Source of the DNA: a virus
Lineage: Duplodnaviria; Caudoviricetes
IMG/VR virus record: IMGVR_UViG_3300024998_000001
Span: 1-56,037 of that record
Reading direction: 5' to 3' (one strand)
Length of the DNA: 56,037 bases
In this document: positions 1-56,037 of the stretch, piece after piece
Position numbering within the stretch: the stretch's first letter is position 1
How the letters are laid out: every line of letters starts with the position of its first letter
Position numbers and translations under genes: made by a program
The notes under the pieces: model-generated
What the model was told of the DNA's origin: nothing
Database searches by the model: none
What the model saw: the letters and a program-made list of their open reading frames with translations, nothing else

Positions 1-121
1 GAAGACGATGCACAGCCAGAGGCGTCATGAGCAGTCCGCATACGATCCGACCAGATATGGGTGATTGATGAAGCCCGGCACTGCGGACTTCCAGCCCTTT
101 CCAACAGAACGAGGCGTAAGC

Positions 122-195
122 TGGCTGGGGGACTAGGATTCGAACCTAGACTGGCGGAGTCAGAGTCCGCTGTCCTACCGTTAGACGATCCCCCA
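122..195 (-). tRNA. tRNA-Gln (anticodon CTG), intact, CCA encoded
   Basis: Reverse complement reads TGGGGGATCGTCTAACGGTAGGACAGCGGACTCTGACTCCGCCAGTCTAGGTTCGAATCCTAGTCCCCCAGCCA. It has anticodon stem GCGGA/TCCGC around CT-CTG-AC, T-loop GTTCGAATC and a 3' CCA. Confidence 0.97.
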
Positions 196-196
196 A
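167..196. repeat. Left attachment core (30-bp direct repeat; 5' half of tRNA-Gln)
   Basis: ccgctgtcctaccgttagacgatcccccaa is identical to 55911-55940; the flanking bases differ on both sides. Confidence 0.95.
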
Positions 197-241
197 CAGG
201 ATCAATGGCTTAAAAGCCGATTTAGAGAACGACTTAACACT

Positions 242-1255
242 TTAGCGTTTTGGGAGCCTAGATATAGCCCTATCCGCCTGCCGTTCCTGGCTCGCCTGTC
301 TAATGTAATGCTCCACCAGCTTCAAGGACTTGTGGCCGGTAATGGCCTGGATTTCCGGGGCACCCGAACCAAGCTCGGCCAGCCGGGCCGCTGCCGTATG
401 CCGAAGGCCGTGAAAGCTCAAATCCGGCTCCAGCCCTTCCACCGCCTGCCGGGCCTCCAGAAACTCCCGCGAGAATACCCGGGGGTGATAGGACCGCCCC
501 GTGACCGTGGTCAGGATGGTGAGGCCGCGCCGGGCCGTCTCATCCAACAAGGCTTTCAGATCCGGGTGCACCGGGATGCTGAGCGTGGTGCCTGTCTTCT
601 GCTGGCGCAGTCGGATTCGGGCACCATCATAGTTCGACCATGCCAGCCGGATCACATCGGAGAGGCGCTGGCCGGTGTAGAGGCCCAGTTCGAACGCCAA
701 CCGCATCATGGGCGGCGCCGAGGCGCGGAACAGGGCTATCTGGTGCTCATCCCAGCGTCGGTATCCGTCGCCGCCACGGAGCTTTGTGATTCCTCTGGTG
801 GGATCGGCCGACGCGATGCCACGTATGACGGCAAAACGGAACAGAGCCCGGATTACCGATATGGCGTGATTGGCGGCCACAGGCGTGCTCTTGAGCCGGT
901 CGCGTACGGCATGGATATAAGCCATATCTACAGCGGTGATCGGTTTGTCTCCCACGGACCGGTCCAGCCGGAGGAGGTAGCGGCGGTAGTCGCGCTTCGT
1001 GGCCGGCGCAAGCTGATCGAAGTCGGCACTGTTCAGGTAAATCTCAATCGTGTGGGCCACGCTGCCTGGCGTGTACCGCCCTAACGGCGCCTTCTCGGCC
1101 AAGAGCGCAGCATAGGCGGCGTGAAAGGCCGGGGTGTCCACATCTGGCAGGCGCACGGAACCGCCACCGGAGCGACGGAAGCGGTAATAGACGTGCTTTC
1201 CGATCCGCTGCTTGTAGACATATCTCGGAAGCTTAGAATCTCTCGACCGCTTCAT
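242..1255 (-). CDS. int: Tyrosine recombinase / phage integrase
   Basis: Catalytic motifs TGQRLSD, K (QQKTG), HGLRHT, TGH and HY. Adjacent to att. Likely start is MKRSRDSK at 1255. Confidence 0.95.
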   Translation of the reverse strand: MKRSRDSKLPRYVYKQRIGKHVYYRFRRSGGGSVRLPDVDTPAFHAAYAALLAEKAPLGRYTPGSVAHTIEIYLNSADFDQLAPATKRDYRRYLLRLDRSVGDKPITAVDMAYIHAVRDRLKSTPVAANHAISVIRALFRFAVIRGIASADPTRGITKLRGGDGYRRWDEHQIALFRASAPPMMRLAFELGLYTGQRLSDVIRLAWSNYDGARIRLRQQKTGTTLSIPVHPDLKALLDETARRGLTILTTVTGRSYHPRVFSREFLEARQAVEGLEPDLSFHGLRHTAAARLAELGSGAPEIQAITGHKSLKLVEHYIRQASQERQADRAISRLPKR

Positions 1256-1463
1256 GCCAGTCGATCCCCGCCCCATTCCGCCCCGTCAGGCCATCAATAT
1301 AGCGGTCCAAAGCTTCCCTTTCCCAGAGGTCGTTTGGACCAAGCTTGACCGGCGGCAGGCGGATATAGCGCCGGAAAGCGCGCGGTGTCAGCCCGCAATA
1401 GTCCGCAGCCTCATGCAGAGTGAGGAGCCTGGGCTCAAGCTTGCGGGCAGATGCTGCCATCAC
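1233..1463 (-). CDS. Excisionase-like winged-HTH protein
   Basis: LLTLHEAADYCG...W.REALDRYID pattern; directly upstream of and overlapping int. Confidence 0.75.
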   Translation of the reverse strand: MMAASARKLEPRLLTLHEAADYCGLTPRAFRRYIRLPPVKLGPNDLWEREALDRYIDGLTGRNGAGIDWHEAVERF

Positions 1464-1491
1464 CGCCCCATTGCTCTATGTGGGGGGAGGG

Positions 1492-1908
1492 TCACTGACC
1501 TTTTCTCCATGTGAGAGGATGAGGCTCCGGCAGAACGAAGATGTGCCGCATATTGGCGACGTTCACGACCAGAGCGTCGGCAGGGTAAATCTCGATAGCG
1601 TCTTTGTCGCCACGTCCGCATTCTGATTTAAGACGCTGGATATCGTCCCATGGGATGTTGTCGGCCCACGATTTTCCGTCATGAGATGTTCTGATGATTG
1701 AAAGCCGCTCAACGCCATCCCGTTCATAGAATATCTGGACTAGATAGTGTCGTGACCGCCAGCATTCATCGGGTGGTTTGACGCGGAAATTGTCGATGAT
1801 AGGCCATTCTTCCTTGGGCCAATAACGCAAGGTCATCGGCCACGCTTTATTATCGCGCTCTAACTGCTTCCGCTGGCGGCGACTCGGGCTCGGAGAAAGC
1901 TCCATCAT
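1492..1908 (-). CDS. Conserved phage protein (DUF7694-like)
   Basis: W.DIQRLKSE.G...AIEIYP....VVNVANMRHIFVL motif; ATGA overlap with the upstream gene. Confidence 0.55.
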   Translation of the reverse strand: MMELSPSPSRRQRKQLERDNKAWPMTLRYWPKEEWPIIDNFRVKPPDECWRSRHYLVQIFYERDGVERLSIIRTSHDGKSWADNIPWDDIQRLKSECGRGDKDAIEIYPADALVVNVANMRHIFVLPEPHPLTWRKGQ

Positions 1909-2216
1909 CCCGCACTCTCTGTGTGTGGTGGGGGAGGGAGAGGTTGCCAATGTGTAGGCGCGCCCTCTATTGGGCGGAAGCCTGAGCGACTCGCCGTCCA
2001 ATAGCCCGCATGCTTTTCTGCCAGCACGATTGCATGCTGCGGAGGCGTGTGTTTCGGGCCACCTACTGGCCCGTCGCACCACCAGATTTCCCGTTGATGG
2101 GCACAATTGTGCTTTAGTCGCTTGCCATTTTGCTGCGGTATCGTTTTGCGCGGAATATAGGCCCAGATATGCGTTCCGTCTTTCGGTGCCGTCTCAATCG
2201 GTCTCCACTCATCCAT
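1905..2216 (-). CDS. DUF551-like phage protein
   Basis: WRPIETAPKDGT N-terminus and PTHWQPLPPPP C-terminus. Confidence 0.75.
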   Translation of the reverse strand: MDEWRPIETAPKDGTHIWAYIPRKTIPQQNGKRLKHNCAHQREIWWCDGPVGGPKHTPPQHAIVLAEKHAGYWTASRSGFRPIEGAPTHWQPLPPPPHTESAG

Positions 2217-2243
2217 CGCCCATCTCCTTCTGTGCGCGGGTGA

Positions 2244-2471
2244 TCATTGATTGATACCTCTGTCGCGTTGCTTCGAAAGGACAGTCATTGTCAGCATGTA
2301 ATCTATGCCATCTTGATCAGTCACAATTGCCGCAGTCATGCTTCCCACGGTCTTATCATCGATAAGCATAATTTCGTCTGGTAGCCGTTGCGGAGATGTC
2401 GGCCATAGTCGTTCACATAGCCTCTTCGCCGCCTCAATCAGTTCGCGCGCGGTCTGGTCGGTGAGAGCCAT
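2244..2471 (-). CDS. Hypothetical protein
   Basis: Start MALTDQ overlaps the stop of the upstream gene; same operon direction. Confidence 0.5.
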   Translation of the reverse strand: MALTDQTARELIEAAKRLCERLWPTSPQRLPDEIMLIDDKTVGSMTAAIVTDQDGIDYMLTMTVLSKQRDRGINQ

Positions 2472-2953
2472 TATTTCCCCTCCAGCGTGGCGCGGATGCT
2501 TTCGATTTCCGCATTGACACAAGCCTCAAAACCGGAGGCGTCGTTCGAGCCACGTACTTGCGCCACGCGTTCATTCGCCAGCGCCTTCTCCAACGCCTCA
2601 ATCCTTGCAGCCTGGGAAAAAATGCAATTCCGTTCGGCGTCGATAGCTTCCGCGATCAACTCTGCGACTGCATATTGCTGACCAACCAGCTTCCCCCGCA
2701 GCATCACATTCGAGGGCCACCCAAACTGGTCCACGATGTCTTTGGCGATCCTGGCAGGAGCCTTCGGAGGTTGAGCCGCCCCCTCCATCCTCGCGGCGTC
2801 GGCTGCGGCGAGGGCGGCCTTGGCGTGCCCTAGCCACATTTCGCGGGTCTCTTCGTCGAGTCTTTCCCACAAAAACATACGAATGGGCGGCCCGCACGGC
2901 GAAATCCAATTCTCACGCAGCGCCCGCGCCGCAGCTTCGACAGGATCAGTCAT
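2471..2953 (-). CDS. Hypothetical phage protein
   Basis: MTDPVEAAARAL start overlaps the previous stop; typical early-region modular protein. Confidence 0.55.
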   Translation of the reverse strand: MTDPVEAAARALRENWISPCGPPIRMFLWERLDEETREMWLGHAKAALAAADAARMEGAAQPPKAPARIAKDIVDQFGWPSNVMLRGKLVGQQYAVAELIAEAIDAERNCIFSQAARIEALEKALANERVAQVRGSNDASGFEACVNAEIESIRATLEGK

Positions 2954-3386
2954 TGGTGGTCTCCAGTTCTGAGAGGAGGGCGCGAAACGCAATCGGGTAG
3001 AAACCCGCGGGCAAGGGCGACCAAAGCCATCCCGTCGCGCTATTTGAGGATATCGTGTCGATATCGAGGTTGACTGGTTCGTAGGGTTTTTTACTTCGCC
3101 GGAACCAACGCTGCGCGGTCGGATGCCACTTCCCAACAAAGGGAATCCAATCCGACATGACCATTTCCCATTCGCTTCCGTCTGTTGGGCAATGGATGAT
3201 ATTGCGCCACTGCTTCTCAAATTGTGCCAGCGTCTCCCGCAGCTTGGCGTGCTCGGCTTCCAGCCGGTTCCGATCTCTGGCGGCGGCGCACATGCGTGCA
3301 GTAACAGAGCCATATATAACCCTATCGCGCTCGATCTCATCAATTTCAGCGTCTGTGGGGTGGGTGGTCATGGCTTCTTGTTCCAC
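2946..3386 (-). CDS. Hypothetical phage protein
   Basis: Coupled ORF in the leftward operon with a coiled-coil segment. Confidence 0.5.
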   Translation of the reverse strand: MEQEAMTTHPTDAEIDEIERDRVIYGSVTARMCAAARDRNRLEAEHAKLRETLAQFEKQWRNIIHCPTDGSEWEMVMSDWIPFVGKWHPTAQRWFRRSKKPYEPVNLDIDTISSNSATGWLWSPLPAGFYPIAFRALLSELETTND

Positions 3387-3465
3387 ATCAGATCGGCAAA
3401 CATGAACGCTATAAAAGCGCCTGTTGCTGCACCGACGAGATAAGCAATCCCGACTACGGCTCCCA

Positions 3466-3672
3466 TCACTCCATCTCCTTCAGAATGGCGCGGTATTCGG
3501 ATGCTTTTGTCGCCGCCCCGGCACGTAAGCCAGCGAAGGCCACATACACAGCGCGGTGGCTCTGTGGGCGAACCTCGGTTCCCTGTTGCTTCCAATGCTG
3601 CGCGTACTTTTCCAAATCCTCGCACACCGCCTCCAGCATCTCTTTCGCTGTCTTTGCTGATTTGATGGTCAT
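3466..3672 (-). CDS. Hypothetical protein
   Basis: ATGA overlap with the upstream gene and an RBS-like aagga. Confidence 0.5.
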   Translation of the reverse strand: MTIKSAKTAKEMLEAVCEDLEKYAQHWKQQGTEVRPQSHRAVYVAFAGLRAGAATKASEYRAILKEME

Positions 3673-4118
3673 GCGAGTGTCCTTTCAAACAACGTCTTTG
3701 GCGTCGTCGGATGCTTGTCGTCGCGAAGGCGCTTGGCGCGCGACCAGGAACCGCCTTTTGTTTGTCCGATCAGGCGCCAACCGGCGGCACGCAGCGTCAC
3801 GCCGTCTTCACTCGCGAGAATGTAGGTGCCGATCCGTCGAAACCCGAGGGCGAAAGCAGCGCGAGCTGCGGCGCCGTACAGGAACGAGCAAGCGTTTTTG
3901 GTGCCATCCGTGCAGAGCCGAGTGACTTCCGCTGTTTCTCCATCGTCGCGCATTCTGGCGACGGGTCGGCCGACAATTGCCACGCCGACAAGATCACCAC
4001 CCGCCAAGGCACCGAGCGAAAAGAGGTGGCCGACGACGGGCTTATGATGACGGTGCAGGCGTCCAACGAACTCGTTCGCTTCCACGAGGCTGACTCGACA
4101 ATGAGAGAGGTGGCTCAC
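3669..4118 (-). CDS. XF1762-family (Mom-like/GNAT-fold) protein
   Basis: EANEFV..LHRHHKP, GVAIVGRPVAR, EVTRLCTDGTKNACSFLY, TYIL.SE.G.TLRAAGW motifs. GTG start overlaps the upstream stop. Confidence 0.75.
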   Translation of the reverse strand: MSHLSHCRVSLVEANEFVGRLHRHHKPVVGHLFSLGALAGGDLVGVAIVGRPVARMRDDGETAEVTRLCTDGTKNACSFLYGAAARAAFALGFRRIGTYILASEDGVTLRAAGWRLIGQTKGGSWSRAKRLRDDKHPTTPKTLFERTLA

Positions 4119-4333
4119 TTCTTCCTCCTCTTCATCACCACGACAGGGACAGCGCGGTAGCCCATGCGCCTTAAGTCGGCGCGCGTTGCTCCTGGATCGG
4201 CGCTCCACATCTCATGTGCGCGCCATGCTCCCGCTCTAGTGCTGCGGATGTCGTCAAAGTAGGGGAACCTGCCTTCCGGCCCCACCACGACCCATCCCTT
4301 CACAGGCTTCAGAGGTTTGCGTTTGATCGTCAT
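4115..4333 (-). CDS. Hypothetical protein
   Basis: ATGA/GTGA coupling on both sides. Confidence 0.55.
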   Translation of the reverse strand: MTIKRKPLKPVKGWVVVGPEGRFPYFDDIRSTRAGAWRAHEMWSADPGATRADLRRMGYRAVPVVVMKRRKK

Positions 4334-5229
4334 GAGATTGCCCTCGGATATGTGTTGTGTTCGACGCCGTCGAGCAGACGGCCAGCGCGCTTCTTGCCGA
4401 GCCGATAAACCCATTCGCCGTTGTCTTCGAATGGGTATAGCTCGTAACCGTTACGCGCATATCGCCACGCTTGGCCGCTCCATACGGCGCATCTGGCTTG
4501 GCCGGCCATAATGGGGTCTCGTCCATCGGAGGTTGGTCCGGTATCGGGCGCCCACTCGCCCCACTGTTTAAAGTGGTAGGGCACATCATTGACCGCGCAC
4601 TGATCGCGTAGCGAGCGTGGCCAATCGGGATCCATAGGTCGTGCGTCGGGGCCGCTCTCGCCGCCGCAGATCACCCAATCGGGAATCGTGCTTCCCATGT
4701 CGATGGGACCCAGCATGGGTTCGACGCTGACGAATGAAAACAGAGCGCCTAGATATTTGCTGGCGTATCTCAGCTTCTCGGCGTCACGATCCCATTCGGT
4801 CTGATTGACCATTGTGGAGCCAAGCGCTGCGTTCGCTGGCAAGCCTCGGCCAAGGTCGTAGCAATGTCGGATTGCATTGCCGATGCGCTTGGATAGCAAG
4901 AGCCAGATAAGCCATGGCGTCTTATCCATCAGATCGAATAGATCAGCGCGCCACTGCTGCGGAACCTCTTTGTCCCAGATATCGCCAAGCGAGAGACAAA
5001 AGACGGTCGCGCGCTTCCCTGATTTTTCCGCAGCCTTGTTCCAGCGGATCGGCTGATGCCAATTTGACGGCGACGTGCGCTTGCGCGGTCCGCCCCATGT
5101 CACCTTGCCATAGCGGTGGTCCATCAGCGCCTCGGCATAGCAGTGATCACATGCCGGGCTCACCTTCATGCAGCCAATCCACGGATTAAAAGTGTGGTTG
5201 CACCATTCTATCTTGCTGTTCGCGCCCAT
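4330..5229 (-). CDS. Phage Gp37/Gp68 (DUF5131) radical-SAM-like protein
   Basis: SKIEW..HTFNPWIGC.KVSPACDHCYAE three-Cys motif, FVSVEPMLG, WVICGGESG, HFKQWG. Confidence 0.9.
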   Translation of the reverse strand: MGANSKIEWCNHTFNPWIGCMKVSPACDHCYAEALMDHRYGKVTWGGPRKRTSPSNWHQPIRWNKAAEKSGKRATVFCLSLGDIWDKEVPQQWRADLFDLMDKTPWLIWLLLSKRIGNAIRHCYDLGRGLPANAALGSTMVNQTEWDRDAEKLRYASKYLGALFSFVSVEPMLGPIDMGSTIPDWVICGGESGPDARPMDPDWPRSLRDQCAVNDVPYHFKQWGEWAPDTGPTSDGRDPIMAGQARCAVWSGQAWRYARNGYELYPFEDNGEWVYRLGKKRAGRLLDGVEHNTYPRAIS

Positions 5230-6938
5230 TAGAACAGCACCTCGCTTGCGCGCACGGCTGCGCCGTCGTGTTCCCATAGGCGTTTTGCCTTCATCCGCTG
5301 CAGGTACGCGTCACGGCTGGAACGCTTGTATCCGGTCATTTCATCCAGATCGGCGCGAGCGACCGAACCGGGATAAGCGTCGATCAGACATTGCAGGATT
5401 TTGCGTTCGCCTTCGGGGAGACGGGATAGCCAATATTCCTGAAGGCCAGCACCAGTCGGCAGCGGCTCATAATCGGCCGGCAGAGCAGCTTCGCCATCTG
5501 GCGTCATGCGGATGGTCGATCCATCCACTTCGACAAAGCCCTTTTCCCGAAGCCGCTGGATATAGGCGTCCCGGGAGGATCGCTTGTAGCCGGTGAGGAT
5601 CGTCAACTGCTCGCGCTCAACGCCGCCGAATTGCGCCGCGGCGATCAGGACAGCGCGCTCGCCGGGAGGCAGTGTGATATAGGTGCGGCGGCCGATATGA
5701 GGGGCCACAGCCTGCGGGCGATTGTCAGGCGGCGAAACGCGCTTCACCGACGCAGTGGGCGCAGTGGCGAATTTCAGATCAGGCGAGACATTTGGTGCGT
5801 CAGGCGCCGCTGCCATTGGCAATGCGCTGATAGCAGCCATCTGGTCCTTGGCACCTCTCTGATGCCCGGCACGCCATCCGGCCTTCCATCCGGCGCCGTA
5901 GCCTTCTGCCAGGCCTTCACGTTTCCCAGAGCCAAATGCGGCCTCACGGTCTTTGAGGGCGGCGGTGCCGTCACCCGCCGGCGCAGACTTCTTCGCGAGT
6001 TCGGCCCGGAGCTTTCCGATCTCCGCGCGCAGCGACTTCGGGTCGTTGGCCGTGACCTCTGCTTCGACGGTCGCCAACTTGTCTTTCAGTGCCCCCAGAT
6101 CGATGGGCTTGAGCGTGGCGGCCCGGACCCGCTCACCACGTTTGGGCGTGCGGCTGGAATCGAAAGTCGTCTTCGACGGAAAGGTCGCTTCCTTCAGAAT
6201 ACCGCGCGCGGGAATCCAGATGACCCCTTCGCCCCGCTTCTTGGTGGCGAGACCGGCACGGATTGCCTGCCATTGGGCCTTGTCGGCCGTGGCTTCGATC
6301 CAGCCGCCGACCGCATCCTGATCCTGCTTCGCCGTGAGTTTGAGGGCGATAATTCCGTCTGCCTGGCTCAGCACGTCCTTGCTGAGCACGGCCGGACGCT
6401 GGGTAAGCAGCCAAGGAATGAAGCCCTGTACCCGCCCACGCCGGACGATGGTCTCCATCATCCCGAGCAGCTTGGCGGCATCCCCGTCCTTATCCAGTAG
6501 CCGCTGGGGCGCGAACATATCCGCCTCATCCACGATGAGATGGACAGGCTCTTTGTCGGCGTTTCGATAAAGGGCTGTCAGGAACGCCAGCATGAACCGG
6601 CGTTCCGCCGCTTTGGTTCCAAGCTCGCTCAGGTCGATGATGCAGGAATCGCGTGACGTGGCCACGGCCTCGCCAATGATCGCGCCGGCATGCTCATTGA
6701 TCGGCAGATCGCCATGTGCGCCGCCGAAAATGACCGGCTGAAACCGGGAAGGTGTCTTGCCATCCGCATCCAGCCGCAGGCCCCAAGCCACGCCGAGGGG
6801 GTCCACCAAGATCACACGGGATGAACGAGCCTGCAGGTGTTCGACCGCGCCAAGCGTCAAATAGGTTTTGCCAGCCCCCGCCGTGCCGATGACGGCCAGC
6901 CGGTCGTCTAGGGCTTCATCTGGAAGAGGATATTTCAT
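5229..6938 (-). CDS. HerA/FtsK-like (DUF87) ATPase with C-terminal tandem winged helices
   Basis: Walker A GTAGAGKT, Walker B LIVDEAD, RRGR..G, TQRPA; duplicated TGYKRSSRDAY.QR repeat. Confidence 0.8.
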   Translation of the reverse strand: MKYPLPDEALDDRLAVIGTAGAGKTYLTLGAVEHLQARSSRVILVDPLGVAWGLRLDADGKTPSRFQPVIFGGAHGDLPINEHAGAIIGEAVATSRDSCIIDLSELGTKAAERRFMLAFLTALYRNADKEPVHLIVDEADMFAPQRLLDKDGDAAKLLGMMETIVRRGRVQGFIPWLLTQRPAVLSKDVLSQADGIIALKLTAKQDQDAVGGWIEATADKAQWQAIRAGLATKKRGEGVIWIPARGILKEATFPSKTTFDSSRTPKRGERVRAATLKPIDLGALKDKLATVEAEVTANDPKSLRAEIGKLRAELAKKSAPAGDGTAALKDREAAFGSGKREGLAEGYGAGWKAGWRAGHQRGAKDQMAAISALPMAAAPDAPNVSPDLKFATAPTASVKRVSPPDNRPQAVAPHIGRRTYITLPPGERAVLIAAAQFGGVEREQLTILTGYKRSSRDAYIQRLREKGFVEVDGSTIRMTPDGEAALPADYEPLPTGAGLQEYWLSRLPEGERKILQCLIDAYPGSVARADLDEMTGYKRSSRDAYLQRMKAKRLWEHDGAAVRASEVLF

Positions 6939-7312
6939 ACCGCTGCCGCCTCTACATTGGCGCGGATCACGATGGAGACCACTTTCGCGACCTCGGCCCG
7001 GCGACCATCAGGGAGGCCATCGATCAGCTTTGCGACCCGGATGGCATCGTCGCTCAGTATCGATTGAGGGGGCACTGGTTCGGCCTCAAGACCGGCGTAA
7101 AATTCTGTGACGGGCACGCCCAGATGATGCGCAATCTCCAGCAAGCGTCCTGAACCGATCCGGTTGATGCCCTTCTCGTATTTCTGAACCTGCTGGAAGG
7201 TGAGGCCGAGGTGTTCGGCCAGCTTTTCCTGGCTCATCCCCGCAAGCATCCGCTTGGCGCGGACACGACTAGCGATGATTCGGTCGAAATCGGTTGCCAT
7301 TCTTTGACGCAT
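6935..7312 (-). CDS. XRE-family HTH transcriptional regulator
   Basis: GMSQEKLAEHLGLTFQQVQKYEKGINRI, a typical alphaproteobacterial XRE sequence. Confidence 0.9.
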   Translation of the reverse strand: MRQRMATDFDRIIASRVRAKRMLAGMSQEKLAEHLGLTFQQVQKYEKGINRIGSGRLLEIAHHLGVPVTEFYAGLEAEPVPPQSILSDDAIRVAKLIDGLPDGRRAEVAKVVSIVIRANVEAAAV

Positions 7313-7734
7313 CAAATGTGCTCCTTGTCTCGCCGCACGGCTGGACCGTTCATCGGCTTCTTCCATGGACTGTTCCGGCCGCCAGCCATTGTTTGCTTCG
7401 GCCATTCCCGCTTCGGATTGCCTTTGGTGCGACCTGTAATCCGGTCAATCTTCGCCAACATGTGAATATCGGAACCGGCGGATGTTGCTTTCGTGCCCGA
7501 TGTTTTCTTGCGATGACACTCCGCCCGCTTGGCGAAGATGCGCGTCGGATCGTTCGCCGGTGGATCGAATTCTCCCGTCATTTCGTCAAAATCGCGGAAC
7601 GCCAAGGCGGGAACGTGATCGAATTCTGTTTCGTCGAGCGTCCCCAACTTCTGCCCGCAACCGCATGCGCACTTTCCTTCCTGCCGGATCACAACATCGA
7701 GCCTGATGCGCATAGGGATGGCTGGCCGCTTCAT
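7312..7734 (-). CDS. HNH endonuclease-like protein
   Basis: CACGC...EFDH.P.L...N......ECHRKKT. Confidence 0.75.
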   Translation of the reverse strand: MKRPAIPMRIRLDVVIRQEGKCACGCGQKLGTLDETEFDHVPALAFRDFDEMTGEFDPPANDPTRIFAKRAECHRKKTSGTKATSAGSDIHMLAKIDRITGRTKGNPKREWPKQTMAGGRNSPWKKPMNGPAVRRDKEHI

Positions 7735-7973
7735 ACCGGCCTCTCGAAATAGAGCGCGCCGTCCAGAAACAGGTCATTCACTTCACGATTGGCGAGCGCG
7801 GTTTCCAGAGCTTCGCCGTCACCCTTGCGGACGATCTCCATCACCCGTTCGCAGAGTTTCCTGTCCCGGTCTGACAAGTCATCCCAGCGCACGCGCAGCC
7901 ATGCCCTACAATTCCGCACCACACGGATGCGGCTGAGCCGGGCAGCTTCTGCAAGTTCGACGTCAGTGGTCAT
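7731..7973 (-). CDS. Hypothetical protein
   Basis: ATGA coupling on both sides. Confidence 0.5.
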   Translation of the reverse strand: MTTDVELAEAARLSRIRVVRNCRAWLRVRWDDLSDRDRKLCERVMEIVRKGDGEALETALANREVNDLFLDGALYFERPV

Positions 7974-8695
7974 TTCTTGCGCTTCAGGATGTGGTGTTTG
8001 GCGTTCGCCTTGGTGTCGGCGTCCATGTCGCTCTTGTAGAGCAGCCATTCGAGGTAGTCGGTGGGGAGGTCTTCCCATTTCGAACCTTTGTGCTTGCCAA
8101 AGGTCACCTTGCTCAGAAGAGCGGGTCCGGCTGACCAGCGCACCATGTCCTCAAAGGATGCACGGCCGTCGTTGAGCATGTGAGCCAAGAGGTGCGCGGT
8201 CACAAATGCATCGGGTCCGGCGCGGTGCGGCGGCATGGCCGAGGCTTCCGGCAGATCGAGGTTCAGCCAGTACCGCAGGAACTGGTTGCTATGCCCCGGC
8301 GCATCCGGCCAGAGGCGAAGGGCGACCTTGTAGGTGCAAATCCATGGGGTCTGTCCGCCTCCAAAGAACGCCCTTTCGAAAACCGCGTTATGGGCGGCAT
8401 AGGCAGCAATCTCGCCTTCGCTGAGCAATTGCAGCGCCGCGGTAGGATCCATTGCTCCCGCCACATCCGCATCGCTGATGTGATGGACCGCACGGATTTC
8501 GGGCGGTATAGGCCGGCCCGGATTGACGAGATGATCTGTGGCGCGATCCGCGATCACCGACCATTTGCGAAGCCCCGAGGTTTCATCGACGATGTGCTCG
8601 ATGACATCGCACCAGCCGACCTCGCAAATGGCAGCGCCTTTTGGATCGTCGGGAAGGCCGGTGGTCTCAAAATCTATGACCTTTATGGTGCGCAT
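7970..8695 (-). CDS. DEDDh 3'-5' exonuclease (Exonuclease X-like)
   Basis: IDFETTG, AHNAVFE, HRAGPDA and C-terminal FGKHKG..W.DLP.DYLEWL. Confidence 0.88.
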   Translation of the reverse strand: MRTIKVIDFETTGLPDDPKGAAICEVGWCDVIEHIVDETSGLRKWSVIADRATDHLVNPGRPIPPEIRAVHHISDADVAGAMDPTAALQLLSEGEIAAYAAHNAVFERAFFGGGQTPWICTYKVALRLWPDAPGHSNQFLRYWLNLDLPEASAMPPHRAGPDAFVTAHLLAHMLNDGRASFEDMVRWSAGPALLSKVTFGKHKGSKWEDLPTDYLEWLLYKSDMDADTKANAKHHILKRKK

Positions 8696-8703
8696 CGGTC
8701 CTG

Positions 8704-10128
8704 TTACTCCGCTGCCTGAGTGACAGGTTCCTGGCCGCGGACGTGACCATCTTCCATGACGATGCCCACCGTCCCCGAACTATCCACACGTTCGATCCAA
8801 ACTTGGAAATCGCGCTCGTCCGCAAACTTGGCGAGCCGCTCCATCGCGTCATCGTCCAATAGCGAACCATCGCGGATGCGCAGCACCCGCAGTTTGGGGT
8901 TGAGGGCGGCGGCAATGGCCATCGAGACTTCAAGCTGTTCGGCATCGCTAGCCTGATCGAGCGGCACGCCGTTGTAGAGAACGATGCCATCCCCGAAGCC
9001 CAGGCCAGAGACCGGCATTTCAACCTGGTCGATCGCTTCCAGTTTGGACTGGTTGCGGGCCTCCATGGCATCGGTGAGCTTCTGCGCCTCGATCTGGGCA
9101 TGCTCCGCATGAACGAGTTCGGCGTTGCGCTTGACCCGGCTGGAAATACCGGCGTTGATCTCGTTCGCCTCGTCGATCTGCGCGCGGAGCGCCGCCACGT
9201 CTACAGGATCGGGCAGTTCGCCAGCGGCCGTGAGTTTGGAACGCAACTCCTCGATATTTGCCTGTCGCTCACTAGTTTGCTGTTTGAAGGTATTTACGAG
9301 CCGCTTAGCTTCTTCATCTGCCTCTTGCTTTGCTGCTTCAATTTTACGTTGGAGGATTTCGATCTGTGCCGCGTAATCGCTGACAATCCTGTCGCGGGCG
9401 TTCTCGACGCTCTGGAGCTTGTCTGGGAGGGCTCGGTGCATCCCGTCGATAAAGGCCTTGCCAGCTTCTATATCCTTGACCGCTTGTTCCCGATTGGCCC
9501 GGCGCCGCTCGATATCGGCATTATGCTCGGACGCCTCAGTCATCTGGTTGAGCAGGGCGTTTATGTCGACAGGTTCTTCGGGGAGGCCTTCGGGCACGGC
9601 AATGGATTGCGCCGCGGCAAGATGCTGCTTGGCGGTGCGGTTGAGGTCCGTGCGCTTGGCGTAGTCCTGCTTGTTCAACAGGTCAATTTCATCAAGGTCC
9701 ACCTTGAGCGGAACCAGTTTGCGCAACACGTCGAATTGCCCGCGCTCGTCCTTACGCATGAAGGCGAGCGGATCGAAGGTCAGTGCGCCCAGAAGGTCAT
9801 CCAGCATCCGTTGCGGGCTGGGGTATTTCGCGCCTTCAGCGGTCTTGACCGCCAGCGTGGAGGATTTCTCGGTGATCCTCCGCTCCACGATCAGTTCGGT
9901 TTTGCCGTGATCGCCCAGGTGAAGTTCGATACGGGCCTTGTCCTGGCCCTGCCGGATCGGCTGGCGCTGGATGTTTTCTGTGCCGGCGATGGCCCACCAG
10001 ATCGCATCCAGCACCGAGGTCTTGCCCTGTCGGTTTTTGCCGGTGATTTGCACCATGTTGCCGTCCGGCGTGATCTCCACCGCGACCAGCTTCTTGACGT
10101 TTTCTGCCGTCAACGAGATGATTTTCAT
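8704..10128 (-). CDS. SMC/Rad50-like ABC ATPase with long coiled coil
   Basis: MKIISL..ENVK, Walker A GKNRQGKTS, coiled coil, signature-like ASDAEQ, IRDGSLLD. Confidence 0.85.
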   Translation of the reverse strand: MKIISLTAENVKKLVAVEITPDGNMVQITGKNRQGKTSVLDAIWWAIAGTENIQRQPIRQGQDKARIELHLGDHGKTELIVERRITEKSSTLAVKTAEGAKYPSPQRMLDDLLGALTFDPLAFMRKDERGQFDVLRKLVPLKVDLDEIDLLNKQDYAKRTDLNRTAKQHLAAAQSIAVPEGLPEEPVDINALLNQMTEASEHNADIERRRANREQAVKDIEAGKAFIDGMHRALPDKLQSVENARDRIVSDYAAQIEILQRKIEAAKQEADEEAKRLVNTFKQQTSERQANIEELRSKLTAAGELPDPVDVAALRAQIDEANEINAGISSRVKRNAELVHAEHAQIEAQKLTDAMEARNQSKLEAIDQVEMPVSGLGFGDGIVLYNGVPLDQASDAEQLEVSMAIAAALNPKLRVLRIRDGSLLDDDAMERLAKFADERDFQVWIERVDSSGTVGIVMEDGHVRGQEPVTQAAE

Positions 10129-10139
10129 GTTCCTGCCTT

Positions 10140-11159
10140 TCAGAAATCGTCCCCGGTGCGCGCGGGCGCGGCATCGGTTTGGAAGGTGTTGGTGTTTGAG
10201 AGGACTTGGCCGAACGTCGTGGGCGGGGCGTCGTCTTCTGCCATCTGGTCAGCGGCGTCCGCGATCGAGCGTAGGTTGGGGCCGAACGGAACCAGCTTCT
10301 TGCGCTGGGCGTGCTCAAGCCGTTTCCAGAAGACCTCCAGAACCGCGCTACCGCCCTCCGCCGCTTCTTCGGCGTCGCGTTTCAGGTTCGTCAGTTCCGC
10401 GTCGATTGGAACGCCGCCGCGCACCCATTCCGCGATGCGAGCGCCGGTCTTGACCGATACCTGTTCACCTTCAGGAAAAGCGCCCAACAGATCGTCCGGG
10501 CACTTCAGAAGCTGAGGCACACCCTTCTTTCCGCTATCGGTGAAGAAAAGGCGCACCGTCATGTCATAGGGGAAGTATTTCTCCTGAACGGGTGTCCAGC
10601 CGGCGGAAACGATCTCTTCTTTGCCATCAGCCCCTTTGCGCTGGATCATCTTCTCCTTGGCGCGGAGACAAACAATAAGGTGCATGCGCGTGGTCAGAAG
10701 GGTCTGCACAAACTTCTTGTGCCGAGCCTTCGGGTTTGCCCACTTGGCTAGACCGGAGAGGGGAGTGCCCTTCTTTGTGGTGCCGCTGTCCGCGATCTCC
10801 ACCAGACCACCGATTCCTTCCCATTCGTGGGAGCCGGAATCGATAATCAGGCATTCATAGCCTGCCGCTTCCGCGGTCTTGATGGCCGCGATGTAGCGCT
10901 CTGGCGTGAAGGGTGGGGTCAACTCGCCGTAGTCGTAGCCTCCAGCCAGGTCCGCATAGATTTTGCCGCGCCCGGTCTCGGTATCGAGCAGTGCCAGCTT
11001 TCCTTCGGGTCCAACAAGGCCCCGGCCAAGCAAGATGGCTGAGAATGTCTTCCCGGCCCCGGAGTTGGCCTCCATCGTCACCAGCACATGCGAGCCTTCA
11101 CGCTTCGCGCGCGCGAAGGTCACGATTGGACCTTTGGAAATGTCTTTGATCGAATCCAT
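10140..11159 (-). CDS. Sak4-like (AAA_24) single-strand annealing ATPase
   Basis: SGAGKTFSA, LDTE.GRG..YAD, PPFTPERYI.AI, IIDSGSHEWEG.GG. Confidence 0.85.
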   Translation of the reverse strand: MDSIKDISKGPIVTFARAKREGSHVLVTMEANSGAGKTFSAILLGRGLVGPEGKLALLDTETGRGKIYADLAGGYDYGELTPPFTPERYIAAIKTAEAAGYECLIIDSGSHEWEGIGGLVEIADSGTTKKGTPLSGLAKWANPKARHKKFVQTLLTTRMHLIVCLRAKEKMIQRKGADGKEEIVSAGWTPVQEKYFPYDMTVRLFFTDSGKKGVPQLLKCPDDLLGAFPEGEQVSVKTGARIAEWVRGGVPIDAELTNLKRDAEEAAEGGSAVLEVFWKRLEHAQRKKLVPFGPNLRSIADAADQMAEDDAPPTTFGQVLSNTNTFQTDAAPARTGDDF

Positions 11160-11168
11160 TGTGCTTCC

Positions 11169-12077
11169 TCAGGCGAAGGGGCTTGCGCCGGTCTCGCGGG
11201 CCAACTGAGCGGCGCGCATCGGATTGACGGATGTTTCGCGCTCAGCCGCGGCCTCAAGGCGGTAGTAAGCCCAATCGGCCAAGCCGAGTTCGGAGATATC
11301 GGTCTCGTAATCAGGCCAGAAATCCTTGCGGCAGCATTCCGCATAAATCTTGAGCGCCTTGTCGTTGAGGCGGGCGCCATGGATCAGAGCGGCTTCCGCC
11401 GGCCGGATCACGCGCACGGCGTGAGGCGGCTCCATTTCGATGATGGCCCAGAGATAATCTTTGATGCCAAGTCCGTTTACTCGTTCGATGACATGCGCGT
11501 GCCATGGCGCTTGCTGAAACCAGCCGCCATCAAAAATCCGGCGCTGGATAAATTCGTCGCTGGCTTCTCCGACGCCTTTGACATCCACAACAACGCCATC
11601 TTCAGAGATGAAATCGGGGCGAGCCTTCACCCAAATCCCCGTCGCCTTGTCCTTCGCGAAGAAACACTTCTCCGCCTCGCCAGCCTTCATGACTTTGGAG
11701 AGAACAGGATGGCTGAGCACCCGTTCTGCCGCCGCTTGCGCCAGTTCGTAGTTTTTTTGAAGGATGGGTGTCTTGCCCATTTTGATGGCAAGGTCACGGT
11801 GCTCCTGAGCCGCCTTGGTTCTGAAATCAGGCGCTTTGATGATTTCGACGGCCGAGGCGCTCTTGAACGGCTCCAGAATAAGCGAATGGATGACCGTACC
11901 CAGATCAGGATTGCGTGCGCTCTCGCGAATAGTCAGGCGCTCCGCGATGAGATGGGCTGGCGTCTTGTTGGTCAAAATTCTCGCTTCTGTGGAAGAGAGC
12001 GACGGCCCATCGCAGCATTGCGAATGGTAGACCTCCATCGGCAGGTCGTAGATTCCGGGTTGTGTGATTTGTGTCAT
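11169..12077 (-). CDS. RecE/Exonuclease VIII-like PD-(D/E)XK nuclease (DUF3799)
   Basis: PGIYD....YH, SLSST, GTVIHSLILEP, KARPDF, VDVK, QAPWH. Confidence 0.85.
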   Translation of the reverse strand: MTQITQPGIYDLPMEVYHSQCCDGPSLSSTEARILTNKTPAHLIAERLTIRESARNPDLGTVIHSLILEPFKSASAVEIIKAPDFRTKAAQEHRDLAIKMGKTPILQKNYELAQAAAERVLSHPVLSKVMKAGEAEKCFFAKDKATGIWVKARPDFISEDGVVVDVKGVGEASDEFIQRRIFDGGWFQQAPWHAHVIERVNGLGIKDYLWAIIEMEPPHAVRVIRPAEAALIHGARLNDKALKIYAECCRKDFWPDYETDISELGLADWAYYRLEAAAERETSVNPMRAAQLARETGASPFA

Positions 12078-12080
12078 TGC

Positions 12081-12185
12081 TCAGCCTTTCAGCATGATCA
12101 CGAGAACGTCAGCCGCGACGAAGCTGGCAACGAAAAATGCGACCAGGCTGATCGCGGCCAGAATGTCGTCAATCCATTCGCGCAT
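12081..12185 (-). CDS. Small single-TM protein (34 aa)
   Basis: MREWIDDILAAISLVAFFVASFVAADVLVIMLKG; start coupled to the upstream stop. Confidence 0.45.
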   Translation of the reverse strand: MREWIDDILAAISLVAFFVASFVAADVLVIMLKG

Positions 12186-12298
12186 CACATCACCCCATAG
12201 TGGTAAGCGTTGATCCCGTGCGCGATGACGAGCGCAAAGATGATGATTGAGGCGATCAGGATGGTGAGACAGATCAGTCTTTTGATGTGGTTCATCAT
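12185..12298 (-). CDS. Small single-TM protein (37 aa, not in the ORF track)
   Basis: MMNHIKRLICLTILIASIIIFALVIAHGINAYHYGVM; ATGA overlap and ggagg RBS. Confidence 0.45.
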   Translation of the reverse strand: MMNHIKRLICLTILIASIIIFALVIAHGINAYHYGVM

Positions 12299-12522
12299 GC
12301 GGCCTCCGAAAAATATTCAGGCCATGGGCCGCCATGCACGACCGAATGTTCGGTGTAGGGGGCTCGCACAGGGCAGAACGGTTGCTTGCAAACCAGCGCT
12401 TCAATGAATGCGCCCACGTCCCAGACGGGAGGTTGCGCGCATGTGCGCGTCGATCCGTAATCATCCAGATCACCGCAGGCGCCGTTGTCGCGGGCATATG
12501 CGTCCTGATACCAGCAGCTCAT
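12295..12522 (-). CDS. Hypothetical protein
   Basis: Coupled to neighbours on both sides; ends ...EAA like many early genes. Confidence 0.45.
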   Translation of the reverse strand: MSCWYQDAYARDNGACGDLDDYGSTRTCAQPPVWDVGAFIEALVCKQPFCPVRAPYTEHSVVHGGPWPEYFSEAA

Positions 12523-12686
12523 CAGCCTTCTCCCGCGCTACGGTCGATCAGCACCGAATGAGCGCATTCAGTGCACACCTCTCGCGTGCCGAATTGCGTT
12601 TCGATGCGATGGATGCGGCCGGCACACGTCTCGCTATGGCGTAGACCCAGCGCGATCAGGATGCGGGTGAGGAAGCGGCGGATCAT
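12522..12686 (-). CDS. Small Cys-containing hypothetical protein
   Basis: MIRRFL... start overlaps the upstream stop; C..C motif. Confidence 0.4.
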   Translation of the reverse strand: MIRRFLTRILIALGLRHSETCAGRIHRIETQFGTREVCTECAHSVLIDRSAGEG

Positions 12687-12916
12687 TGCGCACCACCCTT
12701 GGCACGCTCTGACAACATGGCGTCGGCGGCGGCATAGGCGCTTTTTGCAACACGTTCCCAATAGTGCGGATTGTCTGAGTTTTCGTGGATACGCATGTTT
12801 GCAAGCGCCTGCGCCGCGAAGTAATCGCGGAGTGACATTCCCGGATCAACGCGACCTGCACCACCTGGGTAGGACACTGTCTGAGCCGGAAAAGCGGGTC
12901 CGCCGTCATTCTTCAT
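12683..12916 (-). CDS. Conserved small phage protein
   Basis: GGPAFP...GMSLRDYFAAQAL...AY.AADAML motif, widespread in phages. Confidence 0.8.
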   Translation of the reverse strand: MKNDGGPAFPAQTVSYPGGAGRVDPGMSLRDYFAAQALANMRIHENSDNPHYWERVAKSAYAAADAMLSERAKGGAQ

Positions 12917-13257
12917 TGCGCACCGCCTTCAGCCTTGGCGATGGCGGTGCGAGCGCCGACAAGGATGGCGTCCAAGCCGTAATCCATGGCACGGTCCAGC
13001 CCTTCTTCGCCGGGGAATTCGTCAGCGAAGTCTTTCAGCGCCGCCAGTAATTCCGCGCGCTGCTCGTCAAGCTGTCTGGGTGTCAGATTGGTATTGAAAT
13101 AGGCGACGCCAGCCTCCGCGATGAACTGCGCGGTATCATCGCTTGCCGTTGTGCAGACGATGGAACCATCGGCCGCTCGAACCTCTGCAGGCCCCTCAGC
13201 AATGTGCTGCGGAAACCATATCCAGGGTGTGGGCTGAACGGGCTGCGATGCCATCAC
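12913..13257 (-). CDS. Hypothetical phage protein
   Basis: TPW...ELLAALK...ARTAIAKAEG pattern. Confidence 0.65.
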   Translation of the reverse strand: MMASQPVQPTPWIWFPQHIAEGPAEVRAADGSIVCTTASDDTAQFIAEAGVAYFNTNLTPRQLDEQRAELLAALKDFADEFPGEEGLDRAMDYGLDAILVGARTAIAKAEGGAQ

Positions 13258-13655
13258 ATAGCCTCCCGGCGGGCGAGGACGTCCCGAACCGCTTTAATGG
13301 CTTTGCGAGTCTCGGGTTCGAGGTTGTCGGTGTTGAGATCGGGTGCGGCGAGCAGGTCCTCAATCGCGCGTGTCAGATCGCTGGGGTAATCCGCACGCTC
13401 GATGGTGACGCGATAGGGAGCGCCCAACACCTCACACCGGATCGCCTTGGTGCTGCTGATCAGATAGCCGCCGGTGGGGTGAAGGTCAGATTTGACCCGG
13501 CTCACGTCGCGGACAAAGCCGTCCTTGGCGCTGTCTTCCCGAAGACCGGCGGCGATGCGCAGCGCGATTTCACCGGAATAGTCGGTAAGCCTCGCAATGC
13601 GGTCCGAAGCCTTCGAGAAGGCGTCGAAGACCGACTGGGGAGCCATGACGGTCAT
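13254..13655 (-). CDS. Hypothetical protein
   Basis: Coupled ORF in the leftward operon. Confidence 0.55.
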   Translation of the reverse strand: MTVMAPQSVFDAFSKASDRIARLTDYSGEIALRIAAGLREDSAKDGFVRDVSRVKSDLHPTGGYLISSTKAIRCEVLGAPYRVTIERADYPSDLTRAIEDLLAAPDLNTDNLEPETRKAIKAVRDVLARREAM

Positions 13656-13840
13656 GCCGCACTCCCGGCCAACTGGCGCTCAGCAAGCTCTACGATCTGT
13701 TCGAGGTGATCGAGACGGACAGGCGCCCGGCCGTAGCCGAGGGCCTTGGACCGGCGGATACGGGCCCGGAGATAGGCCAGCGTGGCCGCGGTCAGAACCG
13801 TTCCGCGTGGCGCTTTCGGGGTTGAAATATCGGGTTGCAA
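13652..13840 (-). CDS. First gene of the leftward operon, hypothetical
   Basis: TTG start at 13840 with gaggg RBS, downstream of the predicted PL. The track start at 13897 lies inside the promoter. Confidence 0.45.
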   Translation of the reverse strand: MQPDISTPKAPRGTVLTAATLAYLRARIRRSKALGYGRAPVRLDHLEQIVELAERQLAGSAA

Positions 13841-13868
13841 TTCGTCCCTCCGACAACGGTATGGAGGG

Positions 13869-13908
13869 AAGGTAAGAATTGCTTTCGTTGTCGTCAAGTG
13901 ATACTTAC
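13869..13908 (-). promoter_or_regulatory. PL-like promoter with two repressor operators
   Basis: Minus strand TTGACG-17-TACCTT. Operators GTAAG-aattg-CTTTC (13872-13886) and TCAAG-tgata-CTTAC (13894-13908) match those at cro. Confidence 0.8.
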
Positions 13909-13990
13909 GTTGATGACGTCATTTTTTCTGCCCCGCGGCCCAGATGGTCGGCCGGGTAGGCCTGACGGCCGCTTTTCAGGGATATAGGCT

Positions 13991-14854
13991 ATGAAAGCCG
14001 GACCACGATTCACCTTTATCGAAGCCCTCACGGGGTTTCGTCTCACCAGCCGGCACTTCAAGCCGGATGCCAACTACGTGGTGATGGACAGTTATTGGGA
14101 TGAGAGCGGTACCCATGGGGAGGGTTCGCCCGCCGTGATTATGGCCGGGTTTGGCGCCACGGCAGCCCAATGGGTGGGCTTTGAGAAGCGACTGACCAGG
14201 CTCTTTGCGGACTACGGTGTCAAAACCTTTCACGCCAAGGACTTACGCGGCACAAAGGGGGACTTCCGCGGTTGGGATATGGAGAAGAAAGGAAGGTTCA
14301 ACAGCCGCTTTCTTCGGATTATCGACGAGCAATTGTCGTTTGGTGTCGCCACCGTCGTCGCGCCAGAGGACTACAAAGCTCATTACGGTCAGAAGCCTTT
14401 TCCGCGAAAGGCCCGGAAAGATAGCCAATATGGACTGCTGTTTCGGATCGCCTTGGGCCGCTCCATCATGTTCATGCGCGAGCGGCCGCGGTCGGATTGG
14501 CCTCTGAATGTGGTGCTGGAATGCGGTCACCCGAACGCCGGGGATGCGCTTCGCATCTTCGGCGAAGTGAAGGCGATCCCGAGAAACACCGCAATTCTTG
14601 GCAGAATATCGTTCGATACTAAGCAGGGGTGTCTGCCGTTGGCGGTAGCAGATTCCCTGGCCTATGCCATGTTTCGAACCGTGGGGGGATATGTGGGGCA
14701 TCCAACCGATCCCGATGCCGTCCCCGTTGGGCCATCTGATCCGCCCTATTACACGCACAAAGTGCCCACGCGATGCGTTCAAATCCGAGAGAAGGCCCTT
14801 CGCGCGCTCGATCGGGATCATCGCCAGGTAGCGGGAAAGGCAGGGCGCCGATGA
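13991..14854 (+). CDS. DUF3800-family protein (RNase H-like fold)
   Basis: YWDESG N-terminal acidic motif, FHAKD, C-terminal LAVADSLAY; oriented against the early operon. Confidence 0.8.
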   Translation: MKAGPRFTFIEALTGFRLTSRHFKPDANYVVMDSYWDESGTHGEGSPAVIMAGFGATAAQWVGFEKRLTRLFADYGVKTFHAKDLRGTKGDFRGWDMEKKGRFNSRFLRIIDEQLSFGVATVVAPEDYKAHYGQKPFPRKARKDSQYGLLFRIALGRSIMFMRERPRSDWPLNVVLECGHPNAGDALRIFGEVKAIPRNTAILGRISFDTKQGCLPLAVADSLAYAMFRTVGGYVGHPTDPDAVPVGPSDPPYYTHKVPTRCVQIREKALRALDRDHRQVAGKAGRR

Positions 14855-15063
14855 TCAGTTTAACGGCTACAGCACTCGTTCAGATCAGCGTACTCCTGTT
14901 TTTTGGTGGCGCGATCTCAATGATCTACAAACTCGATCAGCAGTTGCTTCTCTTGGAAAAGCGTGTGGAGGATCTCGAAGATCAGCGCACGGCCGCTAGC
15001 GTGGTCTCGCTCAGGCCGGGTTCGCCGGCGCCCCCGCCCGATTGGGACAATGTACTGACTTAG
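14851..15063 (+). CDS. Small membrane-anchored coiled-coil protein
   Basis: ATGA overlap with DUF3800; N-terminal hydrophobic helix followed by LLLLEKRVEDLE. Confidence 0.55.
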   Translation: MISLTATALVQISVLLFFGGAISMIYKLDQQLLLLEKRVEDLEDQRTAASVVSLRPGSPAPPPDWDNVLT

Positions 15064-15107
15064 GGAGCATACGGGCCAGACCAGTCCCAGAGAGGGGCGG
15101 GAGCGTC

Positions 15108-15190
15108 CCGGAGCGTGTCCGGAATGTGGCTGCGGCGGGACAAGCGCTCCTGTCCGGCCTGTTTCCACATTCGTCGGATGCGTCGTCCGG
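15108..15190 (+). ncRNA. Long imperfect RNA hairpin (candidate structured ncRNA)
   Basis: Nested pairings ccgga/tccgg, gcgtgtccgg/tcggatgcgt (G-U pairs work only on the + strand), aatgtgg/ccacatt and ggaca/tgtcc, in an intergenic gap. Confidence 0.5.
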
Positions 15191-15413
15191 TCACTAGCCT
15201 TAGTTCGACCTGCGACTATCAGTATTATCAATAGGTTATATGATATTTGGGGTATGGGGTGGTTTGCGGAACATCACAATACTGTTAGTGCTCTTTACAG
15301 AAGCCTCCCAGATTCCGATATAGTTAACGTGGAATCCGTTGAAATCCCTGCTGTGGCTTAGTTTTTGCAAAAGTCACGATATCGCCGCGCGGCCCACATA
15401 ATGCTGTCAAATC

Positions 15414-15429
15414 TTAATCGCAGCTTAAC
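15414..15429. promoter_or_regulatory. CtrA-type binding site
   Basis: TTAA-tcgcagc-TTAAC is an exact TTAA-N7-TTAAC, about 75 bp upstream of the putative TA operon. Confidence 0.6.
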
Positions 15430-15502
15430 CAGCGCGAGGCTTTGATTGGGTGCGCGACAGACTTTGGTGCTTTGTGGGTACAAGAATACAAGGAATGAAG
15501 CG

Positions 15503-15691
15503 ATGACTGGGCTGAAGCGTTCGACAGGATCAAACAAGGGCTACATCCGGCCGGAGATTGTTCCCTGCGATCATTCCGATGAGATTAGCGATGAGGCGTT
15601 CACAAAACTGCGCAATGCCGTCGCTGACATCAACGATCCGAACCATAAGCGTGTGATCGTAAACAGCATCGATTTTATCGAACTGCTGTAA
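15503..15691 (+). CDS. Putative antitoxin / small protein
   Basis: 62-aa ORF with aagga RBS immediately upstream of a PemK-like gene; function inferred from position only. Confidence 0.5.
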   Translation: MTGLKRSTGSNKGYIRPEIVPCDHSDEISDEAFTKLRNAVADINDPNHKRVIVNSIDFIELL

Positions 15692-15701
15692 AGACGCGCG
15701 C

Positions 15702-16139
15702 GTGTCGTGGTCTTATTACCCGGTTTCGACGCTGCCGGCGCCTTACGATGTCGTTCTTTGCCAATTTCCGGAAGATCTCGATCTTCAAAAGCCGCCGCTC
15801 AAGATGCGGCCGGGAATAGTGCTTCAGACAGCACACAGCGAAGAAGGTTTCATACCTGAGGTAAGGCTCATCTACGGGACGTCTAAAACCAAATTGCAGA
15901 AACGGCCGTTTGATCTGATCGTGATGAATAATCAGGCGATGTACGATGCCGGACTTAATCGAGCAACACGCTTTGATTTAGATAAGATCATTTGGATGCC
16001 CTGGGCAGCCGAGTTTTTCAAAAAACCAGACCATCCACATTATTATGGTCCAGTTATCGGTCATCTCAATGACAATACGCGGCGGCTACTGGGTCATTTG
16101 CTTGTTGAACGAGATCGTCGCCGTCGCGCCGGACTTTGA
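15702..16139 (+). CDS. PemK/MazF-like toxin
   Basis: DVVLCQFP......K.RPGIVL...YGTS...GL.RATRFDL. Confidence 0.7.
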   Translation: MSWSYYPVSTLPAPYDVVLCQFPEDLDLQKPPLKMRPGIVLQTAHSEEGFIPEVRLIYGTSKTKLQKRPFDLIVMNNQAMYDAGLNRATRFDLDKIIWMPWAAEFFKKPDHPHYYGPVIGHLNDNTRRLLGHLLVERDRRRRAGL

Positions 16140-16194
16140 GTTGCTCCTACCTCCCACACCTAAGTGAACGTCAGCGTTAGCGGAGGGTGACGCA

Positions 16195-16614
16195 TTAGCG
16201 GCCTTTTATCTGACTGATGATGTTGTCCGGACGCACGTAGCAGATTGCAAACGCTGGCTCTCCCCGCGCTGCAACGCCCATTGCCGCCATGGGCAAGCTG
16301 GCACGCCATCCTTTGCCGGTCTGCGTCATCGCACTGTCGATATCCGATTTGACGAGGGTCGCGTTGGCGCTCGCATCGCCTTTGCTGTGCAGGCAATCGA
16401 CGATCCTGTCGACGGCGCTCGACTTGGCAAACCCATCAAGCCCAACCCAAATTATAAAAACCAGAAAGAGCGCCAAAACCACCATGGCGGCAATAAATGC
16501 ACGGTTGTCCTTGCGGCGGGCCGCTTCTTCTTTGGATGGAGGCTGTTCTCGCGCGCAGACTTTACAGACGGTCGCGCCTTCGTTCATTTCTTCAAGGCAG
16601 TAGGCGCATTTCAC
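16195..16614 (-). CDS. Zinc-ribbon single-TM membrane protein
   Basis: CAYC...CKVC N-terminus, then one TM helix and an extracytoplasmic domain with 2 Cys. Confidence 0.7.
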   Translation of the reverse strand: MKCAYCLEEMNEGATVCKVCAREQPPSKEEAARRKDNRAFIAAMVVLALFLVFIIWVGLDGFAKSSAVDRIVDCLHSKGDASANATLVKSDIDSAMTQTGKGWRASLPMAAMGVAARGEPAFAICYVRPDNIISQIKGR

Positions 16615-17018
16615 GACGTTTCTTCCTCTCCATCGCCAGCACCGCCATCGATCACCTTGAACCGCTTCAGCGGATCGTCTGGTTTGAGATCAACGGCAAT
16701 CGTGACGACCGGCCCGCCTACAAAGTCTCGAATAAGGCTGAGAACTGCCCCTTTTTCATGATCTTCCAGTTCTTTGAGAGGTGCCGTAAATATGCGGCCC
16801 TTGAAGCAAAGCAGATATCCCTCCAGCCCAAAGAGAGGCTTTGGCCAATTCGTCTGTTCGAATAGGAAGGGTTTGAGTGCCGTTTCATCGCCGATTGCGA
16901 TCGATACTGGCCGTGGCGGTTCGCTTATAAGAAGTTCGGCCTGAACCATTCCGTCCTGGGTTCGAGTGAGGGTGCCGACTTCCTTGATCGTCAGACCCTT
17001 CTTTAGGTCGAACGGCAT
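16611..17018 (-). CDS. Hypothetical protein co-transcribed with the repressor
   Basis: Starts 8 bp after the cI stop; ATGA overlap with the next gene. Confidence 0.6.
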   Translation of the reverse strand: MPFDLKKGLTIKEVGTLTRTQDGMVQAELLISEPPRPVSIAIGDETALKPFLFEQTNWPKPLFGLEGYLLCFKGRIFTAPLKELEDHEKGAVLSLIRDFVGGPVVTIAVDLKPDDPLKRFKVIDGGAGDGEEETS

Positions 17019-17026
17019 AGCGAAAC

Positions 17027-17689
17027 CTACATCCGCCGAGCGTGCCAGACCGCGCGCCCGATGATAATCGTTTCTGACGCGGGGACCTTGTACGAGCCAT
17101 GCAGGGGATTGTCCGAAATTCTATGCAACTTCAGCGGCTTACTATTGGGTACGATTTCCAGCCTCTTGATGACCGTCCCGTCCCCATCCCATAGGACAAA
17201 GATGCCCGGCTGACTCACGCGCTTATCGGCGAGATTGACCAGCACGCGATCACCGCTACGGAGCGTTGGCTCCATGCTGTCTCCCTGAACCTCAACGATC
17301 ACGAGCTGAGAGGTTGAGAGCCGAAGCTGGTTTTCTATATAAGAACGCGAAAACGGCCAAACATCCCGTTTCGTCTCTTCGGTCACCACAAATCCCCCTC
17401 CCGCGGCAACCCGGACGTCATATTCGGGAATGTAGACCATCCCGACGCCAACCTGGCCGTTGGTCTTGTCTCGATCTCCGTGCTTGCCAGTAAGAAGCCA
17501 TACCGGATCAACGTCGAGGGCTTCGCAGAGCGGCTCGATCTTGTCCATGGTAGGCGCAGATGTGCCAGCCTCCCATTGCCCGACTGCCGCTCGCGTAACG
17601 CCGCAGGCTGCGCCTAGCGCTTCCTGCACCACGCCTCGCAGCTCCCGCGCCGCCTTGATGCGCTTGGATAATCCGCTCTGTCCGCTCAT
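17027..17689 (-). CDS. cI: CI-like repressor (XRE HTH + S24 autopeptidase)
   Basis: HTH QEALGAACGVTRAAVGQWE, cleavage-site AAGGG, catalytic GDSMEP and IKRL. Confidence 0.93.
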   Translation of the reverse strand: MSGQSGLSKRIKAARELRGVVQEALGAACGVTRAAVGQWEAGTSAPTMDKIEPLCEALDVDPVWLLTGKHGDRDKTNGQVGVGMVYIPEYDVRVAAGGGFVVTEETKRDVWPFSRSYIENQLRLSTSQLVIVEVQGDSMEPTLRSGDRVLVNLADKRVSQPGIFVLWDGDGTVIKRLEIVPNSKPLKLHRISDNPLHGSYKVPASETIIIGRAVWHARRM

Positions 17690-17725
17690 GGGCGCAATGT
17701 GGCAAGCGGCCAGTCAGCCGTCAGC

Positions 17726-17765
17726 GTAAGAATAGCTTGACACATAGGTAAGTCATTCTTACGTT
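17726..17765 (+). promoter_or_regulatory. PR-like promoter with two repressor operators
   Basis: TTGACA(17737)-17-TACGTT(17760). Operators GTAAG-aatag-CTTGA and GTAAG-tcatt-CTTAC start 22 bp apart. The cro ATG is 7 nt after the -10, so the mRNA is likely leaderless. Confidence 0.85.
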
Positions 17766-17771
17766 CCGGAT

Positions 17772-18038
17772 ATGCGTGATCCGGCTCTCCAGCGAGCAAT
17801 AGATGCCATGGGCAATCGCAACGGGAATCTTGCGGCCTTGGCGGAAAAACTCGCCATTTCTCCCCAGGCGCTCTCTCAGTGGCAGCGCGTGCCCTCGGCC
17901 CGTGTGCTTGAAGTGGAACGCATTACCGGCGTTTCGCGTCACGAGCTTCGTCCTGATCTGTATCCGGTGGACGACTTGCCTGATGCGAAAGACGTCGCCG
18001 ATTTGACCTCTGCGCAATCTGAAGGCGCGCCGGCATGA
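17772..18038 (+). CDS. cro: Cro-like (YdaS-type) regulator
   Basis: ALAEKLAISPQALSQW.RVP..RVLEVE..TGVSRHELRPDLY; divergent from cI. Confidence 0.9.
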   Translation: MRDPALQRAIDAMGNRNGNLAALAEKLAISPQALSQWQRVPSARVLEVERITGVSRHELRPDLYPVDDLPDAKDVADLTSAQSEGAPA

Positions 18039-18116
18039 AGATGCCGCGGCGCTCCACCATTCCTCTCGCATTGCTCTCTGAGAAGGGCATTGAACCTGTC
18101 ATTTCGGAGCAAGCGT

Positions 18117-18365
18117 TCACGCGTGCCCCTGAGGACGCGGCATATACGGCATCTCCGCTGTTTTCAGTAAATCCTCGGCAAGTTCGCGTGCTCGATTTCG
18201 GGTCAAGGAAATCTGCACCAGAGATCGCTCAGACGTATTCAGTGCCTCTGGGCTTGGTACGAGCGTCAGGAAAATCGCTATCGCGCCGTCCGGCAGGGTT
18301 GCCAACTGATATTCGTCAAGGGGGAACAGAATGACGTTCCCGTCTTTGTCGAGCTTCAAAGTCAT
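18117..18365 (-). CDS. Hypothetical protein (counter-oriented moron)
   Basis: MTLKLDKDGNVILFPL... with aaagg RBS; fills the gap after cro. Confidence 0.5.
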   Translation of the reverse strand: MTLKLDKDGNVILFPLDEYQLATLPDGAIAIFLTLVPSPEALNTSERSLVQISLTRNRARELAEDLLKTAEMPYMPRPQGHA

Positions 18366-18458
18366 TGTCTGCCTTTCACTTGAGTCGTCCAACCCAAGTG
18401 TATCTGCGACGGGAGGTGCCATTACAGGTGCCTCCCTGACCGGATCGAGGCGGCGGGC

Positions 18459-18752
18459 ATGATCGTTATGTCCGCCGTGTCGAACCAGGCAGCAGCTTCA
18501 AGGCTGTCGATCGTTACCGAAACATCTCCATTTGGCGCTGCTTTAGGCGCAATCAACGAGATTTTCGCGAGGGCTTCTTCCGGCGATGCGTCGGCGCGCA
18601 AGATTGCCAAGCGCGTCCGTTCCTTGCTGTTGGCGGGGAAGGCGCACGACATGGTTGTCGATATCCGTCCTGATCGCGACACGCTGCGGTTCACTCTCCA
18701 TCCCTCGCCCGATCTGAAATCGCTTCTCGGCAGGGGAGGGCTGTCATGCTGA
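18459..18752 (+). CDS. Hypothetical protein
   Basis: gagg RBS; overlaps the next gene. Confidence 0.5.
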   Translation: MIVMSAVSNQAAASRLSIVTETSPFGAALGAINEIFARASSGDASARKIAKRVRSLLLAGKAHDMVVDIRPDRDTLRFTLHPSPDLKSLLGRGGLSC

Positions 18753-19099
18753 CACCGCGACAAGCCGAACTTCTCAGCTTCCTGACGCGCTACAGCGCGA
18801 AGCATGGCGTCATGCCCAGCTACGACGAGATCGCGGAGGCACTGAATCTCCGATCCAAATCCGGCGTTCACCGCATGGTCGAATGTCTCATTGATCGCGG
18901 CTATCTGCGCCGCATGCCAAAGCGCGCCCGCGCGCTGGAGATTATTCGTCATCCGAGCCACCTGCGGTGCCCGCATTGTGGTGAGGGCATTCATCTCGAA
19001 ACTCTGGCGATCCCCCACGGCCAGAGCGCCCGCGACGGTCTCTCAGCCCTACGCCCCGGAGCATCCGTCGCGGGCATAAATTCCACGGTGTCGCCATGA
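18746..19099 (+). CDS. LexA-type DNA-binding-domain protein without peptidase domain
   Basis: MLTPRQAELL.FL......G.MPSYDEIAEAL.L.SKSGVHRMV..L.DRGYLRR....ARALEI, followed by CPHC. Confidence 0.85.
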   Translation: MLTPRQAELLSFLTRYSAKHGVMPSYDEIAEALNLRSKSGVHRMVECLIDRGYLRRMPKRARALEIIRHPSHLRCPHCGEGIHLETLAIPHGQSARDGLSALRPGASVAGINSTVSP

Positions 19100-19629
19100 A
19101 CGCGACCCTTTCAAAAAGCCGCCCGGCCGATACGCAGCCGGGCGCAGTTGCCGGACAGGACCGCGCAGCACAAGCGCGGCCCAATTACGGTGCTATGGCC
19201 CGGGGCCGGACGCCATTGACCGCGAGGGGTACGAAATTCGAAGGGGGTTCGAAATTCGAGCCAACAACCGAAAAACGGGTTGCGGAAGACCTTTCGATTG
19301 CGCTCGCCGAATATTCGGTTGGGCAGATTGCGCAAGCCGCGCAATGCACCAAAGACGCTGCAAAATCATGGAAGAAGGGACGCCGCGCGCCGCGCAGTTC
19401 GCACCTTCTCAACATGGCTGCGCTGCTTCCCCGAATTGCGGATTACGTGGAGAAGACCGCTGGCGTCCGGCTTACACCGCCAAGCGCATCAATCATCGAT
19501 CAAAAATCCATCGCGGCCTTTATCGGAATCATGCAGGTCGCCGCGCAGATGCCTGGCGCAGATGGCGCACAGGCGCGAGCTGCGCTTACCGCAATCGGGC
19601 ATAAGGAGGATCAGGATGGCGATCAGTAA
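19096..19629 (+). CDS. HTH regulator (CII-like position)
   Basis: QIAQAAQCTKDAAKSWKKGRRAP resembles an HTH. Confidence 0.55.
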   Translation: MNATLSKSRPADTQPGAVAGQDRAAQARPNYGAMARGRTPLTARGTKFEGGSKFEPTTEKRVAEDLSIALAEYSVGQIAQAAQCTKDAAKSWKKGRRAPRSSHLLNMAALLPRIADYVEKTAGVRLTPPSASIIDQKSIAAFIGIMQVAAQMPGADGAQARAALTAIGHKEDQDGDQ

Positions 19630-19978
19630 TGAGCGTCTGGATCAGGCATTCGACCTTTTGGTTGAAACCGCGTTGAAGAACGAGCGGTGCCCGCAGAACC
19701 ACACCTATTTGATTGACAGCACTACAATTGGAACTCTGGCGCGCCTTGGCAAAATTCGCGTCGATATTTCCGGGCATAATTGGCGGCGCGTCATAATTCT
19801 GACCGGACCGCACAAAGGGCAAGCGACGGCGCCCGATCCAACTGGCGCCCATGTGTGGAAAGTCGTCGGCAAAGACACCCGCATCAACGGAAAGGTGTTT
19901 GTCCGGCGAGCGAAGGGATATGCCCAACCATCAGTCCCGCGCGACTATTCCCGCGACATCATTGGCGGCGCATCATGA
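19616..19978 (+). CDS. Hypothetical protein
   Basis: aaggagg RBS; coupled to neighbours. Confidence 0.55.
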   Translation: MAISNERLDQAFDLLVETALKNERCPQNHTYLIDSTTIGTLARLGKIRVDISGHNWRRVIILTGPHKGQATAPDPTGAHVWKVVGKDTRINGKVFVRRAKGYAQPSVPRDYSRDIIGGAS

Positions 19979-20259
19979 ACGTGCCGCAAAAAAATTTGGC
20001 CGATCCCAACATGGTAAGCGGCCGGTTAATCGGCCTTTCCATGCGCGCAAGTCATGAAGGCGAAGGCGATATGTGCGCCGTCATGACGGAACGGTTTTCG
20101 GATGGCGTCCGCCGCCGCACCTATTTCACGGGCGAACAGGCTGTTCGGGTCTATTCGGCCTACGTCCGCAAGACGCGGGAAATCAAAGCCAGGATCGCAG
20201 CAGAGCGCCAGGTCCCGGCCACACATGCGCGCGCTCAAACCCAGCCACAGGAGAATTGA
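19975..20259 (+). CDS. Hypothetical protein
   Basis: ATGA overlap. Confidence 0.5.
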   Translation: MNVPQKNLADPNMVSGRLIGLSMRASHEGEGDMCAVMTERFSDGVRRRTYFTGEQAVRVYSAYVRKTREIKARIAAERQVPATHARAQTQPQEN

Positions 20260-20260
20260 T

Positions 20261-20956
20261 ATGGCACGAGCCAAGAAATCTGGCACGCGCGCGACACGCG
20301 GGCGGAAGTCAAAGGCCGAAAGCATGACGGGCGCGAAGGAAAACGCGGTCGAAACCCGGCAACCGAAAATGGACCTGAAGATCGCCTCAGGCGAGAAGAT
20401 CGTTCATTACCTCAAAAGTGTTAAGGGCTACAAAGAGAAGCTCACCACAATTCAGGGCCAGTTGCGGAACGTCTACAAAGCCGCCAAGGCCGAAAATGTC
20501 CCCAAGGCCGTCATTGACGAATTGCTGGCGCTGGAGCGCGGAGACGCAGATGCGTTCCGTTCGGAGATGGAAGCGCTGGCGGTTGGGCTCAAGGCAGTCG
20601 GCGCCCTCTTCCAGCTCAATGTCTTCGATACCGTTTATGGCAGTTCTGTCGAATCGGCGGCGGCGAAGGGGCGTCGCGATGGCGAGTCCGGCGCATTCGC
20701 AGATAATCCTTACGCCGAGGGCACGCCCGAAGCTGAAGCTTATGGCGAGGCCTATATGACGGTGCAGGCCAGCCGGGTTCCAGGCATGCAGAACATGCAG
20801 GCCCAAGAAGATGGCGCATCGGAAGCATCCGATCATGGTGACGGCGAACCGTGGCCTGACGACGCGGCCGTGAATGGCGCTGAAGCCGAAGACGACGGGC
20901 TGGATATTCCGGCTTCTCTCGACCGCCGCGCCAACCGCGAACCGGCACACGCCTAA
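20261..20956 (+). CDS. GapR/DUF2312-like DNA-binding protein with acidic C-terminal extension
   Basis: LRNVYKAAKAENVPKAVIDELLALER resembles the GapR core; NPY..GT.E...Y motif; DDGLDIP..LDR tail. Confidence 0.5.
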   Translation: MARAKKSGTRATRGRKSKAESMTGAKENAVETRQPKMDLKIASGEKIVHYLKSVKGYKEKLTTIQGQLRNVYKAAKAENVPKAVIDELLALERGDADAFRSEMEALAVGLKAVGALFQLNVFDTVYGSSVESAAAKGRRDGESGAFADNPYAEGTPEAEAYGEAYMTVQASRVPGMQNMQAQEDGASEASDHGDGEPWPDDAAVNGAEAEDDGLDIPASLDRRANREPAHA

Positions 20957-20973
20957 TCCACTTCGGGGGCTGA

Positions 20974-21495
20974 GTGATGCTCATTGCGCTGGACGCCAGC
21001 ACGGTAAAGACCGGCTTTGCCTTTGGGGGGCCTGATGATGGTGCCCCCAAAGGCGGCGTCTGGCGCGGGCTGGGTGCGGACGAGATGGTGTTTGACCGCA
21101 CCCTTGCCGGGTATTCGGAATCCCTCAGCCTTCTTATCCGCGCCACCAAAGCAAAACGGGTGCTGATCGAAGCCCCCATGATGATTTCAGATCGCAGCGC
21201 ACACACCGCGATGGCGCTGATCCAACTGACCGGGGCACTCCGGGCATCTGCCCACCGGGCGGGCACCATTGTCTCGCTCGTGGCCGTTCAGACCGTTCGG
21301 AAGCATTTCGTCGGCAATGGCCGGCCGGAATATCCCAAGCGCGCCGTGCAGGACCGCTGCAAACAATTGGGATGGGGAGTTGAAGACGATAACGCTGCCG
21401 ATGCGGCAGCCCTCTGGAGTTACGGGATGAGCCTCTACTACCCATCATGGGCTCCCCGCGCCACGCCACTCTTTGCAGAGAGGCGGACGGCATGA
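20974..21495 (+). CDS. RuvC-like Holliday junction resolvase
   Basis: LIALDAS...TGFA, VLIEAP, VRKHF.G.G...K, DDNAADA. Confidence 0.8.
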   Translation: MMLIALDASTVKTGFAFGGPDDGAPKGGVWRGLGADEMVFDRTLAGYSESLSLLIRATKAKRVLIEAPMMISDRSAHTAMALIQLTGALRASAHRAGTIVSLVAVQTVRKHFVGNGRPEYPKRAVQDRCKQLGWGVEDDNAADAAALWSYGMSLYYPSWAPRATPLFAERRTA

Positions 21496-21752
21496 AGCCT
21501 GGCACGCATCTTTCCAAAGAAACCGCTGCCATTGTAACGGCTCGTCTCGAAGCAGGCGATGACCCGCGTGAAATAGCGCGCGACACAGGATGCAATCAGG
21601 ATACGATTTACCGCAGACGCAGGGCGATGCGCGGCGGCGATCCATATAAACAATCGCCTGTAACAAAACCGACGCCCGATCCCAAGCCAGAACCATCGGA
21701 ACCGAACTGTATTCCTTCCGTGCGGGATAAATTGATGCGGGGACGGGCATGA
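21492..21752 (+). CDS. Small HTH protein
   Basis: REIARDTGCNQDTIYRR. Confidence 0.55.
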   Translation: MKPGTHLSKETAAIVTARLEAGDDPREIARDTGCNQDTIYRRRRAMRGGDPYKQSPVTKPTPDPKPEPSEPNCIPSVRDKLMRGRA

Positions 21753-22321
21753 CGGTCGTGGCTTCAAACTATGCTCGCGCGGCCAATGACCTCTATCAAA
21801 CAGAGATTTGGGCCACCGAAGCTTTGCTGCGGCATTTTCCCGTGACCGGAAAGACCGTCTGGGAGGCTGCAGCCGGTAATCATCTGATGGCCGATGTGCT
21901 GCGCGAGAATGGTGCAAGCGTCATCACCAGCGACATAGCGACATATGACAGACGCCATGACGCACATATTGATTTTCTGGAAAAACACTTCTCTTACAAG
22001 ATCCCGAAGCACGATGCGATCATCACCAATCCGCCTTATGGCAAAGGTAATCGGGATGCGGTGAAATTCGCCAGCCTCGCTCTGGAACGGTGCGATGGCA
22101 TGGTCGCTCTGTTGCTGACAGCGAAATTCGATTTCGGGAAAACCCGGACATCTTTATTCCGCGATAATCCGCGGTTCGCCGCCAAGATCGCGTTGATCGA
22201 CCGCATTCAATGGTTTCCCGGCGATACCACAGGCACAGAAGATCATGCCTGGTACATATGGCGGCCGAAGTCTGAACTTCTGGCGCCTCCTGTCATGCTT
22301 TGGGAAGGGCGGCCCGCATGA
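21749..22321 (+). CDS. Amino (probably N6-adenine) DNA methyltransferase
   Basis: DLYQT, VWEAAAG.. SAM-binding motif, SDI, DFL and IITNPPY. Confidence 0.85.
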   Translation: MTVVASNYARAANDLYQTEIWATEALLRHFPVTGKTVWEAAAGNHLMADVLRENGASVITSDIATYDRRHDAHIDFLEKHFSYKIPKHDAIITNPPYGKGNRDAVKFASLALERCDGMVALLLTAKFDFGKTRTSLFRDNPRFAAKIALIDRIQWFPGDTTGTEDHAWYIWRPKSELLAPPVMLWEGRPA

Positions 22322-22524
22322 GCGCGTCTCGCAAAGGCCTGAAGCGCGTCGGTTTTCGCCCGTATCTGGTCGAAGGCCAGAAAGGAACGCTGGCGATAGA
22401 TAGAGATTCTAATCGGCGCTGGTTTGTCCTTCCGCCTGACTGGCCGCGGAACGGCTTCTTCGCATTCCAATTTCCACGCCTTCGCGATGCGCGGGCCTAT
22501 GCCGAGGGGAGGGTCTGCCGATGA
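22318..22524 (+). CDS. Hypothetical protein
   Basis: ATGA coupling. Confidence 0.45.
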   Translation: MSASRKGLKRVGFRPYLVEGQKGTLAIDRDSNRRWFVLPPDWPRNGFFAFQFPRLRDARAYAEGRVCR

Positions 22525-22751
22525 AATGCGAATTGTACCTCGTTGAACAGATGACCGCGGAGCAATGGAGCGAGACGTGGCCCGAATTGCGCCGATACAT
22601 CGTGGACGCCCCAAGCATGATCCTTCAACAGAGTTTGGAACGTAAGCACTTCGATCCTGACCAGATGGACTTGATGGACCGCGCACGCCGGCGGCGAGCA
22701 AAGGCCGAACTTGAAATGGAACGGCGGATTTCGAGGGGAGACGCTGCATGA
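22521..22751 (+). CDS. Hypothetical protein
   Basis: ATGA coupling. Confidence 0.5.
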   Translation: MKCELYLVEQMTAEQWSETWPELRRYIVDAPSMILQQSLERKHFDPDQMDLMDRARRRRAKAELEMERRISRGDAA

Positions 22752-22939
22752 AACTCCGGTGGCGCACACATCCTCGCATCGCCCGTGCACAGCTCGAATG
22801 CTGGCAGAGCGAAAAGCAGCTTTGGCTGTTTGAGCGTATCGCTGTTCTGGTCCGGCTTGCCGATAGGTATGGCCTCGAACGTGCGCGCATCGCCAGGGTG
22901 CTCAAAACAATGGCGCAAGCGATGGAGAAGAGGCTTTGA
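22748..22939 (+). CDS. Hypothetical protein
   Basis: ATGA coupling. Confidence 0.45.
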   Translation: MKLRWRTHPRIARAQLECWQSEKQLWLFERIAVLVRLADRYGLERARIARVLKTMAQAMEKRL

Positions 22940-24384
22940 ACGCAGAAGTTCCGATCCATGCCCGCATCGAATACCGCCCGTTGCCCTTTGATATAGAGGC
23001 TGAGCAGGCTCTGCTGGGCACGCTTATCCGCGACCCCCGGAAATACTGGCAAGTTGCCGATAGGAATATGCTGGCTACGGAACACTTCTACGATGCCCTT
23101 CACCAGCGTCTGTTCGCAGCCATTGCCACCGTAGTTCCGCGCGATGAAACCATCTCCACGGTGAGCCTCAATTCCGCGATGCGCGGCGATAAGGGATTGG
23201 AGGAAGTCGGCGGGATCGAATATCTGGAGGGTCTCGCGTTCTCATCTCCGGCCGGGCTCAACGTCAAAGCCACGGCCAAGATTATCCGGGATATTGCCAC
23301 CCGGCGCACGCTTCTGAAGCTTGGCGAAGACATGGCCGATGCCTGTATGGGTGAGGGCGCCGAGATTGATCCCGACACACTGGCCGACCGATTTGGCGAA
23401 CAGATTTACGACGCCACGCACAAGGAAGAAGCCGGGAAGGGGCCGCAGGACATTTATCAGGTCGCGTTGCGTGCGGCCGAACTTGCCGATGCAGCCCGGC
23501 GCAATCCCGACAAGGCCAAAATCTCCACCGGCATCCGGTGTGTGGATACTGCGCTTGGAGGCATCTTCCCAAAAGATTTGACGGTATTGGGGGCAGCACC
23601 AAACCTCGGCAAATCGGGCCTTGTTGCTCAGATCGCGCTTTCGGCGGCTTCTGCGGGTCACGCCACCATGTTCTTCAGCCTCGAAATGGCGGCGGAAGAA
23701 CTCGGTATGCGCTTCATCGCCAAGGAGGTGGGAGTCCCCTCCAACCGGCTCACCGAGGGCCGAACCAGCGAAGCTGATGTGACCAGAGCGTTCGAAGTCG
23801 CGCCAGCCATGGCCGAACTTCCGCTACGGATCGACGATACATCTTATCTCACCACGGCCCAGATGCGGGCCCGGTGTCAGGCTATGCGCCGACGCCAAGG
23901 TGGGTTGAGCCTCGTCATCATCGACCACCTGCGATTCATTCGTTCCGAAGACCGCCGTGCCGATTTCACCGAACAGATGCAGCAGATCACCCGGGATCTG
24001 AAAGCGCTCGCCAAGGAAATGGAGGTAGGCGTCCTCTTGGTTGCCCATCTCAACCGGGAATTCTGGAAGCGGAACGATCACCGGCCAATCCTCTCCGACC
24101 TCTATGGCGCTAGCGCGATCGAGCAGAATGCGGACCACATCTGGTTTCTCCACCGCGAAGAATATTTCCTCGAACGCAGCGTGCCGCCCGAGACCGACCA
24201 GAAAGCCTACGGTCAATGGCAGGAAGCCTGTGAGCGCGCTCGCGGCTGGGCCGAACTGTTCGGCGCCAAGCGCCGGGGCGGCCCGTTGGGCAGCGCCAAA
24301 CTGAAATTCGATGCGCCTTTTGTCCGGTTCTCAGATCCGGACGATGGCCAGCCCACCACTTCGGCACAGGAGATGATGCTTTGA
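22936..24384 (+). CDS. dnaB: DnaB-like replicative helicase
   Basis: P.DIEAEQALLG, Walker A AAPNLGKS, FFSLEM, VIIDHL, LKALAKE, RP.LSDL, IEQNAD. Confidence 0.93.
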   Translation: MNAEVPIHARIEYRPLPFDIEAEQALLGTLIRDPRKYWQVADRNMLATEHFYDALHQRLFAAIATVVPRDETISTVSLNSAMRGDKGLEEVGGIEYLEGLAFSSPAGLNVKATAKIIRDIATRRTLLKLGEDMADACMGEGAEIDPDTLADRFGEQIYDATHKEEAGKGPQDIYQVALRAAELADAARRNPDKAKISTGIRCVDTALGGIFPKDLTVLGAAPNLGKSGLVAQIALSAASAGHATMFFSLEMAAEELGMRFIAKEVGVPSNRLTEGRTSEADVTRAFEVAPAMAELPLRIDDTSYLTTAQMRARCQAMRRRQGGLSLVIIDHLRFIRSEDRRADFTEQMQQITRDLKALAKEMEVGVLLVAHLNREFWKRNDHRPILSDLYGASAIEQNADHIWFLHREEYFLERSVPPETDQKAYGQWQEACERARGWAELFGAKRRGGPLGSAKLKFDAPFVRFSDPDDGQPTTSAQEMML

Positions 24385-24941
24385 GTGGAAGCTATAAAAA
24401 GATTCAGCAAATGGCCGAACAATTGGCGGCCCAAACGAAGACCGATTTTTTCGAGCGTTTTGAATGTCTCGGTTATGACGTTTTTGCGTGGACACCTATC
24501 GAGGAACTCATGGCCTATGGGCTGCTCCACGTCATGCGCAATTACGAATACTATGGGGGGTGCGGCGACAATGATTTTGTCGATACCAGGGATTTTGAAC
24601 GTCTCGATCCGCTCAATTTAGCGTGGGCGCCAAGAACATTCGGCATCAAAATTTTTCCGCAATGGCCTGTCGGACGTTATCGCGCCGATTTTGTTATCTC
24701 CATTAAAGATTCTAGAGGTCCCACTGTTGTCGGTGCCATCGAATGTGATGGCCACAACTTCCATGAAAAGACGAAGGATCAGGCGCAGCGTGACAAAGCG
24801 CGCGACCGATATTTCCAACAGGCTGGAATGATGATCCTGCGTTATTCAGGCAGCGAGATATGGGCTGATCCGGTCAAATGCGCTGTGGAAGCGCTAGGGA
24901 TATTGCATGGTCAGGCGGCCCTGCTCGCGCGGAGGCAATAA
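24381..24941 (+). CDS. DUF559/Vsr-like endonuclease domain protein
   Basis: Q..VGRYRADF, IECDGH.FH, RD.ARD......G..ILRYSGSEI. Confidence 0.85.
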   Translation: MSGSYKKIQQMAEQLAAQTKTDFFERFECLGYDVFAWTPIEELMAYGLLHVMRNYEYYGGCGDNDFVDTRDFERLDPLNLAWAPRTFGIKIFPQWPVGRYRADFVISIKDSRGPTVVGAIECDGHNFHEKTKDQAQRDKARDRYFQQAGMMILRYSGSEIWADPVKCAVEALGILHGQAALLARRQ

Positions 24942-25984
24942 TGTCCAGAATTCGCTCCATCCATCCCGGCCTATTCACCGACGAGAATTATGCCGTCCTC
25001 AGCTTTCCGGCCCGAGAGCTTCTCAAGGGGCTTTGGGTTGAAGCAGATGACAATGGTATTTTCGAATGGAAGCCACTCACATTGAAGATGCGGATATTTC
25101 CAGCCGACAATGTGGAAGTACCGGTTCTCCTTCAGGAACTTGAAACATCATGGGTTCGGCAGTTTGAAGCGGATGGAAAAGTCTATGGCGCGTGCAAGAA
25201 CTTCTGTCAGTTCCAGCGGCCGAAGAAACCGAAGCCGGTTCATCCAGTACCTGAGGAGATCAAGCCATATATAAAGCATGGTTATAAGGCCCGCGGTGCG
25301 GAACAAGAGGATGTTGATGAGGATGAAAAGGGGAATTCCCCTCCCAATAAGCACTCTAATTCGCCCACCGGTACCGAACCGGTTCCCCACCAGTTACCCA
25401 CCGGTGGGGAAATCTCCGGTCAGATGGAGGATGAAGGATGGAAGAGGGAGGATGGAGAAGGAATAAACCTCACTACGTTCGGTCTTGCCCTGAGGGCTGC
25501 AGGAGCAGCCGCTCAAGCGCGAGGTCCTGAAATCATCCGTCTTCCCACAAACCGCTACGAGATCGATGGCGAGGAAGTGCCGATCTTCCAAGCCCAAGGT
25601 CTTGAATTCGAAAAGTTATATCCGAGCGTCGATGTTTCGACCCATCTGCGGAACATGCGCGGCTGGCTGCTCGCAAATCGAGCGAAGCGGAAAACCCGCA
25701 ATGGCATGATGCGATTTGTCAATTCATGGCTCCAGCGTTGCCAGGACAAAGGTGGCGATCCTCATAAAGCCTCGCTATCGGAAATTACTAACCCCGATCC
25801 CAACGCTCGCGCGCCCTGCATTCGGCAGCCCGGCGAGAGCGACGAGCACTACAAGGTTCGCCGCTACGTCGAACGGAAATTCTGGCTATCGACGGACGGG
25901 CCACCTCCAGATGATCCCGATTGCCTGTTTCCCAAGCCGATCCTGGTCGAATTCGGATTTCGTCAACAAAAACAGTATGCGTAG
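24941..25984 (+). CDS. Phage replication initiator-like protein
   Basis: MSRIRSIHP..FTDE....LS..AR.L..GLW..ADD.G.FEW N-terminus; C-terminal W...N..KRKT..G..RF.NSWL. Confidence 0.75.
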   Translation: MSRIRSIHPGLFTDENYAVLSFPARELLKGLWVEADDNGIFEWKPLTLKMRIFPADNVEVPVLLQELETSWVRQFEADGKVYGACKNFCQFQRPKKPKPVHPVPEEIKPYIKHGYKARGAEQEDVDEDEKGNSPPNKHSNSPTGTEPVPHQLPTGGEISGQMEDEGWKREDGEGINLTTFGLALRAAGAAAQARGPEIIRLPTNRYEIDGEEVPIFQAQGLEFEKLYPSVDVSTHLRNMRGWLLANRAKRKTRNGMMRFVNSWLQRCQDKGGDPHKASLSEITNPDPNARAPCIRQPGESDEHYKVRRYVERKFWLSTDGPPPDDPDCLFPKPILVEFGFRQQKQYA

Positions 25985-25995
25985 AGGACAGAAAT

Positions 25996-26508
25996 ATGGG
26001 ACGGCGCTGGTATGTTGTGCAGACGCGGGCAAGAGCCGAGATCAGCGCCGCCACGCGCATTGCAGCGATTGGCTTTCCGACATTTCTGCCCTTCGAACAG
26101 CGGATGCAACGTCAGGGCAAATGGTGGGTGCCCGTCAATGCCGGCCCGTTGTTCCCGCGCTACATCTTCGCCGCATTCAACCGGCAGAAGGACGATTGGG
26201 GTCAAATCCTGCGGGACCCGCTGATCCCGGCTTACCAGATTCTTTGCGATTGTCGCGGCCAGCCATGCCCGGTTCCATATCCCGTCATCCGCGCGATCCG
26301 GCGCATGAACAGGCCGCAGGTACGGGAAAAGCACGGAGCAAAGTTCAGCGAGGGTCAGGAAGTGCGGATCAAAGAAGGTCCATTCAGCAGCTTCTGCGGT
26401 TTGGTCGAGGGATCGTCATCAGAACGTGTGCGCGTGTTGCTCTCGTTATTCGGCCGCGAGACGCCGGTAGAGATGTCGGAAAGCGATCTGGAAGCGGTGT
26501 CGGCGTGA
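25996..26508 (+). CDS. NusG-paralog transcription antiterminator (NGN + KOW)
   Basis: WYVVQT, PLFPRYIF, G.EVRI.EGPF..F.G.V, RVRVLL.LFGRETPV. Confidence 0.88.
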   Translation: MGRRWYVVQTRARAEISAATRIAAIGFPTFLPFEQRMQRQGKWWVPVNAGPLFPRYIFAAFNRQKDDWGQILRDPLIPAYQILCDCRGQPCPVPYPVIRAIRRMNRPQVREKHGAKFSEGQEVRIKEGPFSSFCGLVEGSSSERVRVLLSLFGRETPVEMSESDLEAVSA

Positions 26509-26517
26509 CGCACAAAC

Positions 26518-26546
26518 TTGACATCGAATTCACAAAGCGGCATTTC
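26518..26546 (+). promoter_or_regulatory. Candidate late promoter
   Basis: TTGACA-17-CATTTC just after the antiterminator gene; the -10 is weak. Confidence 0.35.
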
Positions 26547-26669
26547 TCATGCGTTAACTGTGATTTGTCCGCCCAGCGCGGACGGCGGAGCGTGGAAAAA
26601 CGCCGCCACAAAATTCCTGAAAAATCAAGCACTTACGGAAATTGTCGCGACCGGAAATTGACGGTGAGA

Positions 26670-26858
26670 TCATGGGATTGAAATTGTCCCATCGTCTTCT
26701 GTGAGTTCATCTGGCGCAAATTTCCCCTGTCTCAATTCGTTCTCTTCAAACCAATGGCATTCCACTACATTTCTGTCGCTTTCCCAATGCTTTTTAACCG
26801 TCATGCGCGGACCACCCGACTTAAGCCGAACAGTGTCGCCGACTTGCCAGTTCGTCAT
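26670..26858 (-). CDS. YodC/DUF2158 family protein
   Basis: VGDTVRLKSGGPRMTV...VECHWF......F..DEL. Confidence 0.88.
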   Translation of the reverse strand: MTNWQVGDTVRLKSGGPRMTVKKHWESDRNVVECHWFEENELRQGKFAPDELTEDDGTISIP

Positions 26859-26903
26859 TTGATTTTTCCTTCCCCAGTGAAAAACAATCAAAGGTAATCA
26901 AAC

Positions 26904-27200
26904 ATGGCGCGTGGCGGCAAGCGTGACGGTGCCGGCAGAAAGTCTGGCGTGCCGAATAAGGCGACGGCGGAACGGCAGAAGGAGATTGCCGCGAGCGGCG
27001 AAACCCCGCTGGATTATATGCTTAGGGTCATGCGGGACCCGGAAGCGGACCCTTCGCGTCGCGATGATATGGCGAAGGCCGCTGCCGCATACGTTCATCC
27101 CAAACTCGCCGCTGTCCAGCATAGTGGCAAGGATGGTGGGCCTATCGAAGTGAACATCGTTCGCTTCACCGACTCCACCACAACCCCGAAAGGATCGTAA
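26904..27200 (+). CDS. Terminase small subunit (putative)
   Basis: RGGKR.GAGRK.G.PNK, TPLDYML.VMRD, AAAYVHPKL, HSGKDGGPI; upstream of terL. Confidence 0.7.
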   Translation: MARGGKRDGAGRKSGVPNKATAERQKEIAASGETPLDYMLRVMRDPEADPSRRDDMAKAAAAYVHPKLAAVQHSGKDGGPIEVNIVRFTDSTTTPKGS

Positions 27201-27202
27201 TC

Positions 27203-27484
27203 ATGTCGTCACCCGGCCAGCCGATGCCTCCTGGAAATGGTGGGCCGCCGCCGCAGTTGATCGCGCTTGCGGTCCAATTGCTCCAGATCGAATTGCAGCG
27301 GGCACAAATCCTCGGCGCTGCGGCCCAAATGGTGCAGCAGATGGGGAGCCAAGGCGCTCCGGCTGACGCAGCTTCCGGCCCTGTTCCGCCTCCCGCTGGG
27401 CCGCCGCGCCCGACAGGCCCTGTGCCGGTACCGACCGGCCCGCGCGGTGCAGTCTCGCCAGTTGGCATGCGGCCGACACAGTAG
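27203..27484 (+). CDS. Pro-rich hypothetical protein
   Basis: aagga RBS; fills the operon. Confidence 0.5.
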   Translation: MSSPGQPMPPGNGGPPPQLIALAVQLLQIELQRAQILGAAAQMVQQMGSQGAPADAASGPVPPPAGPPRPTGPVPVPTGPRGAVSPVGMRPTQ

Positions 27485-27493
27485 GAGGCTCAA

Positions 27494-27736
27494 ATGCCCA
27501 GCCGCTCGCCCGCCCAGCACCGCCTCATGGAGGCCGTCGCGCACGATCCGGCCTTTGCGGCCAAGGTCGGTATTCCGCAAGACGTGGGGCAGGAGTTCTC
27601 GCGCGCGGATGAAGTGAAACGCCACGATCTGCGCCATCCGAAGACGGGCCGCTTTGTTCCGGCCAAGACGGTGCCAGCGCATTCCAAGGGCCGGGTCGGC
27701 TATGGGCTCCACAAAGGGGCGGTGGTGACGCAATAG
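27494..27736 (+). CDS. Conserved small phage protein
   Basis: MPSRSPAQHRLMEAVAH.P.FA.KVGIPQ.VG.EF motif; aggagg RBS. Confidence 0.7.
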   Translation: MPSRSPAQHRLMEAVAHDPAFAAKVGIPQDVGQEFSRADEVKRHDLRHPKTGRFVPAKTVPAHSKGRVGYGLHKGAVVTQ

Positions 27737-27746
27737 CGAGGCATCC

Positions 27747-27962
27747 ATGCCTGTCGCTCATAGCCAAATCCGCGAGACCATCGCAGACGCAGGCCTCAAC
27801 CTTCGAAGCCACCATGTGCGCGAGGAAGGTGAGGTCTACATCGTGGAAGACGCGCACAATGGTCACGCCGCTTCGATTGCGCTACGGGCCGAAGAAATGG
27901 TGAATCCGTTCGTCGTCCTCGGCCGCATTCGACACGTCGCCCGGTCACTGGCCGAAGACTGA
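27747..27962 (+). CDS. Hypothetical protein
   Basis: gagg RBS; abuts terL. Confidence 0.55.
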   Translation: MPVAHSQIRETIADAGLNLRSHHVREEGEVYIVEDAHNGHAASIALRAEEMVNPFVVLGRIRHVARSLAED

Positions 27963-29381
27963 ATGTCTGCCATAACCTTGCCTCACGGCGGCTGGCGACC
28001 GCGTGACGATCAATTGCCGCTATGGTCATACCTTGAACATGGAGGATTACGGGCGATCGAGGTCGCTCATAGGCGATGGGGCAAGGACGACGTTGCCCTC
28101 CATCGCGCCGCCTGTGCCGCCTATGAGCGCGTCGGAACTTATTGGCACATGCTGCCAAAGGCCAACCAGTCGCGGAAGGCAATCTGGGAAGCCGTCAACC
28201 CGCGCACCGGCAAGCGTCGCGTTGATGAAGCCTTTCCGCCGGAAATTCGCGAGGACTTTCGCGAGTCCGACATGTTCTGCCGCTTCAAAAACGGCTCAAC
28301 GTGGCAGGTAGTGGGTTCCGACAATTTCAACAGCCTCGTCGGTTCGCCGCCGGTCGGGATCACATTTTCAGAATGGGCGCTGGCCGATCCCCATGCATGG
28401 GCCATCCTTCGACCTATCCTCGACGAAAATGGCGGCTGGGCATTGTTCATCACCACACCGCGCGGCCGCAACCATGCACACCGCACACTCGAACTGGCGC
28501 GATCCGAGCCGGACTGGTTCGCGGACGTAAAGACGGCCTACGACACGGCGGTATTCAGGCCGGATCAATTGGCCCGCATCAAGCGGGAACTGATCAAGGA
28601 GTGGGGCGAAGAAGACGGCGAGGCCCTGTTCGATCAGGAATATGGCTGCAGCTTCGATGCGCCGCTGGTCGGCGCCTATTATGCCAAGCAGATCGCACAG
28701 CTTGAGGCCGCGGGGCGCATCGTTGATGGGATCGAGCACGACCCCAACCATCTGGTCGAAACGGCGTGGGACCTTGGCTATAGCGATGACACCACAATCT
28801 GGTTCTTCCAGACGGTTCTGAATGAGCCGCGGGTTCTGGGCTATTACTCGGCGCATGGGCAGGACATCACCCACTACGCCGACAAGTTGACCGAATATGC
28901 GGAGCGCAAGGGATGGCGCTACTGGAAGACGGACCCGCGCGAAGCCCTGCATTGGGTGCCATGGGATGCCAGACCGAAGACTCTGGCAAGTAGGGGCAAG
29001 TCCCTCCTCGAAATCGCGTGGGAAGAACGGCAGCTTTCGCTGCGCGTGGCACCCAATCTTTCCGTGCAGGACGGCATCCAGGCGACCCGGAAGTTTCTCG
29101 CCAAGGCATGGTTCGACAAAAGCGAGTGTGCCGACGGCATCGAATGTCTACGGAACTATCAGCGCGAATGGGACGATGATCGCAAGGTCTTCAAGTCCAC
29201 GCCGCTGCACAATTGGGCCAGCCACGGCGCGGACGGTGCTCGCATCATGGCGATTGCACAGGCCCAGCGCGAACCCATTGAGCGCCAGAAGCCCAAGAGC
29301 ATCAAGCGCATCGAAGACATGACTTTTGACGAACTTGCCGAGATCGGATCGCGGATGCGGCAGCAGGAGTATCGGGTGTGA
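27963..29381 (+). CDS. terL: Terminase large subunit
   Basis: HRRWGKD Walker A, FSEW, TTPRGRNH, QEY.CSF, WDLG..D.T, H.WASHGAD nuclease motifs. Confidence 0.93.
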   Translation: MSAITLPHGGWRPRDDQLPLWSYLEHGGLRAIEVAHRRWGKDDVALHRAACAAYERVGTYWHMLPKANQSRKAIWEAVNPRTGKRRVDEAFPPEIREDFRESDMFCRFKNGSTWQVVGSDNFNSLVGSPPVGITFSEWALADPHAWAILRPILDENGGWALFITTPRGRNHAHRTLELARSEPDWFADVKTAYDTAVFRPDQLARIKRELIKEWGEEDGEALFDQEYGCSFDAPLVGAYYAKQIAQLEAAGRIVDGIEHDPNHLVETAWDLGYSDDTTIWFFQTVLNEPRVLGYYSAHGQDITHYADKLTEYAERKGWRYWKTDPREALHWVPWDARPKTLASRGKSLLEIAWEERQLSLRVAPNLSVQDGIQATRKFLAKAWFDKSECADGIECLRNYQREWDDDRKVFKSTPLHNWASHGADGARIMAIAQAQREPIERQKPKSIKRIEDMTFDELAEIGSRMRQQEYRV

Positions 29382-31537
29382 ATGACGATCAGACCCCGCC
29401 CGATGTGCTGGCCGAGGCCAAACTGGTCAAGGAATGGCTCAACCGCATCACCATCACGATGGAGTATTTCAAGCCGTACTTCGAGCGCGGCGACAAGATC
29501 GTCAAACGCTATCGGGATGAAAGGTCCGACAGTCTCGCCGTGGCGCGGGACAGGCGCTTCAATCTCTTGTGGTCGAACGTGCAGACCTTGGGGCCTGCCG
29601 TCTATGCCAAACCGCCGAAGATGAACGTGACGCGGCGGTATCACGACAAGGACGCCATCGCCCGCATCGCCAGCATGGTCTTGGAACGCGCAGTCACCTA
29701 CGAGATGGACTGCAGCGACTTCGATGAGGTGATGACCCAGGGGCGGGACGATTACTTGCTGGTCGCGCGCGGCACGGCTTGGCAGCGGTATGAGCCAATC
29801 ATCATCAAGGTTCCTCTCACCGCGCCTGATGCGCCCCAGGCGCCCGAGGACGGCAGCGGACCGGCGCCGAATGCGCCGACTGGACTTCTTGCCCCCGCGC
29901 CGCCGGGCACGGAGGGCACCGAACAGCAACCCCCGCAGCCGTCCTATCAGGAATCGCTCGCTGGTGAACACGCACCACTCGATTACGTCCACTGGAAGGA
30001 TTTCATCCACGATCCGGCGCCGACGTGGAAGAAGGTGCGCTGGGTCGCGGCGCGCACATTGCTCGACAAGGACACGGCGACGAAACGGTTCGGCGCGGAA
30101 CTGGCAGGACAACTGAAATACAATCGCCGCTACCAGAAGGATGATCCCCAGTCCGGTTCCAAAGCGAATATGCCGGCGACGGTAGATGACCTGACCTTGG
30201 TGTGGGAAATCTGGGACAAGAGCACGCAACAGGCGCTCTGGCTCAGCCCCGACATTCCGACGCAATTCCTCGACCGGCGCGATGATCCGTTGCACCTGCG
30301 CGATTTCTTCCCGTGTCCAAAGCCGCTTTATGCCACGCTGACCAATGACCGCCTGATACCGGTGCCCGATTATGCGCTCTATCAGGATCAGGCGCATCAG
30401 ATCGACGAACTGACCGAACGCATTGCATTGCTAACCAAAGCAATCGCGGTGCGCGGCGCCTATGACAAGTCGAACAAGGAACTTGCCAATCTTCTGAATG
30501 AGCGGCCGGAAAACTTCCTTGTCCCGGTCGATAACTGGGCGGCATTCGCGGAGAAGGGCGGCCTCAAGGGCCAGATCAGTTTCGTCCCGCTCGACCAGAT
30601 TGTGGGCGTCCTCGACAAGCTGACTGCGATGCGGAACCTGCTCAAGCAGGACGTGTACGAGATCACCGGGATTTCCGACATCGTGCGCGGCGCTTCGATG
30701 GCGAGCGAGACGGCGACAGCCCAGCGCATCAAGGGAAACTTTGCCACGTTGCGGCTTGACGACCGGCGGAAGGCCGTATCCCGTTTCGCCCGCGATGGGC
30801 TCCGTCTCACCGCCGAAGTGATTGCCGAGCATTTCGAACCCGCCACGATCCGCCAGATTTCAGGCTTCGATCAGATGACGGAGATTCTGGAACGGGTCGC
30901 GCAGGGAGAAAATGCCGACGAGATATTCGACCAGGTCATGGAGATGCTGCGCAACGACCCGATGCGGCTCACCCACCTCGATATCGAGACAGATTCGATG
31001 GTGGAGGCCGATCAGGCCCAGGAACAGCAGGACCGGGTACAGTTCCTGAGCGCGGCGGGATCGTTTCTTCAGCAGGCGGTCACGGCAGGCCAGCAATTGC
31101 CGGCGCTCGTTCCGCTTCTCGGCCAGATGCTCATGTTCGGCGTGCGAGGCTTTAAGGCGGGGCGCGAACTCGAAGACGTGTTCGAAACCACGATGGCGCA
31201 ATTGGAGCGCGCCGCGGCCCAGCCCCCACCACAGGCCGCAGAATCGGCGCCGGAACCGGACACCAGCATGGCACAAATTCAAGCAGATACGCAGCGCGCG
31301 CAGGATGAACTCGCCGTGAAGCAGGCCGGGATTCAGCAGGACGGCGAGATCGAACAGAACAAGCTGCAGCAGAAGGACGCGATTGAGAAAGCGGAACTTG
31401 CGCTGCGAGAACGCGAACTGGAAAGCAAACTCCAACTCGCCCGCGATGAACTGGCGATGAAGTTCGGGCTCAATCCTTTTGACGGCTACCGCCCCTTCGC
31501 TCAACCGGCTGCGCCGGTGCCAGCGCCCACCGCTTAA
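29378..31537 (+). CDS. Portal protein (podovirus-type, long C-terminal coiled coil)
   Basis: 719 aa directly after terL; FNLLWSNVQTL.P, EITGISDI.RG, ETATAQ.IK, Gln-rich C-terminal barrel. Confidence 0.85.
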   Translation: MNDDQTPPDVLAEAKLVKEWLNRITITMEYFKPYFERGDKIVKRYRDERSDSLAVARDRRFNLLWSNVQTLGPAVYAKPPKMNVTRRYHDKDAIARIASMVLERAVTYEMDCSDFDEVMTQGRDDYLLVARGTAWQRYEPIIIKVPLTAPDAPQAPEDGSGPAPNAPTGLLAPAPPGTEGTEQQPPQPSYQESLAGEHAPLDYVHWKDFIHDPAPTWKKVRWVAARTLLDKDTATKRFGAELAGQLKYNRRYQKDDPQSGSKANMPATVDDLTLVWEIWDKSTQQALWLSPDIPTQFLDRRDDPLHLRDFFPCPKPLYATLTNDRLIPVPDYALYQDQAHQIDELTERIALLTKAIAVRGAYDKSNKELANLLNERPENFLVPVDNWAAFAEKGGLKGQISFVPLDQIVGVLDKLTAMRNLLKQDVYEITGISDIVRGASMASETATAQRIKGNFATLRLDDRRKAVSRFARDGLRLTAEVIAEHFEPATIRQISGFDQMTEILERVAQGENADEIFDQVMEMLRNDPMRLTHLDIETDSMVEADQAQEQQDRVQFLSAAGSFLQQAVTAGQQLPALVPLLGQMLMFGVRGFKAGRELEDVFETTMAQLERAAAQPPPQAAESAPEPDTSMAQIQADTQRAQDELAVKQAGIQQDGEIEQNKLQQKDAIEKAELALRERELESKLQLARDELAMKFGLNPFDGYRPFAQPAAPVPAPTA

Positions 31538-31554
31538 ACGCTACCCAAAACGAA

Positions 31555-31905
31555 ATGGCTGTCATGTCCGACGCTCTGATCGAGCGGGGCGCGTGGGTGC
31601 TCGACCCCGACACGCTCCGCTGGGTTCCTAAGGATCAATATCGCCGTGCCGTCCAGCGCAGCCGCGAGGCGCGCCGGATGCGCTCCGATCTGCCGTCTCC
31701 GCAGGTCATGCGGGACATCCGGCCATTTGTGAATGTGGCCGTGGACGGCGCCGAAATCTCGTCGCGTAGCGCCAAGCGCGAAATGATGAAGCGGCACGAC
31801 CTGATCGAAATCGGCAACGAAAAACGCATCACGAAACGGCAGGGCCTCAAGCGTCTGCCGAGCGTGAAGAACAGCATCAAGCGCGCGGTGCAGGAGTTGA
31901 GCTGA
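31555..31905 (+). CDS. Conserved phage protein
   Basis: VM.DI.PF....DG..ISSRS..RE.MKRH...EIGNE pattern, typical after the portal gene. Confidence 0.65.
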   Translation: MAVMSDALIERGAWVLDPDTLRWVPKDQYRRAVQRSREARRMRSDLPSPQVMRDIRPFVNVAVDGAEISSRSAKREMMKRHDLIEIGNEKRITKRQGLKRLPSVKNSIKRAVQELS

Positions 31906-32075
31906 TGGCACGAAACATCCCCGTTTCCGGCGCGTCCAAGGATTTCCAAGCCGAATGTGATCTTCGCACGCTGATCGAAGCCGAGAAGATCAAAAGGGAC
32001 AAATCCCGTTTTCGCGCGGCCCTGTCCCTCCGCGACAAAATGAAAACGGACATGGAGAAGATCGATGGACGATGA
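31905..32075 (+). CDS. Small hypothetical protein (56 aa, not in the ORF track)
   Basis: MARNIPVSGASKDFQAECDLRTLIEAEKIKRDKSRFRAAL...; TGATG coupling and aggag RBS. Confidence 0.55.
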   Translation: MARNIPVSGASKDFQAECDLRTLIEAEKIKRDKSRFRAALSLRDKMKTDMEKIDGR

Positions 32076-33180
32076 GACGCAAGACCCAGCGCTGACGACT
32101 GACGACCTTGGCGCGGTCTCTGATCTCAAAGCTGAGCCGCGCACCGTGCGCGAAAGCCTTGAGGAAGCCCAGACCGCGTTGAATGCCGGTGGTGACCAGC
32201 CAGCCGCTACGCAAGCGCCTGAAGGTGGAAAGCCTGACAAGGCCGCCGCGGTTATGAAGGAAGCGCCCGAGGCGACGATGGGTGCCGGGACGCAGGCACC
32301 TCAGCACTGGTCGGCCGAAGACAAGGCGATGTTCGCCAAGCAGTCGCCCGAAGCCCAGCAGTGGCTGCTGGCCCGGCACAAGGCCATGGAAGGCGACAAC
32401 ACCCGCAATTCGCAGGCGCTGGCCGAAATGAAGCGCCGGTTCGAACCGATCGATCAGATCTTTGCGCCGCATCGCGAACGACTGACCCAAACCGGCCAAT
32501 CCGAGTCCGACGTGGTGCGCAACCTGCTTGCCGCACAATTGTTCCTCGAACAGAAGCCGGAAGAAGGCCTGATCTGGCTGGCGCAGAACCTCAACGTCGA
32601 TCTGCGCAAGGTGGCCGGGAAGCTCGGTGGCACCGCGAACCCCGATGCCGATGACGATCCGTTCGGTACGCTTCATCCCAAGGTGGCCGAAGCCTTCAAG
32701 ATGCTCACCTCGAAGGTCGAGCATTTCGAAACCCAGGCGCAGCGCGCCGAGCGCGAAGCTGCTGAACAGGCCCAGCACCAATTGCATCAATCCATTACCG
32801 AGTTTCGCGAGGCGAAGAATGCTTCCGGCGAACTCCTCTATCCTCATATTGCCGATCAAGAGGTGACCGCGACGATGGCGGCACTCATCAAGTCTGGCAA
32901 TGTGAACATCGAACAGTGCGGGGGGCTCATTCCCGCTCTGAAGACCGCCTATGAAAAGGCCATTTATGCCGTACCGGGCACCCGTGACGCCCTTCTGAAG
33001 GCCGAAAAGGCCGCGAGCGAAAAGAAGGCAGCAGACGAACGGGCCCGGCAGGTGGACAAGGCCAGGAAAGCGGGCGTGAGCGTGTCCGGGGCATCCACCT
33101 CGGCGGCTTCACCGGTTTCGAGAGGTTCGGTCGGCGCCACCCTGCGCGAAACAGCGCGCGAGATGGGGTGGAACGTTTAA
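32065..33180 (+). CDS. Scaffolding protein (putative)
   Basis: Acidic, helical, AP..W motif; directly before the capsid gene. Confidence 0.7.
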   Translation: MDDETQDPALTTDDLGAVSDLKAEPRTVRESLEEAQTALNAGGDQPAATQAPEGGKPDKAAAVMKEAPEATMGAGTQAPQHWSAEDKAMFAKQSPEAQQWLLARHKAMEGDNTRNSQALAEMKRRFEPIDQIFAPHRERLTQTGQSESDVVRNLLAAQLFLEQKPEEGLIWLAQNLNVDLRKVAGKLGGTANPDADDDPFGTLHPKVAEAFKMLTSKVEHFETQAQRAEREAAEQAQHQLHQSITEFREAKNASGELLYPHIADQEVTATMAALIKSGNVNIEQCGGLIPALKTAYEKAIYAVPGTRDALLKAEKAASEKKAADERARQVDKARKAGVSVSGASTSAASPVSRGSVGATLRETAREMGWNV

Positions 33181-33207
33181 CCAACCCAACCAAAGGAGAT
33201 TTCAGCC

Positions 33208-34182
33208 ATGGCTTCACCAGGCCTGTCCGAAATCGTCACGTCCACGCTCGAAAACCGCAGCAAGGACATTTCGGACGCTTTCACCAACAACACCGCATTG
33301 ATGTTTCGGCTCAACGACAAAGGCAACAAAAAGCTGCTGTCGGGCGGCCGTACCATCGTGCGGGAAATCGCATATGCCGAGAATGGCACCTTCGGGTTCT
33401 ATTCGGGCTACGACACGCTCAATGTCTCGCCGTCTGATGTATTCACGGCGGCGGAATATAACTGGAAACAGGCTGCCGTCGCGGTGTCCTGGTCCGGTCT
33501 TGAGCAATTGCAGAACTCGGGCCCGGAACAGGTGTTCGATCTGATCGAGGAACGCATTACCAATGCGGAATCGACCATGGTCAACAATCTGTCCGATGGT
33601 CTTTATTCGGACGGCACCGGATTTTCCGGCAAACAGGTCGGCGGCCTTCAATTGCTGGTCAGTGATGCGGGAACCGGTACGGTCGGCGGCATCAATGCCG
33701 GCACGTGGGACTTCTGGCAGAACTACGTGTACTCGTTCGCGGCGCAGTCGGGTGCACCGACGCCGGGACCGACCACGATCCAGCGCGCCATGAACACCAC
33801 GTGGTTGTCCACCAAGCGCAATCGCGATCAGGTCGATCTGATCGTCGCGGACAACATCTTCTACAGCTATTATTGGGAATCCCTGCAGGCGCAGCAGCGC
33901 TTCATGGATGCCAAAATGGCTTCGGCGGGCTTCGACAATCTGAAGTTCAAGAACGCCGACGTGGTGGCGGATGGCGGCCTCGACGGCGATGCACCGGCAA
34001 GCCGGATGTACTTCCTCAACACGAAGTATCTGCGGCTCGAAGTTCACAAACAGCGCGACATGGTTCCACTCGGCCCCGGCGAACGGTCGTCCGTCAATCA
34101 GGACGCAACCGTCAAGCTGCTCGGCTGGGCAGGCAACATGACGACCTCTAACCGGCGCCTGCAAGGCGTCATCCGGCCGTAA
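33208..34182 (+). CDS. Major capsid protein
   Basis: 324 aa, strong aaggag RBS; TLENRS..I.D...N, GG..I, LYSDGT, YFLNTKYL, GNMT.SNR..QG. Confidence 0.88.
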   Translation: MASPGLSEIVTSTLENRSKDISDAFTNNTALMFRLNDKGNKKLLSGGRTIVREIAYAENGTFGFYSGYDTLNVSPSDVFTAAEYNWKQAAVAVSWSGLEQLQNSGPEQVFDLIEERITNAESTMVNNLSDGLYSDGTGFSGKQVGGLQLLVSDAGTGTVGGINAGTWDFWQNYVYSFAAQSGAPTPGPTTIQRAMNTTWLSTKRNRDQVDLIVADNIFYSYYWESLQAQQRFMDAKMASAGFDNLKFKNADVVADGGLDGDAPASRMYFLNTKYLRLEVHKQRDMVPLGPGERSSVNQDATVKLLGWAGNMTTSNRRLQGVIRP

Positions 34183-34193
34183 GGAGGTGCGAG

Positions 34194-34673
34194 ATGTCTT
34201 TTCAGACTGAACAACTGCTCGGCGCGGATTTCTCCCGCGTCGATGATACGGCAGCCTTTGCGGTCGGGACCGTGGCGCACGGGACGGACGGCGGGGAATG
34301 GACTTACGGCAAGGCAGGTGGTGCGATCACCGGTGCTGACTATGTCGCGGTTCTCGATGCGGCGTGGTCGGCCACTCTGGCTTCCACCACCAATTCGCCG
34401 TTTGGTCTGCGCATCGGCGTTGCACCCGGTGCCATGGCCCAGAACCAGTATGGCTGGTTTCAGACCGGCGGCGTGCGTCCCGGCATCCGTGTCAATGCGT
34501 CGTGCGCGGCCAACGTCAAACTGAATACCACCGCCACCGGCGGCCAGCTTGACGATGACGGCACCGGCGGCGCGAAGACGGCTTCAGGTATCGTGCTCAC
34601 CACGGCCAATGGTGTCGCGGCGGGCAGTGCGCCGGGCGTCATCTTCAACCCGGTGGTCGGCGCCACCCTCTAA
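34194..34673 (+). CDS. Capsid decoration/cement protein (putative)
   Basis: Gly/Ala-rich beta protein right after the capsid gene; QYGWFQ..G. Confidence 0.65.
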   Translation: MSFQTEQLLGADFSRVDDTAAFAVGTVAHGTDGGEWTYGKAGGAITGADYVAVLDAAWSATLASTTNSPFGLRIGVAPGAMAQNQYGWFQTGGVRPGIRVNASCAANVKLNTTATGGQLDDDGTGGAKTASGIVLTTANGVAAGSAPGVIFNPVVGATL

Positions 34674-34691
34674 CCAATCTCATGAGCAAGT

Positions 34692-34725
34692 AGCGGGTGC
34701 GGCAGCGATGACCGCACCTGCTTTT
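34692..34725 (+). terminator. Intrinsic terminator after the head genes
   Basis: agcgggtgcgg / ccgcacctgct stem followed by ttt. Confidence 0.5.
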
Positions 34726-34741
34726 GCCGGAAAGGACAATC

Positions 34742-35425
34742 ATGTCTATCCAGAACGGCGCATTTCTCGCGGGCTCCGGCCTTGACGCCGACAGTCTGAT
34801 GAGCGCCGACGATCTCACCCGCTCGCAAGGTGCGGCCAACATCATCCCGAAGTTTTTCAACCGCACCGTTTCCCTTGGCGATGGCCAGTTCGCGGATGAG
34901 GAACTGGTCGAATTGCTGGTGCCGGGCGATGCCAAATCAGGCCCGGTCCATGTCGTGACCGAAACCATCAAGAAGAAATTCCCCGGCGCTTATCGGGCCT
35001 GGAAAGAGGGCCGCGACACGGCCCGCGAAGGCACTCCGCTGGAACTGATGGTGGGCGATGGGGCGCTTCTCCATACCCTGAAGGCCGCCAATGTCCACAC
35101 GGTCGAACAACTGGCCGGTCTCACCGATGGACAACTCGATATCGTGCCGATCGATGGCCGGGGCTTGCGCGAGCGCGCACGCAAGCGGCTGGAAATGCTG
35201 AAGTCGGCCAAAGACGCTGCGGCTGAAGAAGCCAAGGATGCCGAGATCAAGGAATTGAAGGCCAAGGTCGCCGAACTGTCCAACCTTCTGAAGCCTTCGG
35301 CCACGGCCAAAACTGAAGATGACGATGGCGCAGCCGCCATGGGCCGTCCGCCCGAAGGTGCCGTGCCCGCGCCGCAGCAGCGTCCGCCACGCCCAGTCCC
35401 GCGTCCGCAAGCGCAGCAGCGGTAA
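34742..35425 (+). CDS. Conserved phage protein
   Basis: FP.AY..WK.G....GTPLE, L...NV.TVEQLA.L.D (HhH-like). Confidence 0.65.
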   Translation: MSIQNGAFLAGSGLDADSLMSADDLTRSQGAANIIPKFFNRTVSLGDGQFADEELVELLVPGDAKSGPVHVVTETIKKKFPGAYRAWKEGRDTAREGTPLELMVGDGALLHTLKAANVHTVEQLAGLTDGQLDIVPIDGRGLRERARKRLEMLKSAKDAAAEEAKDAEIKELKAKVAELSNLLKPSATAKTEDDDGAAAMGRPPEGAVPAPQQRPPRPVPRPQAQQR

Positions 35426-35431
35426 GCCGTC

Positions 35432-35623
35432 ATGGACAAGGCCTTTCTGGAAGCCCGCGCCCAGCAATATCAGCAGGCGCGGGCCAATGCTGCACAACTC
35501 ATGGACCAGTCCATGCGCACCATCATCGAATGCGATGCGATTTTGCGTGAACTGGCTGAATTGACGGCGGCAATCGATCAGCCTCCCGAAAAACCCAAGA
35601 AGCCGTCCAAAGCCCATGCCTGA
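35432..35623 (+). CDS. Small coiled-coil protein
   Basis: Fills the operon and overlaps the next gene. Confidence 0.5.
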   Translation: MDKAFLEARAQQYQQARANAAQLMDQSMRTIIECDAILRELAELTAAIDQPPEKPKKPSKAHA

Positions 35624-36353
35624 TAGCGTGCTCCAGATCATTCAGGACGCCATGGACGAACTCTCCCTGCCGCGGCTCGCGTCTGTGGTGGGGAGTTCCG
35701 ATCCAATGGCCCGGCAGATGCTTTCCCTGTTCAATGCCCATGGCAAGGAACTGGCGAGTGATACCGACTGGACGATTCTGGATCGCGTCAACGTCTTTCC
35801 GACCGTTGTTGATCAGGCCGAATACGATCTGCCCGGCGATTTCGATCATCTGGTGATCAACACGGTGTGGGACCGGTCGCAACTGACACCGGTGCGCGGG
35901 CCCATCAGCCCGGCCATGTGGCAGACGATCAAATCCGGGCTGATCGGTAACGGCATCTACTTCCGTCGCTATCGCATCGTCCGCGGCGTCAATATGGCGG
36001 TGCGGAAATTCGTGATCGACCCGACGCCGGGAACAAGCGGCGCCGATCTGGTCTTTGAGTACATCTCCAACGCATGGGTAAGCCTGAATGACGGTTCATC
36101 CATTTGCACGCGCGTCACGAACGACACTGATTTCCCGCTGCTCGACGCCACGCTGATGCGGCTTGGCCTCAAATGGCGGTTTCTGCGCGCCAAGGGTCTG
36201 CCGTTCACGACCGAACTGAACGAGCACAATGAAATGCTCGACAAGATTTCTGGTCGCGACCGGCCGGAGCCCGGCGCTTCGCTGGTCGGGCCCGGTCTGG
36301 TCCAGCGTTTTCTCGGCTATCTCAATATTCCCGAAACTGGGTATGGCAATTGA
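35616..36353 (+). CDS. Head-tail adaptor / tail tubular protein A-like
   Basis: Position; Y.LP.DF, FEY.S..W, LGLKWRFL.AKG. Confidence 0.7.
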   Translation: MPDSVLQIIQDAMDELSLPRLASVVGSSDPMARQMLSLFNAHGKELASDTDWTILDRVNVFPTVVDQAEYDLPGDFDHLVINTVWDRSQLTPVRGPISPAMWQTIKSGLIGNGIYFRRYRIVRGVNMAVRKFVIDPTPGTSGADLVFEYISNAWVSLNDGSSICTRVTNDTDFPLLDATLMRLGLKWRFLRAKGLPFTTELNEHNEMLDKISGRDRPEPGASLVGPGLVQRFLGYLNIPETGYGN

Positions 36354-37933
36354 GACTTTCTGCCGCCCTCAAGCGCACGCCGCGCAACTCCGTCATGCTC
36401 GCGCCGACCGGCCAGATCACATCCCAGCCGGCGCCGACGCGCGGCTGGAATGCGCGCGACCCGCTGCCAGCGATGAAACCTGCCGATGCCGTGGTGCTCG
36501 ACAATTATTTCCCGGATACCGCCGATGTCACGCTTCGCGGCGGATGTGTCTCCCATGTCACGGGCCTTCCCAGTCCGGCCGAAACCCTCTCCGTCTATGG
36601 CGCGGCTTCGGCGGAAGAGATGTGGGCTTGGGCGGCGGGTGGCATCTACAATGTCTCGTCGGGCGGGGCGGCCGGAGCCGCGGCCGTTACGGGGCTCACC
36701 AATTCCCGCTGGGAAGCGGTGAATTACAGCACCTCGGGGAATCATTTCATCGAAGCGGTCAATGGCGTCGATGAACTTCTGATCTATGACGGCACGACGT
36801 GGCAGAGCGTCAACGGTTCCAGCACGCCTTATGCCATCACCGGCGTCGATACGACTGATCTTGCCTTTCTGTTCGTATTCAAGAAGCGGCTGTTCTTCCT
36901 GGAGAACGCCAGCCTGAAATTCTGGTTTCTGGCGGTCGATTCCGTTGCGGGGACGGCTACCGGTTTTGATCTCGGCCCAGTCTTCAAGAGTGGGGGGCAT
37001 CTCGTTGCCGGTGGTTCATGGACCCGCGACGGCGGCGACGGCATGGACGATCTCGCTGCCTTCATCACCAGCATGGGCGAGGTCGCGATCTATTCCGGCA
37101 CGGACCCTGCTGACGCCACGAACTGGTCCCTGATCGGTCGCTACGACATTCCGCCGCCGATTGGACGGCGCTGCCTGATCAAGACGGGCGCCGATCTGGC
37201 GGTAATCACCATTGACGGTGTAATTCCGCTGGGACGCATTCTGAGCCTCGACCGCGCTGAAACCAACAAGGTGGCGCTGAGCGATCGCATTCGCAAAGCC
37301 TTCAGCAGCGCCGCCAGTCTCTATCGGAACTCGTTCGGGTGGGAAGCGATCTCCTATCCGGGTGGGTCGCAGGTCCTGTTCAATGTTCCTGTGCAAGAAG
37401 GTGTCGAGCAGCATCAATACGTATTGAACGCGACGACCGGCGCATGGTGCCGCTATCTCGGCTGGAACGCGCGGACCTGGGCCGTCTTCAAGGAAAAGCT
37501 CTATTTCGCTGACAACGGCGGCAACATCATTCGTGCCGATGAAGGCAATGACGACAATGGCGAGCCCATCGTCGGCTCTATTCAGGCAGCATATGCCTAT
37601 CACGGCGGCAAGGGACGGCAGGCCAGTTATCAGATGGTCAAGCCGATCATCGTCAGCGGACCATCGCTGAAATATGGACTGGGCATCGCGGTCGATTTCG
37701 ATACGGATGTGCAGATCGGGGTTATCGACACGTCCGGCGATGATGCCGCGCCGGTATGGGACGAAGCGACGTGGGATGTGAGCGCGTGGTCCACGCTGAC
37801 CACGTTGAAAGAATGGCGCAATACCCCAGCCATCGGAACCTGCGGCAGCATCCTGTTTCGCACTTCGACCATCGGATTGCCGGTTTCGGTCACCGCCTTT
37901 GATCTTCTTCTCATCGCCGGGGGGCCGCTCTGA
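36350..37933 (+). CDS. Tail nozzle / DNA-stabilization (P22 gp10- or T7 gp12-like) beta-propeller
   Basis: 527 aa, beta-rich; PAP..GWNARD, F.TS.GEV..Y.GTDP. Confidence 0.75.
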   Translation: MRLSAALKRTPRNSVMLAPTGQITSQPAPTRGWNARDPLPAMKPADAVVLDNYFPDTADVTLRGGCVSHVTGLPSPAETLSVYGAASAEEMWAWAAGGIYNVSSGGAAGAAAVTGLTNSRWEAVNYSTSGNHFIEAVNGVDELLIYDGTTWQSVNGSSTPYAITGVDTTDLAFLFVFKKRLFFLENASLKFWFLAVDSVAGTATGFDLGPVFKSGGHLVAGGSWTRDGGDGMDDLAAFITSMGEVAIYSGTDPADATNWSLIGRYDIPPPIGRRCLIKTGADLAVITIDGVIPLGRILSLDRAETNKVALSDRIRKAFSSAASLYRNSFGWEAISYPGGSQVLFNVPVQEGVEQHQYVLNATTGAWCRYLGWNARTWAVFKEKLYFADNGGNIIRADEGNDDNGEPIVGSIQAAYAYHGGKGRQASYQMVKPIIVSGPSLKYGLGIAVDFDTDVQIGVIDTSGDDAAPVWDEATWDVSAWSTLTTLKEWRNTPAIGTCGSILFRTSTIGLPVSVTAFDLLLIAGGPL

Positions 37934-38421
37934 TGTTGAGCCTCGTCTTCTCCAAGAGTGCGGAAGACCCGTTCAACGAGGCCATTGCCCGTTGGGTGAT
38001 GGAGCGGACTCATATGCACCGCGTGCTGATCCCGCGCACCTATACCGCAATCGGTGTGATCCGCGTCGGCTCGCAGCAAGAACCAAAGGTGATCGCGGGC
38101 GTTTTGTTTCACGATTTTTCGCATGTTGGGAGTGGCGCGCGCATCGAAGTGAGCATGGCGGCTGATGATCCATGCTGGGCTCGGCGCGGCGTGATTTCCG
38201 CCATTCTTCATTACCCATTCGTGCAGCTTGGCTGTCATGTGCTTTGCGCCACGACCGATCGCACCAACCGCAGGACGCGAAAATTCCTGCAGGGCTTGGG
38301 CTTCAAGGAACGCGGCATCATTCCGAACCGACCTTACGCCGACGACACCGTGATCTATGCGCTGCGCCGGGAAGATGCGGCGCGCTGGGTGCATTTTCCA
38401 ACTGAACAGGTGGCGGCATGA
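37933..38421 (+). CDS. GNAT-fold virion-assembly protein
   Basis: YPF.QLGC, N....KFL..LGF..RG; usual position before the ejection proteins. Confidence 0.75.
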   Translation: MLSLVFSKSAEDPFNEAIARWVMERTHMHRVLIPRTYTAIGVIRVGSQQEPKVIAGVLFHDFSHVGSGARIEVSMAADDPCWARRGVISAILHYPFVQLGCHVLCATTDRTNRRTRKFLQGLGFKERGIIPNRPYADDTVIYALRREDAARWVHFPTEQVAA

Positions 38422-39740
38422 AATCAGCAGGCTCACCCCCGGCCGCGCCCGATCCCGTTCAGACAGCGGCGGCGCAAGGCAAGGAGAACCGGCAGACGGC
38501 GGCCTACGAACAGGCGATGAACTTCGTCAATCAGACGACGCCTCTCGGCAGCCTGACCTATACGCAGTTGAGCCCCGGCAATGCCAACACACCGCCGCAA
38601 TGGCAATCGACTGTCACGCTTTCGCCGGAGGGGCAGAAATCCTTCGATCTGCAACAACAGGTCGGGACCGCGCTGAACAACCTGGCCCTGAAGGGGACAG
38701 GGCAGGTCACCTCTGCTCTCGACAAGCCGCAGGACTATTCCGGGTTGCCTTCGGTCCCGTCGAGCCTAGACCTTTCGGGCCTGCCGCAGATTCCGGCCTT
38801 CGACACCAGCAAATTGCCGTCCGCGCAGCAATCGCTCGACTTCTCGAACCTGCCCGCGATGACCGGCATCGATCTCTCCAAGTTGGGGGATATGCCGGCC
38901 GGGCTCGACCTTTCGTCTCTTGGCGCGCGCCCCACGGCCAATGCCGATGTTCTCAAGGGCGCACAGGATGCCGCCTATTCCAATGCGACGGCGATCCTCG
39001 ATCCGCAATGGGAAAAGAGCCAGCGCAATCTCGAAACACAACTGGTCAACAGCGGTATCGCGCGCGGCACTCCGGCGTGGGATCAGGCCATGTCCGAGTT
39101 CAACCAGTCGAAATCGTCTGCATACGGCGCGGCCCGCAACGATGCCTTCAATCAAGGCTTGGCAGCGGAATCGAACCAGTTCGGCATCGAAAACACGGCC
39201 TACAATACCGGCCTCAACGCGCTGCAACAGCAATTGGCGGACGCTCTCGGCATCCGGTCGCAAGGATTGAACGAACAGGAGACAGCACTCGACGCCGCGA
39301 TCAAGGGTCGCCAGCAGGGCATGTCGGAACAGCAGTCGCAGTTCAATGCCACCAATCAGGCCCGCCAGAATGCATTGGCCGAAATGCTCACTGGCATCGA
39401 TGTGGCGAGCGGGACGCGTCAGCAGGGACTTTCCGAGGCTGAGGCGCAGGCGGCGCAGGCGGCAGCCGCCCGCCAACAGGGCATCACCGAATCCAATTAT
39501 CTGCGCGAACTGCCGATCAATGAAATCTCGGCGCTGCTCAATGGCGGACAGGTCCAGTTCCCGCAATTTGGATCGACCGGAAACACGCAAGTGCAGCCCG
39601 TCGATATCGCTGGCCTGATCAACCAGAACTACAACCAGCGCTACCAGCAATATCAGCAGCGGTTGCAGCAGCAGAACGCGATGTGGGGCGGTCTTGCCAG
39701 CCTTGGCGGCACGCTCGGCAGCGCCCTCATTCTTGCCTAG
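38418..39740 (+). CDS. DNA ejection (internal virion) protein
   Basis: P.APDP..TA.AQ N-terminus, NQ.TP.GSL.Y, Gln/Ala-rich, C-terminal GGL..LGG.LG. Confidence 0.7.
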   Translation: MKSAGSPPAAPDPVQTAAAQGKENRQTAAYEQAMNFVNQTTPLGSLTYTQLSPGNANTPPQWQSTVTLSPEGQKSFDLQQQVGTALNNLALKGTGQVTSALDKPQDYSGLPSVPSSLDLSGLPQIPAFDTSKLPSAQQSLDFSNLPAMTGIDLSKLGDMPAGLDLSSLGARPTANADVLKGAQDAAYSNATAILDPQWEKSQRNLETQLVNSGIARGTPAWDQAMSEFNQSKSSAYGAARNDAFNQGLAAESNQFGIENTAYNTGLNALQQQLADALGIRSQGLNEQETALDAAIKGRQQGMSEQQSQFNATNQARQNALAEMLTGIDVASGTRQQGLSEAEAQAAQAAAARQQGITESNYLRELPINEISALLNGGQVQFPQFGSTGNTQVQPVDIAGLINQNYNQRYQQYQQRLQQQNAMWGGLASLGGTLGSALILA

Positions 39741-39750
39741 GAACGCGCCT

Positions 39751-40449
39751 ATGCCCATCAACTACGCCCCGCCTCAGCATCAACCGAACTTCATCCAGTT
39801 CCTGCAACAGCCGCAGTTGCCGAATGTCCCGATGCCGTTTCAGGACACGCGACGGATTGATCATCAGGAAGCATTGGCTAAAGCCATCATGGGGCATGGC
39901 CTCGATGCCTCACCGGCAGTCGGCGGTCCCGGTGAAGCGCTCGCGCGCGTCGGACAAGCCCTTCTCGGCAGCTACATGGCGAAGCGCGCCGGTGACAGGC
40001 GCGACGAAGCCAATGCGGAAAATGCGGATGCGCTGCGGTCAGCGCTTCAAAGCGGGGATATATCTGGGCTCATTTCGAGCGGCAATGACACAGCCGAGAA
40101 GGTTGGCGCGGCCATCCTCGAAAGCCAGATGAAGCCGCGCACCGAATACCGCGATCTGACGCCCGAAGAGATTGCCGCAACCGGATACCGCCAGCGCGAT
40201 TCCAACGGGCAACTCGTTTCTCCAGTCAAGCCGCCTAACACCGGTTTACCGCCTGGCTACCAATGGAATGCCGATCATACAGGGTGGGAACCCATCCCCG
40301 GCGGACCGGCCGATCCGAATAGCCCAAAGAACAAGCAGGCTGCGGATATGCGCCTTCGCGCGCTTGCGCTTCAGGAAAAGGCGGTCAAGGCCGGGATAGC
40401 CGACAAGACCTCAAACCTGAACCCGTGGGCAATGGACTGGGGTAACTGA
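39751..40449 (+). CDS. Putative ejection protein
   Basis: Position; IPGGPADP motif. Confidence 0.6.
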   Translation: MPINYAPPQHQPNFIQFLQQPQLPNVPMPFQDTRRIDHQEALAKAIMGHGLDASPAVGGPGEALARVGQALLGSYMAKRAGDRRDEANAENADALRSALQSGDISGLISSGNDTAEKVGAAILESQMKPRTEYRDLTPEEIAATGYRQRDSNGQLVSPVKPPNTGLPPGYQWNADHTGWEPIPGGPADPNSPKNKQAADMRLRALALQEKAVKAGIADKTSNLNPWAMDWGN

Positions 40450-40450
40450 C

Positions 40451-41137
40451 ATGCCAATGCCGGATGTTGGCCAGGTCGTAAACGGCTTTGTCTTTCAGGG
40501 CGGAAACCCGAACTCGCAGGCATCATGGAAACCGGCGACAGGAAATGATTTGTTGCCGTCGCTGAAGCCGAAGGAGCGGGTTGAATACCAGCAGTCGCAA
40601 AACAAGGCGCGTGCCGCCTACATGGCGCTCACTGCGGAGCGTCAGACTGTTTATGACGCCATCGACAAAGCGCTAAAAAATACCGACTGGTATACCGCAG
40701 GCCCTGCCGGATGGTTGAATTGGGTGCCTGGTTCGCCCCCAAAAACGCTCGCCTCTGATCTGAAAACAATCAAGTCCAATATCGGATTCGATAAGCTGCA
40801 GCAGATGCGTGAAAACTCGCCGACCGGTGGCGCTCTTGGGCAAGTCTCAGATCGCGAAAATGAGCTTCTGCAATCTGTGATGGGAAACCTCGATCAGGAT
40901 TTGGCGCCATCACAGTTGCGTGACAATCTGATCGCCATCCGCGACAGGTTACGGGCAGGGGACAAATTGCGGGCGGAAGCCTATGAGCGTGACTTCGGCG
41001 CTCCGCCGCCAAACATGGCATCAGTTTCGGGCGCAACCCCGCCATCCACTTTCGGCATGCAACGGCCGGCAGCGCCGAACTCTGCGTCCCCAGTGCCGAA
41101 CGACATCAATGCGTTGCTCAAGAAGTATGGCGGTTAG
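40451..41137 (+). CDS. Putative ejection protein
   Basis: L.TIK.NIGFDKLQ.MR..SPTGGALGQVS.RE..LLQ motif. Confidence 0.6.
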   Translation: MPMPDVGQVVNGFVFQGGNPNSQASWKPATGNDLLPSLKPKERVEYQQSQNKARAAYMALTAERQTVYDAIDKALKNTDWYTAGPAGWLNWVPGSPPKTLASDLKTIKSNIGFDKLQQMRENSPTGGALGQVSDRENELLQSVMGNLDQDLAPSQLRDNLIAIRDRLRAGDKLRAEAYERDFGAPPPNMASVSGATPPSTFGMQRPAAPNSASPVPNDINALLKKYGG

Positions 41138-41139
41138 CA

Positions 41140-43332
41140 ATGGCGGATCTGGACCGGCTATATGACGCGTTGCGCAAGGCAGATGCGGCCGGAAACGCAG
41201 ATGATGCGCGTGCGATCGCGCAAGCGATCAGAGCGCAAACGGCTTCTGATAAAGACGAATCGGCAAAGCAAGTCATGCAGGTGGCTGCTGGAGCGCCGAC
41301 GCCTGCGGCATCTGGCGTTGAGCGTGCTGCGACCGCGGCTGGTATGGGTGCCAAGGGTTTTGCCGATAGCGCGCTCGAAGCCATCGGCCTTGTGCCAGAT
41401 TTCGTTGCATCGGGCTTCAAAGCTGTTGGCTTACCTGCGCCCGAGGACCCACATTTCTACACCAAAGGTTTGAAGAAGGCTTATCAGACAGCCGGAGAGA
41501 CCTTAGCTGCGCCTTTGAAGGCGCTTGGCGTTCCCGATGTGACGCTTCCCGATAAGCCGCAGAACACGGAACAGCGACTTGCCTATGGTGCGGGGCGCGG
41601 TGCGGCCGATGCGCTGTCTTTCATGGTCCCGGCCGCTGCTGTTGCCAAGACGGCAAAGGCCGGTTCGACAGCCGAACATGTCGCCAATGCACTGATGGCA
41701 GCGCCCGCTGCGCAGATTGGGGCCGGCAGCGTCGGCGGCGCGGTCGGACAGGAAACCGATAGTCCCGCCCTCGGCATTCTCGCAGCGTTGGGAACGGCCG
41801 GGTCGGCAGAAGGTCTTCGCAACCTCTCCACGCGTGCGTTTCGGCCAGACCTGTCGGCTTTGACCTCGGCTGAGCCGGGCGCGGCGCGGGCTGCTGCCCA
41901 ATACGTCTCAAAAATCGCTGATACGGCCGGGAAGGGAACAAATGCAATTTCTCGCGCCGCGGCGGACTTCGAAGGCAAGCCGGTCACCGCGGCGGAAGCG
42001 ATCGGACGGCCAGGTGTTGGAGCATTGGCAGCGCTCGGACGGCGGGCAGGCACAACACCGGATGCATTGGAAGGGGTGCTGGGTGCGCGCGCCGCGGCTG
42101 CGCCTGACCGGATGCTCGCGGATTTTGCCGACACGCTGGGCGTATCGCCCCAGGCCGCTGAAGGGAATTTCGAGGCCCTGATTCAGGCTGGTCGTGAGAA
42201 GGCCAAACCGCTCTATGCCGAAGCCTATAAGGCCAATCCAAACATTGCGTCGAAAGAGATCGATCGCATCCTTGAAACACCGGCTGGAAAGCGCGCGCTG
42301 ACCGATGCACGCAAGATGATGCAGAACGATATGACGCTGATGGGTGTCACCGATCCTGAACTGCTGGCGCAGGCCAAGGAAGCAGGCCAGAAGCTTCCAT
42401 TCAAAGGCGGTGTCGCATCGGGCCTGAAGATGGAAACGCTGGATTATGTTAAGCGCGCGCTCGACGATCAGATCAATGCTGCTTTCCGTGCCGGGAACAG
42501 ACAGGAAGGCGGCGTCATCGTTGGTCTCAAGAACCGTATGGTGAAGGAACTGGAGAACGCCGATATCACGGCCCAAGCCGGTCCGAATTCTCTGAAGCCA
42601 GAAGGTGGCAAATACGCTCAGGCTCGAAAAGCGGCCGGCGAATATCTCGGCGCGCAAAACCAGTATGCCGTAGGTCAGAAAGTCCTATTCGACCCGAATA
42701 CCAGTGTTCGGAAAATGACCGCCATGTTGGCGGACATGGACGGCCCCAGCCTCGAAGCCTTCAAGGGTGGTGTTGCCCAGCGCATCTTCACGATGCAGCA
42801 GAATGGACGGCTTCGACCTGCCGTGCTCGATGTACCGGCTGTGCGTGGCAAGCTGGCCGCGTTGTTCGGACCAGAGAATGCGGATGCGTTCATCGGGCGT
42901 GTGAAGGCCGAAGCGAAATTGGCCGTCACAGGAAATCGCATGATGCCTGGCAAAGGATCAGCCACACAGGAACTGAACGACGCGATGGCCGATCAGGACA
43001 ACGGAAAGCGGTTGAGGCAAGCCGCAGACATTGCCTCCATAGGCGTTCATCTCGGGAAAGGAAATGTTCTGCCCGCGTTGATGCGAATGGGGCAGGTGGC
43101 TTTCGACACGGCTGCACATCCCCGGCGCGCCGTGATGCCGGTGGCGACCCGCGACGAGGCAGGACGGCTTTTGATGCTGAGCCCGGATGATCTCGCCAAC
43201 TATTTGACCCAGGTCGATGCGACGAAGACCGCGGCTGTGCCGCAGATATTGCGCGATCCCGCACTGTCGAGAGATGTGGTGGCGGCGCTATTGATGGGCA
43301 GAAACAAGGATATCGCGCTCAACCCGCGTTAG
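41140..43332 (+). CDS. Large DNA transfer/ejection protein
   Basis: 730 aa, Ala-rich helical; ALRKADAAG...DAR N-terminus, LDYVKRALDD. Confidence 0.7.
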   Translation: MADLDRLYDALRKADAAGNADDARAIAQAIRAQTASDKDESAKQVMQVAAGAPTPAASGVERAATAAGMGAKGFADSALEAIGLVPDFVASGFKAVGLPAPEDPHFYTKGLKKAYQTAGETLAAPLKALGVPDVTLPDKPQNTEQRLAYGAGRGAADALSFMVPAAAVAKTAKAGSTAEHVANALMAAPAAQIGAGSVGGAVGQETDSPALGILAALGTAGSAEGLRNLSTRAFRPDLSALTSAEPGAARAAAQYVSKIADTAGKGTNAISRAAADFEGKPVTAAEAIGRPGVGALAALGRRAGTTPDALEGVLGARAAAAPDRMLADFADTLGVSPQAAEGNFEALIQAGREKAKPLYAEAYKANPNIASKEIDRILETPAGKRALTDARKMMQNDMTLMGVTDPELLAQAKEAGQKLPFKGGVASGLKMETLDYVKRALDDQINAAFRAGNRQEGGVIVGLKNRMVKELENADITAQAGPNSLKPEGGKYAQARKAAGEYLGAQNQYAVGQKVLFDPNTSVRKMTAMLADMDGPSLEAFKGGVAQRIFTMQQNGRLRPAVLDVPAVRGKLAALFGPENADAFIGRVKAEAKLAVTGNRMMPGKGSATQELNDAMADQDNGKRLRQAADIASIGVHLGKGNVLPALMRMGQVAFDTAAHPRRAVMPVATRDEAGRLLMLSPDDLANYLTQVDATKTAAVPQILRDPALSRDVVAALLMGRNKDIALNPR

Positions 43333-43550
43333 GGGTCAAGGCTCATGGAGCGTGCCGCGGCGCGGCCAAATCGAAGCCAGACATAGAGCTTCGTCAGGAA
43401 ATAGGTCGCGGCGAATCCACAGAATGCCGAACCGAAAAGCTGGGCCTTTGGCGTGAGATCGGCGGTATGGGCAAAGACCCAAACCCCGACCGCACACGAG
43501 ATCAGGAACTGAATCATCATTCCCAGATATTCGGAACGTTTGCTCTGCAT
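43329..43550 (-). CDS. Small two-TM membrane protein (convergent moron)
   Basis: Two hydrophobic helices; counter-oriented between the ejection and fibre genes. Confidence 0.55.
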   Translation of the reverse strand: MQSKRSEYLGMMIQFLISCAVGVWVFAHTADLTPKAQLFGSAFCGFAATYFLTKLYVWLRFGRAAARSMSLDP

Positions 43551-43603
43551 TTCGAAGCCCGCCGATATCTCACGATTATAGTCCTCTATGAGGGAACTTA
43601 AAG

Positions 43604-44824
43604 ATGCCCTTTAACGGCTCTGGAACTTTCAACCGCCTCTATTCGTGGACATCGGATGCCGCGAATGGGATCAAAATCCGTGCCGACCGCATGGATGGCG
43701 AGATGAATGGGTTTGCAGCCGGTCTCAGCGACTGTGTGACCCGCGACGGCCAGAGTCCGGCGACGGCAAATCTGCCGATGGGCGGTTTCAAGCACACCAA
43801 CGTGGGGGCGGCGGCCAATCCGTCTGACTACGCCGCGGCCGGGCAGGTGGTTAACGGGGCCATGCTGTATGCCACGGCGGTTTCGGGCACGGCCAACGAC
43901 ATCATGGTTTCGACGCTGGTCCATCCCACAGCGCTGGCCGCCGGGCAGACCATCATGTTCAAGGCGGCGGCTGACAATACCGGGGCCGTGACGGTCAATC
44001 GGGATGTGCTGGGCGCAAAGGCGGTGAAACTGCTCGGCGCCGATCTACCGTCCGGCGCGATCAAGACCGGCGATATCGTCGTCATCCAATATGACGGCAC
44101 GCAATATCAATTACTGTTTCCGCACCGGGTGATCAATGCCAACAGTTTGACCGGTACGCTGCCTGATGCGGTATTTCCTGCAACATTGCCTGCCGCTTCC
44201 GGCGCAAACCTGACCAACCTTCCGGCAGCCAATCTGACCGGCACGCTGCCTGCGATCTCCGGCGCGAATCTCACATCGCTGAACGCTTCCGCGATGAGTG
44301 GGACGTTAGATGATGCGCGTCTGTCTTCGAACATCCCGCGTCTTAACGCAGCGGCAAATTTCAGTGGCGGCACTATAAATATAAGCGGACCCAGCACTCT
44401 TACGCTCGGTTTCTACCCAGCAGGTTCGCCCGTCAATTACCTTTTGAGGGCGGACGTACTCGGCAACATCTTTTTCGATAACGGAACCTTCGCGCCATTG
44501 TCGATAAGCGCGGCGGGCGCAGTCGGCATCGTCAATCTCTCCCTGAGCACGCCGCTGCCGGTTGCATCTGGCGGCCTTGGCTCAAACACGGCCGCTGGAG
44601 GCCGCGACAATCTCGGCCTTGGTTCTCTCGCAACGCTTTCCACGATCAACAACAGCAATTGGTCTGGCACTGATCTGGCGGTTGCCAATGGCGGCACCGG
44701 CGCAAGCGATGCACCCACTGCCAGAACAAACCTAGGCATCAAGTCTGGCGGTACGATCAACATCACCGTCTCCAGTGCCGCCCCGTCGGGCGGCAGTGAC
44801 GGTGACTTCTGGTTACAGGTGTAG
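43604..44824 (+). CDS. Tail fibre protein
   Basis: MPFNGSG.F N-terminal tail anchor, RDGQ...[17 protein letters not shown] repeats, GGTGA......ARTNLG repeats. Confidence 0.8.
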
Positions 44825-44827
44825 AGC

Positions 44828-45430
44828 ATGGCTGGACCCTACGGTAAATCAGGAGGCGTTTGGAGCGCAGCCAATCCCTATGGTAGATTAGCGGGCGCTT
44901 GGCAACCAATTCAGAAGATATTCGAGAATGTGTCTGGCTCATGGGTGCAAAGATGGATTCGCTTCACGCCGGTCACGCACACCTATACGGCAGGTAGCGG
45001 CACTGAGGTCGTTCCGACCAATGCTTCGCAGGTTGTCATTTCAGTGTCCGGCGGCGGCGGTGGGGCGATGTCAGCTTCCATCAATGGGCCCGGTGCTCCC
45101 GGTGGTAACGCGACGCGAACCGTGGCTCTTTCCGCGAGCGATTGGGGGGCAGGCATCGCCTATCACGTCGGTACCGGTGGAGCAGGCACAACCACAACTC
45201 CAGCCGGGGCAGGCGGGGCCAGTACTGTCACAGGGACGCTTTCGGCCATCACACTCAACATGACCGGCGGTGGTGGTAGTGGCGCTGGTGGCACATTCAC
45301 TCCGGGTACTGCATCTGGCGGCACAACGAACACGACGGGCGGCGGTGGCGCAGGCGGCCAACCAAGCGGGGAGCCCGGCGTTCCCGGCGGTTACGGCACG
45401 AACGGCGCCGTGAGCTTTTCCTACACCTGA
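44828..45430 (+). CDS. Gly-rich fibre-associated protein
   Basis: GGGGG...G..GG glycine-rich domain after the tail fibre. Confidence 0.65.
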   Translation: MAGPYGKSGGVWSAANPYGRLAGAWQPIQKIFENVSGSWVQRWIRFTPVTHTYTAGSGTEVVPTNASQVVISVSGGGGGAMSASINGPGAPGGNATRTVALSASDWGAGIAYHVGTGGAGTTTTPAGAGGASTVTGTLSAITLNMTGGGGSGAGGTFTPGTASGGTTNTTGGGGAGGQPSGEPGVPGGYGTNGAVSFSYT

Positions 45431-45462
45431 CTCTCAAAAGTTCATTCAGACAGGAGCAAATC

Positions 45463-46719
45463 ATGCGTCCGATCTTCGGCGGCGCGCTCCGCGCTGCTGC
45501 AATCATCTTTGCGCTCTGCGCATCGTCACATGCTTATGCCGACGGCTTTGTTGGTGTCTGCGATCCGGCGACTCCGGGACATTGCATCCAGCCGAACGCA
45601 GATGGGAGCGTGAACGTCAGTGGTTCGTTTGCCGCCACGCTTTCGGGCTTCACGCCGAACGGGAATGTCGGCACGCCGGTCAGCGTGACCACGACCAGTT
45701 CATCACAGCAGTTGCCTGCGACAAGCGCGGTGGTCCTGATCGGCAACAAAGGTTCTTCACCGGCCTATGTGCGGCTGGGGGATTCGTCGGTTGCGGCCAC
45801 TGTCAACGACATCATGGTCCCGGCCGGTGGTGGATGCGCGCTGACGGTTGGTGCGAATACCTACATTGCTGCGATCACAGCTTCGGCCTCCACCACGCTC
45901 AATACGGCCGGTGGCACTGGGTTGGGACAGACCTGTTTTGGCGGGGGTAGTGGAAGTGGTGGAGGCGGCGGTGATGTGAACATCACGGCGGTCGGAGGGA
46001 ATTCCGTCTCCACTACTCTACCTGTTTCCGGCACTGTGACTGCCAATCTCGGCACGCTCAATGGCGCGGCCACGGCTGCCAATCAGACCACCGGCAATTC
46101 CTCCCTCTCGAATATCGATGCGAGCACGGCGGCGACGGCTTCCGCTGTTTCGGGCGTTGCGCAGGATACGAGCCTGACCCAGGTCCAAGGCACCTATTCG
46201 ACGGTGACGGGCAACAAGGTCTATGTGATGGACCCGTCCACCGGGAATCCGCTCACATATACCGGCGCGACCGATACCAATCTGACGCAGATCGGCGGCA
46301 CATCCGCTTCGGTGAATAGTGGGTCTGCGGATGGTGGCACGCTGCGTGTGGTGCCTGCCACGGGATCGAGCGTGTCTCTGGTTCCGGCCACGAGCGGTGG
46401 TCTTTCGACAGCCACGGCTGCGCTTTCGACAACCGTGACATCGGTCAAGGCGTCCGCCGGGCAGGTCTATGGCTGGTACGTCTATAATGCGAATTCTACG
46501 GCGTGCTATTTGCAGGTATTTAATACCGCTTCCGGCTCGGTCACGCTTGGAACGACCACACCTACCATGTCGCTCGGCATTCCCGCTGGCGGGGGCGCCA
46601 ATGTCGCGATGCCAAACGGAATTGCATTTTCTACAGCAATCTCCATGGCCGCTACCACGACGCGCGCAGGCTCTACAGCCTGCACCAGCGCGATCGATGT
46701 GAACATCCAATACAAGTGA
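45463..46719 (+). CDS. Ser/Thr-rich beta protein with Sec signal peptide (fibre/decoration-like)
   Basis: MRPIFGGALRAAAIIFALCASSHAYA|DG signal; aggag RBS; six Cys in the mature part. Confidence 0.75.
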   Translation: MRPIFGGALRAAAIIFALCASSHAYADGFVGVCDPATPGHCIQPNADGSVNVSGSFAATLSGFTPNGNVGTPVSVTTTSSSQQLPATSAVVLIGNKGSSPAYVRLGDSSVAATVNDIMVPAGGGCALTVGANTYIAAITASASTTLNTAGGTGLGQTCFGGGSGSGGGGGDVNITAVGGNSVSTTLPVSGTVTANLGTLNGAATAANQTTGNSSLSNIDASTAATASAVSGVAQDTSLTQVQGTYSTVTGNKVYVMDPSTGNPLTYTGATDTNLTQIGGTSASVNSGSADGGTLRVVPATGSSVSLVPATSGGLSTATAALSTTVTSVKASAGQVYGWYVYNANSTACYLQVFNTASGSVTLGTTTPTMSLGIPAGGGANVAMPNGIAFSTAISMAATTTRAGSTACTSAIDVNIQYK

Positions 46720-46727
46720 GAGGCGAC

Positions 46728-47495
46728 ATGCGCTTTCGTCTTGCATGCCTTGTCGCGGCTTGCCTGTTTCTGGCGAGCCCTTCACAGGCCGCTTTTTCCA
46801 TCACATCGTTGGGCGCCGATGGCTCTCAGACTGGGGCGACGGCTACGCTGGCGACGGTTGCTTCCTGTGCAGCGGGTAGCACTATTGTTGTTGGCGTATC
46901 GGATCGCAATACCAGCATAGGTTCTCAAGCTGTCGCGGACAGTGCGGGGAATACATACACCCGCATCAGTTTCACGATAGGCAACAACGTCATTGCTGCC
47001 TTCTATTACGCATACAACATTACGTCCTTGGTATCAGGCGCGAATATCCAGCTAACCAAGGCCAGTTCTGATCAAGGTTCACTTTCGGCGGTGTGTATCA
47101 CCGGTATGGCTTCCGGCGATCCGTTGGATACAGCAGTGACGAACTTCGCAGGATCGGCGGCCATCGGTCAGCCAACAGTCACTTCCGGGATTCCTTCGGT
47201 AAGTGGCGAGATGTTTATCGGTCTCGCGGCAACGCCGGGTGGCCTCGGCGCAGGCACTGAACCATCTGGCTTTTCTGCGCCGCCTGATACCTATGAGACG
47301 CAAGCCGCCGGCGCCGGTCGCCGCGTCTTTGGCGGCAATATGGTTGAGGTAGGAACGTCTGCTCATGTCTATAATCCCACGTTTGCCACCGTGCCGAATG
47401 CGTGGGCGGCTGGAATTATCGGCATCAAACCTGCGGGCGCGGCGCCCCCGCCATCAACATTGCATGGCTTCGGTCTTCTTGGCGTGGGAGGTTGA
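46728..47495 (+). CDS. Beta-rich protein with Sec signal peptide
   Basis: [21 protein letters not shown]|AF signal; two Cys in the mature part; C-terminal LLGVGG. Confidence 0.75.
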
Positions 47496-47497
47496 CG

Positions 47498-50400
47498 ATG
47501 CCAAAGCCTCTCTGGATGACAACGCAAAAGGGTTCTGCGCCCGCGCCGACTGGCGTCAGCACGACGCCAGGCACTCTCTCAGTCCTTGCTAATGCGTCAG
47601 CGGGTACGATTGTCGCTTCATTGGCGATGATCGGCGGTACCGGTGGCGTGAACCATTTCACCGTTTCCGGCAATGCGAACTTCGCGATTTCCGGCAGCAA
47701 TCTCGTTGTGGCGTCTGGAGCCAGTTTTACGCCGGGCGTGGATCAGGCGGTTACCATCGGCGTAGTGGATAATAATGGTGGCACCTATACCGATCCGGTA
47801 CCGCGCGCGCTCGTTGTTCCTGCAGGGCCTTCGGTTGTCGCACTCACCGGCAACACGATTGCCGATAATGCCGCTTCGGGGTCGATTGTCGGTTCGATCT
47901 CGGTCACCGGTGGCACCGCCCCATACACCTTCACCGATCTAACAGGGAATTCGAATTTCAGACTTTCTCCGACCTCTGGTGCATCGTCCAGCTTGGTCGT
48001 AAGCAGCACTGGCCCTGGCTCTGTCGGCACGCAGAGCGTCAATATTCAAGTGACAGATGCGGCTGGACTCATAGCCTCCACCGGAAGTCAGACGATTACC
48101 GTCACTGATCACACCGCATCACAGACGTTATTCTCTTTCATTCTCGCGAATGACGGTGCCGCTGCCCCAGCCGGGTCACCATCTGATCTGGAAGGCTTCG
48201 GCTTCGTCAAAGGGGATATTCCTTACGGCACCTATCCGGCCTTCTCCCTGAAGGATGGTACGGCGGTCCCTTATTCAATGACCACGGAAGACTTTACCCT
48301 ATGGGCGCCGAAGGCCGCCTTTGTTGGATCAATCTCTGGCACGACTCTCACCGTCACGAAGGTGTTCAACGGTGCGATTGCCGTCGGTGACAATCTAGTC
48401 TGTTACGGAATGACCGCTGGCACAAAGATTACGGCGTTGGGCACCGGCTCCGGCGGGACCGGCACCTATACGGTGAACAACTCCCAATCGCTCAATCTCG
48501 TTCAGATCATATCCAAACATTCGCTTTGGGAAGCTACATTCCAGTTTCGCTGCCCGATCGCGATCCCGGCAAGCGTGACGCTGACATGCACGCTTGTGGC
48601 AGGAAACAAAAACGTCACGGTCACCGCAGGAAATACGTCTTCCATTGCGGTTCACATGGGTATGCAGTGCGCGACCAAACTGTTGCCGCTCAAGCCCACA
48701 GGCGTCGAGAGCATAACTGACGGCACGCACTTCGTTATGACGCAGCCCGCGGCCGTCAGTGGGACGGCCAGCGTTGTCTTTTCCGGGTGGCTCGTGGATT
48801 GCAAAACGAACGGCACCGGACCTGGCACGTGCTCGCGCTCGCTAACGGATTTTTCGGCCGGCGGCCTCAACATCAAATCGACCGGCATCGGTCTCACCAA
48901 TATCTCCGGCACGAATGTCGCAAGTATCAACAACAGCATCGCCAACAATTCACCGGCGAACTACCTGTTCATGGATGGCGCGGTAGGGCGCACCTACAAA
49001 TTTTATGATCGTTATCGAGTGAGCGGTACACCAGACCCCTGCGTGTATGCCAATTTCTATGCTCAGGTGATTGAGGATATTGCGGGCGGCATGTGGGGTA
49101 TCCGCAATCTCACAATGGTGCGCAACGGATTTTATGACGGATCGAGCAATCATCATTGCGCCTTTTCATCCATGATTACAGACGATGGACTGGGCACTTC
49201 GTATGATGTTTATCCGTCAGGCACATTAGGACGCAGGCGAACCTGCACGATGCGGGCAGCCAACAATGCGACAATCGATTCGACCGGTAGCACTTTCGCT
49301 GGCGGCGAATATGCGATGGTAACCGCAGATGAAGGCACTACGCCCCCTGCGCCGCTTGTGACGGGCAATATGTATTGGGTGCAACGGGCCAATGACAATT
49401 CGTTTTACCTTGCGACATCATCGACACTCTCAGGCTCTCCGCAAGTCAAATTGACCGCAGATAAGACCGGTAGCGGCAACTGGTATGTTACGCCATATCC
49501 GTGGGCAGTGTCTTTCGCTGCGATACCAGATGCCAATTCCGAAGGTCGCGCAAATTTCTTTAAAGGAACGGGAAGCGCCGACACAGACGTTCAACTGCGC
49601 ATTGTCCGCGATCCTTACTATGATCGCAAAGTTGGCTTCATCCCCGCCTTTGATCTGGAAAGCGCGGAGACAAAAAGACCAAATCACTATACATCTGACA
49701 ACCCCTACTATCTGGGTACCATCAATCCTTATGGCACACGTGGGATGGCAGGCGGCCCAGAGCAGACGCAATGGGATGCCTGTTCGGCCAATCAGATATT
49801 CACCCAGGACCAGATTTCGGCGCGCTACGTCCGCATGTTTGCTCTGCTTGGCACGTTGTTCGGGTATCGTTATCGTTCCGTGACGTATCCGGATCGCTAT
49901 CCACCTCTCAATAACGGCACAGATAGCGCAGGGTCGCTCTATAGAGACCTGCCAGCACCAGCTCCGACGCTCTACCGTTTGAACATCGCCAATCCGCCTT
50001 CCGGTAATATTCTGCCGGGAGTAGATGGGAACGACCTTTCCCATCTACCGCAATTCTTCGTCGGCCCCGTCGTCAAGTATCGAGAGCCTTGGATGCTGGA
50101 AGGGCTTCTTGATTTCGGCATGTATGCAAACATGGATCAGGATTATTCCTTCCTCCACACTGATCCGGTTAACTGGACGCAGAGTTTTGCCAAGCCGAAC
50201 ACATGGAAGGTTCGTGCTCGTCGGCAGACGAGAAACCCCAGTTTCGGAAACGTGCTGCGCTATGGCATCGTTAACCTTGGGTCTAACGATCAGGCGGGCC
50301 GCTACGATACAGGCCGATTGATGGCGCAGACGGCAGCCGCCCTTCACACGCCATCAGGGTATGCGGAATCATCTGTCATTTATGACATGATGAACGACAC

Positions 50401-51319
50401 GCTTGTGACCTTGAAGGAGGTTATCACCGATCCCAATCGTCCGAATCTCGGCGAGGAAAGTGGATGGTTATTCAAGGGCAATAATAACCTCACATGGCAC
50501 GACAATTGGCAGGCTACCAATTACACAGGCTTTGCCCTTGCTGTGGCCGCGAATTGGAAGGAACGCAACCCAGACATTCTGCTGCCGATGAGCGAATTGG
50601 TGAAATACAATTGCTGGCTCGTGAAAAACCTCGGGCCATGGGCGCTGAAACAATATATCCAGAATGTTGGTAATACTGGTGACGGCAAAGGGTACGATCT
50701 TGTTTATGACCATGATGGCATAACGACATGGAAGCGGATGGGCTTCCTGTCGAGTTTCAAGTTAACGTGGACGGCTGGAAACGCGCTCATCACATGGGCC
50801 AATCAGTCATCGTCGAGCATGACGACATGGTATGGCTATTCGCTGACCAGTGGCGATATCCTGAACTTCAATCATACAGACAATGAGCCTTCCACGTCGT
50901 TTCTTGGGGCGGATCACTTCCCACTTACGGCTTCGCGGCCATATTTTATCGAGCGTGTTTCGGATACCACTTTCTATCTTCACCAATTTGATAACCAGGC
51001 CAATTGGGACGCCGAAGGCACCGATCCACCGCTTATTCCGTCACTCGATTATGGCGGTGCACATGATGGTGTATTTTTCGCTCCCCACACGCCGAGCGTT
51101 CTTTCATTCCCCGCATCGGTGAACTTGTCGGATCCTGATGATTTTTTCCTGCGCGCCGCGGCCATGACAGGTGCCTGCATCGCTCATGGCGCCACCGGAT
51201 ATGACACGGATGCTTATGCGACGCTTCAAGCGGCGTTTACAGCCGCAAAGGTCGGAACGAACATCCAATTCGAAAGCAATACGGATAACTGTATCAACTA
51301 TGTGACCGATCATCTTTGA
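47498..51319 (+). CDS. Large (1273 aa) multidomain fibre/spike-like protein with N-terminal cadherin/Ig-like repeats
   Basis: Two cadherin-like units (NA..G.IV..L/I....F.IS), [12 protein letters not shown]...[10 protein letters not shown] module, aromatic-rich C-terminal domain; ggagg RBS. Confidence 0.75.
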
Positions 51320-51326
51320 TGAAGTT

Positions 51327-51545
51327 CTAACCTTCGCGAAGACCCTTTTCGCTTTCCCAGCCATTTATCGTGTGACAGTCGTCGCAAACAATTGCGATTC
51401 CGAACTGGCGCTCGACTTTATTGAGATGACCACCGCAGACATAGCAGGACAGATCAAATATCGATCGAAGGCGGCGCAGCCAGCCGCGTTTCCGTTTGGT
51501 CTCTGCCTCGCTAACGAAATGATTCTTGTCATTTTGGACGTTCAT
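51327..51545 (-). CDS. Small zinc-finger-like protein (counter-oriented)
   Basis: CYVC...CDDC; fills the gap between the fibre and lysis genes. Confidence 0.45.
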   Translation of the reverse strand: MNVQNDKNHFVSEAETKRKRGWLRRLRSIFDLSCYVCGGHLNKVERQFGIAIVCDDCHTINGWESEKGLREG

Positions 51546-51653
51546 TGCGCCCCCACCATTTTCATCCCCGATATGATCGTATGGCGATCTCGTCCGGAAA
51601 CAAGTGGCATTTGGCCTGTCAGGTTAACTGACTTAAATCTCTGGTAAATTCCG

Positions 51654-52124
51654 ATGCAGACTTTCCGGCTGTCCCGGCAAGACGGGACGGATGACGCGAC
51701 TCGTGGCGAGATAACCGGTTTTAACGGTGGTCACATCTGCGCCACGCTGGAGGATGCAGGACGGACGGAGAAGGTGCCGGGCCGGACCCGGATACCGGCT
51801 GGGACCTACCGGCTGGGCTTCCACGCCTCTCCCCGGTTCGACAAGTCGTACCGGTCGAGGATCGATCGGGCAGGGGAACGCTATCGCGGCATGATCGAGG
51901 TCCGGGGCGTGCCGAACTTCACGGCCATCCTGATCCATTGCGGCAATACGGTCGAAGACACGGCGGGATGCGTTCTTGTGGGCGAGCGCGTGATTGCCAC
52001 GACCAACGGTCTCTACATCCCCGGCGGCGAAACGTGGCCTGCCTTCCTCCGTCTCTATCCAATCCTCACGGAAGCGATCGAGCGCGGCGGGGCCGAACTC
52101 ATCATTACCGATCCTCACAAATAG
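51654..52124 (+). CDS. DUF5675-family (L,D-transpeptidase-like) putative endolysin
   Basis: TLE, IPAGTY, VPNF..ILIH.GNT..DT.GC.LVG. Confidence 0.85.
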   Translation: MQTFRLSRQDGTDDATRGEITGFNGGHICATLEDAGRTEKVPGRTRIPAGTYRLGFHASPRFDKSYRSRIDRAGERYRGMIEVRGVPNFTAILIHCGNTVEDTAGCVLVGERVIATTNGLYIPGGETWPAFLRLYPILTEAIERGGAELIITDPHK

Positions 52125-52133
52125 GACCTATCC

Positions 52134-52889
52134 ATGCTCCACGATCCAGCCGTGTGCAGGCTCGGCAAGCGGCCTGCACGCCATGACGCACGTACATTGC
52201 GCTTCTCGACCTATGCCAAGGAACTACCGCCGATCCCGGCTGCCATTGCATGGGGTGCGGCGGTAAAAGACTGGCCGATGCTTGGGAACAATCGTTTTGG
52301 CGATTGCGCATTCGCCGGAGCAGCGCATATCGAACAGCAATTCGCTGGCGCCAATGGCAAATCCTTCGTTCCGGCCGAAGCCGATGTGCTGAATGATTAT
52401 TCCGCCGTCACCGGCTTCGATCCCGACAAACCCTATACGGATCGGGGCACCTTTCTTCTCGACGCCCTTAATTACTGGCGCAAAACCGGTGTCTGTGGCG
52501 GACGCAAGATCGACGCATACGTCATGGCAAAGCATGACGATCCCGATCAGATCAGGGCCGCCATCTATCTGTTCGGTGCCGCCTATGTCGGCGTGCAGCT
52601 ACCCATGTCAGCCTTCGATCAGAAGGTTTGGGACATTCAAGGCAGCATGTTCAATCCCGACAATAAGCCGGGTTCGGCCGGTGGTCATTGCGTGTGCCTT
52701 GTCGGGTATGACGCTGACGGCCCGATCTGCATCACGTGGGGACAGGTCAAGCGCATGACGTGGCGCTGGTGGCTTCAATATGCCGACGAAGCCTACGCGT
52801 GCGTTTCGCACAATTGGTATCCAACCGGCATAGCCCCGAACAATTTCAACTATGTCCAGCTTCAGGCCGACGCCGCCGCGTTTGGCTGA
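52134..52889 (+). CDS. Papain-like cysteine peptidase
   Basis: W.MLGN..FGDC..A (Cys), GGHCV..VGYD (His), ITWG. Confidence 0.75.
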   Translation: MLHDPAVCRLGKRPARHDARTLRFSTYAKELPPIPAAIAWGAAVKDWPMLGNNRFGDCAFAGAAHIEQQFAGANGKSFVPAEADVLNDYSAVTGFDPDKPYTDRGTFLLDALNYWRKTGVCGGRKIDAYVMAKHDDPDQIRAAIYLFGAAYVGVQLPMSAFDQKVWDIQGSMFNPDNKPGSAGGHCVCLVGYDADGPICITWGQVKRMTWRWWLQYADEAYACVSHNWYPTGIAPNNFNYVQLQADAAAFG

Positions 52890-52940
52890 GCCGCGGCGCG
52901 GGCGGTTTCCCGCGCATCTCACCACCAAGGAGAAACCAGA

Positions 52941-53126
52941 ATGACTGGTTATCGTACCATCGTGGCCGCCGCGGTGCTGACCGTGCTGGGCGCGCTGCAG
53001 GGCCTCGACTGGGCCCAACTAATCCCCAACAACCCCGAGGTTGTGGGTTGGGTTCTGACCGGCATCGGCGCCGTAATGGCCGTGTTGCGGGTCGTCACCA
53101 AAACACCGGTTGGGGGCCAGAAATGA
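52941..53126 (+). CDS. Holin-like two-TM protein
   Basis: GYRT..., two TM helices, LR.VT.TPVG C-terminus; aaggag RBS. Confidence 0.7.
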   Translation: MTGYRTIVAAAVLTVLGALQGLDWAQLIPNNPEVVGWVLTGIGAVMAVLRVVTKTPVGGQK

Positions 53127-53674
53127 GCCGCAACAAAACAGCCATGGCATTCGTGATCGGCGCAGCCCTCCTGCTCGCGTCGTGTTCCTCCATCAACGGC
53201 ATTTTCGTCTCGCTTCAGTCGGGTATGAACTACATCGGAGACAGCGGTCTCATCTTCAACGGCTTCCAGAAAGTCTATTTGACCCTCTGCGACGTACCGG
53301 AAAAACCGGGTTATTGCGATCAGATCGCGCCGAAGATGAAGGCGGCCGATGTCGCCGCCATCAATGCCTATCAGGTGGCTATTGACGGTGCGCTCGCCGC
53401 CAATGCCGATCCACAGGCCGTCGGTAAGCTGGCAGCCGATACCGCGAACGCCGTGTTTTCGGTCGAGCAGATCGTGCTTCTGGCTCAAGCCAAATCGGGC
53501 CTGAAAGGTGATGCGCTCCATACAGCCGTGACCGTGGCAGGTGTCACCTTCACGGTCGGACTGCAAACCGCAATGGCGGTGACTTTCTTAAACCAGAAGG
53601 GCGCGACTGCCGAGGACCTTCAAAACATCCTCGACACCATCAAAGCGGATGACGCGCGCATTCAGGCTTTGTGA
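53123..53674 (+). CDS. Lipoprotein (possible spanin-like component)
   Basis: MSRNK...ALLLASC lipobox in the lysis cassette. Confidence 0.65.
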   Translation: MSRNKTAMAFVIGAALLLASCSSINGIFVSLQSGMNYIGDSGLIFNGFQKVYLTLCDVPEKPGYCDQIAPKMKAADVAAINAYQVAIDGALAANADPQAVGKLAADTANAVFSVEQIVLLAQAKSGLKGDALHTAVTVAGVTFTVGLQTAMAVTFLNQKGATAEDLQNILDTIKADDARIQAL

Positions 53675-53677
53675 GCG

Positions 53678-53854
53678 ATGGACGGCGTTCGGAAATCCCT
53701 CGCGGTATTGCTTGCGTTGACAGGCGGTGCGGCCATGACGGCCGCGCTCGTCCTGTTCACGCTTCAAATCCAAATGGGCGTCGTCATTGTCTCCACTGTG
53801 ATCGGTGGCGTCTGCGCCTTCGCAGCAATCGGAATCAGTATCGTTCGGGAGTAA
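53678..53854 (+). CDS. Small two-TM protein (58 aa, not in the ORF track)
   Basis: MDGVRKSLAVLLALTGGAAMTAALVLFTLQIQMGVVIVSTVIGGVCAFAAIGISIVRE. Confidence 0.55.
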   Translation: MDGVRKSLAVLLALTGGAAMTAALVLFTLQIQMGVVIVSTVIGGVCAFAAIGISIVRE

Positions 53855-53860
53855 TAGCCA

Positions 53861-54208
53861 ATGGACGCAAATCAGGGCGGGGGCCCGGACGTCTGGGATT
53901 ATGCGTGGATGACGGCGTTGAGTTTCGCCGGCGCCTTCCTCAGATCCCAGCGATGGCTTGGCCCTGATGGAAAGATTGTCTGGCTTCGCGTGATCTCCGA
54001 ACTATTCACGGCGATTGCCATGGGCGCCGTCGTTATCGCTGTGGGCGACAAATACCAACTCGACCGGCCCATTGTCGGCGGTCTCGCCGGGTTTGCCGGA
54101 TTTGTCGGACCAGCAGCGCTGATCGAAGCACTCCCTGCCATCATCAAAGCCAAGTTCGGTATTGGAATTGGAGGCGTGAATGTATCAGACGATGGAAAAT
54201 CGAAGTAA
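53861..54208 (+). CDS. Holin-like three-TM protein (LydA-like)
   Basis: Three hydrophobic segments; ELFTA...G, GLAG.AG..G. Confidence 0.65.
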   Translation: MDANQGGGPDVWDYAWMTALSFAGAFLRSQRWLGPDGKIVWLRVISELFTAIAMGAVVIAVGDKYQLDRPIVGGLAGFAGFVGPAALIEALPAIIKAKFGIGIGGVNVSDDGKSK

Positions 54209-54407
54209 AGCGACCCATTGGTATGACGCATGGTCGATACGGATCGGCTCGATTGTCTTCGCCTTTCTGTGCGGTATGGCAGCCAACAATGGCTACGTCA
54301 CCCAAGGCGCGGTTTCCGACCATATAGAGCGACTGGCGCATGACCTGAGACAGGATGGCTGTCGCGTCAGCCAATATGAAGTCGATCAGGCCCTGACGCG
54401 GCGATGA
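54192..54407 (+). CDS. Small membrane-anchored protein
   Basis: One TM helix; overlaps the previous stop. Confidence 0.45.
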   Translation: MENRSKATHWYDAWSIRIGSIVFAFLCGMAANNGYVTQGAVSDHIERLAHDLRQDGCRVSQYEVDQALTRR

Positions 54408-54438
54408 TCAGTTGGCGCAACAGCTTGGCGGCGTAGCC

Positions 54439-54807
54439 ATGGCACAGGTCAGCAAATACCTCCGCCGCGTTGGAGGCGGCTACGCGCACTGGTGTCCGGG
54501 TTGCGGCGAGACCCATGTCATATTTGATCGGTGGGCATTCGACGGGAACGTGGACAAGCCAACGTTCAATCCCAGCGTCAAGATCACCGGCAAGCAATGC
54601 GTGATCGTCGACGGAGAATGGACGGGGGAATGGGTGCGCGATGCCAACGGCAATGCGGTGGATATGTGTTGCCATTACTTCCTTCACGCGGGCCAGATCG
54701 AGTTTTGTGGTGACTGCACGCATTCCTTGAGCGGCAAAACCGTGCCGCTTCCAGAGTTGAAACCCGCGCCCGGCGGTTCTGGGCAATCGCAGAAGCAGGA
54801 GAAGTAG
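54439..54807 (+). CDS. DUF6527-family protein
   Basis: WCPGC...H....W.F.GN..KPTF.PSV...CHYF...GQI.FC.DCTH. Confidence 0.75.
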   Translation: MAQVSKYLRRVGGGYAHWCPGCGETHVIFDRWAFDGNVDKPTFNPSVKITGKQCVIVDGEWTGEWVRDANGNAVDMCCHYFLHAGQIEFCGDCTHSLSGKTVPLPELKPAPGGSGQSQKQEK

Positions 54808-54808
54808 C

Positions 54809-55153
54809 ATGTTTACGATTAAGCACATCAACGCCGCAGGAATTGAAGAGCTCTATTCGAGCACCAAATGTCGTTTCCACCCGAAAGGGCTGTGCAACGG
54901 TACAGCACTCAATAGCGAGAGTTCTGGGATCATTCATTTAGACGGCGTGACCACACTGCACGGCGGTACAGTTTTTGTAATGAATGAGACAGGAAAGACC
55001 GTCGCGCGATATGATCTCGGCGCATCGCCAGTTCCGATTGTCGGAGACGGATTAAGCGACCCCCGGCCGTTGGGCACCGGAATGCCGGACGCATTTCCCG
55101 TCCAAGACGTTGGGATCTGCCACCAAACGATTCCGCCCAATCAAGCATCGTGA
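54809..55153 (+). CDS. Hypothetical phage protein
   Basis: MFTIK...VFVMNE.GKTVARY.L pattern. Confidence 0.65.
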   Translation: MFTIKHINAAGIEELYSSTKCRFHPKGLCNGTALNSESSGIIHLDGVTTLHGGTVFVMNETGKTVARYDLGASPVPIVGDGLSDPRPLGTGMPDAFPVQDVGICHQTIPPNQAS

Positions 55154-55159
55154 TATACT
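55151..55159 (+). promoter_or_regulatory. Extended -10 promoter (TGnTATACT)
   Basis: TGATATACT ends 5 nt before the tRNA-like acceptor stem. Confidence 0.65.
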
Positions 55160-55164
55160 GAATT

Positions 55165-55358
55165 GCTGCGGCGGCGTGGAAGCAGAAGGTCTTGAAGCGG
55201 CTCGTCCGCGTAGGGATTAGAGACACGCGATGCCATAGCCTACCGGCCCAGATCAGGCCGTCCCTTATGGCTGGTGTAAGGCAGATTGCCGAGAAGTGCG
55301 CACATCGAGAGATGGCCAGGGAGTAGGCAGCCTCATTAGCGCGAGGCCCGCAGCACCA
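55165..55358 (+). ncRNA. Enlarged tRNA-like structured RNA with ACCA 3' end
   Basis: GCTGCGG/CCGCAGC acceptor plus ACCA; D-like stem GCGTG/CACGC; T-like arm GCCTC-8nt-GAGGC adjacent to the acceptor; upstream promoter and downstream terminator; no credible ORF. Confidence 0.7.
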
Positions 55359-55364
55359 CTAGCT

Positions 55365-55405
55365 CCCCGCCGGACATGACCTGAAAGGGTCCCCGGCGGG
55401 GTTTT
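55365..55405 (+). terminator. Intrinsic terminator hairpin
   Basis: ccccgccgg / ccggcgggg stem with an inner gacct-GAAA-gggtc, followed by tttt. Confidence 0.7.
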
Positions 55406-55435
55406 CATTACCTTCCGTTAGCTACCTGTGATTCA

Positions 55436-55466
55436 GCCCGCTCACCTCACGGTGGGCGGGTTTTCT
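55436..55466 (+). terminator. Second intrinsic terminator
   Basis: gcccgctcacc / ggtgggcgggt followed by tttct. Confidence 0.7.
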
Positions 55467-55481
55467 GTTATATGGGGACGC

Positions 55482-55754
55482 CTACAGCGCGTCCTTTGGC
55501 ATCTCCTGCCAGCCCTTCTGCATGTTCTCCCAGCTCGGCACGGTGAAGGTGGGATTGTTCTTGCTGCACTTGCTGCACACAAGCGCGCGCTGTGCCCGGC
55601 TGTAGGTGGCGTCAGGTCCTAGCTTTGTAATCAACGTGGCGATGCGCGCGGCGCGCGGAGAGCGGCGGCACTTATTGCAATGAACCCAAATCCACCGGCT
55701 GTTGAGAGCCATCTGGGCGAGTGTGATTTCGGGTTCAGCGTCGCGTTTGCGCAT
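55482..55754 (-). CDS. Small zinc-ribbon protein, predicted SOS-regulated
   Basis: CNKC...LI...GPD......L.CSKC; the ATG at 55754 directly follows a LexA box. Confidence 0.7.
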   Translation of the reverse strand: MRKRDAEPEITLAQMALNSRWIWVHCNKCRRSPRAARIATLITKLGPDATYSRAQRALVCSKCSKNNPTFTVPSWENMQKGWQEMPKDAL

Positions 55755-55756
55755 GA

Positions 55757-55771
55757 GAACGAGAGAAGAAC
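55757..55771. promoter_or_regulatory. Alphaproteobacterial LexA (SOS) box
   Basis: GAAC-gagagaa-GAAC (GTTC-N7-GTTC on the minus strand), 2 nt upstream of the ATG. Confidence 0.75.
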
Positions 55772-55910
55772 AAACGTCCGGCAGAGTCCAGCCGCTACAT
55801 GTTGTGGACGAGGCCATTCTCAACATTTAGCACTGTATATTCTAACCGATTGAATCTGCTCAGGCGGTTTTTGAGGACGATTGCTATAAGTCTTTGATCT
55901 GCAATCTGCG

Positions 55911-55940
55911 CCGCTGTCCTACCGTTAGACGATCCCCCAA
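55911..55940. repeat. Right attachment core (5' fragment of tRNA-Gln)
   Basis: Exact copy of 167-196. Confidence 0.95.
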
Positions 55941-55965
55941 AACTTCCATTCGGGTCAGGGGCGCC

Positions 55966-55994
55966 GGTTTAGCGAACCGGCCAGCCGCTTTCAA
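55966..55994 (-). promoter_or_regulatory. Native host tRNA-Gln promoter, now facing into the prophage
   Basis: Minus strand TTGAAA-17-TAAACC followed by a GC-rich discriminator ggcgcccc, about 25 nt upstream of the tRNA 5' fragment. Confidence 0.65.
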
Positions 55995-56037
55995 GCGCGG
56001 CCATAGGGTGTTCCGTGCCCGGCGGCACCCTGTGCTA

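Follow-up and report, generated by a model that had tools for sequence, protein, structure and literature searches.

A candidate non-coding RNA cassette of a provirus, with a conserved frame around a putatively exchangeable body, beside a tRNA-Gln attachment site

A non-coding gap close to the right end of a provirus (positions 55151-55468 of the 56,037 bp analysed here, which we call the window and which form a complete IMG/VR provirus record) holds what we consider, with about an even chance of being right, to be a moron-type, independently transcribed phage non-coding RNA cassette that is built as a conserved frame around an exchangeable body. The frame would comprise a promoter and a 5' strand, together with a 3' strand, a linker and a terminator, and the body is taken to be exchangeable because an unrelated phage at the same att site has the same frame around an unrelated body. 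Read in this way, an extended -10 element (55151-55159) would start transcription at about position 55165, the resulting transcript of about 190 nt would be rich in GC and in hairpins and would be clamped at its ends by a 7-bp helix (55165-55171 with 55348-55354), and transcription would end at an intrinsic terminator at about 55405 or about 55468. The function of the cassette is probably trans-regulatory. The original prediction for this region, a giant, CCA-ended tRNA, finds no support, and the cassette is itself a candidate, not a discovery.

Genomic context and elements of the candidate RNA gene

The provirus is bounded by att sites in the form of 30-nt direct repeats (167-196 and 55911-55940) and is integrated at a tRNA-Gln(CUG) gene (122-195, minus strand), the 5' part of which constitutes the att repeat. 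A tyrosine integrase is encoded at 245-1276 on the minus strand, and the early genes include those for a cI-like HTH plus S24 repressor, an RNase_T-type exonuclease, proteins with PDDEXK (DUF3799) and AAA-ATPase domains, and DnaB. At the right end, a DUF5675 gene is followed by genes for a holin and a DUF6527 protein (54412-54807) and by an ORF of 114 aa without a known family (54809-55153). The non-coding gap lies between this ORF and a convergent ORF, likewise of 114 aa (55482-55826, minus strand), and has the lysis/accessory genes on one side and, at a distance of about 450 nt, attR on the other.

The integration site is itself unusual, in that the att repeat consists of 29 nt from the 5' end of tRNA-Gln(CUG) and one further base, not of the usual 3' part of a tRNA gene (122-196 and 55911-55940). 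Because the repeat covers the 5' part of the tRNA, the intact tRNA-Gln at the left end has a phage-supplied 5' half; this intact gene is located directly downstream of the integrase gene, and the native upstream region stays with the displaced 5' fragment, beside a ppx-like host gene. The closest placement of this ppx-like host flank reached only about 69% DNA identity. The early genes also include one for a DUF5131 (phage Gp37/Gp68-type) protein (4333-5277, minus strand; E = 6e-74).

All elements of the candidate RNA gene are on the plus strand. The first of them, the 28-nt 5' island (55149-55176), takes in the stop codon that closes the upstream ORF, the -10 element and 12 bases at the start of the predicted transcript. 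The extended -10 promoter-like element, TGATATACT (TGaTATACT, 55151-55159), is a predicted promoter without a good -35 element and overlaps the TGA stop of ORF 54809-55153; we infer a transcription start at about 55165. The sequence TGNTATACT occurs once in the window, and at least once in 22 of 100 shuffles. The 5' strand of the closing helix, P1 (GCUGCGG, 55165-55171; pair probability 0.92-1.0), is followed by a variable, GC-rich, multi-hairpin body (55172-55347), which ends in a robust 5-bp hairpin that abuts P1 (the T-like arm, GCCTC-(8 nt)-GAGGC, 55330-55347), and then by the 3' strand of P1 (CCGCAGC, 55348-55354) and the letters ACCA (55355-55358). Terminator 1, with a hairpin at 55365-55401 and a U run at 55402-55405, was obtained from the ViennaRNA fold and is contained in an 81-nt segment (55356-55436), whereas terminator 2, which forms the 3' island (55435-55468), was identified by a terminator scan that placed its hairpin at 55435-55462. 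Both terminators that had been proposed to follow the RNA were thus recovered, and reading of the sequence confirmed the -10 element, the heptamers with ACCA, the paired stems and the T-like hairpin, as well as the proposed pairings GCGTG/CACGC, GCGG/CCGC, GCCATA/TATGGC, CGGCC/GGCCG (with the 7-nt loop CAGATCA), GGCA/TGCC and CATC-GAGA-GATG. For the small ORFs within the region, neither Pfam nor PHROG contained a match at E ≤ 0.09.

A conserved frame around unrelated bodies

The frame is apparent from comparison with G001, a 21.4-kb provirus fragment represented by three records (two in IMG/VR and one metagenome contig) that shares the tRNA-Gln att site of the window and has a related host. 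When the whole G001 record was compared with the window by blastn, only four pieces were common to the two: the att repeat, a stretch of 281 nt that combines att arm and host flank (95% identity), a 28-mer corresponding to 55149-55176 (100% identity), and a 31-mer corresponding to 55437-55467, that is, terminator 2 (100% identity). In both phages the 28-mer starts at the stop codon of the preceding ORF, which in G001 is a different and unrelated one, and the 28-mer includes TGATATACT along with the first 12 bases past the inferred start. Between the two islands, G001 has a body of about 250 nt that shows no similarity to the body of the window by global alignment or k-mer comparison and that contains no related or convincing ORF.

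A 3' heptamer located 15 nt before the terminator of G001 pairs with the common 5' heptamer, with a terminal G.U pair in place of G-C (pair probabilities for the first heptamer of 0.39-1.0 in G001 vs. 0.92-1.0 in the window). With the G.U pair, an RNA helix on the plus strand is kept, whereas a DNA palindrome or a helix in a minus-strand RNA would be broken. The recurrence of the 3' helix strand is not independent evidence, however, because it may be inherited within the conserved frame, and the comparison covers two distinct bodies, plus near-identical variants known as lists of differences only. The sequence after the closing stem is AAUCA in G001 vs. ACCA in the window. In the predicted fold of G001, a second long-range helix is stacked on the closing helix, with an 11-nt spacer and no abutting T-like arm, and the stability of this fold relative to shuffles corresponds to z = -1.47.

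The extended -10 element that is 100% conserved in G001, the terminators, the lack of a coding signal and the position adjoining attR are all properties of a moron-type sRNA gene. The claim of a separate transcription unit made in the original prediction accordingly stands as far as the conserved -10 element, the terminators and the lack of any family match go, whereas the activity of the promoter is a matter of prediction. The bodies could plausibly have been swapped by short-homology recombination at the two islands, an exchange that the RNase_T-type exonuclease, the PDDEXK-domain (DUF3799) protein and the AAA-ATPase protein of the phage might support.

On the phage side of the attachment site, about 150 nt of att arm (55757-55910 of the window and 1026-1179 of locus L108) are 95% identical between otherwise unalignable proviruses. 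Together with the common tRNA-Gln site, this likeness suggests a common integration module on different phage backbones. The comparison also shows the zone between terminator 2 and att to be a cargo hotspot. In G001 (locus L064, 263-1062), this zone contains extra accessory ORFs in a stretch of lower GC content, one of which encodes what we take, by eye, to resemble a staphylococcal-nuclease-type protein.

Variants in sequencing runs

At least half of the sampled words were present in each of 17 DNA runs from seven bioreactor/wastewater metagenome studies, one of which may have yielded the record itself. A contig from a soil DNA run carries the body of the window with six differences over 158 nt; in this contig, 14 other letters replace 55356-55436, followed by terminator 2, and 12 of these 14 letters are those of the G001 linker. 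Because the soil DNA variant carries a G001-like linker instead, terminator 1 amounts to an 81-nt insertion or deletion difference. The same variant has one extra A ahead of ACCA, and the ACCA that follows P1 in the window is best read, from these alignments, as a putative remnant of the conserved linker, not as a tRNA 3' end. In the bioreactor run X2, a 9.6-kb contig ends in terminator 2, which is preceded by a third and different upstream sequence; within its last 30 letters, this third sequence has no complement to the 5' heptamer. The linker of the soil variant and the third upstream sequence of X2 would both fit modular exchange.

A soil RNA library, which we counted once because its two runs are nearly identical in size, yield the same contig and were probably filed twice, holds a 221-nt contig that covers 55196-55416 at about 95% identity (10 differences, depth 2.3; DNA carry-over is possible). 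This contig extends about 10 nt beyond the U run of terminator 1, and the contigs of the library provide no cover of 55050-55195 or beyond 55416, although at such a depth neither these gaps nor the contig ends carry weight. Among the five of the 10 differences that are listed, 55309 G>A leaves a GNRA-type tetraloop intact, 55379 A>G converts an A-U pair of terminator 1 to G.U, and none falls in the ACCA at 55355-55358. The RNA-library contig is compatible with transcription of the region.

Predicted fold and the tRNA-like reading

The 194-nt RNA has a minimum free energy of -75.7 kcal/mol (ViennaRNA), and 36 of 200 dinucleotide shuffles fold equally well or better (z = -0.82). Support from the structural ensemble amounts to 0.92-1.0 for the closing stem, ~1.0 for the T-like hairpin and 0.57-0.93 for several small hairpins, whereas the D-like stem (0.10) and the outer anticodon-like stem (0.00) are disfavoured. 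When the cloverleaf proposed earlier was enforced and completed, its energy was -71.7 kcal/mol, that is, 4 kcal/mol worse than the minimum. The cloverleaf connectivity had been described as exact, which is not confirmed by the probabilities of the D-like and outer anticodon-like stems or by a stability no better than that of shuffles; as modelled, the cloverleaf represents one of several drawings and is statistically unremarkable by itself. Of 5000 shuffles, 79 had a perfect 7-nt complement of the first heptamer in the last 40 nt, and 436 had one anywhere in the body; the closing stem by itself is therefore only modestly unusual, given that a matching heptamer arises in 1.6-8.7% of shuffles. 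If the transcript is extended to terminator 2, the probability of the closing helix drops to about 0.2.

Scans of the whole window with ARAGORN and with Rfam at gathering scores detected nothing but the tRNA-Gln at 122-195, and a search of 55000-55600 against Rfam at E ≤ 10 produced no tRNA or tmRNA, only weak terminator-type matches far below the thresholds. The expectation that no canonical tRNA would be recognised in the region, and that Rfam and ARAGORN would place the RNA in no described family, was thus borne out, as was the proposed loss of the conserved tRNA loops. The tertiary signature of a tRNA includes a 7-nt T-loop with a U-turn motif and GG in the D-loop; the T-like loop here consists of 8 nt (AUUAGCGC) without the T-loop consensus, and neither U33 nor purine 37 is found. 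The acceptor-like 7-bp stem, the abutting T-like arm and ACCA are present in the window but are not kept among its relatives. With two of the four arms disfavoured and the CCA out of register in the relatives, the prediction of a giant, CCA-ended tRNA mimic that is charged finds no support, and the suggested processing by RNase P would have no 5' leader to act upon because the inferred start at 55165 coincides with the first base of the stem.

For a tmRNA, there was likewise no match in ARAGORN or Rfam, and position 3 of the stem forms U-A and not G3:U70. Bacterial Y RNA (YrlA) gave no Rfam match, and TROVE is absent from the 56-kb record (in the controls, TROVE was found in 2 of 14 genomes); the search of the phage genes detected no member of the TROVE (Ro), RtcB or PolyA_pol (CCA-adding) families. 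The RNA is no homologue of tRNAs, and mimicry of a tRNA is improbable.

Several other kinds of element were considered and rejected. For a retron, RVT_1 is absent from the record and the RNA is followed by a terminator, not by an ORF; for a diversity-generating retroelement (DGR), there is no RT and there are no repeats. An attP arm site was rejected given the distance of the region from the core, which is about 450 nt here and about 2.9 kb in G001, and a cos site was set aside by inference, on position alone.

Searches for further members and targets

Genuine further members were sought by exhaustive exact-word scans, which miss diverged copies, in viral, metagenome and species-genome collections and by alignment, and none came to light beyond the G001 type. 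The 20-mer of the 5' island matched only the two G001-type records among viral contigs, and one G001-type contig plus one unrelated sequence among metagenome contigs. A 17-mer of the same island had 39 exact matches in 185,579 species genomes, none of them genuine or extending beyond 21 nt, and a 5' 16-mer without the stem matched 14 stretches, of which the genuine ones were the two of the G001 type only. Scans of viral contigs with the 3' island returned only G001-type records, and this island, with up to 3 mismatches allowed, was found in 0 of 401 genomes of the likely host order. By blastn, there was no match in the GenBank phage and PLSDB plasmid collections, and the 401 sampled genomes of the order that best matches the host flank gave two weak matches, one to a terminator hairpin and one apparently inside a coding sequence.

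The 3' 16-mer (55343-55358), made up of the 3' strand of the T-like arm, the closing strand and ACCA, matched 37 stretches in viral contigs, none of which aligns beyond 17-32 nt, and ARAGORN predicted no tRNA at any of them. Many of these matches (loci L004-L040) share one of two coding-like contexts, which presumably represent a conserved terminase motif, judging by eye. The recurrence of the 16-mer appears to be a coincidence, without homology to the RNA.

Searches with the neighbouring proteins led to two distant loci for the upstream 114-aa ORF, 20 loci for the DUF6527 protein and a single locus, that of G001, for the downstream 114-aa ORF; none of the 22 distant loci (2 + 20) has a similar region or a module of promoter, closing stem and terminator. 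As regards antisense targets, neither body shows perfect complementarity of more than 12-13 nt to its own phage. In the full-text literature, no description of such an element was found. The element is rare.

Alternative explanations

It is possible, at a probability well short of even, that the gap has no dedicated RNA function and is simply the 3' untranslated tail of the late/lysis operon with its terminators, the islands being recombination linkers in mosaic phages. Such a reading agrees with fold energies that are not better than those of shuffles, with the frequency at which the closing 7-mer arises in shuffles (1.6-8.7%), with a 28-mer that begins exactly at the upstream-ORF stop codon in both phages, as is typical of a mosaic joint, with the further accessory ORFs between terminator and att in G001, and with the limitation of homologues to this small group in the collections searched. 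It has to contend with 28 of 28 and 31 of 31 identical bases in phages without other likeness outside the att region, with a 5' island that is placed as a -10 element plus initial transcribed sequence, with the closing complement that is retained in an unrelated body while G-C becomes G.U, and with an RNA library that holds a contig of this non-coding stretch. That the same flanks hold different bodies and that the heptamers form an inverted repeat would also be expected of an element acting at the DNA level, in which the 7-bp repeat either delimits a small non-autonomous insertion or serves for protein binding or recombination, and the body is inserted DNA and not a functional RNA. We consider this very unlikely: target-site duplications are missing, no extra copies of either body occur in the window, in G001 or in the collections searched, neither a transposase nor an extra recombinase is encoded nearby, and the G.U pair of G001 is a mismatch in DNA.

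The reading closest to the original prediction is a giant tRNA mimic, in which a 12-bp acceptor/T-like minihelix with discriminator A and CCA would serve as a decoy for RNase P, the CCA-adding enzyme, a synthetase or a defence nuclease. No helices of the fold are more robust than the 7-bp stem and the hairpin of 5 bp that abuts it (probability ~1.0), and ACCA follows them in both the window and the RNA-library variant, but we hold this identity to be highly improbable. There is no tRNA or tmRNA match even at E ≤ 10; the D-like (0.10) and outer anticodon-like (0.00) stems hardly form; the 8-nt T-like loop has no T-loop motif, and U33 and purine 37 are missing; in the soil DNA variant CCA has moved by one base, and its counterpart is UCA in G001, from which the abutting hairpin is missing as well; an RNA starting at 55165 would have no leader for RNase P; and the phage is without a TROVE, RtcB or PolyA_pol family gene. 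The least probable reading of all is that the body encodes a short peptide and the cassette is a small-protein moron. An open frame of 44 codons with a TTG start does exist (55192-55326), and one of the two listed body differences of the soil variants is synonymous in it; the other difference changes a residue, however, the sole purine-rich stretch is 2 nt from the TTG, there is no ATG, the best family matches have E values of 0.13 and 0.21, and the G001 body contains no related or convincing ORF.

Under the preferred reading of an RNA cassette, the RNA would be made in lysogens, the end-clamping helix would insulate and stabilise the body, and the RNA would act in trans as a regulator, sponge or decoy. 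A more far-reaching version, to which we attach a very small probability, is that the frame is an RNA scaffold of temperate phages that displays interchangeable bodies of about 200 nt; here, the 7+5-bp minihelix with ACCA would mimic the top half of a tRNA and engage a tRNA-handling enzyme of the host or a tRNA-targeting defence. If so, different bodies would confer different counter-defence or regulatory specificities.

Relation to known phage RNAs and significance

Small RNAs of prophages, or RNA 'morons', include DicF, IsrK and anti-sRNAs of the AgvB/AsxR type, and prophage-encoded sRNAs are the nearest known kind to the candidate described here. Further examples are the Pas sRNAs, which are encoded by prophages of pathogenic E. 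coli (bioRxiv 10.64898/2026.05.13.724894). The candidate resembles prophage sRNAs in being a free-standing non-coding unit with a promoter-like element and an intrinsic terminator, and in its location in the accessory region of a temperate phage, where it is rare, fast-evolving and patchy. It differs from them in length (about 190-250 nt vs. about 60-100 nt) and in being clamped by a 5'-3' helix. Moreover, no seed, Hfq-type module or target was found in the candidate, which has no sequence or Rfam relation to these sRNAs, and its host is alphaproteobacterial-like.

Bacterial Y RNA/YrlA provides a precedent for tRNA mimicry (PMC4201824). Features in common with YrlA, as with tRNA (RF00005) and tmRNA, are the 7-bp terminal helix with the abutting 5-bp hairpin and ACCA, in the window member only, and a multi-branch junction. 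The candidate differs from these three RNAs in that it matches none of the models, lacks T-loop and D-loop signatures and has disfavoured arms; its CCA is not conserved, the Ro gene is absent, and G001 is not cloverleaf-like.

Other phages provide short constitutive transcripts with a promoter at one end and a terminator at the other, namely the '6S' transcript of lambda (PR'-tR') and the RNase P-processed immunity RNAs P4 CI and P1/P7 c4, and in heteroimmune relatives the flanks of these RNAs are kept while the specificity part differs. The candidate is like them in being bounded by a promoter-like element and a terminator, with flanks that are kept and an inner part that differs. Unlike them, it is located at the end of the late region and not at its start, with nothing downstream to antiterminate, and, unlike P4 CI and P1 c4, it matches neither the C4 model nor any other phage RNA model of Rfam, and the phage contains no antisense partner for it.

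If the RNA is real, the small set of phage-encoded RNAs known outside enterobacteria would gain a long non-coding member with clamped ends. Its evolution would be unusual, the frame being retained base for base while the body is replaced wholesale, and such replacement within a retained frame would suggest diversifying selection on the recognition target of the RNA.
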